This document shows positions 1 to 56,675 of a DNA stretch of 56,675 bases, one piece after another. The notes beneath the pieces are model-generated. The model worked only from the letters and a program-made list of their open reading frames with translations. It was not told the DNA's origin and searched no databases. The translations under genes were made by a program, and so were the position numbers. Source of the stretch: a virus (Duplodnaviria > Caudoviricetes); IMG/VR virus record IMGVR_UViG_3300044953_000632, positions 1-56,675 of that record. One strand, written 5' to 3'. Each line of letters starts with the position of its first letter. The stretch's first letter is position 1.

Positions 1-14
1 CCTAATAAGGTGAT

Positions 15-274
15 GCTAAAGGATACCCCCCTAGTTTAGGCTAGAGGGGTCCTGAGTGTTTTTAATGAACTAGCCACATCCACACTCAAAAAGTGCTAGT
101 CTTCCGACTCAGAGATTATCTTCCCTAAAGGATAGTCTTCTACATAAGTCCTCTTGGTATTTTATCTCCTTTAGCCATCCTAAAATGGCATGTCGAATAA
201 TTGTGTGTCTTCTTGACATCTCTTAAGAACCGCTTACGATTATTAGAGATGCCAAGTAAGAAAATAACAATCCT
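15..274 (-). ncRNA. Putative structured ncRNA, copy 1 of a tandem pair (probably truncated by the window edge)
   Basis: Shares ordered conserved blocks with 323-574. Predicted stems 212-223/245-256 and 68-77/93-101, and a loop 82-88 pairing with 53-59 (pseudoknot). Most non-Watson-Crick positions read as G-U on the minus strand. Confidence 0.6.
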
Positions 275-293
275 CCATTTCTAGATACCAAAT

Positions 294-574
294 GGTACCC
301 TTTAGGTGCACCGTTATGTGCAGCTAAAGGGTACCCCCTAGTTTAGGGTTTAGGCTAGGGGGGTCCTGAGTGTTTTTCTTTTAGACTATCCAACATTTAC
401 ACTCCAAATGATGGCAGTCTCTCGACCAGGATAGTCTTCTACCGTCGTAGTTGACATCCTTTTTCTCTTTAGCCACCCTAAAATGGCAATGTCAGGGCTG
501 TCGAGTGTCTTCTTGACATCTCTAATAACCGCTTACGATTATTAGAGATACCAAGTAAGAAAATAACAATCCTC
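294..574 (-). ncRNA. Putative structured ncRNA, copy 2
   Basis: Stems 512-528/539-555 and 383-398/405-420, loop 399-404 pairing with 368-373, and terminal hairpin 294-335. Starts immediately after the stop codon of ORF 575-973. Confidence 0.6.
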
Positions 575-973
575 TTACTTGACACCTGGGAGAATGAAAA
601 AGTACCTACAGGGTATTTCGCCTGTAGATACCGCGCTAACCCACAAATCAATATTACAATGATCAAAGTCGGGGTCAGATCCTTTGATCAAGGGAGATAC
701 CTTCATGAAACAGTTTATTAGCGGGTGTTTCACTTCCACTAAATCAACTTGAAGGATACTCTGGTTCCTCCATGTATAAACGGATATACATGAAACGCAG
801 CCTATAGAACTGTACAGTTCTACAGGAATACCTATGCTTATAACCCTATTTATACTCGCATAGTCGAGTTGAGGGGAAGAAATGTTTTTTAGGCACTTCT
901 TCCCCTCGGAGACAATGTACTTGTTACTGATGATCCTTCTGGTAGTCACGCCAGCAAGAATCGTCGCCCTCAA
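575..973 (-). CDS. Hypothetical protein
   Basis: 132-aa ORF co-oriented with and overlapping the upstream gene; start uncertain. Confidence 0.5.
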   Translation of the reverse strand: MRATILAGVTTRRIISNKYIVSEGKKCLKNISSPQLDYASINRVISIGIPVELYSSIGCVSCISVYTWRNQSILQVDLVEVKHPLINCFMKVSPLIKGSDPDFDHCNIDLWVSAVSTGEIPCRYFFILPGVK

Positions 974-1313
974 ACGGGGAATCTCCCATCAACCGGGGGT
1001 CGATAGGAGTGTTTGGCGTATTGGAGGCGTTTGCTTCTCCCAAACCCATGATCTGATTCAGAGAGGGATCTGAATTTTGTATCATAGGTTTGAACTTCTG
1101 CTGCAACTTCCTCATTTCCTCGTGAGCTGCAGCGTACGAAACTGTTTTCCAGAATCCGGCTTTAGTTTTCACTATTCCGGACGCCCAATTGCAGAACCGG
1201 AGGATGACCTGTGCATCCTCGGACATGGCATCATCAAGGCTGTTGTTGTCATGAGTGTACCATGCGTTCTTAAAGAGCGACAACGTCACGAACTTAGGTG
1301 GCGTTACATTCAC
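924..1313 (-). CDS. Hypothetical protein
   Basis: 129-aa ORF whose start overlaps the lysozyme stop by 4 bp. Confidence 0.65.
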   Translation of the reverse strand: MNVTPPKFVTLSLFKNAWYTHDNNSLDDAMSEDAQVILRFCNWASGIVKTKAGFWKTVSYAAAHEEMRKLQQKFKPMIQNSDPSLNQIMGLGEANASNTPNTPIDPRLMGDSPFEGDDSCWRDYQKDHQ

Positions 1314-1702
1314 TTGAGCTCCCTTCTGACCTTGGCCCAGTAGGCCTCGGTCTTCTTGTTAAGGTGACCCCTGGGACCACCATTGTGTATACGTGCGTAC
1401 ACTTCATTTGAGACCCCCTTGGGAGCGTAGCGTTTCATGTAGGCTCGTACGATCTTGCAAGAGTACTCTGGGTTGTAGCAGTCGGCGTATGTGCCGCCGA
1501 TGCTCTTGTCGTATTCAACAGCATCCCTCCAGTATCCGTAATGGATTTGGTAGGGACCAATCGCTCGACCATTGTCTCCAACGGCTTTGTCGTTGCCGCT
1601 AGATTCTACTTGACGAATTGCCGCAAGCAGCTCATCTGATTGGCCGTACGACGGCGGGCAGAACAGAAGGCTGGCGACCATGATGCACACAAGCTTTTTC
1701 AT
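1310..1702 (-). CDS. Lysozyme-fold muramidase (i-type/destabilase-like) with N-terminal signal peptide; candidate endolysin
   Basis: AIRQVESSG (catalytic Glu), GPYQIHYGYW and ARIHNGGP motifs. Start moved to 1702 (MKKLVCIMVASLLFCPPSYG) because an AGGAGA RBS precedes it. Confidence 0.8.
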   Translation of the reverse strand: MKKLVCIMVASLLFCPPSYGQSDELLAAIRQVESSGNDKAVGDNGRAIGPYQIHYGYWRDAVEYDKSIGGTYADCYNPEYSCKIVRAYMKRYAPKGVSNEVYARIHNGGPRGHLNKKTEAYWAKVRRELK

Positions 1703-1850
1703 ACCATTGTCTCCTATGTTAAAGCAGCTGCAAACCAGGAGGAACGCCCTCATGGTTAAACCTGGATCTTATGCTCCTTAAGATCTAAGATTTAGAGAAA
1801 GATGAAGACAACCCTCGGAGTTTAACCTGGCGAGAAGGGCTGTTTGGGGG

Positions 1851-1881
1851 ATGTAATACTGACCTTAGACCAGTATTACAT
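1851..1881. other. Intergenic hairpin
   Basis: Perfect 11-bp stem ATGTAATACTG/CAGTATTACAT upstream of the lysozyme operon. Confidence 0.5.
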
Positions 1882-1907
1882 AATACTAACTTATTACATG
1901 GTTAATT

Positions 1908-2129
1908 TTAGTATATATCGTCATCGTCGTCATCGTCGTTTTCCTCTATTTCGACGATGAAATTTGGCGACTTTTTATTAGTTTTTTTGGCAGTATAGCA
2001 TTGTTCACCAATTATGCTCAAGTTATTTGAGAAATTAAGCTGAGCTTTTTCGTAGTCTTTCTTGGTTATATATGTAGATACTATTATGTCGACGTACGAA
2101 AAGTTGTTTTCTTTTTTTCGTCTGCCCAT
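1908..2129 (-). CDS. Small hypothetical protein (basic N-terminus, acidic C-terminus)
   Basis: 73-aa ORF with an AGGT element upstream; ends in a poly-Asp tail. Confidence 0.6.
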   Translation of the reverse strand: MGRRKKENNFSYVDIIVSTYITKKDYEKAQLNFSNNLSIIGEQCYTAKKTNKKSPNFIVEIEENDDDDDDDIY

Positions 2130-2202
2130 AACTACCTTTAATATCTAACTTTAAAGCTCTTACGAACTCTATAAACTATTGTAACCAACATTCGCACTTT
2201 AT

Positions 2203-2871
2203 TTAGCTGCCTAAATTCATCGTTTCAATAAGCGGATTTTTGTCAATTACGATTCCGCATGACACTATTGGCTTCTTAAGGAAGGCCTGACTGTATTTCA
2301 TGAATATATGATTCCTATCTACTCCGCAACCTACATTCATTCCCCACACTTTTGCCGTTGGTCCCGCCTGATACCATATGCCGCAAGCGGAATGGTAGTG
2401 CCCTATTACTGTGGACTGCATTCTCATCTTGGCTGCTGCAAAGGCTGGATGTTGCCCTCCCCCCACCCCTTCTCCGTGATAATAGTAGATTCCGTCTATC
2501 TCAACATTTTCCTTCCATTTCCATTTAGGGGTGTTATAAAGATTGTTAAATTCCTTCAGATATATTTTCGGAATTCCCATCTTTGCGTTTAGACGCATGA
2601 CCCTCATGTCGTGATTTCCAATCGTTATATCCAATTCTGGAAAAGCTTTGTATAGTTTTTGCACCTGATCATAGGCTTGTTCAAACTCTTGCTTTGCCCC
2701 GGGATTGTCGGGGTGTTTGTCGTGGAACGATATGCAGTGATGGTCTAGGACATCTCCAATATGTACGAACCTGTCTATTTTCCATTTTTTAGCGGTGTTT
2801 TGCAAAAAAGAGATGTAGTTTTTGTGCATGGCGGGAACGTGAGTGTCTCCAATAACAAGTACTCTGCTCAT
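2203..2871 (-). CDS. Calcineurin-like metallophosphoesterase
   Basis: GDTH, GDVLD, GNHD, YHG and GHYH motifs. Start set at MSRVLV after a GGAG RBS. Confidence 0.85.
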   Translation of the reverse strand: MSRVLVIGDTHVPAMHKNYISFLQNTAKKWKIDRFVHIGDVLDHHCISFHDKHPDNPGAKQEFEQAYDQVQKLYKAFPELDITIGNHDMRVMRLNAKMGIPKIYLKEFNNLYNTPKWKWKENVEIDGIYYYHGEGVGGGQHPAFAAAKMRMQSTVIGHYHSACGIWYQAGPTAKVWGMNVGCGVDRNHIFMKYSQAFLKKPIVSCGIVIDKNPLIETMNLGS

Positions 2872-2973
2872 AGGGTCTCCTGGGGCTGTAAGTGCAGACG
2901 TTGACAGCTTAAGGACCATCACTTACGGTTGTCAAGTTGGTATGTATATTGATCGACATTATTTGCCATAGCT

Positions 2974-3007
2974 AAAAAAACCTGAGTACGTCGGAGTACT
3001 CAGGTTT
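2974..3007 (-). terminator. Intrinsic terminator of cassette 1
   Basis: ACCTGAGTAC/GTACTCAGGT stem followed by a T-run on the minus strand; identical core at 4161-4193. Confidence 0.8.
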
Positions 3008-3097
3008 GCAGCTAGAAGAAGAAACACTCAGGGAGCAAAGAAGGAAGAGTGCAACTTCTTTTCTTCCTCACTTCCCCCATGTGTAGTCCTTGTAGTC

Positions 3098-4039
3098 CTA
3101 CCATGGCACAACCTTGCACCAATCCAGGAGCCGCTTCGCTGCATACTTGCCAATAACGCCCTCGATTCGTTCAACTTCTCCCCCTATGTCCTTAAAGGGC
3201 ATATGTCCCTTATTACATAAAGGGCATAGTATGCTCCCTTTTGGAACATTTTGCAAGGGGGAATGAGAAGAAAGCAAGCCAAAAATGGCAAGAGAAAAAT
3301 CCGCCGCCTCCTGAGAAGAACCTTCAACCGGCGCACCCCACGAGACGACGGTGCCGTTCGCCAGCCGGGCAGCTGTGCGAAAACGGCACGCCGCGACCCG
3401 CACCACACCAGTCAGATCTTCTGGCACATCCGTTTGGCCGTGGTCGTTCCACCCCCATGCAACGATGGTGCCGTCCGACTTGAGCGCAACTGTGTGGTGA
3501 ACGCCAGCCGCGACTTGCACCACGCCCATCAGGCCTTTTGGCACATCCGTTTGGCCGTTAATGCCCCACCCCCACGCCACAACAGTACCGTTCGACCTCA
3601 ACGCAACTATGTGGTAAGCGCCCGCCACGACTTGCACCACGCCCGTCAGGCCTTTTGGCACATCCGTTTGGCTGCTTCCGCTGTTCCCCCACACGACGAC
3701 GGTGCCGTCCGACTTGAGCGCAACTGTGTGTGCATAGCCCGTCGCGACTTGCACTACGCCCGTCAGGCCTTTTGGCACATCCGTTTGGCCGTTCTCGTTG
3801 TACCCCCACGCGACGACTGTGCCGTCCGACTTGAGAGCAACTGTGTGGCCCCAGCCAGCCGCGACTTGCACCACGCCCGTCAGGCCTTTTGGCACATCTA
3901 TCGCAACATCTCTTTGGCGGGCGTTGTTGTACCCCCACACCACAACAGTACCATCCGACTTGAGCGCAACTATGTATCCACGGCCCGGCTCAACTTGCAA
4001 AATACCTGTGGAATCGACGAGTTCGCTAGATGCTTCCAT
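3098..4039 (-). CDS. RCC1/BLIP-II-like beta-propeller repeat protein with C-terminal CxxC tail
   Basis: About six 39-aa repeats (VxQVAAGxxHTVALKSDGTVVxWGxxxxGQT), AGGAGA RBS, and C-terminal CPLC. Confidence 0.85.
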   Translation of the reverse strand: MEASSELVDSTGILQVEPGRGYIVALKSDGTVVVWGYNNARQRDVAIDVPKGLTGVVQVAAGWGHTVALKSDGTVVAWGYNENGQTDVPKGLTGVVQVATGYAHTVALKSDGTVVVWGNSGSSQTDVPKGLTGVVQVVAGAYHIVALRSNGTVVAWGWGINGQTDVPKGLMGVVQVAAGVHHTVALKSDGTIVAWGWNDHGQTDVPEDLTGVVRVAACRFRTAARLANGTVVSWGAPVEGSSQEAADFSLAIFGLLSSHSPLQNVPKGSILCPLCNKGHMPFKDIGGEVERIEGVIGKYAAKRLLDWCKVVPW

Positions 4040-4113
4040 TGGTCTCCTTCGAGGGGTTATATTGTTTTGGCTATTCGGCAGAGTTGCCGAAATACCTATA
4101 ACTCCTCTTCTAT

Positions 4114-4142
4114 ATAGTGACTCAATATGAGGCTATTTTTAG
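4114..4142 (-). promoter_or_regulatory. Cassette promoter CTAAAA-N17-CACTAT
   Basis: Same architecture as six other sites in the window. Confidence 0.6.
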
Positions 4143-4160
4143 TCTAATTATTTAATAGCT

Positions 4161-4193
4161 AAAAAAAACCTGAGTACGTCGGAGTACTCAGGT
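4161..4193 (-). terminator. Intrinsic terminator of cassette 2
   Basis: Same hairpin and T-run as 2974-3007. Confidence 0.8.
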
Positions 4194-4221
4194 CTGAGCA
4201 CGCCGGGCTGGGCGTACTCAG

Positions 4222-4788
4222 TTAGTTCGCGGGGACTCTTCCCCACGCAACAACGGTGCCGTCCTGCTTCCAGGCAACTGTGTGCTCCTCGCCCGCTGAG
4301 ACTTCCACCACGCCCGTCAGATCTTCTGGCACAGTGGTTTGGCCCCAGCCGTTGTCCCCCCAACATACGACGGTGCCGTCCGACTTGAGCGCAACTGTGT
4401 GTAACTCGCCCGCCGCGACTTGCACAACGTCCGTCAGGCCTTTTGGCACACTCGTTTGGCCCCTGCCGTTCCCGCCCCACTCAACAACGGTGCCGTCCGA
4501 CTTGAGCGCAACTGTGTGTACATAGCCCGCCGCGACTTGCACAACGTCCGTCAGGCCTTTTGGCACATCCGTTTGGCCGCAGCCGTTCCACCCCCACACC
4601 ACAACAGTACCATCCGACTTCACAGCAACTGTGTGTGCTTCGCCCGCCGCGACTTGCACCACACCAGTCAGATCTTCTGGCACAGTGGTTTGGCCACTGC
4701 CGTTCCCGCCCCACTCAACAACGGTGCCGTCCGACTTGAGCGCAACTGTGTGGCAACTGGGATCCCACTTAAATGTCTTCACAAGCAT
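4222..4788 (-). CDS. RCC1-like repeat protein (about 4.5 repeats)
   Basis: Same 39-aa repeats. Start moved to MLVKTF because the longer ORF runs through the leader hairpin and promoter. Confidence 0.8.
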   Translation of the reverse strand: MLVKTFKWDPSCHTVALKSDGTVVEWGGNGSGQTTVPEDLTGVVQVAAGEAHTVAVKSDGTVVVWGWNGCGQTDVPKGLTDVVQVAAGYVHTVALKSDGTVVEWGGNGRGQTSVPKGLTDVVQVAAGELHTVALKSDGTVVCWGDNGWGQTTVPEDLTGVVEVSAGEEHTVAWKQDGTVVAWGRVPAN

Positions 4789-4865
4789 TTGTGTTCTCTT
4801 TCTGAGGTCTATATTGTTTTGGCAGTCCGACAACGTTGTCGGAATACCTATAGGACCTCCATGCA

Positions 4866-4894
4866 CTTATATCACAATATAAGGCTATTTTTAG
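4866..4894 (-). promoter_or_regulatory. Cassette promoter CTAAAA-N17-TATAAG with extended TG
   Basis: Repeated motif with 17-bp spacer. Confidence 0.7.
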
Positions 4895-4912
4895 TCTAAT
4901 TATTTAATAGCT

Positions 4913-4953
4913 AAAAAAGATCTTAGTGTGTCTGGCCCGACACACTAAGATCT
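4913..4953 (-). terminator. Intrinsic terminator of cassette 3
   Basis: Perfect 15-bp stem AGATCTTAGTGTGTC/GACACACTAAGATCT followed by a T-run on the minus strand. Confidence 0.8.
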
Positions 4954-5038
4954 GAAATAACCCTAGCGTTTTGCCGGTGCAGCCGTTGGCTCCCCTTGCA
5001 AATTAGAACGATAGGGTCTTTACTTGCTTCTCTGACAC

Positions 5039-5980
5039 TCAGCGATTCCACCACCAGCTGAAAAACTGACCCCAGCTGGGATTGGCAAATGACTCAAGCT
5101 CACGCTCGTCATTTATTCGCTCGCTTTGGATGACCTCCACGACTTCTGCACAGCGAGGCTCCCCCTTGCTAGCGAAGGACTCGATGACGCCCTCGTACTC
5201 GGGAAGATGAAGAGTTTCCTGATCGAGAACATGCTTGGTAAAGATACTACCAAGTCTAGAGACCTTGGAGGTCTTCAAGCGCTTCAATTCAGGCATGTCT
5301 TCACTTTCCAAATCAGCATATGCCGCCACCATGGTTTTGCCAAAATGGGGTACCATTTTGACTCCAGCATCCGTTGCCTCCGTGTAAAGAGTTGAATAGT
5401 CCTCACCGGAGTATAGGGGAACGAGCTCGGTCAGGATCTGGCTAGTGCTGATTTGAGCTTTTTGGCGTTCCTGCGTCTTCAGAAGACGACGGTCAACCTG
5501 TATCGCTGCCAAGTTTGCAGATTTGATCCGATCTGACAAACTTTGTGGAACCTTCGACTTGAGTCCATCCTTGTCCGAACGTATCTCGTCCTTGAGTTTA
5601 GGCGAAAGGAGCCAATCGAGATCGTGATCTGCAGGATCGCGCCAGACGATGTCATCTGATCCGAAGTTGTGATGGCGCGTTCGGAAGATGTTGAGATTCT
5701 GAATTGAGTCTCCCAATATGACTAGGAGGGTTTTGTTCTCGTCGACCGAAAGGAGCCAATCGAGATCGTGATCTGCAGGATCGCGCCAGAGGAGCGATCC
5801 GGTTGGAACCTCAGTAGCCGGAGCCGGGGCCTGGGCCTGAGTAGTGGAGATCTTGCTGTCTTGCGCCGCTACGGTAATAGGGGCAACGAGCATAGAAATC
5901 ACGAATGGGCCCACGAAACCGACAAAACAACCAACAACAAAAGTTACGGTGTGCGTGAAGATGCCTCTGATAACTGACAT
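5039..5980 (-). CDS. Membrane-anchored or exported hypothetical protein with a duplicated 14-aa motif
   Basis: Hydrophobic N-terminus; WRDPADHDLDWLLS occurs twice. True start MSVIRG follows AGGAGA. Confidence 0.75.
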   Translation of the reverse strand: MSVIRGIFTHTVTFVVGCFVGFVGPFVISMLVAPITVAAQDSKISTTQAQAPAPATEVPTGSLLWRDPADHDLDWLLSVDENKTLLVILGDSIQNLNIFRTRHHNFGSDDIVWRDPADHDLDWLLSPKLKDEIRSDKDGLKSKVPQSLSDRIKSANLAAIQVDRRLLKTQERQKAQISTSQILTELVPLYSGEDYSTLYTEATDAGVKMVPHFGKTMVAAYADLESEDMPELKRLKTSKVSRLGSIFTKHVLDQETLHLPEYEGVIESFASKGEPRCAEVVEVIQSERINDERELESFANPSWGQFFSWWWNR

Positions 5981-6075
5981 GGTCACTGTCTCCTTCTGAA
6001 TGTGTTTATTAAACACATTCGAATGTGCTTTTAGGCATTCTGGAACACCCAGAATACCTATAGGCGGGTTATGTA

Positions 6076-6104
6076 TTTATATCACAATATAGAGTCTTTT
6101 TTAA
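6076..6104 (-). promoter_or_regulatory. Cassette promoter TTAAAA-N17-TATAAA with extended TG
   Basis: Repeated motif; identical at 6837-6865. Confidence 0.7.
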
Positions 6105-6127
6105 CCTCATGGATACGTACAATATCT

Positions 6128-6160
6128 AAAAAAAACCCGGGCGCCTTATTAGGGCACCCG
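6128..6160 (-). terminator. Intrinsic terminator of cassette 4
   Basis: GC-rich stem CGGGCGCC/GGCACCCG followed by a T-run on the minus strand. Confidence 0.7.
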
Positions 6161-6198
6161 AGTCGGAACAATAAGCGTTTGGAGTCGTCGTAACTGGC

Positions 6199-6741
6199 TC
6201 AGACTTCAGCCTTTTCGGCTTTTGCCCTGGGATGCCTGTTAGCCGGTGCCACAGGCGTTGAAACGGCATCTGCCAAATCCTTCTCTGATGGTGGCAGCTG
6301 AACAGCAGTAATTGGAGCAGAGGTCTCCTCAAACTTGGGATCAACCCCATTCCAATACTGTTTCAGCGTTTCCCGTTTGCTTAAGAAGAACGGGGTAAAT
6401 GAGAGCACCAAGAAGAGGCCGGCTGCCAAGGCAAGCAGAATGCCATTCCGCATGAACACACCAGCGGTCCAACTTCCAACGGTCGAAGTCGCGGCATTAG
6501 CAGCAGCATTAGCAGCGTATGTGGCCTGCTGAGTAGCGAAAGCGGCAGCCTCATCGAGGCCCCAAGAAAACGGATTGTACCACCGTTCCCCACTATCAAG
6601 GATAGGGGGGATAGTGAGGCTGCTCGGTACGACAGGAGTACCCATCGTAAGAACAGTAGCCTGATGAGCTGCCCAAATCAGCAGCATGGGCAGACCGACG
6701 GCGAGTAACGACGCCCACACGAACAAAAGAACCTTCTTCAT
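6199..6741 (-). CDS. Membrane protein with two hydrophobic segments
   Basis: MKKVLLFVWASLLAVGLPMLLIWA and ILLALAAGLFLVLSF segments; AGGAGA RBS. Confidence 0.75.
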   Translation of the reverse strand: MKKVLLFVWASLLAVGLPMLLIWAAHQATVLTMGTPVVPSSLTIPPILDSGERWYNPFSWGLDEAAAFATQQATYAANAAANAATSTVGSWTAGVFMRNGILLALAAGLFLVLSFTPFFLSKRETLKQYWNGVDPKFEETSAPITAVQLPPSEKDLADAVSTPVAPANRHPRAKAEKAEV

Positions 6742-6836
6742 TGTCACTGTCTCCTTCTGAATGTGTTTATTAAACACATTCGAATGTGCTTTTAGGCATT
6801 CTGGAACACCCAGAATACCTATAGGCGGGTTATGTA

Positions 6837-6865
6837 TTTATATCACAATATAGAGTCTTTTTTAA
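6837..6865 (-). promoter_or_regulatory. Cassette promoter TTAAAA-N17-TATAAA
   Basis: Repeated motif. Confidence 0.7.
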
Positions 6866-6888
6866 CCTCATGGATACGTACAGTATCT

Positions 6889-6919
6889 AAAAAAAACCGG
6901 GCGCCTTATTAGGGCGCCC
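6889..6919 (-). terminator. Intrinsic terminator of cassette 5
   Basis: GGGCGCC/GGCGCCC stem followed by a T-run on the minus strand. Confidence 0.7.
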
Positions 6920-6932
6920 AGGGCTTTACCCT

Positions 6933-7007
6933 TTAGTTGCCGTTTTCGAAAAAGGCGCCCCAGGGTAGGTTCATGAGGCAGATAAGGAAGATTATCAGCA
7001 AGAACAT
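6933..7007 (-). CDS. Unannotated 24-aa hydrophobic peptide MFLLIIFLICLMNLPWGAFFENGN
   Basis: AGGAGA RBS at the same spacing as in neighbouring cassettes, with its own promoter, leader hairpin and terminator. Confidence 0.65.
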   Translation of the reverse strand: MFLLIIFLICLMNLPWGAFFENGN

Positions 7008-7080
7008 TGTCGTTGTCTCCTTCTGAATGTGCTTTTAGGCATTCTGGAACACCCAGAATACCTATAAGCCGGTGTATGCA

Positions 7081-7109
7081 TTAATACCACGCTTTGATCC
7101 CTATTTTAG
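7081..7109 (-). promoter_or_regulatory. Cassette promoter CTAAAA-N17-TATTAA with extended TG
   Basis: Repeated motif. Confidence 0.65.
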
Positions 7110-7167
7110 GGCATCAAGGGACTACCTTGGTAAGAAGCCCCCTATTCCTTTGCAGCACGAGGGTCTT

Positions 7168-7590
7168 TTACATCGCACAGTTCCAGGACTGCTCATGTTC
7201 AATTATTGGATCTATTAGTTTTAGATATCCATCTACAGGAATTTCAATTCTTACTCCCTTTGGGGACAGTACATGTCCATTCAAGTACCTCCAACCAGAT
7301 GGAAGCAATGCTGCAATTGCCATAGATGTGGTTCTGGTCTTCCAGCCGGCGTAAGAAATATACATTGTTTCATTGCAAGCATCAGGATCCCAATCTGCAC
7401 GCTCCCAATCCATCCAACTAACGTTGCATCTTTTGGCTATGACATTTTTATGTAACCTAGCCTGTATCTCCATTTTATTGTTGATAGACTCTATTTTTAC
7501 ACTTCTGTTGTCTTTATTGGAGCTGTATTCATGTCCGCTCCAGAAACATTTTTGTAACTTTACATTTCTTAATGAATATCTGTGGTTCAT
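7168..7590 (-). CDS. Hypothetical protein
   Basis: 140-aa ORF; contains AGWKTRTT. Confidence 0.65.
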   Translation of the reverse strand: MNHRYSLRNVKLQKCFWSGHEYSSNKDNRSVKIESINNKMEIQARLHKNVIAKRCNVSWMDWERADWDPDACNETMYISYAGWKTRTTSMAIAALLPSGWRYLNGHVLSPKGVRIEIPVDGYLKLIDPIIEHEQSWNCAM

Positions 7591-7592
7591 GT

Positions 7593-7617
7593 AAAAACAG
7601 CCCAGTTTCCTGGGCTG
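7593..7617 (-). terminator. Intrinsic terminator downstream of the portal candidate
   Basis: CAGCCCAG/CTGGGCTG stem followed by T5 on the minus strand. Confidence 0.7.
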
Positions 7618-7640
7618 CTCCTTTTTAGATGTTAGTTTAT

Positions 7641-9473
7641 TTATTGAGGGGGTACTGGCTGTCTCAGCTGTTCCTTGCCTTGATTGGCAGCTTGCTGAGT
7701 TATTTGATCCAGCATTGATTTTACTACTGCGTGCAGATTTGGATCCTGTGCCTTGATTTGATCCAGGATTTGTCGTCTTTGCGGCGATCCAAGCGGTGCC
7801 GTTGCCATGATTTCGTTCACTCTAGCTTGCGCATCTGCAAAGAAGCTGTCCAAATCTTTGCTCGGCCCTGCCGACATCGGTCCTGCAACTCCATTTGGAG
7901 GCATTGATGCAGCAGGAGGCATCCCTTCTGCGCCCATTGTCTGTCCGGGTGCGGCAATGTTTGCACCTGGAGGAGCAGCCATGATCTGCTCGTTCTCTTG
8001 AGCTTTTTGCATTCGATCCCGGTAGATCTTCTCTTCTCGCATTTTGAACTCTTGTTCGATCTGGCGCTTCTTGAAAGTCTCCTTCCAGTCCAGGCCGAAA
8101 AGATTAAGCACATCTTGCTCTGCGGCAATGCCCTGCATCATCATCTGCAACATCAGCATTCTGCGCTCTATATCATCCGCATGGGTAGGACGCGTAAGGA
8201 CCGCCTCGCATGGGATCCAGTTCAATATTGCGCTTATTCTGTCCACTATCCAAGACAACGTGAATTGCAGTCCATGTAGGAAGTGCGCCTCTCCGGCCTC
8301 AAATAGTCTTGCTGCAAATGGAGCAGTCTGAACGCTTAGATTTTTTCTGTATAGCTCTACTGGAACACCTATTCCATTTAGGAAGTCGGATTGCGCTTGC
8401 TCCAACAGCTGAGGCACCACAAACTGTTTGCCTTCTCCTCCAAGCAGTTGGTAGTTGACAGGTATCGGCATCCACTGCCATCCAGTTGGATCTTTTCTAG
8501 CCCTTTCCACTGAGCGCATGACCTGCTGTCCGAACGACCCTATGTTGATGGATTTCATGAAGTCGCCGCCTGCGCCTATCGATGCAGGGGTCACCATTCT
8601 AATGGGCAGCATGTGATCCATGGCTATCGTTTCATTGTTTCTCTTCAGTATTTGAGCGAGATAAGCATCCCTGAATCCAGCTATTACCGGAGGAAGACCC
8701 CATTCTCCAAGACGTATGTCGCTCAGGTTGCCTATAGAGAAGTGATGTATCATGTTTTCGCCGAATTGAAATAAGGTCCCAGATCTTACAGATTGCACTA
8801 TGCCCCAAGGCACGCTTTCCAAGAAGGATTTGTTGGCAGCCTGGATCTGCTGTACGTCAGACGTAGGTATCTCGTAGTAGTATTGGGGTTTTCCTCCATA
8901 CTGATGGCCGACTATTCGTATGTTTTTTATGTTCCATCGTTTAACGTATATTTCGTTTTCCTGCAAAGTAGGTCTGTCATCAGGATTCTTAATCTGACAG
9001 TGTTTGTTGCAGTGATTGCACTGATAACTAAAGCCTTGGTTTAAAGTAAATTTATAGTCAATGGACTGAATGGGTTTGCTAGAACTGCAGTTTGAACAAG
9101 TTAAAAATCTTTTAAATGGGGCCAAAACAGATATACAGCTATTGCCGTAAACCTTTACATCTCTGCCGATCATAAACATTAAAGATTTGATGTCCAGCTT
9201 TTCCACAAGAAACCTTTTATATTCATGGCTCTTGTCTTCGTCCTTTGCAAGGATGTTAATATCACATCCAGTGAAGTAAGACACTACATACTCTATGGCT
9301 TGAGCAAATGTACGATTGCTATAGTACATCAATTCGGCAATTTCAAATGCCTCATTAAGATTTGTAGGCATATACAGCGATGCATAGTCCAGGAATGGAC
9401 TAGGCACGTTGTCAGCGTGGGCAAGAGTCCTGCGTTGAGGCGCAAAATTACCGCTTGATGGAAACCCTGTCAT
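7641..9473 (-). CDS. Probable portal protein with zinc-ribbon insertion
   Basis: 610 aa. Portal-like order of elements (DVKVYGNSCI; IHHF...WGLPPV; GIGVPVEL) and a Gln/Pro-rich C-terminus; CSNC...CNHC insertion. Identity is inferred. Confidence 0.6.
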   Translation of the reverse strand: MTGFPSSGNFAPQRRTLAHADNVPSPFLDYASLYMPTNLNEAFEIAELMYYSNRTFAQAIEYVVSYFTGCDINILAKDEDKSHEYKRFLVEKLDIKSLMFMIGRDVKVYGNSCISVLAPFKRFLTCSNCSSSKPIQSIDYKFTLNQGFSYQCNHCNKHCQIKNPDDRPTLQENEIYVKRWNIKNIRIVGHQYGGKPQYYYEIPTSDVQQIQAANKSFLESVPWGIVQSVRSGTLFQFGENMIHHFSIGNLSDIRLGEWGLPPVIAGFRDAYLAQILKRNNETIAMDHMLPIRMVTPASIGAGGDFMKSINIGSFGQQVMRSVERARKDPTGWQWMPIPVNYQLLGGEGKQFVVPQLLEQAQSDFLNGIGVPVELYRKNLSVQTAPFAARLFEAGEAHFLHGLQFTLSWIVDRISAILNWIPCEAVLTRPTHADDIERRMLMLQMMMQGIAAEQDVLNLFGLDWKETFKKRQIEQEFKMREEKIYRDRMQKAQENEQIMAAPPGANIAAPGQTMGAEGMPPAASMPPNGVAGPMSAGPSKDLDSFFADAQARVNEIMATAPLGSPQRRQILDQIKAQDPNLHAVVKSMLDQITQQAANQGKEQLRQPVPPQ

Positions 9474-9811
9474 TAAATGTTATCCCCATTGTCCATCACC
9501 TTGGACAAAATACTTCTGGCAAATTCATTGCCGGCAAGCACTGCCCAATCATATGCAGTCAGCTCGTCGTTATCCTTATCATTCGGATTGATCATCGGAT
9601 TAGCAATGACATAAAGCGAGATCAAGTAGTTCATTATGTGAGGCTGACTGTAGTATGCAGCCATCATGAGCAGGTTGTGTCCGCGCTTGTTTCTCATTAC
9701 AATCAACTTTGGAAATTTGTCTAACAAAGCGTTCATAAGCACCAAGTCGCTGTTGATGGTAGCGCTTATCATTAGAGGAATGGCCTCTTGAATGTTATTG
9801 ACTATTTTCAT
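9473..9811 (-). CDS. Ankyrin-repeat protein
   Basis: NKRGHNLLMMAA and DNDELTAYDWAVLAGN ankyrin-like motifs. Confidence 0.7.
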   Translation of the reverse strand: MKIVNNIQEAIPLMISATINSDLVLMNALLDKFPKLIVMRNKRGHNLLMMAAYYSQPHIMNYLISLYVIANPMINPNDKDNDELTAYDWAVLAGNEFARSILSKVMDNGDNI

Positions 9812-9971
9812 TCTTAGCCTCCTTTTGACTATTGTTGTTTTTGCAGTTGCACTTACACCTAGAATCGCACAATTTTACTTTATCTAGAACTTCATCGGAC
9901 GCCGTTTTGATAACGTTAGTATCAGATTCGTTCTCAATAACTCCCTTTTTTACAAATTCATCATTAATCAT
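9795..9971 (-). CDS. Unannotated 58-aa protein (MINDEFVKKGV...IKTAS...CDSRCKCNC)
   Basis: Hand-translated ORF filling the gap and overlapping the ankyrin start; Cys cluster. Confidence 0.55.
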   Translation of the reverse strand: MINDEFVKKGVIENESDTNVIKTASDEVLDKVKLCDSRCKCNCKNNNSQKEAKNENSQ

Positions 9972-10044
9972 TTTTAAACATTCTTTTAGGATTTATGTAA
10001 GTTTATCCAAAATTTAAACTAGAAATTTTTGGCATTAAATTCTG

Positions 10045-10731
10045 TTAATTTAGCACCCTCAGTACTAATACATACTTCATAGTTTTTAAATCTAACAATT
10101 CTATATTTAGTACTTGACACTTTAGTGTTTGTTTATCGACGGTACAGTAGAATTCTGGTATGGATATTCTACCATTTTCTCCCAGTTGTGCTACAGGGGG
10201 CCGCCAAATAGGCTTTAATGTCTCTTTGTCCAAAGAAATTTCCAACATTAACCATTCTTGTCCACCTCTATTAACATCCGCTCTATGGTATACGGCATTC
10301 AAACATTGAATTAAAAGCTTGGCTCCGTACCAGTCTATCTCAACTGACTTTGTTGTAATGGTTTGATTGGTAAAAGAAAGTACAGTAGGAAGGGCGTTTT
10401 CCCTTACTGCACCTTCTTTACTTTGCATTGGTTTTACGTTTAAATCTATTTTAGCATTTAGATCAAGTCCTGCCTGCATGAGATTTATTTTTTCAAATTC
10501 CTCTCTTTGTATAACTCCTCCATTTACCAATTTTGGAAATTCTCCAAGCGGCTTATGAAATGTTCGAGCTTCTGCAGCCGGAGGCACTGGTATGCCTGCA
10601 ACTGCTGCCCATCCAAAGGAGTTATCTGTAACTTTTACAGGATCTTGCTTTTTAGCACCTGGGCCAACGCCAACCTTCATTCCCAGAGGAGAATTGGTGC
10701 TTGCTTTAGTAGATTTACTCGATTTGCTCAT
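10045..10731 (-). CDS. Hypothetical protein
   Basis: 228-aa ORF in the operon. Confidence 0.7.
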   Translation of the reverse strand: MSKSSKSTKASTNSPLGMKVGVGPGAKKQDPVKVTDNSFGWAAVAGIPVPPAAEARTFHKPLGEFPKLVNGGVIQREEFEKINLMQAGLDLNAKIDLNVKPMQSKEGAVRENALPTVLSFTNQTITTKSVEIDWYGAKLLIQCLNAVYHRADVNRGGQEWLMLEISLDKETLKPIWRPPVAQLGENGRISIPEFYCTVDKQTLKCQVLNIELLDLKTMKYVLVLRVLN

Positions 10732-10761
10732 AAATCAATCCATTATTAGCTAGAGGTACCC

Positions 10762-12525
10762 TTAAACACCATTAGAGCTATAGGGGTGTTGATAGACTTC
10801 CGATAACTCTTCGTCATCTTGAGCACTACTCCTCCTCAGGATATGGTCCAACTCTTCAAATTCTTTATTTATTGTTATTGAAGATAAAGCAAGATTGTTG
10901 GCCTTGTTTATATGAAATATAACTCCTTGTTTGGCAAGGAGCTCTGAGACTTTTTCGTGCGCAGCTTCCATCGGCATACAGCATACGACATTATTGCTCA
11001 GTTTCAAGTTTATCTTTGTGCGGTCGGCTTTTAAAACATCAGACGACGTTCCAATAGGGCCCAGAAAGTGCTCAATATGCGCTATATTCATCAAGCCCGT
11101 ACTGTAGCAAAGCAATAAGGTAATGTCTGGACGTCTTGTCGTAAACATACCATTTGGATCAACGGAATAATACAAAATTTTTGTATTATTACAGAATTTG
11201 CTTGCAATTGGTACAAACTTTTGGAATACGCCACAGCTATCAAACGTAGGCATTACTCCCAATGCCAAACATGCTTTCACCGGGAACATCTCGGGGCTAA
11301 GTCGTCGTGAAGAGTATCTGCTGTTTGGCCACTCGAGACTGTTGACCGCTGAGACGTATTGCCCGTACTCGCTAGTGTTAGCCAAGATAATTCTTTGCAG
11401 ATTGTTAAAAAAGAATTCCAAGCCTTTTCTGCACAGTTCCAGCAAGCGAATATTGGCGAACACAGGCAGATCGCAATACAGTTTTTCCATGTTGCTGGAT
11501 CTTCTGCTACTCCCCATCAGCGAAGCTAGCGTATGGTGCTGGAGAGAGATAGGCGACTCCTGGGATTCAAACCAGTGGTGGTCAAGGGTATATGGCCACT
11601 TGGAGTGCTTATTGGGTTTTCGCCACTTGGTCGCGCACGTTTCATCGAGGGCCTTGTCGGTTCTTTCTAAGTAAATAGAGATCCTCGGGACCACATTGTT
11701 CCATCTTATGCTGCAAATCTGATTGTTTATTTCCGTTTCCGATTTGCAGCATTCGATGAATTTTGCATATATAGAGGTTGTGCTATTTTCTTTGTTTTGC
11801 ATGAACTGCTCTAGAGGGTAGTTACAACTGCACAAGGCTTCCAGCAAGCCTTTACTCTCGGGCAGCTTTATGTAGCCCATGGCGAATGCCTTAACCACGT
11901 CCTCAGCCTTGCACTTGAAGCCTCTAGACGAGCTACCAGGGTAAAATATCTTGGAGTTCATAGGAGTCGCCTTGAGCATTTTGAGACACTGAGCACTCAA
12001 CTTAATTTGATTCTTTTTGAAGTCCTCATTTGTTTTCACCATTTTAACTTGTCTTGGCGGACAGTGCATACCTGGTTCGGCATCTGCCAAATTGTCTATG
12101 GTTTCCCCATCACCATAATTCAACATTGACGAGGCAGATTTAGCTATGCGGCAGAAATAGAATCCGTAGATTCCGCCGCCTTGACTCCAACCAATGTGCA
12201 AAGGTACATAAAGCATCTCGCCCACCATGAAGGCAGCTGGCGGCTGAGACTTTTGATTGATGTTAGTATCCAAATATGCAGTTGAGCCATTTAAACAGCA
12301 CTCAAAGTAGTCCGGAGGCAGATCGAACAGCATTTTGGAGTTTGTAAATTTTTTAAGAAAAGATTGAATGTCTATGAAGTTTTTTTGTAAAGATACGAAG
12401 TATTTCATGTTTTTGCTCCAATAGGGGGGTGCACTAACTTCACATGCACCCCCTCTTGTTATTTTTAATTGTTTATTCTGATTGTTTTGCCGTATGGGGC
12501 TACGACGTCTGAATTCATTACCCAC
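10762..12525 (-). CDS. Large hypothetical protein (start may be ~12408, MKYFV)
   Basis: 587-aa ORF; no motif recognised. Confidence 0.7.
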   Translation of the reverse strand: MGNEFRRRSPIRQNNQNKQLKITRGGACEVSAPPYWSKNMKYFVSLQKNFIDIQSFLKKFTNSKMLFDLPPDYFECCLNGSTAYLDTNINQKSQPPAAFMVGEMLYVPLHIGWSQGGGIYGFYFCRIAKSASSMLNYGDGETIDNLADAEPGMHCPPRQVKMVKTNEDFKKNQIKLSAQCLKMLKATPMNSKIFYPGSSSRGFKCKAEDVVKAFAMGYIKLPESKGLLEALCSCNYPLEQFMQNKENSTTSIYAKFIECCKSETEINNQICSIRWNNVVPRISIYLERTDKALDETCATKWRKPNKHSKWPYTLDHHWFESQESPISLQHHTLASLMGSSRRSSNMEKLYCDLPVFANIRLLELCRKGLEFFFNNLQRIILANTSEYGQYVSAVNSLEWPNSRYSSRRLSPEMFPVKACLALGVMPTFDSCGVFQKFVPIASKFCNNTKILYYSVDPNGMFTTRRPDITLLLCYSTGLMNIAHIEHFLGPIGTSSDVLKADRTKINLKLSNNVVCCMPMEAAHEKVSELLAKQGVIFHINKANNLALSSITINKEFEELDHILRRSSAQDDEELSEVYQHPYSSNGV

Positions 12526-13718
12526 AGTACGTCGAATTTTGGGTCATCGCCAAAATCGCCGTATCCGTCGGTAAAGTAAACAAGCACGTCTACATCGGGC
12601 TTGTTTTCTTTCAAATGGTCCATGACCGGAACAAATGAAGTTCCTCCGCCGCCAATAAGCGACGGAATGGGCTCATCGTGTCGGACCCATTTTGCTCTGT
12701 TAACATTGTAATCAGCTTCCATCAAATAAACAGGCACTTTATACAGCTTTCTAATGGCATCCATTTCCGACACCCCCTTCGTTATGTCACTTCGCGACAT
12801 TGATCCAGAGGTGTCTATGGAGAACGCAATGCTGGGTTTTTTAGCCCCTGTTCTGCTTGTAAGAATTATGTCTTGATACAAATACCTTCGATTAGGCGGA
12901 GTGAATGTATACCTGTTTTTGCTATTCATGCAAAACTTTTGCCTGAGGTAGTATGCCAGGACGTTGTACCAGGCCACTTCAGGATTTATCAATTTATCTA
13001 TTTGACGCTCCATGAACTTTGGACAATTGCCCGCCATTCTACTCCTAGTGGCTGCCTCTAAGCCAGCCTCAGCCCATTCCTTGCCGTCTTTCGGAGTGTC
13101 CTCGGACTTATCCCTTATGTTGTCTCCTTTAGGCTCTTCTCCTGGCTCGAAATCGACGATGTCGTTGCTGTCATTTAGACCTGAACTTTTGTTTTTACTA
13201 TTGCTTTTTTGACTCTTATTTACCTTGTCTACATAGGTTGCCGCCTCTGCAGCCAACTTGTCGTACACCTGCTCGGTGGTCACAGAGTTATGGTCTATAT
13301 CTAGATTTATGGATGTGCAAGTAACGTATTTAGATATGTATTCATTAGAAATGTTGTTTTCATTGAAATGATCTTTAAGCATTTCGTTGATTAATACATC
13401 GCCAGCGATGTTCCACATGTGGAGATCTCTTGCTCCACGTCTGTTGTGGTGGTCTAGTAGCAAGTGCATAACCTCGTGGGCAAGGACAAAATGAATGTGG
13501 TTATCGCACAGAGAATCGAAAAACGACTTGCTAAAATAGATGTTGCCGTGTTTGTCGATGCAGGCTGTAGAAACCTTATCGGTATCTGCAATCAGCTTAA
13601 TATTGCACTTTTCAATCAGAAACGCCCAAAACGGAAAGTCTTGGAACATCCTGAACATACATTTGTTCATTTTCTTTCTGGCAGCCTGCATATCAGTAGG
13701 ATTTATTTCACTCATCAT
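12465..13718 (-). CDS. Metallopeptidase (HExxH) plus VWA domain protein, DUF2201-like
   Basis: LAHEVMH; MIDAS motif IDTSGSM, GGGT and FTDG. Confidence 0.85.
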   Translation of the reverse strand: MMSEINPTDMQAARKKMNKCMFRMFQDFPFWAFLIEKCNIKLIADTDKVSTACIDKHGNIYFSKSFFDSLCDNHIHFVLAHEVMHLLLDHHNRRGARDLHMWNIAGDVLINEMLKDHFNENNISNEYISKYVTCTSINLDIDHNSVTTEQVYDKLAAEAATYVDKVNKSQKSNSKNKSSGLNDSNDIVDFEPGEEPKGDNIRDKSEDTPKDGKEWAEAGLEAATRSRMAGNCPKFMERQIDKLINPEVAWYNVLAYYLRQKFCMNSKNRYTFTPPNRRYLYQDIILTSRTGAKKPSIAFSIDTSGSMSRSDITKGVSEMDAIRKLYKVPVYLMEADYNVNRAKWVRHDEPIPSLIGGGGTSFVPVMDHLKENKPDVDVLVYFTDGYGDFGDDPKFDVLWVMNSDVVAPYGKTIRINN

Positions 13719-14740
13719 TGCACCTCAAATGGAACGAGCAGAGCTCGATGCTTGGACAGCCAATCCTTGGTGTTGGCGGACTTCATTACGTTCGTCAGAA
13801 ACTTGTCGCTTTTTTGGCTTAGCAGGCCGCCAAAATAAAGCGAACTGATCTCGGGGCGAATTGAAAGCATGATTGCTGCACCCTTGTCAATTAGCCCAGG
13901 ACTTTTGATAGCACGGAACAGGACGTTGCTGACAATCCCGTAGGTTATGGATAGCTTGTTAGGGCCGTCCTGATAGGTGGCCTTGCCTTCGAGCAAAGCA
14001 TCGATATCCGGCATTACCTTAATCTCGTTGCAGTACTGCAGGAACCAGTTCGCTGCAGCTTTGCCAATAGCGCCCTCGATCGCTTCACGTTCGACGATAT
14101 GGCTTTTTAGCAAACGGGACACCATTGTCCAACCACGAGGAGTAGGGAAATTACCATACTCGTCAGTGGGATCGGAGTATAGGTGCTGGCCGCTGGTGCT
14201 GCTCATGAAGCCGAGCACGTTTTCATGAATGTCATTGCTAATCGCCCAGTTGCGCCACTGGTTAAAATCCGGCTCCATCTCTATGATCACGAAGCGATTA
14301 CGGAGAGGAGCGCTCAGAGGATTGACGTGAGCCTTGTGGCTGGACTTGTTGCCGCAGGCGACGATCCACCAGCCATCTCCCAGCCTATGCGGACCACAGC
14401 GGCGATCCAGAATAAACTGTAAGGCAGCATTTTGAACGCTGGGATCGGCGGTGTTCAGCTCGTCAAAAAGGATGATGCCCCTGCCGTCACGGGGCAGGAA
14501 GTCGGGCTTGGCCCACTCGACGTTGAATTGAGAGCCGTCACCACTCCTGTTCACAACCGGCATGCCGCGCATGTCAACAGGCTCCAGCATGGAAAGACGA
14601 ACATCCTTGACCTCGTCACCATCGGCCGCTTGTTTACAGATTTCGGACTTGCCGATACCGGGACCGCCAAAGATTAGCAGGGGAACATTCGCATTACGGT
14701 ACTGCTTGAGTTTCTCTACGTAGTTGATCGATGTTGTCAT
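13715..14740 (-). CDS. MoxR/dynein-related AAA+ ATPase
   Basis: Walker A GGPGIGKS, Walker B LFDELN, LRNRF and PTPRGW; adjacent to the VWA gene. Confidence 0.85.
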   Translation of the reverse strand: MTTSINYVEKLKQYRNANVPLLIFGGPGIGKSEICKQAADGDEVKDVRLSMLEPVDMRGMPVVNRSGDGSQFNVEWAKPDFLPRDGRGIILFDELNTADPSVQNAALQFILDRRCGPHRLGDGWWIVACGNKSSHKAHVNPLSAPLRNRFVIIEMEPDFNQWRNWAISNDIHENVLGFMSSTSGQHLYSDPTDEYGNFPTPRGWTMVSRLLKSHIVEREAIEGAIGKAAANWFLQYCNEIKVMPDIDALLEGKATYQDGPNKLSITYGIVSNVLFRAIKSPGLIDKGAAIMLSIRPEISSLYFGGLLSQKSDKFLTNVMKSANTKDWLSKHRALLVPFEVQ

Positions 14741-14768
14741 TTGTTTTTTTATTCCTTTTACCGTGGGG

Positions 14769-15221
14769 TTAAACTGCGGAGTTGTCGTTTACATCGTTGG
14801 AAGATTCAGATTCTTTGATTATCGATATCATTTGCTCACAGCTCTCTAGAAAATCCGAGCATTCTTTTGTGTATCCTATTGCGTTTGCAGGAGATCTGTT
14901 AGTAACGCTGCTGAGCGCAGTGCCGATGTTCACCATCTTCTTGTCGTCTTCTTCTAAGCTTTCCCAATTTTTATAGTTTGAGTGCTGCGAAATGAAAAGC
15001 TCCTTGCAAAAACTGGTGCCAAATATGCCCATTCCAAAGAAGTCAACGATTTTGTCTACTTGCTCTAGCGTCAGTCCTTCGGTGTAGCTTTTGTCTTGGT
15101 TTTCAATTATTTTTTTGCAAAAGTCTTCCGAAGCTCCCATCAACTTGCAAATCTCATAGATATCCAATGTGTTTGATTTGTACAGGCAACGTATGACGTG
15201 GGTGATGTAGGTGTTTACCAT
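14769..15221 (-). CDS. Hypothetical protein, possible N-terminal HTH
   Basis: 150 aa; IYEICKLMGASEDFCKKI has an HTH-like pattern. Confidence 0.6.
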   Translation of the reverse strand: MVNTYITHVIRCLYKSNTLDIYEICKLMGASEDFCKKIIENQDKSYTEGLTLEQVDKIVDFFGMGIFGTSFCKELFISQHSNYKNWESLEEDDKKMVNIGTALSSVTNRSPANAIGYTKECSDFLESCEQMISIIKESESSNDVNDNSAV

Positions 15222-15271
15222 TTTTTAAATGCTAAAAGTTTGGAAGTAAGTGGTGTAGAACAACACTCCAG

Positions 15272-15305
15272 AGGGGGTCCCAGAATTAATTTTCTGGGAC
15301 CCCCT
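15272..15305. terminator. Strong hairpin, probable terminator or processing site
   Basis: 14-bp perfect stem AGGGGGTCCCAGAA/TTCTGGGACCCCCT just after the 368-aa gene; no clear T-tract. Confidence 0.55.
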
Positions 15306-15325
15306 GTATGGAGATAGGGTTGAAG

Positions 15326-16432
15326 TTAGCCTTGAACATTTTGCTCTTGCAGTTCGCATTCAGCCTGTTCGACAGGGGGAGGAAGCTGAGGCGCGATCTT
15401 GATTTCGATGATCGTGTCCTGAACTTCCTCTGTCCCTCTATTCAGGCTTTGAGAGCCGATCTCATAGCCCATTTCCCTTGCCGGGATGAAGCTACGAGAG
15501 CTGGTTAAAGTGCTTTCCACTCTCTTTGCGGTTACGTAGCTGTCCTCGATGTTAGGAATCTGATATGGGGATTCGTCGTCGGCGAACCACCACGGTATGT
15601 AGTTGCAGAACTTGCTTAAGTCTTTGGACTTGAGCCATTTCTTTGCAACATTCATGGAGATTCCCAACATCTCCAGAGGCGCTTTGATAAGCATATCCAC
15701 GATCCTCAGACACTTGTTCAAGACGCCCTTTTTCTTGTAGACATCGTGGCACATAATCTCTGTACGACAGCCGGCCGCCAGATACATCTCCCATGGAGAC
15801 ATGCCGAACTCTGACTCGAGCAATTTCCTCATTTGGAAGTAGATCGGGCTTTTGGTAGAGCCTACGCCCGCGCACAGATGACGGAGCAATATCTCTAGTA
15901 TGCAGTGATTTTCCTGCATTTTGATTTTTGGAATCCAAATGAGAGGTTCGTTAACTAACATCGATGCCGATCTGTAGATTCGACACAACTGCTGGTTTCG
16001 AAGTGCCAGGGTTGCCAACGGAGGAGTTCCGGGAGCATACATTCTTATCGCCCCAGCTCCTGCAAAGTTGACCATGTGTGGCAGATCCTTCCAACAGACT
16101 GACTGGCCCTCAAAGAACCACTTGATCTGTTTGTCGCTCACGACAACCTTTTGCTCGGTCAGCCAATAGAAAGACAAGTGAGTTTCTTCACCTTCCTTCC
16201 AGTCCAGCCACTGCTTGGCTATCGGTGTCCATTCCCCATTTGCCTTCATGAGCACGAATGCCCGGGTAGTTTGATCGGTGCGTCCGATGTAGGAGCAGTT
16301 TCTCGTTCTACTGCTCTCCACATAGGCCGATCCCCACTCGTTAACATGACCAAACGCCACGGTCACCACAACAAATTTTGACTCCTGAGACTCAACGTCC
16401 TTGCTGGTCTTTTTTTGCATCCTATTCTCCAA
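15326..16432 (-). CDS. Hypothetical protein in a stand-alone transcription unit
   Basis: 368-aa ORF flanked by a promoter with leader hairpins and a downstream hairpin. Confidence 0.7.
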   Translation of the reverse strand: MENRMQKKTSKDVESQESKFVVVTVAFGHVNEWGSAYVESSRTRNCSYIGRTDQTTRAFVLMKANGEWTPIAKQWLDWKEGEETHLSFYWLTEQKVVVSDKQIKWFFEGQSVCWKDLPHMVNFAGAGAIRMYAPGTPPLATLALRNQQLCRIYRSASMLVNEPLIWIPKIKMQENHCILEILLRHLCAGVGSTKSPIYFQMRKLLESEFGMSPWEMYLAAGCRTEIMCHDVYKKKGVLNKCLRIVDMLIKAPLEMLGISMNVAKKWLKSKDLSKFCNYIPWWFADDESPYQIPNIEDSYVTAKRVESTLTSSRSFIPAREMGYEIGSQSLNRGTEEVQDTIIEIKIAPQLPPPVEQAECELQEQNVQG

Positions 16433-16517
16433 ATAAAACCGCCATCCAAAAGGATGGCGGACGTCCTAACCAACGAACTTTGCTGCAACCGGTTTGCAGC
16501 GAAATCGCTGGTAATTT

Positions 16518-16546
16518 ATTTTAACGCACTATATGCCCAAATTTAC
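16518..16546 (-). promoter_or_regulatory. Promoter GTAAAT-N17-TAAAAT, variant of the cassette promoter
   Basis: 17-bp spacing; followed by leader hairpins at 16439-16460 and 16482-16500. Confidence 0.5.
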
Positions 16547-16547
16547 A

Positions 16548-16796
16548 CTACTGATCCACCTCTAACTTTCTGATTTCACCAAGGTCTTCCAGCAGCAGCT
16601 TACCGCTATCGCTGACCTTGAGGCGGTATCTATACAACCATTTTCCAGAATTAGAGGCAGTACTTATTACGCATATTATTGCACTTTTTGATTTGCCGTA
16701 GAACGAAGGTTCAACCAGCATTACGACGCCTTTGTTGTCCTTTGGAAAAGACGTCTCGGATTCCATAGGATCCGTTTCATGAAAGTTTACCTTCAT
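16548..16796 (-). CDS. Hypothetical protein
   Basis: 82 aa with a coupled start/stop overlap. Confidence 0.65.
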   Translation of the reverse strand: MKVNFHETDPMESETSFPKDNKGVVMLVEPSFYGKSKSAIICVISTASNSGKWLYRYRLKVSDSGKLLLEDLGEIRKLEVDQ

Positions 16797-17443
16797 GACG
16801 TCTCCCTTAGTTTTTGGAACAGTGATGCAGCTTCTCCTGGTCCTGAGCTGCTTCTTGATACATATACGCAGTGAAACGGCGGACCGTTCTTGGTGTTCAA
16901 ATAAAGATTGCTGACAGGATTGCTAGGCAGAAAGAAAGTGATTGAAACGAATTCCCTTATTCCAACTATCTGCATTGTTTGAAGCTTTACCGGATCCCTC
17001 ATCAGTACTTCTTCAGATTCACAGCTGTATAAAATTTTGTTTCCCTTGGAGTCAGCAGCCATCCACTTGGAGTTGAGCATCCAGTTACGGAAGTCAGACC
17101 ATTCCTCTTTTGGAAGTCCTTGTACATAGCGGCTCCAGCCGGCCTCAGGTTGGTTGAATCCTGCCGGAGCTACTACGTCCTCTACTAGTATAGGCTCGGG
17201 AAGCACAAAATGCATTATATGCAGTTTTTTGTTGAATTGTTTTGCGTACAATTCAAACAAGCTGACAGGTATTCGCAGGTACATATGCATGGTGTTTACA
17301 AAAAACAACTCATAGTCTTTTGACCAGCTTTTTAACTCATCTTTTGGGGCGATGGCATCTTCGAATACCAGTTCGGTGTTCTTAGAAGTTTTCGCAGCCT
17401 TTGCGGGAGAGAATATCCTGTCGTTTAAACTACCCACAATCAC
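16793..17443 (-). CDS. Hypothetical protein
   Basis: 216 aa with coupled overlaps. Confidence 0.7.
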   Translation of the reverse strand: MIVGSLNDRIFSPAKAAKTSKNTELVFEDAIAPKDELKSWSKDYELFFVNTMHMYLRIPVSLFELYAKQFNKKLHIMHFVLPEPILVEDVVAPAGFNQPEAGWSRYVQGLPKEEWSDFRNWMLNSKWMAADSKGNKILYSCESEEVLMRDPVKLQTMQIVGIREFVSITFFLPSNPVSNLYLNTKNGPPFHCVYVSRSSSGPGEAASLFQKLRETS

Positions 17444-17769
17444 TCCCCTGCAACTTTATTTATAGAAAGCTCTGCTCCGTTATCGGTTTTGTTCTTTTCA
17501 ACATCTTGGGCTTCTTGCTGCTGCTGCATCTTCATCAACGAAAGCTGCAGGTTGTTGTGAATTACTCTGAGCGAGGCCAGCGTATCGTTTGCATCTTCTC
17601 CATTCAAAACAAACGATTGCGTAGTGTCGTGCATTACTCCAAGGGGGGTGCGCACCTTGGTGGTAACCTTGATCTCCAGCAGTTCACCTTCGCCATTTGA
17701 ATTTGGCATTCGAGTGAAAGAGGTGCTCTCACTTAGCAGAGACAGTTTTGTTGTGGTTGATTGAGTCAT
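17440..17769 (-). CDS. Hypothetical protein
   Basis: 109 aa, AAGGA RBS. Confidence 0.65.
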   Translation of the reverse strand: MTQSTTTKLSLLSESTSFTRMPNSNGEGELLEIKVTTKVRTPLGVMHDTTQSFVLNGEDANDTLASLRVIHNNLQLSLMKMQQQQEAQDVEKNKTDNGAELSINKVAGE

Positions 17770-18343
17770 TTTTTATTTCCTTGTAAATAGTTGTTTGCTT
17801 GGCGGCCGTGTAAACGGAGAGCGCATCATAGACATGTTCGTTGCGTCCTTCAAGTACCTGTCCTCGTTTTCCCTTTATCCACCCTGTAAATAAAGGAAAC
17901 TCCTTTATTACGGAACTCTTAACCTGATTTTTCGATGCAGAGTTTTCTCCGGTTGCCGCCTTCTTTGCTTCAAAGGGTGTGACCAGAGTGACAGGTATCT
18001 TAAAGTTGGACATTACCGCACAGGCAGCACCTCTGGCTATAGCCATGCTCTTAGCTGCCTGTGCGTTCTTTGATCCACCGGTAGGGCACTCGATAAATAC
18101 ATGTCTAGGCTTGTTGTCCAGCAGTAGTTTTTCAAGCGCCGTAACCAGCTCCTTAGTTCTTCTCCACTCGTCATCGGATGTCCTAATCTTTAGCTTTCTC
18201 ATAACTGATTTATCGGACTTTTCAGTATGAATAGTGTCCACATGAAGCAATGTGTCCGACGCAGATCCTACGGATATAACAGCCACCCCTGTGTTGGCAA
18301 GGGCAAGATCAAGGCATACTATTATCGAATTGGTAAAAGTCAA
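17729..18343 (-). CDS. ruvC: RuvC-like Holliday junction resolvase
   Basis: CLDLALANTG (D), VFIECP (E), PFEAKKAATG...ASKNQV and HVYDAL (D) motifs. Confidence 0.8.
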   Translation of the reverse strand: MTFTNSIIVCLDLALANTGVAVISVGSASDTLLHVDTIHTEKSDKSVMRKLKIRTSDDEWRRTKELVTALEKLLLDNKPRHVFIECPTGGSKNAQAAKSMAIARGAACAVMSNFKIPVTLVTPFEAKKAATGENSASKNQVKSSVIKEFPLFTGWIKGKRGQVLEGRNEHVYDALSVYTAAKQTTIYKEIKNDSINHNKTVSAK

Positions 18344-18347
18344 AATA

Positions 18348-18779
18348 TCAATTTATTTCGTCTTCGTCTTCGTTTTCATTGTCTACATGAAAATCGCCGG
18401 GATTTGGATCGATTTGATTGTTTGGATTTATCTTGAACAGCGAGTTCATTATATTGTTCAAGTCAGATCCAGGTTCCATTGTAAATAAGGCATTCCAATT
18501 TGCAATTGGACCATCCGTCTTTTCCATTGAAAAGATTTTCTTATCTTTAATTTTTTTTGGAGGATTTACATGCATAGCTATCTCTATCAAGGCTCCGGCG
18601 TTTATTGGACCATCGAAGATATTTGGAACTAAGGATACCCAGTTGTTGCTTCCCGTCAACGGAATACCGAGGTAGACCTTTATTCCAGCCAGATCCTGCA
18701 CTTCCATTATGTATCCTAGCTGTGATTTCTCATTAATAGCGAGCTTCTTCAAGTGTTCTTCTTCTTCTTCTTTTGCCAT
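18348..18779 (-). CDS. Hypothetical protein
   Basis: 143-aa ORF. Confidence 0.7.
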   Translation of the reverse strand: MAKEEEEEHLKKLAINEKSQLGYIMEVQDLAGIKVYLGIPLTGSNNWVSLVPNIFDGPINAGALIEIAMHVNPPKKIKDKKIFSMEKTDGPIANWNALFTMEPGSDLNNIMNSLFKINPNNQIDPNPGDFHVDNENEDEDEIN

Positions 18780-19282
18780 TAGTCTAATCCCTTTCCAAGG
18801 GACTTTAGCAGAGACTCCGCCGCCGTATTAATGGGAAAGTCTCTGAAGTCCTTAATGTTATTGACTCTGGCTATGGCGGCCTGATGCCACATTCTGATTA
18901 TGATGTCTCCAAGATTCTTGAGCACCCAGGTCCTAGTCTGCCACGACAAATCTACAAACCCAGAGGCTAGGTAGGCCTCTTCCACAGTGGGGTGAGTAAG
19001 GCCGTCTCTTGAAAGAATATATCTCAGGGCCAGAACAGCCTTCTGCATATCCTCTTCAGATATATTCAGGGTACGGGTGGACACCTCCGTATCCACAGAT
19101 TGAATTAGTTTGCACATTCCGACAAACGCGCCGGGCACACAGTTAAGGATATCATGCTGTGGGACATAGGTCTCATTTACCGTGGTGGCACCGTGTGGGT
19201 TGATGGAAAGCATGTGCTGCGGATTGAATGGCAGCGGCAGGTTTACGGGAATGTCTAGGCCTCTTCTGAAGTCTTCTGACAT
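18779..19282 (-). CDS. Hypothetical protein
   Basis: 167 aa, AGGA RBS. Confidence 0.7.
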   Translation of the reverse strand: MSEDFRRGLDIPVNLPLPFNPQHMLSINPHGATTVNETYVPQHDILNCVPGAFVGMCKLIQSVDTEVSTRTLNISEEDMQKAVLALRYILSRDGLTHPTVEEAYLASGFVDLSWQTRTWVLKNLGDIIIRMWHQAAIARVNNIKDFRDFPINTAAESLLKSLGKGLD

Positions 19283-20175
19283 ATATTTTTTCCTTTAATT
19301 AAGAGGATTACGTTTTCTTTAACATCTTTGCGAGATCTCGGGGAACATCCCTTCGGACACTGATCATAACCTATTTTACAAACATGGCAAGGATGTCGAA
19401 ACCCATATTGACATAATTGATTACGATCTTTTACAAGCTCAAGATTGGCTTTCTTTTGCTTTGCAGTGGCCTTTATGGCCGCTATGGAATTTACCTTGGT
19501 TAAATACCTGAGCCTTATGTGTCCTGCGCCAGGAGCAAATTCTAATATGTTTGTTTGCTCGGGGTACACGGTTACCTGCATCTGCACCGCTTGTTTGTAG
19601 TCGGCCAATCTCATTCTGTCTTTATCTATTTTGTATGTAGCTCCTAAGACATCAGACATCAGTTTTATTGTTTTAGGCGCCGACATGAACATATCCAGGC
19701 CGGCCGCAGGCCCATCCATTATCCTAATTCTATAGGCACCAGTAGGGGACGATTCTTCGCTGACATACTCTGCTATGACCCCAGACATCCATCCGGAATT
19801 TACTATTGCGAAGTTATAGACATAGGGCTGCATGTTCTTTAATCTTTTTCTATTTCCCGCTATTTGCCAGCATATTACATCTTGAACTTTTTTGTCTATA
19901 TAACAGGAATCAAAGATTTGCAACATGTTTTTTGCTATACCGACCTTGCAACCAGTAACTTCGGCTGCAGCTCTAGCTATCTCTGCCAGGTTTTTAGTGA
20001 ATAACGGATTTCCTATTAAATTCATTCTGTCCAATCGTAGGCGCATAAGCTTGAACGCCTCCATTGCCTTCTCAGGTTGATTGTATAGAGGCTTCTTTGG
20101 CAGCTTCAGGGTGCCTTGCGCAGATTGTAGCCTGCAAGAAGGACTTACAGGCAGCAATGATTTGTCATAGGTCAT
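19255..20175 (-). CDS. Hypothetical protein with C-terminal Cys/His cluster
   Basis: 306 aa; CQYGFRHPCHVCKIGYDQC. Confidence 0.7.
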   Translation of the reverse strand: MTYDKSLLPVSPSCRLQSAQGTLKLPKKPLYNQPEKAMEAFKLMRLRLDRMNLIGNPLFTKNLAEIARAAAEVTGCKVGIAKNMLQIFDSCYIDKKVQDVICWQIAGNRKRLKNMQPYVYNFAIVNSGWMSGVIAEYVSEESSPTGAYRIRIMDGPAAGLDMFMSAPKTIKLMSDVLGATYKIDKDRMRLADYKQAVQMQVTVYPEQTNILEFAPGAGHIRLRYLTKVNSIAAIKATAKQKKANLELVKDRNQLCQYGFRHPCHVCKIGYDQCPKGCSPRSRKDVKENVILLIKGKNICQKTSEEA

Positions 20176-20214
20176 TGTTTTCCTTAATAAAACGCTACGG
20201 TATCCCGGCAGCCT

Positions 20215-20544
20215 TTACTCTTCCAGAACACCTAGAAGCTCTGTGATCCTCATTATTAGATATCCTTCTGGCATTGGGATTTCTGATCCTGAAAATGCGC
20301 TAAATAGCACCTCATCTCCGATCTTTATGTTCGGGACTGGAATTTTTTGAGCTTTTAGATTTTCACAATTGCCAATCTTAATCACTGTTCCTCTTTTGGA
20401 TTGGTAGTCCTTGCGATCCTCAGGAACAATGATTCCAGAATCAGTCTTTTCTGGTGTCTTCCATTTTTTGATTACCACAAAATCATAGATGGGCTGGAAC
20501 GTATTTAGCATTTCTTTTTCTTCAAGTCTTAGCACTAGTGCCAT
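20215..20544 (-). CDS. groES: Co-chaperonin GroES
   Basis: FQPIYDFVVI, KTDSGIIVP, GTVIKIG, IKIGDEVLF and YLIMRITELLGV match the GroES pattern. Confidence 0.9.
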   Translation of the reverse strand: MALVLRLEEKEMLNTFQPIYDFVVIKKWKTPEKTDSGIIVPEDRKDYQSKRGTVIKIGNCENLKAQKIPVPNIKIGDEVLFSAFSGSEIPMPEGYLIMRITELLGVLEE

Positions 20545-20564
20545 GTTGCTGCTCCTTATTTAAC

Positions 20565-20891
20565 TTATTTTTTTTTATACATCAAAGCTGCAAATTCCAT
20601 TCCAACTAAACCTGCAATAACTGCAAATCCCACTATAATTAAACCTACAAGAACACTTTTAATGATAATCTCTACATAGCTGAGCTGAACTAACTGCTCG
20701 TCCTGCTCGTCGTTTTTAGCTGCGCAGTATTTTGTATCAACAGAAGCAGGTACTGCAGCTGCATTAAGGGGAATTTCTTTAGATGAATGTTCAAACCGTG
20801 GGTTTGTGTTGTTGGGGTTGTTTACTGACTTGCAGCTCATGAGAATAGCGCATGCTACAAAAAATGCCACTAATGTTTTTACAGTTTTCAT
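20565..20891 (-). CDS. Putative lipoprotein with C-terminal TM helix (u-spanin-like topology)
   Basis: Signal peptide ending in a lipobox-like LMSC, plus a C-terminal hydrophobic helix. Confidence 0.55.
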   Translation of the reverse strand: MKTVKTLVAFFVACAILMSCKSVNNPNNTNPRFEHSSKEIPLNAAAVPASVDTKYCAAKNDEQDEQLVQLSYVEIIIKSVLVGLIIVGFAVIAGLVGMEFAALMYKKK

Positions 20892-21031
20892 ACTATTTTA
20901 ATCCGTTCATGCATATAACCAGCGTCGCCCATAAAATCACTATGAGTGCGGCTTTGAACAGTTGCCGCTTTGGTTTTAAATCCGGCTTTGAACAGTCGTC
21001 ACATGAGTTTGGTTTTAACAATTTACGCCCC

Positions 21032-21466
21032 TTATTTATGGAGAGTCATGCTGAACACTTCTGCCTTGATTATCAAAGACTCATGGTTTTTGTCCTCAGC
21101 GCACTCTGAGTTGCTGAATCCGCCATCCAACTCTTCTACAAGTTCCTCGGCTTCATCGCCATTTTCCATGACCGTTTCTATACACCACTCTTCCAACAGT
21201 CGGGCCCTGTAGTTGTTGTATCTGACAACCACTATGTGCAGCACGTCGCCCACCTTAGCGCTGAAATCTAGTTCAAGCTCTATGAACTCTCCCTTAGGTT
21301 CCTTTGCGCACAGTTTTATGGGGACAAATTCTACAAATATTTTGTCATCAAAGTTTTGGTATTCGTCCACATCTAGCTCTTCCTCCTCTTCCTCGTTTAT
21401 ATCAGAAAAGTCGGACTCCTCATTTCTACTTTCGGCATATTGTAAATAAACAGTGGTGTAAGGCAT
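21032..21466 (-). CDS. Highly acidic hypothetical protein
   Basis: 144 aa, strongly Glu/Asp-rich; AAGGAG RBS. Confidence 0.75.
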   Translation of the reverse strand: MPYTTVYLQYAESRNEESDFSDINEEEEEELDVDEYQNFDDKIFVEFVPIKLCAKEPKGEFIELELDFSAKVGDVLHIVVVRYNNYRARLLEEWCIETVMENGDEAEELVEELDGGFSNSECAEDKNHESLIIKAEVFSMTLHK

Positions 21467-21515
21467 GTGTATCTCCTTACACCACTGTTTATCTTATTAC
21501 AAAATTTTATGCAAA

Positions 21516-21881
21516 TTACTTCTTGGTTTGTTTAGTGAAATTTGATGATACAAATGTTAGGGATTCGGAGACGCTATTGTCAGCTACGCCACGAATATAA
21601 GTCATTACATAGGTGGCGACGGAGTAAATGTACCCGCCTTCCACAGGCATTTTCCTAGTTATTCTTTTAAAAGTATTTGAAATACTTTCTCCCAACTTCG
21701 GCTCACTCCAACGTTCTTCGGACACTGTCTGCCAAGGGCTCTCTGCTGCAGGCGCCTCCTGTTCGGCAACAACAGGCTTATCAAATGCCATGATTTCCGT
21801 AGGGCTCATGGGGGCTCGTTTGTTGTTGATTGGTGTTTCCGCCAGATTGCCGGTGACAATAGATTCAAAATTACCGCTCAT
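21516..21881 (-). CDS. Hypothetical protein
   Basis: 121 aa; AAGGAG RBS. Confidence 0.7.
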   Translation of the reverse strand: MSGNFESIVTGNLAETPINNKRAPMSPTEIMAFDKPVVAEQEAPAAESPWQTVSEERWSEPKLGESISNTFKRITRKMPVEGGYIYSVATYVMTYIRGVADNSVSESLTFVSSNFTKQTKK

Positions 21882-21890
21882 TTTTGCTCC

Positions 21891-24395
21891 TTATTCACAT
21901 TTGCTTTGACCGCAGGACTTACAGGTAACGCACCCTTCCTGCCTTATCAGGCTTTCAGACGAGCAGTTGCTGCATCTTTCACCTTTGACAATAGTACCGT
22001 CAGGGATGTACTTTTTCAATGCACGGGCAACCGTCTTTGAGAAAGAGAACATACCCCCCTTGACCTTCTCCAACTGATGTACGATATAGTGCATTTCGAC
22101 CCCATGTCTAAGTGCGGTTGAAATCAGTCTAGTGACTGCTCCTGCTTCACTTGACACCAGGTTTCCAAGCTTATTCAAAGTTAAAATCTCTCCGTCGTTT
22201 TTATCATCGACGAATTGACCTTTGTAATGCCCCCTGTCCATCTTGGTGAGGGTTCCGGCTTTGAATCTCTTGGGAATGATAGGCTCGTCGTCATCTCCTT
22301 TGTTAACTCCTGCGAACACCTCATGCGGGGTGTTGTCTTTCATGCTGACAAGTACGAAGTAAGGCACGCCATCCACAGTGTGATGATGGATTTCGCAAGG
22401 TAGAAGCTGCGGACGTTTGTATGAAGCGTCTTTTTTCTTTTTGTCCTCTTTGGCCACCAATACTCCGGTTCTGCAGCCGTCTCTGTAGATGGTAATGCCC
22501 TTGCAGCCAAACTTCCAGGCCTTTATGTAGATTTTGTTGACCGTCTCAACGGACGTGTCCGAAGGTAAATTAATAGTGCTGCTAATAGCGTGGTCTATGT
22601 GCTTTTGGGCTATTGCCTGAATGCTGACTCTGCTCTCCCAGTCGATTTCCTGGGCAGTGGCTCCTGCCCATGGACTCTTGGATAAATCTTTTTCTCCGGT
22701 GATTTTCATCCATTCCGATACCTTTGGAGGGTATACGGTGAACTCCATCCAGTGATCTCCGTTCTGATCTACGAAGTCAGATCTGAAATTCTTATCTCCG
22801 TGGTTGCCTTTTTTGCGTCTCGTATACGGCTGGATCATGAACTGGGGCTCGATGCCTGAGCTGGTCTGGGTCAAGATAGATACCGAGCCGCATGGCGCCG
22901 TAGTTAAGAGCGCAATATTGCGTCTACCGTGCTTCTGCATGTCCTTCCACAGCTTGGGATCCTCATGCTTTATTCTGCCTAAGAATGGATTCGGCGCCTC
23001 ACGATTCGCTTCCCAGATCGGGAATGGTCCGATCTCCTGAGCCATGTCCACAGAAGAGCGGTAGCACGCCAGCTTGAACTCTTTGTAGATGGAATCGATT
23101 GTTGAGATACCCTTAGTTGATCCGTAGTCGATTCCAAGCGCAGCAAGGGTGTCACCTATGGCAGTCATGCCAGATCCGGTGCGACGTCCTTGACGTGCCG
23201 CAGAGCACACTTTTTTCCAAAGCTCTACTTCACGTGACTTAAGATTCTGCGATTCTGGATCCGAGGAGATCTTTAGCTGGATGCGGTCGATGCACTCGAG
23301 CTCAAGATCGACCATATCGTCCATGAGCCTTTGTAGCATGTACGCGTCCTTGCGAAATGCCTCAAAATCAAACTTTGCGTTTTTGGTGAACGGATTAATC
23401 ACGTATGAGTATGCATTGAGAAGCATGAGGCGACACGAGTCGTACGCCGAAAGGGGGATTTCTGAGCATGGATTTGTGCACACTGTCTTGAATCCCAGGT
23501 CTGCATAGCAGTCGGGGATAGACTCATTGATGATATTGTCCCACATCAACATGCCGGGCTCTGCAGTTTCATGGGCGGCTTCGATGAGCATATCCCACAC
23601 CTTTTTGGCATCGGCCATTTTGGACTGCTTTACATAAGAATCTGGCCATCTCTGCTCGTACTGCTCACCTTTCTCTACGGCACTCATGAACTCATCGGTG
23701 AGCCTAACAGAGATGTTGGCGCCGGTTACCTTTGTCAGGTCTTTTTTGCAAAATATAAACTTTTCTATGTCTGGGTGGTGGATGGATTGCGTGAGCATCA
23801 AAGCCCCACGTCGACCGTTTTGACCTACCTCTCGAATTGAATTTGAAAATCTCTCCGCAAAGGGAATCGTTCCGGTGCTGGTTCTGGCGGCGTTCTTAGT
23901 CAGCGTTCCCTCTGGACGCAGTGTGGAGATGTCGATGCCGCACCCCCCTCTTCGCTTGCTGATCTGCACCAGCTCTTCGTCTGCTCTGCAAATGCCCGCA
24001 TAGCAGTCCTCTGGGCTTTGAATTACATAGCAGTTGCTTAGGCTGATGATCTGGTATGGATTGCCGATGCCGTACATAGGACTGCCTTGCGGCACGATTC
24101 TTTGGAATTTATCTAATGCCTGGAAGATTTGCTCTTCTGTATATGGATTTTTGAATTTCTTGGCCTCTACTCTTGCAAATTCTTTTGCAATGCGTCTATG
24201 CATGTCTTCCGGAGTTTTCTCAAGAAGTGTCTGCTGCGAATCTCTTAGTGCGTATTTGTCTACAAATACTCTTGCTGCAAGATCGTCGCCATTAAAATAT
24301 TCCGTGGAGGCTGTAACCGCCTCTTCATAAGAGTAACCTGTGGCCTTTGGTAAATTCATTGTTTTATTGCTCAATTTATTGAACTCCTGTTCCAA
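21891..24395 (-). CDS. nrdJ: Ribonucleotide reductase class II (adenosylcobalamin-dependent) with C-terminal Zn-ribbon
   Basis: SNCYV, RRGGCG, TNPCSEI, APCGSVS...TSSGIEP, GCKGITIYRDG and terminal CxxC...CxxC; no beta subunit nearby. Confidence 0.88.
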   Translation of the reverse strand: MEQEFNKLSNKTMNLPKATGYSYEEAVTASTEYFNGDDLAARVFVDKYALRDSQQTLLEKTPEDMHRRIAKEFARVEAKKFKNPYTEEQIFQALDKFQRIVPQGSPMYGIGNPYQIISLSNCYVIQSPEDCYAGICRADEELVQISKRRGGCGIDISTLRPEGTLTKNAARTSTGTIPFAERFSNSIREVGQNGRRGALMLTQSIHHPDIEKFIFCKKDLTKVTGANISVRLTDEFMSAVEKGEQYEQRWPDSYVKQSKMADAKKVWDMLIEAAHETAEPGMLMWDNIINESIPDCYADLGFKTVCTNPCSEIPLSAYDSCRLMLLNAYSYVINPFTKNAKFDFEAFRKDAYMLQRLMDDMVDLELECIDRIQLKISSDPESQNLKSREVELWKKVCSAARQGRRTGSGMTAIGDTLAALGIDYGSTKGISTIDSIYKEFKLACYRSSVDMAQEIGPFPIWEANREAPNPFLGRIKHEDPKLWKDMQKHGRRNIALLTTAPCGSVSILTQTSSGIEPQFMIQPYTRRKKGNHGDKNFRSDFVDQNGDHWMEFTVYPPKVSEWMKITGEKDLSKSPWAGATAQEIDWESRVSIQAIAQKHIDHAISSTINLPSDTSVETVNKIYIKAWKFGCKGITIYRDGCRTGVLVAKEDKKKKDASYKRPQLLPCEIHHHTVDGVPYFVLVSMKDNTPHEVFAGVNKGDDDEPIIPKRFKAGTLTKMDRGHYKGQFVDDKNDGEILTLNKLGNLVSSEAGAVTRLISTALRHGVEMHYIVHQLEKVKGGMFSFSKTVARALKKYIPDGTIVKGERCSNCSSESLIRQEGCVTCKSCGQSKCE

Positions 24396-25329
24396 ATATA
24401 ATTGCCTTCTTTTTTCCTTTTACAGCCGCTTTATAGCTTTCCAAACTGTGTTGCAGTACAGAGCTATGCAAACCTTCTGGAGCTATGCCTGCTAAACATA
24501 CAGGGGGGCAATCATATAGCTTGAGGCAGACGTTGTCTAGCCCCTCTTCAACTGTGATGTTGATTACTCTGTTCGGATTTTTTTTGAATATGGATGTTTT
24601 TAATTTTATAAGTGTCTTCTTGGCAAAATCCATATTGACAGCATCCAGTAGAATTGCAGTTCTTGTGCATATGGCTGGATTCCTATTCTCCTTAATTGTT
24701 GCGCCAATAGTTCTTACGGCAATAAACTTTATTGACTTTAGCCTATTGCATATTCTTTCTGATAGGTCGTCGTCTAGTTCAAAATCATATCCGTAGGAAT
24801 TTGACTGGATCATTGTTTCTGAGCTTATCACCAATGTTTTAACCGCATTTGGCAAAATTTTATTTAGTTTTAGTTTGCTGGCAATTGCTTCTTTTGTGTC
24901 ATTTGCTTTTCTCATATAGCAGTTTGCACAGAAAAAGCTTTTGCAGGGATACGTCGTTCCTCCAAATCCTATTGGAGCACAAAAACTTTGTCTGATTATT
25001 TCTTTCGGAGAAGCGCTGGCCAATGCAGACAAGCATAGTTTGTTAAATCGGATGTTGAAAGAGCCAAGTGCGCCTCTCCGTATGACAGATGCAACGTGAG
25101 ACTTAGTCAGTCCTATTGCGTAGTAGTTGTAATTTAGTATGAACTCTGAGGGATCTTTTCTTCCACTGTTTCTTAGATGGTTAACAAGCCCTATGCCTAT
25201 GTCAGGGTTAGAATTGTTTATCAGCATGGATATCTGATTGTCCATGACCTTCCATAGGAACGGCGTAAGCTTAAATGGTATACCTTTTAGAGAGACTTTG
25301 CAGTCAACTCCTTTTTTAGTTACCTGCAT
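24376..25329 (-). CDS. Basic hypothetical protein with Cys cluster
   Basis: 317 aa; PCKSFFCANC. Confidence 0.65.
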   Translation of the reverse strand: MQVTKKGVDCKVSLKGIPFKLTPFLWKVMDNQISMLINNSNPDIGIGLVNHLRNSGRKDPSEFILNYNYYAIGLTKSHVASVIRRGALGSFNIRFNKLCLSALASASPKEIIRQSFCAPIGFGGTTYPCKSFFCANCYMRKANDTKEAIASKLKLNKILPNAVKTLVISSETMIQSNSYGYDFELDDDLSERICNRLKSIKFIAVRTIGATIKENRNPAICTRTAILLDAVNMDFAKKTLIKLKTSIFKKNPNRVINITVEEGLDNVCLKLYDCPPVCLAGIAPEGLHSSVLQHSLESYKAAVKGKKKAIIFGTGVQ

Positions 25330-25342
25330 TTTATTACCTTTA

Positions 25343-27862
25343 TTAGGAGGGCAGATGTATAGTGATTATGTCTCCAACCCCTAGGTTGTAGTTTATCAAT
25401 ATGCTTTTGCTTGTCGCGTAAGTGACTTGCCTCACTCCTGAAACGCTAGCCATCTTAACAAGCCTCTCGTTGTTTAAGTACACCTGGCAATATGGATTTA
25501 CCACAAAGTTTGTTGGCACCAATACTTTTGTTTTATCGCTTGCCGATTCATAGATCAAGTTTGCCGAAGCGCTCTGGTATATTAGGGCGCTGTCATATAT
25601 CGATAGAATTATGCTCGCACCAGCTTCCCAACCTATTGGAAGAGATGTGATTCTGAAACTGACTTCGATTTTGGGTTTGACGACATCATCCACATATTGT
25701 TTGTTTGCAACATCGGTTATTGACAATGGATATGCAACGTTTTGAATTCTATTTAAATGGGCATTGATGCCGTTTGAGCTGGCAGATATAACGCTATTGC
25801 CATTCACTATCATGGCCAAAGACTGCAGCTTGTTTTGCCCAATGCCTGTCATATTGTCTCCGGCAAAAGAGTACGTGGGCACTCCGGAGGCGCCAAGATC
25901 AGATGAATACGAGCTTATGCTGTTGGTTAGCCTGATTAGTGGAGCGTTGTTTATGTTAGATCTTCCAGTAAGAATATTAGTTGTGGCGTTTACCTCAAGC
26001 ACCTTTGTCCCGTTTGCTGAAAATCCTATCCTCTTGTCGACGTCGACTCCTGCATAAACCCCCAGGCCATTGCTGTTTATCATAGGGTTGCTTGGAGTTG
26101 TGTTAGAGTTCACCCTGAGGCCTGCGCTCAAAGCAGTGGATCCATCTGACTTGACTATATTGGAAGTCAGCGACTCAACGCTTACCCACTTCGACTCTCC
26201 GTTTATGTACTGAAGGACCCCGTTTGCCAGTTCATTGTCCGGTAGGTTGAATACTGTGTTGTTGGAGGTGGCAGGTACCTTTATGGTGACTGATCCGCCA
26301 CTGGACGAATTGAGCTTGAATGTAGCAGGTTCTGATATAGAACCTATTTCTAGCTTGCCTCCGAAGTATTTAGCATTGCTCTCAACATAAAGTCCCGTAG
26401 AACTATCCACTGTCGGCATGGCGCCAGGGGTATTGCCTATAGGAATTCTAGCGTCCACATACTGTTTGTTTGCGGCATCCAAGGCCTCTGACGGTGTCGC
26501 TACATTTGAAAGCTTGTTGCCCTTTAGGCTGACTTTCTTGTCGGAGAACTCCATTATAGGAGTCCCCTTTACTGATACGGCCATGGCATTGATATCGGAT
26601 CTGTACAGGCCCAGCCCTTCAGCTTCGTTAAACGTGTAGGTGGGTTTTACCGGATTGTTTATAGCTGCCTGGGTATCGAGGAGTATCTTTGCCGTACCGG
26701 TAGATCCAACCAAGGCTGAAGATATGCCTTCGTTGGATATTTTTGTTACAGCTTCGCCAAATACAACAAACTTCAACGATTCTGATGTTGACACTAAACC
26801 CACAGAGCCAATATTTAGCGAAGGCTTGGATTCAAATCCAGAGCTTACACTGAGTGTGGCCGCTGGCTGCAGAACAAAGTCCTTTGCATCTTCGGTATTT
26901 ACCGTTTGAGAAATGGCCTGGGGGTTTATGTATCTTTTTCCTGTAGACGAAATTAGCACTATGTTTTGCTGGGCGTCGTCGTACCATAAAGATCCTATGG
27001 GGTTGCTTACAGGATCTATTGACGATGCTGGAGGAAGGCTAAATCCAGCGTACATTCTCATGTACGGCACGTCTACATCCTCAATGGTGAATATAAGACG
27101 ACCTGACATCTTGAAAAAAGATGCCGGATTTTCAGATACGGAAACATCCGTGTATCCGACCTCAAATTTAGAGCCGAACTGTATGTTTGCGGACAGGTAG
27201 TTAGTTGTCTGCAAATATAGAGGGCGACCTTCCGACAGCTTAAACTTATTGTCAGATGTATCTAGGAATATTGGCTGCGGTAAATCCTGAAACTCCAAAT
27301 TGCCTAGCGCATTGGCTCTCAGTATGTTTCCATTAGTAGGAATGTTGTTTGGAAACGCATATCCAGCTACCCGCAGTAAGTTTATTGAAAAATACCCGCT
27401 GTTTACGTTTATATAACCAGAGTTTGCATTCACATGAAACAGCGTGACGATATGCTTTTCTTGCATATGGCCGGTATTGTCTAGCTGCAAAAATTGAACG
27501 CTATCTCCTGTCAGCCCTCCTGGCATTCCTGCATTTAAAGAATAAGAGTTTAAACTACCATCATTTCCCAGCAGATTTACGAAGTACTGAGAATTTAGTC
27601 TTAGCGGACTACCATTGAGATTGTTCATTATCTGCTGTGCAGATATGAGGTCGTTTACTGTTGTATAGCCTAAGGTGCCATTGCTCTTGATATACAATAC
27701 GTCAGAAGTTTTGCCTAGCGATGTGACTGGAACCGAGTTTGTTACATGGTTCAACGTATAAGTAAAATTAAAATTTAAAGCATCTATTAGTTGATTGTGC
27801 GTGTCGGCTAATTGTAGCTCTGATTTTGTCTTATATTGCGCTAGATTAATAAGTGAAGGCAT
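25343..27862 (-). CDS. Tail fibre/virion structural-like protein
   Basis: 839 aa, S/N/G/T-rich. Duplicated NVAxP...DxANKQYVD and PTYxF motifs are typical of fibre proteins. Confidence 0.65.
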   Translation of the reverse strand: MPSLINLAQYKTKSELQLADTHNQLIDALNFNFTYTLNHVTNSVPVTSLGKTSDVLYIKSNGTLGYTTVNDLISAQQIMNNLNGSPLRLNSQYFVNLLGNDGSLNSYSLNAGMPGGLTGDSVQFLQLDNTGHMQEKHIVTLFHVNANSGYINVNSGYFSINLLRVAGYAFPNNIPTNGNILRANALGNLEFQDLPQPIFLDTSDNKFKLSEGRPLYLQTTNYLSANIQFGSKFEVGYTDVSVSENPASFFKMSGRLIFTIEDVDVPYMRMYAGFSLPPASSIDPVSNPIGSLWYDDAQQNIVLISSTGKRYINPQAISQTVNTEDAKDFVLQPAATLSVSSGFESKPSLNIGSVGLVSTSESLKFVVFGEAVTKISNEGISSALVGSTGTAKILLDTQAAINNPVKPTYTFNEAEGLGLYRSDINAMAVSVKGTPIMEFSDKKVSLKGNKLSNVATPSEALDAANKQYVDARIPIGNTPGAMPTVDSSTGLYVESNAKYFGGKLEIGSISEPATFKLNSSSGGSVTIKVPATSNNTVFNLPDNELANGVLQYINGESKWVSVESLTSNIVKSDGSTALSAGLRVNSNTTPSNPMINSNGLGVYAGVDVDKRIGFSANGTKVLEVNATTNILTGRSNINNAPLIRLTNSISSYSSDLGASGVPTYSFAGDNMTGIGQNKLQSLAMIVNGNSVISASSNGINAHLNRIQNVAYPLSITDVANKQYVDDVVKPKIEVSFRITSLPIGWEAGASIILSIYDSALIYQSASANLIYESASDKTKVLVPTNFVVNPYCQVYLNNERLVKMASVSGVRQVTYATSKSILINYNLGVGDIITIHLPS

Positions 27863-27922
27863 TAGGATATTTTACATGGTTTGAGGTAAAAAAGAATGGG
27901 CGTTGAATTCAACGCTTTTTCA

Positions 27923-28573
27923 TTAATTTATCGCTAACTCTGGAGGAGCCACCCAGGAATTTACTATTGAAGCAAATACATGAGCGGCGATAGTCCTTCC
28001 AATGTTTGCAACTTCTTTTCCATACGAAACTTGGTCTAGCTCAGAGCCGCAGTCAGCGTGAGATCCACATGTGTATTTAAGAACATTTCCTAGACCCTCT
28101 TGGGTAAATCCCGTGAAGTAAATCTCTTTGCAGGAATTTTCTAAGAATTTGCACAAATGCTGTTTTGTGCCAAGCGTCATAGGCTCGCAGCACACGAGCA
28201 CAGTATTGCCTTTGATCTTCGACGACAGTTTTTGAATTAGTTCTTCGTCGAGCAGTTTGTGCTGAGAGAATTTTATGTTATAGAAGGCTTCACTCATTGC
28301 CTCCATTACGGCCTGAGTTTTCGGCATTCCGAGATCCAGATCTCCAAACCCCTGTTCCTGGCTCTTTGCTCCGGCGCTTACTATCTTGTCGTCTACAAGG
28401 GTTATGCTTTCTGTTCCTAGCGCTGCCAGCATACCAACTAGACTTCTTCCTATTGAATTCATTCCTACGATTACAAACTCAATTTTATCGTTTGATACAG
28501 TTATTTTAGCCCGACTCATGATGTGATATCTTTTTTGTTTTAGATTGTCTAAAACATTATTTATTTTGTTCAA
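27923..28573 (-). CDS. Degenerate ThiF/MoeB (E1-like) adenylation-fold protein
   Basis: FVIVGMNSIG...ITLVDDKIV...QGF...DLGMPK follows the ThiF pattern; the NLxRQ motif is lost. Confidence 0.65.
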   Translation of the reverse strand: MNKINNVLDNLKQKRYHIMSRAKITVSNDKIEFVIVGMNSIGRSLVGMLAALGTESITLVDDKIVSAGAKSQEQGFGDLDLGMPKTQAVMEAMSEAFYNIKFSQHKLLDEELIQKLSSKIKGNTVLVCCEPMTLGTKQHLCKFLENSCKEIYFTGFTQEGLGNVLKYTCGSHADCGSELDQVSYGKEVANIGRTIAAHVFASIVNSWVAPPELAIN

Positions 28574-28751
28574 ACAGTTCTTCGGGTATTTCCGATAAGA
28601 AAAAACCGTATTCGTCTACTTTATCTATGATTGGTGACATTTGATAAAGTTGAAAATCTATATCATCTAAATTAGCGTGTTTAAACAATTTTTTCATTTT
28701 GAGGTAACTCATACTGCGGAAGGTCGTTATATTCGGTTGGCCAAAGTCCAC
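28557..28751 (-). CDS. Small hypothetical protein
   Basis: 64-aa ORF (likely start MKKLFK) bridging its neighbours. Confidence 0.45.
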   Translation of the reverse strand: MDFGQPNITTFRSMSYLKMKKLFKHANLDDIDFQLYQMSPIIDKVDEYGFFLSEIPEELFEQNK

Positions 28752-29241
28752 GGCGAATCATCTCCTGTCCATGCATGATTGCATCAATATTAAAAGCACA
28801 ATGTGCCAAATGATCTTCGTCAGTGGCTCCCATGAGAAACTGTACGAAGTGTCTATTGGCCGAAGCCACAAATACGCTTAGTGGCATTCCCTTTTCCCAG
28901 TTTCTCACACCGTATTTTTGAGCGCCCAGCTCCATAACTTTACCTCTTCTGATCGTTGCAAATGGCGACAGTAAGTCTGGCCTAGGCTTTCCAAAAGCTG
29001 AATCTCTGTGAGCACCAGTTTCAAACATCCTGTTGTCGGAATTAAACTCAAATCCGTATTTGTTTTTATCGTTAGGGGTTTTAACTTTGCTTTGTTCTTT
29101 AAGTATTTTTGACGTTGATCCTAGCATCCTGCCATCTCCTTGGCCAAGATCTAGAATTCTTCCGGAAAGTGCAAAGTTAGCCGGCGGCGGCTCCGTTGGC
29201 TCTTGATAGTTCGAGGACGTAGGTTTTAAGTTTGTTGTCAT
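28681..29241 (-). CDS. dATP/dGTP diphosphohydrolase domain protein (DUF5664-like)
   Basis: FETGAHRD..GKPRPDLLSP, GAQKYGVRNWEKGMP, SANRH and EDHLAH signature. Confidence 0.8.
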   Translation of the reverse strand: MTTNLKPTSSNYQEPTEPPPANFALSGRILDLGQGDGRMLGSTSKILKEQSKVKTPNDKNKYGFEFNSDNRMFETGAHRDSAFGKPRPDLLSPFATIRRGKVMELGAQKYGVRNWEKGMPLSVFVASANRHFVQFLMGATDEDHLAHCAFNIDAIMHGQEMIRRGLWPTEYNDLPQYELPQNEKIV

Positions 29242-29656
29242 AGATGTAGTATCCCATATGTGGAAACTTTTTGATCAATCCTTTAATTGACTTGTTGGCT
29301 AGTTTAGCCGCTTCATCAAGCGTGTCAAAATCTTTCACCAATATTCCACTATTTTTTACGTTGTACTTTCCAACAATAAGGAGAAACCTCTTTTGATTTT
29401 TTGGCTTTACGTACTTTATCTCTATTTGTGTAGGAGAAAACATGTACGGTTTGGACTTTTGCTTGGTCTCTTGCTCTTTCTTCCTTTTGGCCCATGTTTT
29501 TAGAAACGATACAGGCTTAAGTTCGTACATAGCGTTTTTATGTACCGTCTCCTCCATGATGACTCTTTTGATTTCTTTTTTACTATTTACATACGGTTCT
29601 TCACCATCCATCATTATTGAATCTAAATCCGGTATGTATATGATGTATTTTTCCAT
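29177..29656 (-). CDS. Basic hypothetical protein
   Basis: 159-aa ORF. Confidence 0.65.
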   Translation of the reverse strand: MEKYIIYIPDLDSIMMDGEEPYVNSKKEIKRVIMEETVHKNAMYELKPVSFLKTWAKRKKEQETKQKSKPYMFSPTQIEIKYVKPKNQKRFLLIVGKYNVKNSGILVKDFDTLDEAAKLANKSIKGLIKKFPHMGYYIYDNKLKTYVLELSRANGAAAG

Positions 29657-29889
29657 TATAAGAAATCTCTTAGGGGTGCAACAAATATATTGTTTACCGT
29701 AAGATTAGGATAAACTTTATTTAACAATATTACTGCGTCTGACTTTCTTTCATAAGCCAGCTCCATATTGTTAAATATAAATTCAGGATGCCGAAGGTAA
29801 TCCACTAGAAATCCCTTTTGTTCATAAGCCAGAACCCACTTGTCTTGATATTTTTTGTGGTTCTGTTCCATTAAATTCAACCCCGTCAA
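29656..29889 (-). CDS. Hypothetical protein
   Basis: 77-aa ORF. Confidence 0.6.
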   Translation of the reverse strand: MTGLNLMEQNHKKYQDKWVLAYEQKGFLVDYLRHPEFIFNNMELAYERKSDAVILLNKVYPNLTVNNIFVAPLRDFL

Positions 29890-30364
29890 TATTCTTCAGG
29901 ATTGTTTTACATTTTTCTTTTAACTGTTCAAGTCTAATTTTGTCTACAAGTACATTACATCCTTGTTGCTTTGCCGATACTTGAAGTTTGCATACATCAT
30001 ACATTAAATCTACTATTTCGCGAAAGTAAATTTTCTTAGGGTCGTTGCTAAGAATTTGATTTTTAAACGCAGAAGGACCTAAATGGATGTCTAGTATGGA
30101 TATGCCGGTGACGGTCGGAGCGTCCAACCATCCGCATATTTCATCATATACGCAGTTCTCCAAAGTGTGCTTAGCGGGGTTTTTACTTATTGCCAGGGGG
30201 CCTTGACATTTTGGTGCGTATTCTTTCAGTATGTAATGGTTGAATACAGACACATCAGTTATGGCGGCGCGTATTGTAAATTCCAACGCATCCCTCAATA
30301 GTACTCTTTGTGGTATATCGTCACTCATTGTTTTATTTTTCTTTTTGATGGAGTTTTTATCCAT
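29822..30364 (-). CDS. Hypothetical protein
   Basis: 180-aa ORF. Confidence 0.65.
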   Translation of the reverse strand: MDKNSIKKKNKTMSDDIPQRVLLRDALEFTIRAAITDVSVFNHYILKEYAPKCQGPLAISKNPAKHTLENCVYDEICGWLDAPTVTGISILDIHLGPSAFKNQILSNDPKKIYFREIVDLMYDVCKLQVSAKQQGCNVLVDKIRLEQLKEKCKTILKNIDGVEFNGTEPQKISRQVGSGL

Positions 30365-30696
30365 TGAGATTCGTTCTCCACCTTAAGCTTAAATCCAATT
30401 ACCTCCAAAGGCAGTGTATCAATGGCCACTTCTATATGTTGAATTTTATCAGCATTTGAACTGAGTAAATTAGCGGCGCTACGATTCACTAGCCACATAT
30501 ACCGGCCGTATCTATCTCCGTAGTTCCATATGTAGTCTCTGTTGTTGTGTGCTTCTGCCACCGTATTAAATGGACCAAGCAGGTGAACTTTTGCCCTCTT
30601 ATCTAAGTCTAACAACCACATGCTAGGATATATGTATTTTAGCTCGTCTTTTAACTTACTTACGACTTCATACTCTAGTAGTGTTCTGTACTTCAT
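30325..30696 (-). CDS. Hypothetical protein
   Basis: 123 aa, ATGA overlap. Confidence 0.65.
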   Translation of the reverse strand: MKYRTLLEYEVVSKLKDELKYIYPSMWLLDLDKRAKVHLLGPFNTVAEAHNNRDYIWNYGDRYGRYMWLVNRSAANLLSSNADKIQHIEVAIDTLPLEVIGFKLKVENESQWIKTPSKRKIKQ

Positions 30697-31214
30697 TTAT
30701 TGCCTGCAATCATCTCCAAAAATCCTTCAAAGGTATCTATGACTACCCCGCCATTTCCCGAAGATGAAGATCGAACCAGCCTAAAGTACCCATTGGGCAT
30801 ACAGGTTGAGGTACCGGTATGTATTACCATGTCTTGACCTACGACTGAATTGTAGAATATCATGGCTGCTATCTGCCCCTTGGGACAAACCGCCACCTTT
30901 TCAGCAAACTCCTGCCAAAGGGGATGTTTGGCTAGCTTGGTAGGAGATCCGAGAAGATCGTTTATGCTCCAATTCTGTAGCCTATGAGTGGTTATCCAAA
31001 AGTGTCCTAACAAATCTTGGAGCTCGGCTAGAGGCTCACTGCTCGCCTCTAGCCGTTGCTTCCAGGCGTCAAGTTCAGGGCTTTCTTTTTCAAAAAGTCT
31101 GGTGACAAGTTTTTTGCATATTTTGTTTTCGTAAGCGCTTTGGCGGTTGGTTTCCTGCTTTGCGCAATAATCTGAAAAGCTGTCAAAAAACCCTAACTCT
31201 TGACGTTTTTTCAT
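30693..31214 (-). CDS. Hypothetical protein coupled to recA
   Basis: 173 aa, ATGA overlap. Confidence 0.7.
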   Translation of the reverse strand: MKKRQELGFFDSFSDYCAKQETNRQSAYENKICKKLVTRLFEKESPELDAWKQRLEASSEPLAELQDLLGHFWITTHRLQNWSINDLLGSPTKLAKHPLWQEFAEKVAVCPKGQIAAMIFYNSVVGQDMVIHTGTSTCMPNGYFRLVRSSSSGNGGVVIDTFEGFLEMIAGNK

Positions 31215-32455
31215 TTCGATACCTCTTGCTGTTGAAGTTGTTCTGCTAGCTGTTTGGCTACAGGATACGCTGTCTTTTCATAGACGTTTTTGTTTTGTAT
31301 GTCCAATCCTGGCCATACCTTCATGCGGTTAATGCCCAAAGCGTCTGAAATTCTTTCTCTGAGGCTTACGTTGGATCTAATGGCTTCGCCCATCTCAGTG
31401 TCCGTGACAGCGACTAGATCCAGCTCCTTGCAGCTGTATTTGTTGCTGTTGATCGTCACATTAATAATGTCCTTTAGGCGATTCTTGACTCCCGTAGGAC
31501 TATCATCGGTCAAGAGCAGGGCCGTTGCCGCATCCCAGTCAAACCAGCATTCGCTGATTTGTCCGTTCTCGTCACCTCTCCAGCGGTATGGAATTTCAAT
31601 GTTGCGTTTGCTGGCGCCCATTGAATTTTTGTTTACCGTTATTTTTAACAGCTTTTCGGTAAACCCTCTGGTTGCTTTGAAGACAGGGGTGCCCTTGACC
31701 ACCGAAAACCACAGGTCCAGAACTGCATGATAATCCTGACCAGTGCCGCCAGGTTTGCGCTTGGCGCCCTGGATCGGGCTGTTCGGATCGTCAGACAGGT
31801 GGTTGATGTACACCAAGGCGTAAGGCTTCATGTACAAGTGCTTGTTCACATGTCGGAAGAACTCGTTGTGAGACTTGCACTTGATCATGCCGCCGGTATT
31901 GCGAGGATTGATGCCGCCCTCCTTTTCGATTCTTGCATCAGTCTCCTTAGTATCAACGCCTCCCAGCGAGTCGATGATGAACATGATCGGTCTATTCTGC
32001 ATCGAAGGATTTTGCGAGGCAAACTTCAAGGATTCTAAGATCTGTTCCTGCCACTGCTCGGTGGAAAAGGCGGGATACTCCAAAGTCTTTTGGGTATTGA
32101 TTTCTCCTACCACCGCTCGGTACAGCGTTGCGGATTTTTTGTTTTCGGTGTCTACGTACACACATAGACCTCCAAAGTCCATCCACAGCTTTGCCAGAGT
32201 CATGGCAAACGCTGATTTGCAGCTCTCCTTCATCCCTGCTACTCCGACGATTCTGCTCATTTGGTAGCAGGTGTTGTCAACTAGCCATCTATAGGATATG
32301 TAATCGCACGGCAGACCCCAGATCCTGTTTGCAAGGTCCGAGGCCAGGCACACCTGACTCCCGGAAGCCCTCATGGCGTGAGCCATGAGGGCCTTGATCC
32401 CAGGATCCATCTCCGATTCGTTGATGCTATTTTCTTCTTTTTTCTTTTTGGTCAT
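31211..32455 (-). CDS. recA: RecA/UvsX-like recombinase
   Basis: P-loop GMKESCKS, YVDTE, IIDSL, INHL, PGG and TVNKN motifs. Confidence 0.8.
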   Translation of the reverse strand: MTKKKKEENSINESEMDPGIKALMAHAMRASGSQVCLASDLANRIWGLPCDYISYRWLVDNTCYQMSRIVGVAGMKESCKSAFAMTLAKLWMDFGGLCVYVDTENKKSATLYRAVVGEINTQKTLEYPAFSTEQWQEQILESLKFASQNPSMQNRPIMFIIDSLGGVDTKETDARIEKEGGINPRNTGGMIKCKSHNEFFRHVNKHLYMKPYALVYINHLSDDPNSPIQGAKRKPGGTGQDYHAVLDLWFSVVKGTPVFKATRGFTEKLLKITVNKNSMGASKRNIEIPYRWRGDENGQISECWFDWDAATALLLTDDSPTGVKNRLKDIINVTINSNKYSCKELDLVAVTDTEMGEAIRSNVSLRERISDALGINRMKVWPGLDIQNKNVYEKTAYPVAKQLAEQLQQQEVSK

Positions 32456-32462
32456 TGTTTAC

Positions 32463-33890
32463 TCACTTATTGGTGTTGCTCTGAAGCTTGTTCATTAAGG
32501 CTTTCATTTGTGAGGATAGATCAAGCTCCCCTGTAGGGGGAGCTGCGGGTACTGCAAGTCCAGCTACTCTTCTAGCAGCACCACTAACTGCTGCAGGAAC
32601 CGGAGGGACCGGATTTGTGATAGGCGCCACTGGTAGTGGCATTACCGGTACCGGCGCTGCAGAAACCGATCTAGCCGCTGGAATGGCTGGAGCCGGGGCA
32701 TAGACAGGGGCAGGAACATTCTGATCCTGTGCAGCAACTGGCGAGATGTGCATTGACACCTTGTTGCTGCCGTCAGAGATAATGCCAGCCTCCACCATCG
32801 CCCATTCGTCTCCTGGGAACAGCTCAAGCAGCCATTGAATCTGCAGCTTTTCGTTGTTCTCCAGGATATAGTCGCTGAACGGGCGAACTTTCTTCAGAAT
32901 CTCGTCAGGCAGCATGTAGTGCTGACCGAAGCGATTAGAAAGGTTTTGGACTGAGCAGGCGTAAGTAGCAATACCTGCAGGACCAGATGGATAAGAGGAG
33001 AACGTGACCAGCTTTTGGTTTAGGGCAAAGTCCGCATGTCGAAACCCTGCCTCCCAGTTCATCTGTGCACTTTCGCTTTCAGATACATCGCCAAAGTGGT
33101 TAACGATGTACTCGGGGTCCATTCCAATTCCGTCAGTTCGTTCGAACCATACGTCGTAGAAGCCCTCCTTAGTTCTAGCATCCTCACGAGACTTCATCGC
33201 AGACAGCTGATTGATCAGCAGGATTTTGTGACGAGGCCAACATGGCTGACCTTCCTCGTCCATCGTATAATTGATTCCGGCGTTGTTCATCACGAAGCCC
33301 TGCAGGAACATGGTTCGGACACCTTTTCCCAAAGGGGCATTCATATCGTTTCCGTCGATTGGAACCAGTTCATGCGCTCTCTTGTACTTTGCGGTTGATG
33401 TATCAACATTCGTAATGCTAGGCACCGATCGACGCAGGATCTTGTCGTACTTATGTCCGCCACCGATCTTCCACAGGTACTCTCGGAGCTTGTACATCGG
33501 GCTCATATAGCCCTTGCCCCACTCTCTCTCGGTCTGCACGATCATGCCGTCAGGCCCCTCGATCATGTTGATGGCGAGGATGTCCTTGCGCTTCTTGTAA
33601 TCTGAATCGTTGCCGACCTTGCGGTAGACCGTGACCCAATCAATACCGTACTGTCCCAGGGTTGGAACCACGCCTCTGGTGGAATCCTGTCGGAAACCGC
33701 CGCTGGTCATGGCAGTGCTGGCTCCGTAGCTGGGATGTGGAGGCACTAAGATAAACTCGCAGGGAGCTTTGTTCGAGATGTATCCCATCGACGGAGCGTC
33801 GTCATTGAAGATTTTTTGGTAATCAGAGCTACGCGATCCGACATTATTCTTGCTGTCTTCGTATACAGCTTTATTGAAATCGAATGACAT
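32463..33890 (-). CDS. Putative ssDNA-binding or recombination protein with Pro/Ala-rich tail
   Basis: 475 aa, between the polymerase and recA; function inferred from position only. Confidence 0.45.
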   Translation of the reverse strand: MSFDFNKAVYEDSKNNVGSRSSDYQKIFNDDAPSMGYISNKAPCEFILVPPHPSYGASTAMTSGGFRQDSTRGVVPTLGQYGIDWVTVYRKVGNDSDYKKRKDILAINMIEGPDGMIVQTEREWGKGYMSPMYKLREYLWKIGGGHKYDKILRRSVPSITNVDTSTAKYKRAHELVPIDGNDMNAPLGKGVRTMFLQGFVMNNAGINYTMDEEGQPCWPRHKILLINQLSAMKSREDARTKEGFYDVWFERTDGIGMDPEYIVNHFGDVSESESAQMNWEAGFRHADFALNQKLVTFSSYPSGPAGIATYACSVQNLSNRFGQHYMLPDEILKKVRPFSDYILENNEKLQIQWLLELFPGDEWAMVEAGIISDGSNKVSMHISPVAAQDQNVPAPVYAPAPAIPAARSVSAAPVPVMPLPVAPITNPVPPVPAAVSGAARRVAGLAVPAAPPTGELDLSSQMKALMNKLQSNTNK

Positions 33891-33932
33891 TGTGTTGTGT
33901 TTCCTTTTGCGTTTGTGAATGGGGTTGTTAAA

Positions 33933-36797
33933 TTACTTTTTGTACTTTGACAGCGCAGGATATTCTGCGACGTCCTCATTAGTCAAGGGCTCGCTCCAAC
34001 GAATGCAAACTTCTTGATCAATGCTCAGCATGAGATCGTTGTTCGGGATTCTGCATCTTTCGCACATCGCTATTCTCATGACTTCCAGGGTCTCTTCTAC
34101 CTGCTCTATAGGGCAGGTTATCAGAACTTGGTCATGAACACTCATGATGATTTTGTATTTCAGATGAGGTCTTTCCAAGTTTCTAATCATGAATAAATTT
34201 ACCATGGCCAAGGACATCAAGTCCCCTACAGTGCCTTGAATAGGTGCATTCATGGCTTGTCTTTTCTGGTGGGATATTAACTCCCTGTCATTAGTTTTTT
34301 CAAATCTTCTCCTTCGGCCAAATCCATTTTCTACATAGCCTTGGGAGTTATCGTTTCCTACGCAGCTTTGCTGTTGCTCTAGCCAATATGCAAGATCTGG
34401 AAAAGTCTCTTTAAACTTGTCAATAGAGTCTTGAGCCTCTTCAACTGTGATGTTGATTCCCTCCATGTACACGGCTTGATGAATAGCTGCTGCGCCTCGA
34501 CCGTACGCAATTCCGAACGTGATAGTTTTTGCAATTGTTCTGTACTTTCCGTTACCTGATTCCTTTAGCCACTCTTTAAGTCCCTTTGAGTAGTCTGCCG
34601 GCGGTTTGGACAGACGGAACATATCTATGGCAACCTCGGAGTGGAAGTCTGAGTCTGGATCGCTCAGTTTTTGCTGCATGTTCCAATCTCCGCTGAGCCA
34701 AGCCATAACGAACAACTCGGCCTGCACCCAGTCGCAATCCAGCAACACCCAGCCTGGATCTGCACGGAAACAAGATCTGATGGACGGGATTTTCTCACCG
34801 GTGTCCTTGAACGCACGACCTATCAGATCTTCTGCAGTCTTTGGCAACTGCGCCATATTGGGATCAGAGTGTCCATATCGTCCAGTCTCTACGGTTTGTC
34901 TGATTTTTGTATGGGCTTTGCCATCAGACCACAGCTTTGAAAGTATGCCTCCTTCGATGGAGTAAGATCCGTTTTCATTGACGATAAAGGATCCGCAGAA
35001 AGTCTTGACTATCTGCGCTATCGCCGTGTACGAAAGCATGGTGTTGAGAAACTTGTCGTCTTTGTTAGACATTATAAGTTCTTGTAGCACACTACGTTCC
35101 GTTGACGGCGTATAGTTGTTCGTCGTCTCAGTAGACTTTATGACCTCCGACCACTTTCTGTCATTGGTGGCTCTGATAGGCTCAAACCTTCTCAGGGTTG
35201 CGGTGATAGGTGGGTTGGTCTTGGCTCCCGGCTTTACCCATCCAAACAGAGATGCAGCCTTCTGCACGGATGAATCTGGGTTGAAATCAGGCCAATTTAG
35301 CATGGACTGCAGGGTCTCGACCAGCTCTTTGCGCCTCTCGGAATATTTTTGGGAAAGAAGTTCCAATCTGTGGATGTCGACGTTCATGCCGGTCATTTCC
35401 ATCTCCAGAATAGGCAAGGTGGCCGGCATGACTACGGTTTCGAATAGGGACTTTATTTTGCTATTTTCGGCAAAGCTCATCTCCTGCTGTTGGACCTGGA
35501 ATATTCTAAAGGTCACGTCGACGTCCTTTGCCGCATATTCGAACAGCACTTCGTCCGATATGTCTCCGTAGCCGTTCTCATCTACGTCGTACTTGTTGTC
35601 CTTGATCCACTTATTCAAAGCCAACTCGTATCTACCCATCTTGGTGTGCCTAGAAGTGTACACCTCCAGCCCTTGGGCCCAGTTTTCATTCAGCAAGTGT
35701 CCCGCCAGGGCGGTATCCCAGCCGAACATTGCCGAAGCAGTAACGTCCACTCCGTTGTGAACCAGCCATGGAAGGTCGGCTCTGATGAAGTGTCCGATGA
35801 GCTTAGTCTTTCCATTATCAACCAGATTTCCTATCAGCTTCCAGGCTTCCGCCTTATTGTTGCCGATATGCGTAGGAAGCATTCCTGCGTGGTTGAACAC
35901 CGCCACTACCGCCTTGCCTGGCGCCCAGCCAAATTGGATGCAACGCAGCTCGCCTTGCAAGTAGTTCTTGCCTCCCCACTCGCAATCAATAGAAAGCCAG
36001 CCCGAATACTCGGACCTAATGGTGTTCAGGCTGCTATTAAGCTGATCGATGGTGTAGCAATAGGTGTACGATATCGGAGTGTCGTCGACCACCTCAGTAG
36101 TGTTGGACTCCAGTTCGTTAGCTATTCTGGCCAGCTCCATCGAAAGTCCACCTCTCATCTCTGGAACGTGCAAGACTGCCGAAAAATCAGTTATGGCCGT
36201 TGTCTTGACGCCCAGCGGGCTTTCCTCGGCAGTCAGTGTCCTGTTCTTGTAGTACTCCATTGTAGCCTTTGCGCCAAACAAAGCCTTTAGGACCTTGGTG
36301 CCTAGGATAATCAAAATATCAGGCTTGACTATCTCCAACTCCTTTTTGAACAGGGGCATGTAGTCTTTGATCATCTCCTTTGGAATGGAGGTCTTCTTTC
36401 CATTAACGTGCGTCTTTACGAATGTGGTAAAGTACACATCGTTTATATTCAGTCCGGCTTTATTCATCAGGTCTTTGAATTCCAAAATCCAATCGCCGTG
36501 AAACAGCCTTTTTTCCTTGTCCTCGATGGAGTTTGGCCAAGAGCCAACCATCATAATCTTTTTGTATCCTGGGCCGGTTATTGCCGCCGCCACCCCGTCT
36601 TTAACGGAATCCAGGTGGATTCCTGGCAAAGTAGCGATTGGAAATAGGATGCCGTCGTCCTTTTCCATCGTTATTTGGTAGTGTCTGTACAGCATATCCG
36701 TAAGTGTGTAATCCAAAGTTTGAGTGCTGTTCTTGGAAGCTTTTACTACTATGTTTCCATAGGTTTCTACATCTTTGTTTACTAATTCAACTGGCAT
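33933..36797 (-). CDS. polA: Family A DNA polymerase with N-terminal UDG-like domain and 3'-5' exonuclease
   Basis: UDG4-like region (IMMVGSWP...VYFTTFVK...ELEIVKPDILIILG), Exo I SIDCE, Exo III YAAKD, ETGR...PNMAQ, motif A DWVQAE, motif B RTIAKTITFGIAYG, motif C VHDQ. Confidence 0.9.
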   Translation of the reverse strand: MPVELVNKDVETYGNIVVKASKNSTQTLDYTLTDMLYRHYQITMEKDDGILFPIATLPGIHLDSVKDGVAAAITGPGYKKIMMVGSWPNSIEDKEKRLFHGDWILEFKDLMNKAGLNINDVYFTTFVKTHVNGKKTSIPKEMIKDYMPLFKKELEIVKPDILIILGTKVLKALFGAKATMEYYKNRTLTAEESPLGVKTTAITDFSAVLHVPEMRGGLSMELARIANELESNTTEVVDDTPISYTYCYTIDQLNSSLNTIRSEYSGWLSIDCEWGGKNYLQGELRCIQFGWAPGKAVVAVFNHAGMLPTHIGNNKAEAWKLIGNLVDNGKTKLIGHFIRADLPWLVHNGVDVTASAMFGWDTALAGHLLNENWAQGLEVYTSRHTKMGRYELALNKWIKDNKYDVDENGYGDISDEVLFEYAAKDVDVTFRIFQVQQQEMSFAENSKIKSLFETVVMPATLPILEMEMTGMNVDIHRLELLSQKYSERRKELVETLQSMLNWPDFNPDSSVQKAASLFGWVKPGAKTNPPITATLRRFEPIRATNDRKWSEVIKSTETTNNYTPSTERSVLQELIMSNKDDKFLNTMLSYTAIAQIVKTFCGSFIVNENGSYSIEGGILSKLWSDGKAHTKIRQTVETGRYGHSDPNMAQLPKTAEDLIGRAFKDTGEKIPSIRSCFRADPGWVLLDCDWVQAELFVMAWLSGDWNMQQKLSDPDSDFHSEVAIDMFRLSKPPADYSKGLKEWLKESGNGKYRTIAKTITFGIAYGRGAAAIHQAVYMEGINITVEEAQDSIDKFKETFPDLAYWLEQQQSCVGNDNSQGYVENGFGRRRRFEKTNDRELISHQKRQAMNAPIQGTVGDLMSLAMVNLFMIRNLERPHLKYKIIMSVHDQVLITCPIEQVEETLEVMRIAMCERCRIPNNDLMLSIDQEVCIRWSEPLTNEDVAEYPALSKYKK

Positions 36798-36825
36798 TGT
36801 TGCTCCGATGTTTGGTTGTTTTCGT

Positions 36826-37932
36826 TCATTTATGTGATTTTTTTTTGTTTATAGCTTCTAAGAGATCTGCTGTGGACATGGTCGCTGGATCGTGTCCTTT
36901 TGGCAGCTCGACCGTGAGGCATCCGCCAGATACCTTGGAGTCAAGTCGCGCTATGCACTCAAATATACGTTTGTTCAAGGCAGCCTCGTGCTCTACCATG
37001 AAGATTATCTGACCGTCTTTGAATGTCGATGCTAGAAGCTCTTCTTGCATCGGCTTTGGGTACATCCCAAATGTGCATACTCCGGCGGGTCCGCAGGCTA
37101 TTGCTGACAAAGCGCCTTCGCATACTATACAAAATCTGCCATCTGTGAACTTCCTGGCATCTTCCAGCCTGTACACGAAATTGCTGAACGAATAGCCGGG
37201 GGCATTTAGATACTTCTGTATCACTGGCTTTCCTGTGGAGGGATCGCACGGTATGACTCCGATATACCTAGCCATCCAGCCTTGCCATATACCTTGTTGG
37301 ACATTAGGAATTATGAGTCTCTCTTCTGGAGTTATGGTATGCCATGTTCCTCCTGAATCCATAAAGCTTTTCTTCCACGGACTCCTATTGCAATAACAGA
37401 ATTGATACTCGCAGGCCATCTTATTTATGTCCTTAAATCCACGGGACATCAAATAAGATACGGCAGGATGGTCCTTTGGAAGCTCGTTGACAGGTATAAG
37501 GTCATCTACCTCTCCGGGCAACTCCATTTTTCTGGCGTCTATGTCGACTCCGGTCTTTAGCGAATCGGTCTTGACATCGTAGGCGGTTATGTCAGAATTG
37601 CTATAAAGCACTTCCCACAGATCCGACCAATCGCAAGCCTCGTTATGACATTTGACGCATGAGTATATGCGCTTGCCTGCTTCTTCGCATCTAGTACCCC
37701 AAACATGCCCAATGTAAAGGCGAAACCTTTTGTCCTTGCATTTTGGGCAGTTGACGGAATAGGTTTCGCCCCAATTTATCATATTGATCTTCTTAGGCGT
37801 GCTGGGATCAAAGTGCAGCGCTAAGGCGTCAATAACTATTCTGTACTTTGCTTCGACTCCTGCGGTGGTTATCTTTACTTTTCCAAATTTGTTTTGAAGA
37901 ACTTTATACAACTTTTCATTTATAGGTCTCAT
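36826..37932 (-). CDS. DNA primase (Zn finger plus TOPRIM)
   Basis: CPKC...CHNEAC, YLMSRG, WMARY...KYLN, VCEGALSA and HDP; adjacent to the helicase. Confidence 0.8.
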   Translation of the reverse strand: MRPINEKLYKVLQNKFGKVKITTAGVEAKYRIVIDALALHFDPSTPKKINMINWGETYSVNCPKCKDKRFRLYIGHVWGTRCEEAGKRIYSCVKCHNEACDWSDLWEVLYSNSDITAYDVKTDSLKTGVDIDARKMELPGEVDDLIPVNELPKDHPAVSYLMSRGFKDINKMACEYQFCYCNRSPWKKSFMDSGGTWHTITPEERLIIPNVQQGIWQGWMARYIGVIPCDPSTGKPVIQKYLNAPGYSFSNFVYRLEDARKFTDGRFCIVCEGALSAIACGPAGVCTFGMYPKPMQEELLASTFKDGQIIFMVEHEAALNKRIFECIARLDSKVSGGCLTVELPKGHDPATMSTADLLEAINKKKSHK

Positions 37933-39404
37933 CCTAGATTTTCTCTAACTGCTGAACTAAATTCTGAAGCACTGACTATTTTGCGAGGACGTTTATCAAA
38001 CAGCGTGGAGCTTCCAGTTTCAGAAATACTGTTCTGATCGTACACCTTCATAGACTCGATGTTTACGTTTGCCTTGTCTACGTGTTTCCATCTAGACAGC
38101 GCACCTTCCATCTGAATAGTCATGTCCATGAAGGGCTGACCATTTCTTACCTTTGGAGCAGTGATCCAAGCCAAGTTGCTTTCTGGATCGCGGTTTCCTA
38201 TGCAGATGACCGTATCCATATAGTGATGCAGCGTTCTGCATTGAAATGCATCTGTGGCTTCTGGCTTTCTTCTGGCACCTGCTTGTGCAGCCTGTGTGCC
38301 AAGCTGATGGTATATGAAAATATTTACGCCGTAGTCTGTGCCTATCTTTCTTATTTGATCAGCGCAATCATTCATAACCTTGGTTATATCATTTTGGTTT
38401 ATGCTCCTTGCAGCCATATAGTTGTTTACCATAGGTCCAAGCCAGTCTATTCCCACGTACCTCAGGTTTGCACCTCTGTCTAAAACCTGCTTTATCATTT
38501 TGGCAATTTCCGAAGGGCCGCCGCCGCCGCCTTTATTGTTTCTTGCAGCCTCCAGCATGTCAAATAGGTGAAGCTTGCCCTTCAGCCGGCTCTTGATTTC
38601 GGACCACCTTTGCATTATCGCCCTGTTGTCCTTGAACTTGGATATGTTCATGTCGTTCAGGGACGCGATTGGAACGCCCAGCGCATAGGAATAGATTCTG
38701 TTAGTGATGCCAGGGACAATCGATTGCTCGTAGCTGATTATCATGGCGTCTTCACCGTTCAACGCAGCTGTGGTGGCTATCTGGACATTCGTCAAGGTTT
38801 TGCCGCCGCCAGATGGCGCAAGCAGCAAGGTGGTTTCGCCAAGGGAGGATCCTCCGCTGGTTACTACATCGATAAAGTCGACGCCCCATGGCTTCCTCTT
38901 GTTGTCGACCAGCATCGGATCGTCTTTTGCAAACGGATCTACCGCACCGGTCTTACAGATAGACGACTTTGCCACCTCCTGATTAAGTCTGACGATACCC
39001 TCAAGGAGATCGTCGGACTTTGGCAGCTGTTCGATGACAGGCAGAATCTTTCTGGCTATTAAAAGTTTCTTAAGCTCATCGAGTATGTAGTTCTTCACAT
39101 CCTTTATCTCGGACGTCGAAGAGTATGCCCATTGAAGGTGTTCGCCGAAGGATACGGCATCTGCCTCAGATATCAGGTTGTTTCTAAGTATGCTGTGCTC
39201 GAACTCGAACACAACTACATCGTAAGGCACGGCGCTCTTCGATTGCTTGAACCATTTGCTGCCTATTAGGTACGCTACTCGTAATGGATTCTCACTCTCC
39301 TTAAAATCCTTGAATGAAAGCTTACTAAAAGCCTCCTCCATTACGTCGGGAGACCTCAGAAAGCCTAGGACTAGCCATTTACTAAATGTTTGGTTTACAT
39401 CCAT
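37929..39404 (-). CDS. Replicative DnaB-like (SF4) helicase
   Basis: APSGGGKT, ISYE, GIDW, HQL and KVRNG motifs. Confidence 0.85.
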   Translation of the reverse strand: MDVNQTFSKWLVLGFLRSPDVMEEAFSKLSFKDFKESENPLRVAYLIGSKWFKQSKSAVPYDVVVFEFEHSILRNNLISEADAVSFGEHLQWAYSSTSEIKDVKNYILDELKKLLIARKILPVIEQLPKSDDLLEGIVRLNQEVAKSSICKTGAVDPFAKDDPMLVDNKRKPWGVDFIDVVTSGGSSLGETTLLLAPSGGGKTLTNVQIATTAALNGEDAMIISYEQSIVPGITNRIYSYALGVPIASLNDMNISKFKDNRAIMQRWSEIKSRLKGKLHLFDMLEAARNNKGGGGGPSEIAKMIKQVLDRGANLRYVGIDWLGPMVNNYMAARSINQNDITKVMNDCADQIRKIGTDYGVNIFIYHQLGTQAAQAGARRKPEATDAFQCRTLHHYMDTVICIGNRDPESNLAWITAPKVRNGQPFMDMTIQMEGALSRWKHVDKANVNIESMKVYDQNSISETGSSTLFDKRPRKIVSASEFSSAVRENLG

Positions 39405-40015
39405 GGGTTTAAAACTTCCTGAGGTATAAACTCGCTAAATTTTTCCATGTACACGGGGTGGCAAAAAGCTTGTCGCCTTGCTGCGGACAGTATATCCTGA
39501 GAGAGCTCGTTTTGCCTTCCAAGATTTTTTGCCACAGTGTATTTAAATACGGCATCAAATGTGTTTATAGGGTCCTGCAGAAACTTTAAAACATCTTCTT
39601 CTACAGGCAATCTTTCCAGTTTTTTAAACATAAGCTCAAACCTTAGCTTATGCTGCTGGTATTGAGGATCAGGTTTTCCGCTAGCCATGTATAAGTTAAA
39701 ATTTTTATCTAAATTGAACTTATACGGCATTGGATACGCCGGATACTCATTGAAGAAGCACCATTCCACATATGCTCGTGGATTCACATTGTGATCGACG
39801 CACTTGCATGCGACACTTCGCCATATGTCCAATACCTTTTTGTTCTTGGATCGCGTGGCGTAGGTGTAGTCTTCCATCCTGCCGGTTACGTTAAGTTTAC
39901 ATTTTGCGTAAGTCTCCACTATGGACGCAATCATGTGTCCAAGTTCACTTTTATTACTTCCCATTTTTTGTCTTCGTAGCTCTGGAATCGATTCTTCGAT
40001 CGTCTTGCTGTCCAT
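39395..40015 (-). CDS. Hypothetical protein in the replication block
   Basis: 206 aa, between the two helicases. Confidence 0.65.
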   Translation of the reverse strand: MDSKTIEESIPELRRQKMGSNKSELGHMIASIVETYAKCKLNVTGRMEDYTYATRSKNKKVLDIWRSVACKCVDHNVNPRAYVEWCFFNEYPAYPMPYKFNLDKNFNLYMASGKPDPQYQQHKLRFELMFKKLERLPVEEDVLKFLQDPINTFDAVFKYTVAKNLGRQNELSQDILSAARRQAFCHPVYMEKFSEFIPQEVLNPWM

Positions 40016-41370
40016 AAATCAAATGTGTCCGCAAAGTCCACCAATATGCCCTTGTCTTTGCCGGAGGAGATGCGGCAGACGCGTCCAGGCATTTGAATGT
40101 CCTTGATAGGCGACGCTCCTCCGTCGGCACGAATTATCATAGACAGCTGGGGAAAGTCAACTCCAGTGCCCCATATACCTGTAGCAATGGCTCTCTTCAG
40201 CTCTCCTGCACTGAACTTTTTACGTATCCCCTCTACCTGTTTCTTAGTAAGGGGATCGCCTTTTAAAAGTTTGGCTTTCTTGAAACACTCAGCAGACTCG
40301 TCATCCATGTTTCCATATACGACTTCAAAATCCGGCATTAGCTTTTTAAGTTCAAGCGCGTGTTCTATTTTATCCACCAATACCAGTATTTGCGGATCCT
40401 TCTCTGTAAGGCGCTGAGGCACTATTTCGTACACCACCCTGGATATTGCGGTGTTACGTGCGAAGTTGCTCCAGTATCCTAAGCGCATCCTTTTGACATC
40501 CGATTGAAAGTTTCTGATGGCGTCGACGGGAGTGCAGCCCCAGTCCACCTTCCACACCTCTATAGGCACGACAAGTCCTAAATCTACTCCGTCTTGGTAG
40601 TCCACCTTGCATATCTTGTTTCCAAAATACGCCTCCATAGCCAAGGCTGTATTGTCCAGTCTCTGATCAGGGGATGCCGAATAGGATATCATTTTGCATC
40701 CACTGAACGCAGGATAGTACTCCAAAAACGAAGGTATCAGCAGCTCATGCACTTCATCCAGCTGCACGACGTCAAATTTCTCCAGCTCCAGGCCGCCTAA
40801 AGATCCAGAAGTGCAGACCATTGGATTTCCCTTTATGTGATAATCGGAGTTCCATACTCCTATTTTGGGAAACTTTGCCTTCAGCTTCTGGTGCAGCTGA
40901 TTGCATACAGCCTTTGACTTTGTTATCACCGCATGGTTCTGTTTTGGATACAGCTCTACGATTTTCTCAATCACAACGCCTTTTCCAAATCCGGTCAGTG
41001 CATCCACTATACCCATATCGGCTTTGATGATCTCGTCTATAACCGTCAGTTGACCGGGGCGGAGTCCTGCAAGTTTGGATGTGTTGGGAGTCGGCAACTT
41101 GCCAGGCCGCAGATCTTTAAACTCAGGCTTGTACCCCTCTCTAGCTAGAACGTTGAGGCATCGTTCAAGCAAACCGCAGGGAAAGTACATCCATCCGTCT
41201 TGAAGAGCGTACAGGTCCACCGGATTACCCACGTATCTGGGTGCCCTTCCAGGCTCCCTTACTTGAGTTCGGTGGATGTACTGAAATTCTTTCTTTAGAA
41301 TGTCATTATGGGGGCCCTCCGGAGTTCGAAGGAATCTCATTATTCTTTCCACTGTGACTTTTTGCATCAA
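39931..41370 (-). CDS. Superfamily 2 helicase (UvsW-like)
   Basis: LRPGQ, TGFGKG, DEVH, SAS, TGVDFP and QMPGRVCR motifs. Confidence 0.85.
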   Translation of the reverse strand: MMQKVTVERIMRFLRTPEGPHNDILKKEFQYIHRTQVREPGRAPRYVGNPVDLYALQDGWMYFPCGLLERCLNVLAREGYKPEFKDLRPGKLPTPNTSKLAGLRPGQLTVIDEIIKADMGIVDALTGFGKGVVIEKIVELYPKQNHAVITKSKAVCNQLHQKLKAKFPKIGVWNSDYHIKGNPMVCTSGSLGGLELEKFDVVQLDEVHELLIPSFLEYYPAFSGCKMISYSASPDQRLDNTALAMEAYFGNKICKVDYQDGVDLGLVVPIEVWKVDWGCTPVDAIRNFQSDVKRMRLGYWSNFARNTAISRVVYEIVPQRLTEKDPQILVLVDKIEHALELKKLMPDFEVVYGNMDDESAECFKKAKLLKGDPLTKKQVEGIRKKFSAGELKRAIATGIWGTGVDFPQLSMIIRADGGASPIKDIQMPGRVCRISSGKDKGILVDFADTFDLWTARRSKNRFQSYEDKKWEVIKVNLDT

Positions 41371-41390
41371 TATACCTTCTATTAGTTTTA

Positions 41391-41750
41391 TTAATGATAC
41401 AGATAGTTTGCGTCAACGACAGTCACGCAAATGCCGTTATTTAGTTCGTGCGCCTTCTTGAAGATCTCCGTGATTTCCATAAGGTAGTTACTGTTTATCA
41501 AAGATTTAAAGTCGTAATATCTCATGAAGCGATTAAACCCATTCCGCGAACGAACTAGATGGAAGTTAAACAACCTCTTATAAATCAGCTTTGACTTAGC
41601 AGAGTCGACGCATTGAATTTTGGTGAAATCTACCTTTCCTATCAGCTTGATAGCAGCTGCAACATCTTCTGTGATATTGATATGAACCATGTTGTTCGTG
41701 ATGGGGGTGCTGAGAATGGATCGAAGATTCAGATTTGATGCAGTTTTCAT
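41391..41750 (-). CDS. Hypothetical protein
   Basis: 119-aa ORF. Confidence 0.65.
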   Translation of the reverse strand: MKTASNLNLRSILSTPITNNMVHINITEDVAAAIKLIGKVDFTKIQCVDSAKSKLIYKRLFNFHLVRSRNGFNRFMRYYDFKSLINSNYLMEITEIFKKAHELNNGICVTVVDANYLYH

Positions 41751-41764
41751 TATTCTAGCTATAT

Positions 41765-41797
41765 TTCAACAGGGGGAGGCCCCCTCCCCCTGTTGAA
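41765..41797 (-). terminator. Hairpin after sbcC
   Basis: 15-bp stem TTCAACAGGGGGAGG/CCTCCCCCTGTTGAA. Confidence 0.6.
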
Positions 41798-41799
41798 TT

Positions 41800-43986
41800 T
41801 TACACCTGCTCTGAACCGTCCAATGCGATGTTCTTGCAGCCATATGCGGCAAGCGCAGGACTGTGGGTGATGACTATGAACTGACGACCGGTCTGTCTGC
41901 CCATCTTTGCAAGATAGTTGAAGGCTTCTGCAAGATCCCTGGAATTGGATTCTTGCATTGCTCCAGAAGGCTCGTCGAGAGCCAAGACTCCTAGTGTGCT
42001 TGCAAACACATCGTTGACGGCAAGCAGATAGCAAACGCTGGCTTGCTGCTTCTGGCCACCGGACAGCCTTTTGGCATGATGTACCAGTCCGTTGGACTTG
42101 GTGGCCATGAACTCAAGGTTATCGTCTATGTGGGCAGTAAAGTCAGCATTTATTGTGCTCAAGTAGAACTTAAGCCTGTCATTGAGCATCTTCATGTAAT
42201 GTAGGGACAGCAGCCTAGGTAGACCGTCCTTCATCAAAACTTCATTAACCTTGTCCAGTACCTTTCTAAATCTCTCTATAGGCTTGACGGATGCTGCACG
42301 CTTCTCTTGCAGGCTCAACTTCTGTTCCGCTCGCTCAAGAGACGACTTGGCGGTGTCTAGGCTGCCGTCCAGCCTGTTCACCTTATCCTTTATGGCGACT
42401 GCATCCTGGTGCAGCTTAGTAAAACGAGCATACTCATGCTCGTCGTACTTTGCCGGATGTATGTCCGCCAGCTCGTTGGCTATGGATTCCTGCAAGGCTA
42501 GCTGAGATTGGATGTGGCCGTTTATGGCGCTGACGCTGTTCTCCATGGTAGATATGTTCTTTTCCAATATGTCGAAATCGCTGACCGTCCTGGCCAGAGT
42601 CTTCTTTATCTCAAGAGTCATCTTAGGAGTAGTGGCCACAAGATCTTCCAGCTCCTTGTTTACTTCAGTCGCCTGAGTCATGATGGTCTGGACGCAGGCG
42701 ATGTACGAAGCTTGATCGGCTTCACATGTATCCCACGTCTTATTGAGCGCCTTCACATGCTTTATCGTTTCTATCAGCAACTCTACGCCAGAGGCAAGCT
42801 GCTGCACTTCTGCAAACAAAGCAGCGCGATCATGAGCGCAAAGTGCGGTTTCGGCCCCGCATTCAGGACACTTACCCTGATCGACCAATGTCAATCTTTT
42901 TGCAGCTATGCAGTGCTGCTGCTGTTTCTCGTTAAGATTGTCCTGCAACCAAATCTCTGCACCATCGGCAGGCCTGTTCTCCTGTGGCTCGACAGGTTTA
43001 GTGGAGATGCACTTTTGCAACTCCTCCGCCAACTTAGAAGCTTTTGTCTTTAGCAGCTCTATACGGTTATTGGCCGCAATGAGCATGTCCGCTGAATACA
43101 AATTTTTCTTAGCCGCCTCTGCTTCTACTTTCAGAGACTCTTTTTTCTCCAGCATGGAGCTCAGGTTATCTTGTTGGCCCTTGAGTCCTGCTTGGAGCTG
43201 AAGGGTCGCCGACTTGCAGGTTTTGAGCCTTTGATCAAGCTGATTTCTCTTGTCGTCGTTCTTCTTCAGCTGCTCAAGCACGTCGAGCTTGACATTAATG
43301 GTTTGTATATCAAGACTGATATATTGAGCCATCAAATCTGATATCTCGGACTGTAAGCGGTTGACTTCACCTTCAGCCAAGTTTCTCTCCACCTGGGCCT
43401 CCTGCAAAGGCACATGGACGTCTGGCACTGTGATAGCCAACAGCAGGTCTCTCACCTGTCCACGCATTACCTCCAGCTCGCTGGTCCTCGTCAAGGTATG
43501 TATGATTTCCTTGAACTTTGCAGGAGTGACGGACACTGGAGCGGTGATGGAGTCTTGGTCGACGATCAAGTGACCGTCAATGATGCTGGCTGGCACTGGA
43601 ATAAGGGAATGCGTCTTTTCCAACGCCTCCTTGGATCCAAATACCTCTTCGATCTTGCCGTCATCGTATTCTATCCTAAGTCTAGGTATGTTTAGAGCAG
43701 CAAATTTCTTTTCTCCTGCCACTGCCTTTGCAATGTGCAGCACCTTGTTTCCTATGCGCCAGGACGCAACAAAATAGCAGGCCTCCTGAGGCGGTGTTCC
43801 CCAGGAGGCCCAACTATTTGCATTCCCTGGAAACAGATTGGTAAGGGATGCTCGGATCATAGTGAGTATGGTTGACTTGCCACAGCCTATAGGGCCGGTT
43901 ATCACCGTCAGTGCATCGTCAAACTCAAACTCAAAGTCTCCTTTTAGAAGACCGATGTTCCTGCCCCTCAGGGACAGTAGTTTCAT
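41800..43986 (-). CDS. sbcC: SbcC/Rad50-like SMC ATPase
   Basis: GPIGCGKST, coiled coils, CPEC zinc hook, LSGGQ, ALDEP and ITH. Confidence 0.9.
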   Translation of the reverse strand: MKLLSLRGRNIGLLKGDFEFEFDDALTVITGPIGCGKSTILTMIRASLTNLFPGNANSWASWGTPPQEACYFVASWRIGNKVLHIAKAVAGEKKFAALNIPRLRIEYDDGKIEEVFGSKEALEKTHSLIPVPASIIDGHLIVDQDSITAPVSVTPAKFKEIIHTLTRTSELEVMRGQVRDLLLAITVPDVHVPLQEAQVERNLAEGEVNRLQSEISDLMAQYISLDIQTINVKLDVLEQLKKNDDKRNQLDQRLKTCKSATLQLQAGLKGQQDNLSSMLEKKESLKVEAEAAKKNLYSADMLIAANNRIELLKTKASKLAEELQKCISTKPVEPQENRPADGAEIWLQDNLNEKQQQHCIAAKRLTLVDQGKCPECGAETALCAHDRAALFAEVQQLASGVELLIETIKHVKALNKTWDTCEADQASYIACVQTIMTQATEVNKELEDLVATTPKMTLEIKKTLARTVSDFDILEKNISTMENSVSAINGHIQSQLALQESIANELADIHPAKYDEHEYARFTKLHQDAVAIKDKVNRLDGSLDTAKSSLERAEQKLSLQEKRAASVKPIERFRKVLDKVNEVLMKDGLPRLLSLHYMKMLNDRLKFYLSTINADFTAHIDDNLEFMATKSNGLVHHAKRLSGGQKQQASVCYLLAVNDVFASTLGVLALDEPSGAMQESNSRDLAEAFNYLAKMGRQTGRQFIVITHSPALAAYGCKNIALDGSEQV

Positions 43987-43997
43987 GTTTATTGGTA

Positions 43998-44684
43998 TTA
44001 ATTGGTTTCGCTCTTACGACGACCCTTCGGACGGATGGAGATGTCGTTGCGCTTCAGCGTGTTGATCACACAGCTAACGCTGACGCCGTACTTCTCGGCA
44101 ATTTGTTTTGCGCCGACTCCCTCGTTGTAAAGGCGGACTACCTCGTTCAGAACAAGTTTGAGCTTGTGGGGAGCGCCACGCTTCGAGGCTAAGGCGTCGG
44201 TCGTGTTCAAGGTGGTGTTTGCGGACTGCTTGGGGGCGTTGTTGCTTTGTGTTGTCATGGTGTTTTTATTTTTGTTGATTTCTCTTACTTTGGACTGCTT
44301 TGGCTTTTCTATGTATGGAGCTGGCGCAGCCTTTCTCAAATCAAATTCATTAATAATTTTGATGTCATTTTTTTTTACGTACTCTTGCATCCACTCATCG
44401 GAGGGAACGTCATCGGACATTTTAGTAATTGAATCAGAGTCGTCAATATCCTCACAGGGAATTTCTTCAAATTCGTCAGGACTTTCGTAAAATTCGTCAT
44501 CGCTTTCGTAGCCTTCGTCCTCAGTATCTTCAGTATCTTCAGTATCTTCAACATCTTCTGAATCCTTATCAGGAATAGACTTAGGATCCAGATATTCGGG
44601 CATTTTCACATTGTTATCATCAAATTCGCCATTTAAGATTCTGTCAACAATACTCATGGTAGGTTCCTTTTTATTTGATGCCAT
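43998..44684 (-). CDS. Protein with acidic N-terminus and C-terminal HTH
   Basis: EDTEDTED acidic tract; VVRLYNEGVGAKQIAEKYGVSVSCVINTLKR HTH. Confidence 0.75.
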   Translation of the reverse strand: MASNKKEPTMSIVDRILNGEFDDNNVKMPEYLDPKSIPDKDSEDVEDTEDTEDTEDEGYESDDEFYESPDEFEEIPCEDIDDSDSITKMSDDVPSDEWMQEYVKKNDIKIINEFDLRKAAPAPYIEKPKQSKVREINKNKNTMTTQSNNAPKQSANTTLNTTDALASKRGAPHKLKLVLNEVVRLYNEGVGAKQIAEKYGVSVSCVINTLKRNDISIRPKGRRKSETN

Positions 44685-45817
44685 TATATTCGTACCTTTT
44701 CTTTTAAATTACTTACGGCTTTGTCAAACCCCATTTCCATTGCCTGTTTTACAAATTCCATTGCATCTGATTGCGACTCTTCTTTAACATCTAAAAGCTG
44801 AGCGAGAGCGGTATCCAGATCGACCTTCTCGGATAAGGACCCCTTGACTTCGGTGAGGTCTATGTCATGAGATATGTCGACTTTCTCAAATAGAAACGCT
44901 TTTTGTTTGAATCTCCCTATGGCAGCTGCTAGCTCTGAAGTCATTTCCGACGGTATCGTGATGTGCAATCGGGGAAGAATGCTGCCCATGTGCTGCTGCA
45001 TATCGGAAACATAGGGCAGTTCGGAGCAGTTGTCAATCCAGATTTGAATTCTGGCGATGTCCTCCTTAGACCTCATCTCTGTTTTGAGAAAGGGCCTGCA
45101 TCTGAATGGCACCTTCTCTATACTCAAGTCGTCATTCACGACCAGGAATGACTTTGCCTCAGGCTCGCCGAGACGATGCATCCACATTGAGCCAGAGTAC
45201 AGGAATCTTGTGCCTTTGGGCCCACGCCAGTCCCAGGACACATGGATGTCACCCATCAGGACAATTTTGTACTTTCCGTCAAACCATTCAAGATCCATGT
45301 CGCACAGCGGCGCTTCGTTAGGAGGAAGTCCAAGCGCAGGCACTACCTGGGATGCAAAACCGTGCAAGACTAATATGTCCGCCTCTACTAGCTTGTCGGT
45401 TTCAAGGTATGATTCCCACTGACGTCGGGTACGCCAGTTATATCCTGCGACCTTGTATCCAGCGATGTCAAAAACGCGGCCTTCCATGGGCTGCGCCACT
45501 GCTGCATCGCCGCCTTCCAACGACAGCCTTTTAAATCCTCTTTCGTGATTGCCGTCCACGTAAAGGCATCTGTGCCCCGGGATTCCGCGCAACACTTTCC
45601 TTAGGGCCACTGTGTGCTCGTCGCTTATAGTGGGGGTGTCGACTTGATCGCCACCCATTATCATGTGCAGGGGCTCCCCACGATCCCAATTTCTATTGCA
45701 GTAGTCTATGACTTGGCTTAAGGCATACAGGTCGTCGCCTTTGAGTTCCTTAACAGAACGGTAGGCAGACTCCCTGGCCTGCAAGTCGGCGCAGAACGCT
45801 AGTATTGGTTTTGGCAT
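44684..45817 (-). CDS. sbcD: SbcD/Mre11-like nuclease
   Basis: ADLQ, GGDQVD, GNHE, LHG, GDIH and YSGS motifs; near sbcC. Confidence 0.85.
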   Translation of the reverse strand: MPKPILAFCADLQARESAYRSVKELKGDDLYALSQVIDYCNRNWDRGEPLHMIMGGDQVDTPTISDEHTVALRKVLRGIPGHRCLYVDGNHERGFKRLSLEGGDAAVAQPMEGRVFDIAGYKVAGYNWRTRRQWESYLETDKLVEADILVLHGFASQVVPALGLPPNEAPLCDMDLEWFDGKYKIVLMGDIHVSWDWRGPKGTRFLYSGSMWMHRLGEPEAKSFLVVNDDLSIEKVPFRCRPFLKTEMRSKEDIARIQIWIDNCSELPYVSDMQQHMGSILPRLHITIPSEMTSELAAAIGRFKQKAFLFEKVDISHDIDLTEVKGSLSEKVDLDTALAQLLDVKEESQSDAMEFVKQAMEMGFDKAVSNLKEKVRI

Positions 45818-45973
45818 TTTTACATTTTTTGATAGTTGTTATCTATGCGGTCTGATAGAAGCCCAAGGCTTCAGCCAGATTCATTGTTTAACTTGATCAG
45901 CAGGACATATATCTGTTGAACAACTCTTTGCATCTTAGCGCTTCTGTCCAAAGCATTGCCACATTTTTGTCCA

Positions 45974-46288
45974 TTATTTTGAATTCATCAAAGGGTCTGT
46001 CTTTATCAGAGCCAGCGCTACCAGGCATCCCAGTATCGCAACGCACATCCATGTCCACAGGCCTAGATTAAATGCAAGGCAGTGAAGCGAGGTCAAGGCT
46101 ATCGTGCTCTGCACGCTTAGGCATACGGGACACGATATCATCTTTTGCAAAAAAGTCTCTTGCCTGTCGGCCCACATCATAATAGTGTTAACGGTCAGTT
46201 CAAAATTATGCATGCCCCATACAACCATGTAGGACATGCTGCCAATAATTATCGCTGAAAGAATAACAATGAATATCCATTCAATCAC
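45974..46288 (-). CDS. Small membrane protein with CPxC (DUF1360-like)
   Basis: Several hydrophobic segments and MISCPVCLSV. Confidence 0.65.
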   Translation of the reverse strand: MIEWIFIVILSAIIIGSMSYMVVWGMHNFELTVNTIMMWADRQETFLQKMISCPVCLSVQSTIALTSLHCLAFNLGLWTWMCVAILGCLVALALIKTDPLMNSK

Positions 46289-46378
46289 ATTTTTTCCTTA
46301 ATTATTGAGTAACTCCATAACCCTATCAGGGCTATAAGTATTGTGGTACAGGGGTCAACGAACAGAAAAATGATAAAG

Positions 46379-46645
46379 AGAAGACATAGTAGTGGGAACA
46401 AGATTTACCTTTACTTACATTGGTTGCAATCTGAAGAATTTTGGGATTCCTTTAATTGATTGAAGTTTGGAAGTTTATTAAGATTTAATGTAGGCATGGG
46501 ATCCTTAGCAACAAGTGAAGGATCAAAAGCCTCTATGCCGACTCTTTTTAGATATTCGTCAGGAGATTCTGATTTTACGATTTTGTTCATTTATTAAGAC
46601 CAAAAGAAGAATACATAGCAGTGGGAGCAAGATTTACCTTTACTT
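46379..46645. repeat. 38-bp direct repeat (46379-46416 and 46608-46645; 35/38 identical)
   Basis: AGAA(G/T)ACATAG(T/C)AGTGGGA(A/G)CAAGATTTACCTTTACTT. Confidence 0.85.
46411..46590 (-). CDS. Unannotated 59-aa protein ending CNQCK
   Basis: Hand-translated MNKIVKSESPDEYLKRVGIEAFDP...SSDCNQCK. Confidence 0.55.
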   Translation of the reverse strand: MNKIVKSESPDEYLKRVGIEAFDPSLVAKDPMPTLNLNKLPNFNQLKESQNSSDCNQCK

Positions 46646-46833
46646 TTTATAGTTTCATATACTAACTTTCTCATTTGTTTTTATCATTATCTACTAATTG
46701 GTACAAGTTGTCAAAAACAAACTTGCCCAATACGATTATGCTGATAGCCAAAGAGACAACCAGCCTGTAAACAGCTATAAGGAAATCTTTACTCAGTCCT
46801 ATTAGCGCATCTACTGGATTTTCATATGATTGC

Positions 46834-48756
46834 ATGAATAACTCCGAAGAAATTAACGATCAAAAGCCGAAAACGGATCTAACCTCTTTGGCCCCCAAGT
46901 GGGTTGTAGATATGGCTAATAATATGAAGTCTATATGTCAGATAGATGATATAGACAACATGATATTCACCATGTCTCCAGAGAAATTGAAAGAGATGTA
47001 CAGTCGTCTCAACATGCATGACTTTGCCAAGTTCATGAAAATGTATCTGAACATGAACCAGTTTTCGCCTATTCACCTCACCTCAATGCTCAGATTAAAC
47101 GGTCGCCCGTTCACGTTAGTAAAGCACAAATTTTTTGAGCCCCTTTTCTACCCTAATCTTCCCGATAGGACCTTGCTGGTATGCGCTCGCCAGGTCGGTA
47201 AGTCCACGCACATTGCGGCTCAAGGAGTCCTACAGGCAGCGTCCATAAACCGCTTCAAAGTTCTTTACATGGCTCCTCAGTTCGAGCAGATCCGCAGATT
47301 CAGCCACCAATACATAAGACAGTTTGTACATGAGTCTTACATTAAGTCCATGCTCATGGACGATACTTGTGTGGATTCAGTGATGCAAAAGACTTTTAAA
47401 AATGGGTCAGAGCTATGGTTTTCTTTTGCAAAGTTATCGGTGGACAGAATTCGTGGTTTGTCTGTGGACGGCATACGAATGGATGAGATACAGGATCTTA
47501 ACCCAGAATTCTTGGACATCGTGCGAGAGTGTATGTCTGCATCTGAGCGAAGATCTGAGATGTATGCAGGCACCAGCAAAACCGTAGACAACGTCATAGA
47601 GCAACTTAGGCTGCAGTCGTCCCAGGCCGAGTGGTTCATGAAGTGCCTGTCTTGCAATCACTGGAACATACCGACCGTAGAAGGCTCAGGACCTGGGCTT
47701 GGAGTTATGGAAATGATTCGTCCGGAAGGGCTGTGCTGTGCCAAATGCCACAGTTTGTTGCAGCCGGAGAATGGATTCTGGGTGCATAGGTATGAGGAGA
47801 GGTCTGGTAGCTTTCCTAGCTATCACGTCCCCCAGGTGGTGGCTCCGGTTCACTATGCAAACCCAAAAAACTGGAGATCGTTGATTTTGAAAAGAGAGCT
47901 GATATCTCCAGCGACTTTCATAAACGAAGTGCTAGGGGAGGCATGCGATGAAGGTCAGAGACTAGTAAGTCAGACGGATCTTAAAGCCGTCGGAGTGCTT
48001 GAGGCCAACTCCAAGGACAACGCAGCTAACGCGTTTAAATACGTGGACAGAGTGCTTGGAGTGGACTGGGGAGGAAAAGGAACAAGATTTCAGTCAATGA
48101 CAGCTGCCGCAGTAGCTTGTTACATGCCCGAAGGCAAAATAGACATAATGTTTGGCCATGTGTTTCCTCCAATGATGGACTCAGTGCTTGAGACCAAAGA
48201 GGTCATAGACATCGCCAATCAGTTTAAGTGCACCGCAATTTCCCATGACGTCGCTGTTGCAGGAGAAGTAAGGCTCAGCATTATGAGAAGCATTGGAGTT
48301 CCCGACTCCAGGCTCATCAATTGCAGATATGCTGCAAGCGGAAGCATAAAATCCATGCTGCAGTTCGTGCCGCCGACCGACATAAACCCTACAAGCTACT
48401 ACAACTTAGACAAAAGCAAAGTAATAGCGGCAGTTTGCCTAGCCATAAAGAACAAAAACATACGATTTCCCCAGTATGACAGCATGTTGGACTTGGCCGG
48501 CCAGAACATAATGGACCATTTTTTGGCTGTTTACGAGGAAAACAGCGAAAGTATTTTCGGCACTGAGCGCAGATACATACGCAGAAACCCGGGAATGCCG
48601 GATGACTTTCTACACGCAGTAGCATTTGCCGTAATAACGCTGTGGAGAAGATATCCCGAGCTCATTCCAAATCTGTTAGACGAAGTTTTAGACGGCGATG
48701 AGCACGCACACCTGGGAAATCCGTCTGCATACTACAACAACACAGACCTTGACTAA
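46834..48756 (+). CDS. terL: Terminase large subunit
   Basis: Walker A ARQVGKS, Walker B MDEIQD, GTSK coupling motif, CxxC pairs, nuclease GVDWG and DDFLHA. Confidence 0.85.
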   Translation: MNNSEEINDQKPKTDLTSLAPKWVVDMANNMKSICQIDDIDNMIFTMSPEKLKEMYSRLNMHDFAKFMKMYLNMNQFSPIHLTSMLRLNGRPFTLVKHKFFEPLFYPNLPDRTLLVCARQVGKSTHIAAQGVLQAASINRFKVLYMAPQFEQIRRFSHQYIRQFVHESYIKSMLMDDTCVDSVMQKTFKNGSELWFSFAKLSVDRIRGLSVDGIRMDEIQDLNPEFLDIVRECMSASERRSEMYAGTSKTVDNVIEQLRLQSSQAEWFMKCLSCNHWNIPTVEGSGPGLGVMEMIRPEGLCCAKCHSLLQPENGFWVHRYEERSGSFPSYHVPQVVAPVHYANPKNWRSLILKRELISPATFINEVLGEACDEGQRLVSQTDLKAVGVLEANSKDNAANAFKYVDRVLGVDWGGKGTRFQSMTAAAVACYMPEGKIDIMFGHVFPPMMDSVLETKEVIDIANQFKCTAISHDVAVAGEVRLSIMRSIGVPDSRLINCRYAASGSIKSMLQFVPPTDINPTSYYNLDKSKVIAAVCLAIKNKNIRFPQYDSMLDLAGQNIMDHFLAVYEENSESIFGTERRYIRRNPGMPDDFLHAVAFAVITLWRRYPELIPNLLDEVLDGDEHAHLGNPSAYYNNTDLD

Positions 48757-48796
48757 TAGTTAAGCCTAATAAAGTTGATAGTATGTATTGCTTTGT

Positions 48797-48852
48797 ATAC
48801 CTTTCGTCGTCTTAATTTAAACTTAGATTTAAATTAAGACGACGAAAGGTAT
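48797..48852. repeat. Perfect 25-bp inverted repeat with 6-nt loop
   Basis: ATACCTTTCGTCGTCTTAATTTAAA-cttaga-TTTAAATTAAGACGACGAAAGGTAT between convergent genes. Confidence 0.95.
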
Positions 48853-48880
48853 GCTTTGGTGGCAAAACGACCACCAAGAT

Positions 48881-48909
48881 ATGTTAACAAAATAATTGGG
48901 CTATTTTAG
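48881..48909 (-). promoter_or_regulatory. Cassette-type promoter CTAAAA-N17-TAACAT pointing towards the terL 3' end
   Basis: Same -35 context (CTAAAATAG), TG extension and 17-bp spacer as the cassette promoters. Confidence 0.55.
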
Positions 48910-48963
48910 CCTGACATTTTTCAGCTAATGTATAGCTAACAGACACTATATTATTTTAACATA

Positions 48964-51639
48964 CTATGTGGCTTTAAATAGATTGATTAGGGAGGCTTTT
49001 CTTAGCCCCTTTAGCCTCTTTATTGCGGACACTAAAGTGTTCCATACGGGCTTAGGAAACACTAGCGAGGATATGCCATCTTTGTTCATATTCTGCACTC
49101 CTAATTCCTTTAGTTGCATAACAGCTGATTCCCAAGTCACTACCGGTATGTTATAGTACCTCATTTGACCCAATAGATTGGTCAAATCAACGGCCACTGT
49201 GTCTTCCATGGGGTTTTTAAGTATAACGTAGCGCTTTTTGGTGCTATCTCCGGTAAACGTCTTAAATATTCCGCCTTCTACACCTTCGTGTATGAAGTTT
49301 ATCAGGTGTGCTGCAGCAGAATTACTGTTTATATAGCCCTTCGTTGAAACCATGGCTTTTGCGGCATCTATCATTTCGGTAGACTTATTCAATGATTTAG
49401 CCAAATACTTTAGATTGTCCAGAAAACTATGGGGCCCATTGTGCTTTATGGTAAGAGAGTATTGCATGAAGAATGGGAATACGTTTTCGCTGTTTATCAA
49501 AGCCTTAGTTTCGTAAGAAAATGGCGTATCGGCTCTTACAAAAGACCAATCTTTGTCGGCGGCTATAGATGAGGCCATCATTGAGTTCGCCACAACCAGA
49601 CTGTTCAATCCCTGCCCTTCAAGCCATTGAGCTAGCAGCTTAGGCTTAGATCTATTCCCATCTATCGCTATTGGGACATGGTGCAAAGTGGCCAATGCTT
49701 GGGCGTGTTCCATATCGTTCTTGGAGTGCAGCACTACACTATCCAGTCCAAGATCTATTCTTAGCACATCAAATACGTATTCTGCCAACGACCCCTTGTT
49801 GCCTACGAATAAAGTATTAGTCCTAGAGGATTCGTTGATTACAGCATGTATTCCAGAGATTGTGGAAGCCATGCCTGCCATGTAAGCTACTGTTTCAGGG
49901 CCGTAGTCAAACAGATTAGCCACAGACTTTATGGTTACACCGAGATCCATGGCCAAAGACGTACACGGAGGATCCACATCCCCCATTACAAAAGGAATTC
50001 CGATTTTTATTTGATGGGGGTCGATTGACATCTTGGGCAAATTGAACCTCCCGGTGTCAGAATCATAGCCAACGTAGTTCTGCACAGCATGTACCTCTGG
50101 TGAACTAAGCCTAAGTATTATGTCCAAATACTTTTTAGATATCGAATCCAGGAGAAATGGGTGTTTGGATATGCCGGCGTTTACAGAAATAAAAGCAAGA
50201 GCCTTGGCAGGATCTGATTCTAAGAATTTTTCCTCCATTTGAAATGCTACCTCCTTGCCTTCAAATAAAAACTTACCGAACAAAGATGCTTTGCCATCCT
50301 TTTTAGATCTGCATATATTTGTAATCTTTACTATGGCATTGCATATAAGTTCATCTGCCACTTCTCTGGAACCTTGCATCCACAGCTTTCCATCTTTTTC
50401 AAACACCATTTTCTTATCAATCATAATTGGCTGAGACGTAACCACTTTGCCTAAGATGTCTTTCATCTCTTCTTGGATAGTCTCAGAACAAGACGCAAGA
50501 ATTAAGTTTTTTTGAAATGCGGACAACTCCATCGCATCTACAGCGTTTCTTGCATTTGCGCCGCCCATAGTTATCAGCTCAGCGGTAAGAAAGTCCAAGG
50601 GGTCCATCAAGTTATTCTCAGATATCTGCTTATGAATCTTAGGCATGAAGCTGCCTTCCCACAGTTTTGAAATTTTTTCTACAGGCCTCCATACGTATGG
50701 AGTGTCGTCTATCATGACTTTAAAGTTTTTAGACCTTATACACATCTTTAAAAAAGCAGTATCTGCAGCGTCTGTCCAAACAACGGTGGATTTAGGTAGC
50801 AATAGGGGGTCTAATTGACCTATTGGAGACTTTGCCACTACAGATAGTTTATTATATCTTTCTACAGTACACTTTTGGACTATCCTGGCAGCTTGAAGCG
50901 GGTGGTCTAAGACATATACGGCTTCCGAGGAATCTTTGTGACAAGAGTTTAAACCACAGTATCCCGGGTAGTGCCCATCTAATACATTTAAATAGTTAAG
51001 TTGATCTTTGTTTCCTATAAAGCCAAAACCAGAAATAAATCCAGGTTTTAAATAAAAAGGAATGACTAAAAGACCTTCCGTAGCCTTTCCAAAGCCATGA
51101 ATCTTATCTTCTAGCAGCTCCTCTATTTCATGTTTATAGGCATAGCCAAACCAATCTGTAAAGCCACGATTGTAGACCTCTTGCCCCATCCAAAGATTAA
51201 GTTCGCTAAGCCTGCTTGTTGCAAACCTGTTGGCGGTTGGAAACATATTGTTGCGGGCAATTTCCCATACTTTTAGCACTTTTTCATAATATTTGTTATA
51301 AAATGTAGAGTAGTTGATCAAATTCTCCGTAGACAAGTCTTTTATTTTTAGCTCTTCGGCTAATTTGTAGACTAAGTCGTTTGGATTTAAGATTTTGTAA
51401 GCTTGCCCGTATAGTCGTAGTCCTTCACATGAAATCTTGCATTTATCGCAGTACATCCAACCCCCAAAAGGTATTAGGGCAGAGACATACATACTTGCAG
51501 TTTTACACTTAGTGCATCTAACATAGCTGCCAGGTTTGGCAGTGCCGTCATAACCCAAAAGTTTCAGAATTTTTGTATAATGGAAGGCCGAGTAAAACTC
51601 TTCCGAAGGAACACCATCTATGATTCGTTGGATTGACAT
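48964..51639 (-). CDS. Large protein with primase-type N-terminal Zn finger
   Basis: 891 aa; CTKC...CDKC. The remainder may be degenerate TOPRIM/DUF927-like domains (inference). Confidence 0.6.
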   Translation of the reverse strand: MSIQRIIDGVPSEEFYSAFHYTKILKLLGYDGTAKPGSYVRCTKCKTASMYVSALIPFGGWMYCDKCKISCEGLRLYGQAYKILNPNDLVYKLAEELKIKDLSTENLINYSTFYNKYYEKVLKVWEIARNNMFPTANRFATSRLSELNLWMGQEVYNRGFTDWFGYAYKHEIEELLEDKIHGFGKATEGLLVIPFYLKPGFISGFGFIGNKDQLNYLNVLDGHYPGYCGLNSCHKDSSEAVYVLDHPLQAARIVQKCTVERYNKLSVVAKSPIGQLDPLLLPKSTVVWTDAADTAFLKMCIRSKNFKVMIDDTPYVWRPVEKISKLWEGSFMPKIHKQISENNLMDPLDFLTAELITMGGANARNAVDAMELSAFQKNLILASCSETIQEEMKDILGKVVTSQPIMIDKKMVFEKDGKLWMQGSREVADELICNAIVKITNICRSKKDGKASLFGKFLFEGKEVAFQMEEKFLESDPAKALAFISVNAGISKHPFLLDSISKKYLDIILRLSSPEVHAVQNYVGYDSDTGRFNLPKMSIDPHQIKIGIPFVMGDVDPPCTSLAMDLGVTIKSVANLFDYGPETVAYMAGMASTISGIHAVINESSRTNTLFVGNKGSLAEYVFDVLRIDLGLDSVVLHSKNDMEHAQALATLHHVPIAIDGNRSKPKLLAQWLEGQGLNSLVVANSMMASSIAADKDWSFVRADTPFSYETKALINSENVFPFFMQYSLTIKHNGPHSFLDNLKYLAKSLNKSTEMIDAAKAMVSTKGYINSNSAAAHLINFIHEGVEGGIFKTFTGDSTKKRYVILKNPMEDTVAVDLTNLLGQMRYYNIPVVTWESAVMQLKELGVQNMNKDGISSLVFPKPVWNTLVSAIKRLKGLRKASLINLFKAT

Positions 51640-52969
51640 AACTGATGACGTCTCTAAAAAGTATTATAATGCGTTTATACAGCAAGTGGCAATGCCTGAA
51701 TACGTCAAGTCTGCAAATATTCCAACCAAGGATGATGCTGCGGTAAAGAATTCCGAATGCTTTGCTGATAGCGTAAACAAGAAGTTTGCCCTTGATAGCA
51801 AGTCTGATTGCTGGTGCTCTGCTCTTTATTTCTATGGCAATCAGTGTAACACTTTAGCGATAGGTAAACAAGCTGAAGTAAAATTATTAAATGCAGCAAG
51901 AGTATGGGGTATATCGGAAGACATAAAGTCTCTCAAGTCTGCGTTTGAGCAGCAGACTATTCCGGCGTCTTACGCAATAACATTTGATCATAAAGGCGTA
52001 AAAATAGAAAGGTGCCCGGATCATACCAAGGAGGCAGCCACGGCTAGCGCTGAATGGCTATATGAAAATAGATTTAAGTTTCCAGTCAAAGTTCAAAAGA
52101 AGGCAGCTGCAAAGCTGCAGGCAAAGGCAAACGTATTTAAGCTAGGGGTAAAGACAGCATCATATATTGATAAACTTGCCAACTCAGACACCTATTCAAA
52201 CCTTAACTGCAAGATAGCCATTGCAATCACTGACCGCCTTAGTGGTATATCCACGATTAAGTGGTCAGAGCTCGAGGACGAGCTGCTGAAGGTTGCCAAC
52301 GATCTCAATACGCGTCCATTCGAGTTGTGCCAAAATGGAGACATCATTGTAAACTGCCTTGAGGCACTTGACGTAAAGCACGGTCTGAACTCAAAGTGGG
52401 GCTCGGCAGTGCACCATCCGATAGACGTATGCTTCAGAGTCAATCTCACCAAGGCTGCGTCCGCAGCTGACGGCGTAGTGCACCTTACCACCGGCACTCC
52501 AGTAGACTTGACGAAGATCAGCGATCATCAACTTGAAAAAGGCCTGAAGATCGCAGGGGATGATTTCTTTCACTACTGCCAGACGGACGGCTTGAACATC
52601 GACCGCAGCAAAGCTGCCGAAATCATACCGACCATGCCTAAGCCAGAAGCTATGAGATTTGAGTTAGCCATCAAAACCGCAGGCTACATACCGGAAACCA
52701 CATACGGGTTGGCTGACCGAATATTTAAGGAAGGGAATGCAATGATGGGATACGGCGCTATGCCTGCATCTCAAGAGACGACGGGTTCCGACATGGCTCC
52801 AAATGAAGACGATGCTTCATTCGAGGCTCGGATGCATGAGAAGAAAGAGCAAGCTAAAATAGATTCGCTTGATGCTCAAGCGGGATTGGCTGCTGTCAAA
52901 GCTAGAAAAGCAAGGCACCAATACGAACAAAGTATTGCCAACAATTACGTAAAGGAAAAATATGATTAA
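51620..52969 (+). CDS. Putative head-assembly/virion protein
   Basis: 449 aa, first of the plus-strand cluster; many K-x-A sites. Confidence 0.6.
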   Translation: MIRWIDITDDVSKKYYNAFIQQVAMPEYVKSANIPTKDDAAVKNSECFADSVNKKFALDSKSDCWCSALYFYGNQCNTLAIGKQAEVKLLNAARVWGISEDIKSLKSAFEQQTIPASYAITFDHKGVKIERCPDHTKEAATASAEWLYENRFKFPVKVQKKAAAKLQAKANVFKLGVKTASYIDKLANSDTYSNLNCKIAIAITDRLSGISTIKWSELEDELLKVANDLNTRPFELCQNGDIIVNCLEALDVKHGLNSKWGSAVHHPIDVCFRVNLTKAASAADGVVHLTTGTPVDLTKISDHQLEKGLKIAGDDFFHYCQTDGLNIDRSKAAEIIPTMPKPEAMRFELAIKTAGYIPETTYGLADRIFKEGNAMMGYGAMPASQETTGSDMAPNEDDASFEARMHEKKEQAKIDSLDAQAGLAAVKARKARHQYEQSIANNYVKEKYD

Positions 52970-53510
52970 AGTTGCAAATAATTTAAACACAATATGTTTA
53001 GTTAAGTTTGCAAAAAGCACAGAAAACGCAAACTACGACGATTTAAAAGAGAAAAAAAAGCGAAAGGTGAATTATCTTCGTCGTGCCCTTACAGGTGCAG
53101 CAATGGGGGGCATTTCAGGTGCCGCGTTGGGGTCTGGATTGACTATTTTAGAGCCGAGCGGCATACTGTCTAACAATATTCCCGTAATTTTGGCAAGAGG
53201 ATTGGGGGCGGGTGGCCTTGGTGCGCTTCTTGGAGCGGGGTCGAACATGCTGCAGGGATTACGAGAGGCGGATGTCATAACCCGACAATCCAAACCCAAT
53301 AGACTTAGAAGAGGATTAATAGGCGCTCTCAGTGGCGCAGCGGGGGGGCTTATGATGGCAAATGCATATCAGCGAGCTCGCACTGCTCGGACAAATCTTG
53401 CCACCTTATTGGGTGGAGGCATTGCGGGTGCAGCCACTGGTGGATTAACCGGAGCCTATATTTATCCGTGGATGAATAAGGACATGTGGGATCAACCAGA
53501 TACCGAATAA
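52962..53510 (+). CDS. MIKVANN-leader protein with glycine-zipper helices
   Basis: Two related LRRxLxGAxxGxxxG units. Confidence 0.7.
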   Translation: MIKVANNLNTICLVKFAKSTENANYDDLKEKKKRKVNYLRRALTGAAMGGISGAALGSGLTILEPSGILSNNIPVILARGLGAGGLGALLGAGSNMLQGLREADVITRQSKPNRLRRGLIGALSGAAGGLMMANAYQRARTARTNLATLLGGGIAGAATGGLTGAYIYPWMNKDMWDQPDTE

Positions 53511-53560
53511 GGACTTGTACACATAAACCCGATGCCTAAGGAAAGGGGGTAAAATACAAT

Positions 53561-54088
53561 ATGATCAAAGTTGCCAATAATATTAAACGTATGTTAAGGT
53601 TTAAGGCTTCATCAGAAAGCCCTCAATTCGTTAACCACAGTACCGACCCCTTACACCCGGCATTAGCCCCAGTTGGGATGTTCCCGCAGTCATATTACAT
53701 TAGGGGCATGGACGACGAGACGCGGTGGGCTGCGGGTATTGGCCCGACCGTGTTTAAAGCCCCGCAAAGACGCTTAGATCCGTGGAAAGACAGCAGGGGT
53801 CCAACTAACGACTGGAGTCCCATCAGCAGTGAGTTCACACCAGAGCAGTATGCAATGGCAGTGAATACCATGGTGGGTATGGGCAACAGCGATCTGAGGG
53901 CTGACGGTAGCTACGACGACAGCAAACGACACCGCCTTGCCTTTCCTAATGGAGCAGATGGGCCAAGCATTAGTTTTGATCTAAATGATAAAAAATCGCC
54001 ATTACATATCGACCCTAGAGGACTAAAAGACTTCTACCACGGACAATCGAGACAGCTTTTGCCTGGTATGCGGTGGCGGTCCCGATAG
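53561..54088 (+). CDS. MIKVANN-leader protein
   Basis: 175 aa; shared N-terminus and upstream sequence. Confidence 0.7.
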   Translation: MIKVANNIKRMLRFKASSESPQFVNHSTDPLHPALAPVGMFPQSYYIRGMDDETRWAAGIGPTVFKAPQRRLDPWKDSRGPTNDWSPISSEFTPEQYAMAVNTMVGMGNSDLRADGSYDDSKRHRLAFPNGADGPSISFDLNDKKSPLHIDPRGLKDFYHGQSRQLLPGMRWRSR

Positions 54089-54126
54089 GCTCTGTTTAGG
54101 CTCTAATAAAGAAGGTAAAATACAAT

Positions 54127-54822
54127 ATGATCAAAGTTGCAAATAATTTATTAAAGCTCTCTCAGCACATGTTGAAGCGGAGCTACGACCCGAGACCGTC
54201 GCTGCTCCCATGGCGTTATCCACAGCAGCAGCCACAAATGAGGTACGACTATTCTGGAGGCACTGGCTTCCACGCGGAAGGGAAACCTGCTGTAAGCATG
54301 GCTCCAGAGAAGTTTGAGCGGTACCAAGCCAGAATGTTACTAAATCCGTATAAGATGCCGGGGCTTGAAGCCTTCCCCGATGCCGAAACAGCTGCAGCGT
54401 ATTACAACACTGCCACAGGGGGGGACATAGCTTCATTTGCTCAAAGTCTGCCAAAACGGTTTGTCAAGAACCCGGAGGCGTGGGCTAATATGTTTAATAA
54501 GAAGCCCCCCGTCCAATTTGGCAGCAGTTTCCCCGGTGTTAGTGAAGAGTTCCTAAAGGAAACCCCCGATATTGATGTTGTGAATCCGTTTAATCCTAAT
54601 CAGCCTTACTTTGGTAAAAGGTGGTATTTGCAGGATGACGAAGCTCTTTGGAATCGTGCTGCGTACAGACAAACCCCTAAGAATCCCACGGGGGACATAT
54701 TTCACTACACTGAAGGTCCAGATGGGAAGCCAGTTTTTTCCAATCCAGAATACCTTAAGAGCCTTGCAGCCGAAGGGAATAGGCTAATTAAACAGGAGGC
54801 CCCGAAGAATCCGCTTCAGTAA
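54127..54822 (+). CDS. MIKVANN-leader protein
   Basis: 231 aa; shared N-terminus and upstream sequence. Confidence 0.7.
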   Translation: MIKVANNLLKLSQHMLKRSYDPRPSLLPWRYPQQQPQMRYDYSGGTGFHAEGKPAVSMAPEKFERYQARMLLNPYKMPGLEAFPDAETAAAYYNTATGGDIASFAQSLPKRFVKNPEAWANMFNKKPPVQFGSSFPGVSEEFLKETPDIDVVNPFNPNQPYFGKRWYLQDDEALWNRAAYRQTPKNPTGDIFHYTEGPDGKPVFSNPEYLKSLAAEGNRLIKQEAPKNPLQ

Positions 54823-54905
54823 GGTTACCTCCCCATTTCCGCAGTATAAAAGAAGAAATAGAGAGAACGGATGAGTTGGTGATCCCATATTAGATAAAGC
54901 ACAGT

Positions 54906-55607
54906 ATGCCTGTAAAGTCTGTCACATCTCAAAGGACCTATGAGCAACTGTGGAAAAGTCGAGACACCGTTGGTACCACGCTCCTCGTTATGGTCTTGGA
55001 CTCGTACGGCCAAGAAATCTTTGATATGGATCCCCAGGCCTTCCGCCAAGAGCTTGAAGAGGGATTTGCAGTATCTGACATCCCCGATGTAAACACTGAT
55101 AAGGTATGGGCCCTTTGGAACTCCTTGACGACCGATCTAGTCCATGCCGACGTGTCCACGTTCATAAACTGTGCTAACGTTCTAAGCGGAACGCCAATGA
55201 GCTATGACGTATTTGATGTAGCCGATCCATACGAATGCGCATGGGCGGTAACTGAGCTGACAATGCTGGACCCCAGTACTCCCTACAGATTCAGCCCCGA
55301 AGTGCGCAGATACATGGGGGAGATATGCAAAGAGCTGGGTCTTTACCGCCCCCCACCAGCACTTTTAAAAATAGCGGAAATGGGCGACAAGGACTATATT
55401 GCCAACATAGAATCCTATGCCACTGACACAGTGGAGATGCAGATGATGGTGCAGAACCAGCTTCAATTTAGAGACGACGTGCAAGCTTACGTGGACAGAA
55501 GAACTAGCAAGATGATGTTGGAACTTAATAACGTGCCGTTGATGAATAAAAACTCCGGATCTTGGAATAAGTTTGTGTCAGGATTTGCAAAAGGAATGTC
55601 AAAATGA
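54906..55607 (+). CDS. Hypothetical protein, putative virion protein
   Basis: 233-aa ORF in the plus-strand cluster. Confidence 0.65.
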   Translation: MPVKSVTSQRTYEQLWKSRDTVGTTLLVMVLDSYGQEIFDMDPQAFRQELEEGFAVSDIPDVNTDKVWALWNSLTTDLVHADVSTFINCANVLSGTPMSYDVFDVADPYECAWAVTELTMLDPSTPYRFSPEVRRYMGEICKELGLYRPPPALLKIAEMGDKDYIANIESYATDTVEMQMMVQNQLQFRDDVQAYVDRRTSKMMLELNNVPLMNKNSGSWNKFVSGFAKGMSK

Positions 55608-56407
55608 ATTTTAATGACAAAGTTAATTTAAAAAAGGCAAACCTTAGAAGATGGTTCAAGGAAAAATGGGTTGACATATCCAAAAAAGACGAGTCAGGAA
55701 AACACCCCCCATGTGGAAGATCTGATGCCGATGAGAAGTCTGGATATCCTAAATGTCGACCCTCTAAAAGAATTTCCAAAGCAACCCCAGAAACGACAAA
55801 GTCAATGTCCAAGTCTGAAAAGAAAAAAGCCGTAGCTCAAAAAAGACGAGCAGAATCGCAACCTAGAGAAGGTAAGAAGCCACATATGACAAGCCACAAC
55901 AAGAAAGCACAAATATCTTCGTCTAAGTCCATAGTCGATGTTCCAATCAAGTGCACTCCAGGATTCGGCTGCAAGAGGTATTTTACTAAAGAAGAGCAGG
56001 CTGAAATCAATCAGGCGAAAGCCAAGATTATGTCTGCCTTGTACCCTACCTCGGGCGACCCTATATCTTCCGGCTTGTCTAGTCCGTATTGGGCAGGGAT
56101 GGGCACTGGAGTCTTGGGAGCCTTGCTAGGCGGAGGAATCGGCAGTGGCGTTGGAGCCCTAGGAGCATTTAAAGGAGACACCAATATAGGACTTAGTTCG
56201 GCCCTAGGCGCCTTGCTGGGTGCCGGCGCAGGGGCCCTATATGGATACAGCAAGAAGAATAAAAAGAATAAAGAAATTATAAACTTAATGCAAGACCTGC
56301 CAGTAGGTGCCGATCTAGGAGATGTTGAAATATTCTCAGATCCTGCACTGAGGCAGCAGCTAGCAAGAGACTTCCAAAGACGACTAATTAAAACGGGCAT
56401 ACTCTAA
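55604..56407 (+). CDS. Basic phage domain (LRRWFKEKWVDI...CGR...YPKCRP, DUF5872-like) fused to a glycine-zipper domain
   Basis: Recognisable phage motif plus GxxxG repeats; the two domains follow KKA sites. Confidence 0.65.
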   Translation: MNFNDKVNLKKANLRRWFKEKWVDISKKDESGKHPPCGRSDADEKSGYPKCRPSKRISKATPETTKSMSKSEKKKAVAQKRRAESQPREGKKPHMTSHNKKAQISSSKSIVDVPIKCTPGFGCKRYFTKEEQAEINQAKAKIMSALYPTSGDPISSGLSSPYWAGMGTGVLGALLGGGIGSGVGALGAFKGDTNIGLSSALGALLGAGAGALYGYSKKNKKNKEIINLMQDLPVGADLGDVEIFSDPALRQQLARDFQRRLIKTGIL

Positions 56408-56675
56408 AAACTTAATACACATTATAAAACAAAACCCGTGGATTGTCTCTAAAACCCTGGGTTTTGCTATATGGGGGGGTTTATTGAGAAGGCAGACCGT
56501 CCGCCTTAAATTATTCTCATCAAAGACCCTAAAAAGTACCTAAAAATAGCAAAAACAAAACATAATAAAAAATAAGAAATTATTTTGTAAATGTGTTTTG
56601 GAATCCAACTAATGTATTGTAGAGTTATGTTTGCCAATAGTAAGTTGGAACTAGGTACTTGCTATGAAAAGAGTT

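Follow-up and report, generated by a model that had tools for sequence, protein, structure and literature searches.

A tandem, terminator-flanked non-coding unit near a Pistol ribozyme homologue in a lake phage: a candidate structured RNA

Closest described systems

GOLLD and ROOL are orphan large structured non-coding RNAs (ncRNAs) of phages and bacteria that came out of comparative genomics. The unit described here, which occurs in tandem at one end of a 56,675-nt stretch of phage DNA (hereafter the window, i.e., the whole IMG/VR virus record, with a completeness rating of 32%), resembles them in being long, multi-helix, non-coding and phage-borne, with a tRNA gene nearby in the related record L004, but it is shorter (~300 nt), tandemly duplicated and without match to either model (E <= 10). 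ToxI units, for their part, measure ~36 nt and lie beside an endoribonuclease toxin gene. The units reported here are likewise non-coding, arranged in tandem and variable in number within phage-related DNA, but they reach ~300 nt, and no endoribonuclease gene was found among the neighbours scanned. A type III toxin-antitoxin (TA) antitoxin array was rejected, given the period of ~300 nt, the presence of at most two copies and the finding of no toxin-like gene among the 17 neighbouring ORFs scanned with PHROG/Pfam.

Two other systems provide useful comparisons. In the available parts of PMC4122927 and PMC2839356, the PeSLs of T4-like phages are presented as composite terminator/promoter motifs which mediate indels in hyperplastic regions. 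As with the PeSLs of these sources, repeated terminator motifs bracket a variable module here, and recombination leads to gain, loss and swapping; in contrast to them, the bracketed module is non-coding and no convincing promoter half was found. Terminators, repetition at the module borders and border indels are all present, together with TTGACA sequences that have no acceptable -10 on the same strand. The unit resembles the Pistol ribozyme in that a hairpin-loop pseudoknot may follow an A-rich linker, but it is five times longer, has no P2 helix between the linker and the pseudoknot strand, and gave no RF02679 match.

The covariance models of Rfam 15 returned no match at the gathering score anywhere in the window; inside the units, the best matches only reached E 5.3-8.7, and the best one for the L004 unit, RT-16, obtained 18.9 bits (E 3.5), where its gathering score is 50. 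The unit therefore matches no known family in Rfam, as a first-pass annotation made from the sequence alone had claimed. The same annotation proposed a guide, decoy/antitoxin or template RNA, and this suggestion did not hold up, since no reverse transcriptase (RT), nuclease or RNA-binding gene occurs among the 17 neighbouring ORFs of the window and L004 (PHROG/Pfam) and no target was found in the window: short-word BLAST of the variable segments found nothing above chance level elsewhere in the window (best match 12 nt, E 1.6). RT-associated or retron-type ncRNAs and nuclease guides were discarded because these 17 ORFs include no adjacent RT or nuclease gene. In addition, interaction energies of the unit with tRNA-Met and with the downstream leader (RNAduplex) equalled the shuffle means. 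A CsrB/RsmZ-type sponge for CsrA was also rejected, as GGA motifs are not consistently enriched (found versus expected: 5 vs 4.7 in copy 2, 9 vs 4.5 in copy 1 and 10 vs 5.3 in L004) and the GGA of the H4 loop is lost in copy 2. Our preferred reading, to which we give a probability of about one half, is that the locus holds a lineage-restricted cassette for a structured ncRNA encoded on the minus strand, with repeated terminators on either side and a second copy gained by unequal recombination.

Layout of the units and their neighbourhood

The window starts with two copies of a unit of ~300-325 nt (Table 1), of which copy 2 is complete and copy 1 is clipped by the contig end. The copies are ~80% identical (mean column identity of the pairwise alignment), and their alignment alternates between identical runs and diverged or indel-bearing segments. 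Seven direct-repeat families (D1-D7) tie positions 10-275 to 318-574 with a spacing of 298-314 nt and an identity of 86-100%, so that the fixed blocks between diverged segments, from which the first-pass annotation had recognized two copies, were all found again; its near-identical block of ~70 nt corresponds to 205-275 and 505-574 (D6 plus D1). Copy 1 lacks the 5' arm of H1 (only the 3' arm and the loop are left, at 253-273) and most of the preceding terminator, and the 3' arm of its terminal hairpin is lost at the edge. A longer array had been considered possible, and the element had been called a multi-copy family. Neither expectation was confirmed: the maximum seen is two copies, the sole other carrier, L004, has a single one, and contigs from lake metagenomes display both one- and two-copy forms.

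Table 1. Features of the units and of the adjacent non-coding region, in window coordinates (corresponding copy-1 positions in brackets)
Feature	Position	Strand	Basis or remark
Copy 1	1..289	-	Repeats, alignment; cmsearch 202.8 bits, truncated at 3' end
Copy 2	290..596	-	From just past terminator T-run to terminal hairpin; MFE -121.9 kcal/mol, z -8.9
H1, 13-bp hairpin with two G-U pairs	552..581	-	Fold
H2, long 14-20-bp hairpin	518..549 (copy 1: 218-250)	-	Fold, consensus
H4, GCCAU hairpin, loop UUUAGG	472..487 (copy 1: 174-189)	-	Consensus fold
Long-range helix, 5' strand GCUAAAG...	467..473 (copy 1: 169-175)	-	9 pairs
Long-range helix, 3' strand ...CUUUAGC	323-331 (copy 1: 15-23)	-	Consensus fold
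S1, hairpin around GAGUGU	383..420 (copy 1: 68-101)	-	Fold
GAGUGU	399-404 (copy 1: 82-87)	-	S1 loop
ACACUC	368-373 (copy 1: 54-59)	-	Follows 9-10-nt A-rich linker
H7, C/G-rich hairpin, loop CCUAAA	334..363 (copy 1: 26-49)	-	Duplicated in copy 2
H8, 18-bp terminal hairpin of copy 2	294..335	-	Inverted repeat I2: 18 nt, 94% complementary
Intrinsic terminator, 12-bp stem and T-run, directly upstream of copy 2	597..632	-	Terminator scan
Pistol ribozyme homologue	771..869	-	Rfam covariance model, synteny
Palindrome of 32 nt inside the Pistol homologue, polymorphic	800..831		Inverted repeat I8; contigs skipping 799->832

The units do not code for protein, in agreement with the first-pass annotation. 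Each of the 18 frames of the three known copies contains at least two kinds of stop codon, so that no single codon reassignment opens any frame, and differences in block spacing (1, 8-9 and 15-16 nt) keep no reading frame. It could nevertheless be argued that the unit is what decay has left of a duplicated small protein gene, or that it is translated in an alternative genetic code, since an AUG common to all three copies after H2 (MSRRH...) opens ORFs of 36 (copy 1), 13 (copy 2) and 29 codons (L004). However, these peptides diverge after five residues and end differently, the AUG has no Shine-Dalgarno sequence and lies inside H2, the block indels are not multiples of three, and the genes beside the units are read normally in code 11. 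Together with the stops in all frames, these observations make a coding origin extremely improbable.

The units form the 3' end of the minus-strand gene run of the window, in which every long ORF between 1310 and 45817 lies on this strand, and the minus strand is thus the sense strand of the flanking genes, with which the flanking terminators share their orientation. This phage carries a replication and nucleotide-metabolism module with a DNA polymerase (labelled by PHROG only as 'DNA polymerase'), a DnaB-like helicase, a ribonucleotide reductase and an SbcC-like protein. The last credible gene before copy 2 is 924..1313, and the ~330 nt that follow it are conserved and non-coding, and include the Pistol homologue and the intrinsic terminator (601-632). 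The first-pass annotation had placed the start of copy 2 at the stop of the upstream operon, which proved incorrect, as this stop (TAA, 575-577) ends a non-conserved ORF, 575..973(-), overlapping both the ribozyme homologue and the terminator; the matching frame of L004 is open over only 83 codons between two stops, lacks the start used in the window and closes ahead of the terminator. Between the window and L004, 1151 nt replaces 157 nt, the extra sequence holding a destabilase-type lysozyme gene and a 129-aa ORF. Because the region downstream of copy 1 lies beyond the window edge, the L004 neighbours were used in its place, and the 17 ORFs scanned in the two records (some of them against both PHROG and Pfam) comprise a phosphoesterase, the destabilase-type lysozyme, an RCC1-repeat protein and family-less proteins. 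A replication origin at the units is not favoured, since the turning point of the cumulative GC skew, near 46-52 kb, is far from them.

Scanning the minus strand from the terminator to the unit for sigma-70 signals gave no promoter in the window or in L004. An upstream terminator with no recognizable promoter after it counts against independent expression of the unit. On the plus strand, each unit has a putative sigma-70-like promoter with its TTGACA at 213 and 513 (10/12 matches), and the H2 block provides this TTGACA-N16/18 match; the scan as a whole returned 4 sites in 1400 nt, compared to 2.3 +/- 1.6 in shuffles. The palindromic TTGACA sequence after terminators was also considered as a promoter and rejected, as it occurs at only 2 places in L071, the contig of L004, and before none of the window genes (<=3 mismatches).

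The Pistol homologue lies ~230 nt upstream of the units. Its RF02679 match (826-869, minus strand) scores 25.7 bits with an E-value of 0.022, which is under the gathering score of 34.5, and the L004 homologue scores 25.7 bits as well; a full Pistol ribozyme (53.6 bits) is found at the syntenic site in three of the eight related loci scanned (L069, L070 and L073). In the window, P1 (854-869), the AUAAAUA linker (847-853), the pseudoknot strand (832-837) and a P3-like hairpin (771-792) can be recognized. The P1 loop CUAUGC is complementary to the GCAUAG of the pseudoknot strand, which gives the 6-nt pseudoknot of Pistol, and the model alignment carries a posterior of '*' over P1 and the linker. 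P1, linker and pseudoknot strand are intact in both the window and L004, and in both a palindrome (800-831 in the window) parts the pseudoknot strand from the P3-like hairpin, 3' of which, where Pistol has a conserved GGU and the 3' strand of P2, the window has GGA-ACC versus GGU-UACU in L070. Since metagenome contigs of three lake runs (one contig each in X2, X3 and X4, see below) lack exactly these 32 nt, with a joint of 799 to 832, the insertion is polymorphic. According to the available parts of PMC4604425 and PMC6765202, Pistol RNAs lie near phage genes and ribozyme genes lie near other ribozymes; these parts state no biological role for Pistol.

Predicted fold and strand

The units were described as strongly structured, and the folding results clearly support it. 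On the minus strand, z-scores against dinucleotide shuffles range from -7.6 for the L004 unit (-119.7 kcal/mol) to the -8.9 of copy 2, and in each strand/copy case tested 0 of 100 shuffles folded as well. Regarding the strand, the first-pass annotation had noted a minus-strand bias, with most mismatches becoming G-U pairs on the minus strand and a few fitting the plus strand. The bias is visible in the RNAalifold consensus of the three sequences, in which the minus strand forms 95 pairs (~14 of them G-U) at -71.7 kcal/mol and the plus strand 64 pairs at -52.8 kcal/mol; it is tempered by the plus strand folding well too (z -7.7 for copy 2 and -6.6 for the L004 unit). Variants of the lake population, which we mapped by hand, agree with the claim on mismatches and are not decisive: on the minus strand, five of them (34 G>A, 59 T>C, 71 T>C, 550 A>G and 551 C>T) turn a predicted Watson-Crick pair into a G-U pair or the reverse, variants 63 and 67 fall in the A-rich linker, and 74 C>T, as well as 68 A>G with 101 C>T, suit the plus strand better. 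The minus strand thus appears to fit the structure somewhat better than the plus strand.

The long, GCCAU, C/G-rich and terminal (294-335) hairpins already named in the first-pass annotation were each recovered. In the model, H1 and H2 would form a 5' domain, followed by H4; the 3' domain would comprise H5, the GAGUGU/ACACUC helix with its inner hairpin, and H7, and would be closed by the 9-bp long-range helix GCUAAAGGA/UCCUUUAGC, with H8 in last position. This 3' domain is detected in copy 2 by our covariance model R1 with 151.6 bits (cmsearch). The 5' arm of H8, CCUUUAGC, also takes part in the long-range helix, and H8 and the long-range helix are therefore mutually exclusive; along the unit, segments resembling CCUUUAG take turns with segments resembling CUAAAGG, three of each. 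Base pairing would also be possible between the loops of H4 (UUUAGG) and H7 (CCUAAA), whose complementarity is invariant in the copies.

On the consensus structure, 92.8% of the cells are paired, compared to 41-46% with slid partners. Compensated (two-sided) changes affect 6 pairs; the shuffles give 3.4 +/- 1.2, with 21 of 500 attaining the observed value; with three closely related, mosaic copies, whose kinship inflates the measure, this covariation is suggestive and not significant. As examples, the long-range helix shows one A-U to G-C compensation among the three copies, and H8 shows two or three compensated pairs relative to positions 4153-4195 of L004. The outer helix of H5, of which both arms are missing together in copy 2 (alignment columns ~135-145 and ~183-201), gives a stronger structural hint than the compensation count.

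The first-pass annotation also claimed a conserved pseudoknot, which goes further than the sequences allow. The GAGUGU/ACACUC pairing can form in the three copies with loops of ~5 (L1), ~4 (L2) and 9-10 nt (L3), whose lengths agree between both copy types, and an H-type pseudoknot is thus sterically feasible. However, the six pairs of this helix (S2) never vary in the three copies, so that covariation is uninformative on the pseudoknot, and RNAalifold places the same pairing in a nested 9-bp helix. The surrounding S1 hairpins had been reported to differ in sequence between the copies; they are in fact homologous, with 4 one-sided and 0 two-sided changes.

A feasible pseudoknot after an A-rich linker, with equal loop lengths in the copies and a Pistol homologue a short distance upstream, raises the question of whether the unit could itself be a new self-cleaving ribozyme, include one, or be an RNA associated with ribozymes, with tandem units being cut to unit length. 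The available parts of PMC4604425 and PMC6765202 lend this some plausibility, as they associate self-cleaving ribozyme genes with phage genes and with other ribozymes, although the latter, a review, also mentions further RNA structures from the ribozyme search it discusses that failed to cleave experimentally. Moreover, no known ribozyme family is found inside the unit even at E <= 10, a conserved candidate cleavage site is absent, and there are at most two copies. We therefore regard a self-cleaving unit as very unlikely.

Distribution, population variants and meaning

In IMG/VR, exact-block scans found a single other carrier, L004, a 30-kb record whose plus strand corresponds to the minus strand of the window. 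Its unit (~3873-4200) has no second copy anywhere in the record and is made up of segments resembling copy 1 interspersed with others resembling copy 2. It is preceded by an intrinsic terminator hairpin (3838-3869) and followed by a ~86% identical one (~4214-4250), and the terminator upstream of copy 2 in the window is near-identical to both. After the second hairpin come a palindromic TTGACA motif, a 66-codon ORF, a tRNA-Met gene (4522-4596) and more family-less small ORFs. Searches further afield were negative: a 15-mer scan returned 60 stretches, of which L004 alone matches the unit by BLAST; an exact 22-mer of the unit gave 0 matches in metagenome contigs, two blocks gave 0 matches each in prokaryote genome contigs, and no homologue was found in 50,697 phage records (blastn, 'distant' mode). 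The neighbouring phosphoesterase retrieved no related locus as a single-protein query; as a two-sequence alignment, it anchored 8 viral and 31 metagenome loci, some contigs being in both collections. Apart from L071, the unit is absent from all 38 of these loci (BLAST, nhmmer --max and the 3'-domain model R1), and in the two that were inspected, L070 and L074, the corresponding slot holds other long, hairpin-rich non-coding sequence. The unit is thus known only from two contigs and four lake metagenome runs. We consider it probable that the unit represents a phage RNA not described before, of narrow distribution, and it makes a reasonable ncRNA candidate, with too few relatives for this status to be provable.

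Besides an RNA of its own, the unit may be a cis-acting leader or switch on a polycistronic minus-strand transcript, controlling read-through, processing or stability through CUAAAGG/CCUUUAG pairings, with the downstream genes (the small ORF and tRNA-Met in L004) as targets. Indeed, the alternating segments make the long-range helix and H8 exclusive, and the unit lies between two terminators, upstream of a gene and tRNA-Met. The put RNA of phage HK022 mediates processive antitermination, and the neighbouring long hairpins with which the unit opens on its 5' side may be reminiscent of it. However, a terminator and a palindromic motif stand between the L004 unit and the next gene, H8 is not followed by a U-run, Rfam gives no match to a riboswitch, leader or T-box family, and 0 of the 38 other loci have the unit although tRNA-Met is present in 6 of the 8 scanned. 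These observations make a cis-acting role doubtful in our opinion.

Part of the window stretch occurs in 17 sequencing runs, each of which carries the label lake water metagenome; no RNA run is among them. Contigs of four of these runs (X1-X4) were aligned to positions 1-1000 of the window. In X1 and X2, contigs span the junction of copy 1 and copy 2, whereas contigs of X3 and X4 join 204 to 505 and skip 205-504, which is a one-copy form; this joint is the product of recombination in an identical 19-nt block. Contigs of X1 and X2 with loose ends at 597 and 631 also carry sequence of the L004 type before and after a terminator resembling 597-631, which fits the order 'last unit, terminator, next gene'. 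Loose ends also reveal at least one further version of the variable region. In addition, one X2 contig continues from H1-H2 into other sequence, and the H1 motif occurs alone at 5435-5472 of L004, where it spans the stop codon of a gene. Such isolated H1 and H1-H2 modules point to a string of separate regulatory hairpins and not to one fold.

These variants also bear on a DNA-level explanation, in which the locus would be a palindrome-rich, PeSL-like regulatory or recombination cassette, its hairpins would act as terminators, operators or protein sites, its identical blocks would stem from gene conversion, and no dedicated RNA would be made. Gene conversion or recombination between copies could indeed yield identical blocks without selection. 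The locus shows much of what such a cassette should display: terminator-plus-palindrome motifs repeat around the unit and the following genes in L004; the indels, the 1151-nt gene insertion, the loss of a 300-nt copy and the 32-nt palindrome insertion all happened here; the L004 copy is a mosaic; H1 and H1-H2 exist as separate modules; heptamers of the CTAAAGG/CCTTTAG type alternate in orientation, with 5 of their 15 exact occurrences in the window lying within its first 330 nt; and both strands fold well. The composite terminator/promoter motifs mediating indels described in the available parts of PMC4122927 and PMC2839356 give this explanation a precedent. Nevertheless, the minus-strand consensus is clearly better (the 95 versus 64 pairs given above, with its ~14 G-U), a long-range helix and the joint loss of helix arms are unexpected for independent DNA sites, no convincing promoter half is present in the cassettes, and a T4-likeness of this phage is not indicated by its generically labelled polymerase and DnaB-like helicase. 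We therefore consider a purely DNA-level cassette unlikely, while giving it some weight.

According to the structured-ncRNA reading, each unit would encode, on the minus strand, a structured ncRNA of ~300-325 nt, in a hypervariable non-coding slot located between the Pistol ribozyme and the tRNA-Met gene and bracketed by repeated terminator hairpins. Unequal homologous recombination would have produced the two-copy state of the window, as well as the one-copy and mosaic forms of the population. Transcription may cross the terminator that precedes the unit or begin at an unrecognized promoter, the RNA and not the DNA would be the functional form, and this RNA may act in trans, perhaps by binding proteins as a decoy or scaffold while the phage infects its host.

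A bolder version, which we hold to be quite improbable, is that the units represent a new class of ~300-nt phage RNA working with the adjacent Pistol, either as a second catalytic RNA or as an RNA released or activated by its cleavage; if so, an arms race in lake phage populations would select on both the number of copies and the variable segments. If the unit is a real RNA, an unclassified multi-helix ncRNA would join the small set from large environmental phages, and it would be an ncRNA physically tied to a Pistol ribozyme. The most useful new facts are this link to Pistol and the copy-number polymorphism, and the locus provides a natural experiment, with intact and interrupted ribozymes and zero, one or two units in one slot upstream of tRNA-Met.

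The interrupted Pistol ribozyme homologue and the stretch that follows it

The Pistol homologue of the window is interrupted by a 32-nt palindrome and for this reason scores under the Rfam threshold; this insertion is missing from contigs of three lake water metagenome runs. An intact Pistol (53.6 bits) occupies the equivalent place in three related loci. A further difference lies 3′ of the P3-like hairpin, where the window reads GGA and the Pistol consensus GGU. Across the stretch leading from Pistol to the next terminator, the window is nearly identical to L004 (the 30-kb IMG/VR record that carries a single unit), and the short word GAAGTGAAACA is common to the stretch of the window and its equivalent in L070, a related locus devoid of the unit. 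This stretch may represent the RNA freed by Pistol cleavage.

Features of the window and of related loci
Feature	Location	Strand	Remark
Sigma-70-like promoter matches	window 213-240 and 513-542	+	within the conserved H2 block, one per unit
Pistol-to-terminator stretch	window 640-770; equivalent L070 11707-11880	- (window)	~170-200 nt
Pistol ribozyme homologue	window 771-869	-	~230 nt upstream of the units
32-nt palindrome	window 800-831		insertion splitting the Pistol homologue
129-aa ORF	window 924..1313		within additional sequence vs L004
Destabilase/SLT-type lysozyme gene	window 1310..1753		within additional sequence vs L004
Terminator hairpin, then TTGACA-containing palindrome	L004 3838-3872, 4214-4290, 5005-5060		repeated cassette

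Note that in L070 a ~28-nt hairpin, CCCACAnAGATCGnCnGGTCTGTGTGGG, also occurs three times upstream of the intact Pistol (11249-11585), and that in L080, another related locus, the 5′ half of Pistol is followed by a hairpin resembling this one. A second hairpin, with the conserved loop GTTGATTTCACrATC, is present in two copies directly after the tRNA-Met of L070 (12395-12615).

Gene content around the units

Relative to L004, the window displays 1151 nt (872-2022) in place of 157 nt (3447-3603), and the lysozyme homologue of L004 and L070 is instead placed downstream of tRNA-Met. Elsewhere in the window, two RCC1-repeat (beta-propeller) genes (3098-4866, -) contain strongly repeated internal units of ~117 nt each, in a region of 53-57% GC vs ~45% in the remaining window, and a 587-aa ORF (10762..12525) overlaps at its end with an HNH endonuclease gene (12465-13718, -; PHROG 1314, E 4e-77).

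Cassettes and predicted promoters

The L004 cassettes, located 5′ of small genes and on both sides of the unit, are reminiscent of the PeSL cassettes described in T4-like phages; the search for a -10 element gave no acceptable candidate. Within H2, the long hairpin of each unit, the promoter matches (TTGACA, a 16-18 nt spacer and TACGAT/GATTAT) agree at 10/12 positions, the number of sigma-70-like matches in this region being no higher than chance. If active, these predicted plus-strand promoters would yield RNA antisense to the ribozyme region.
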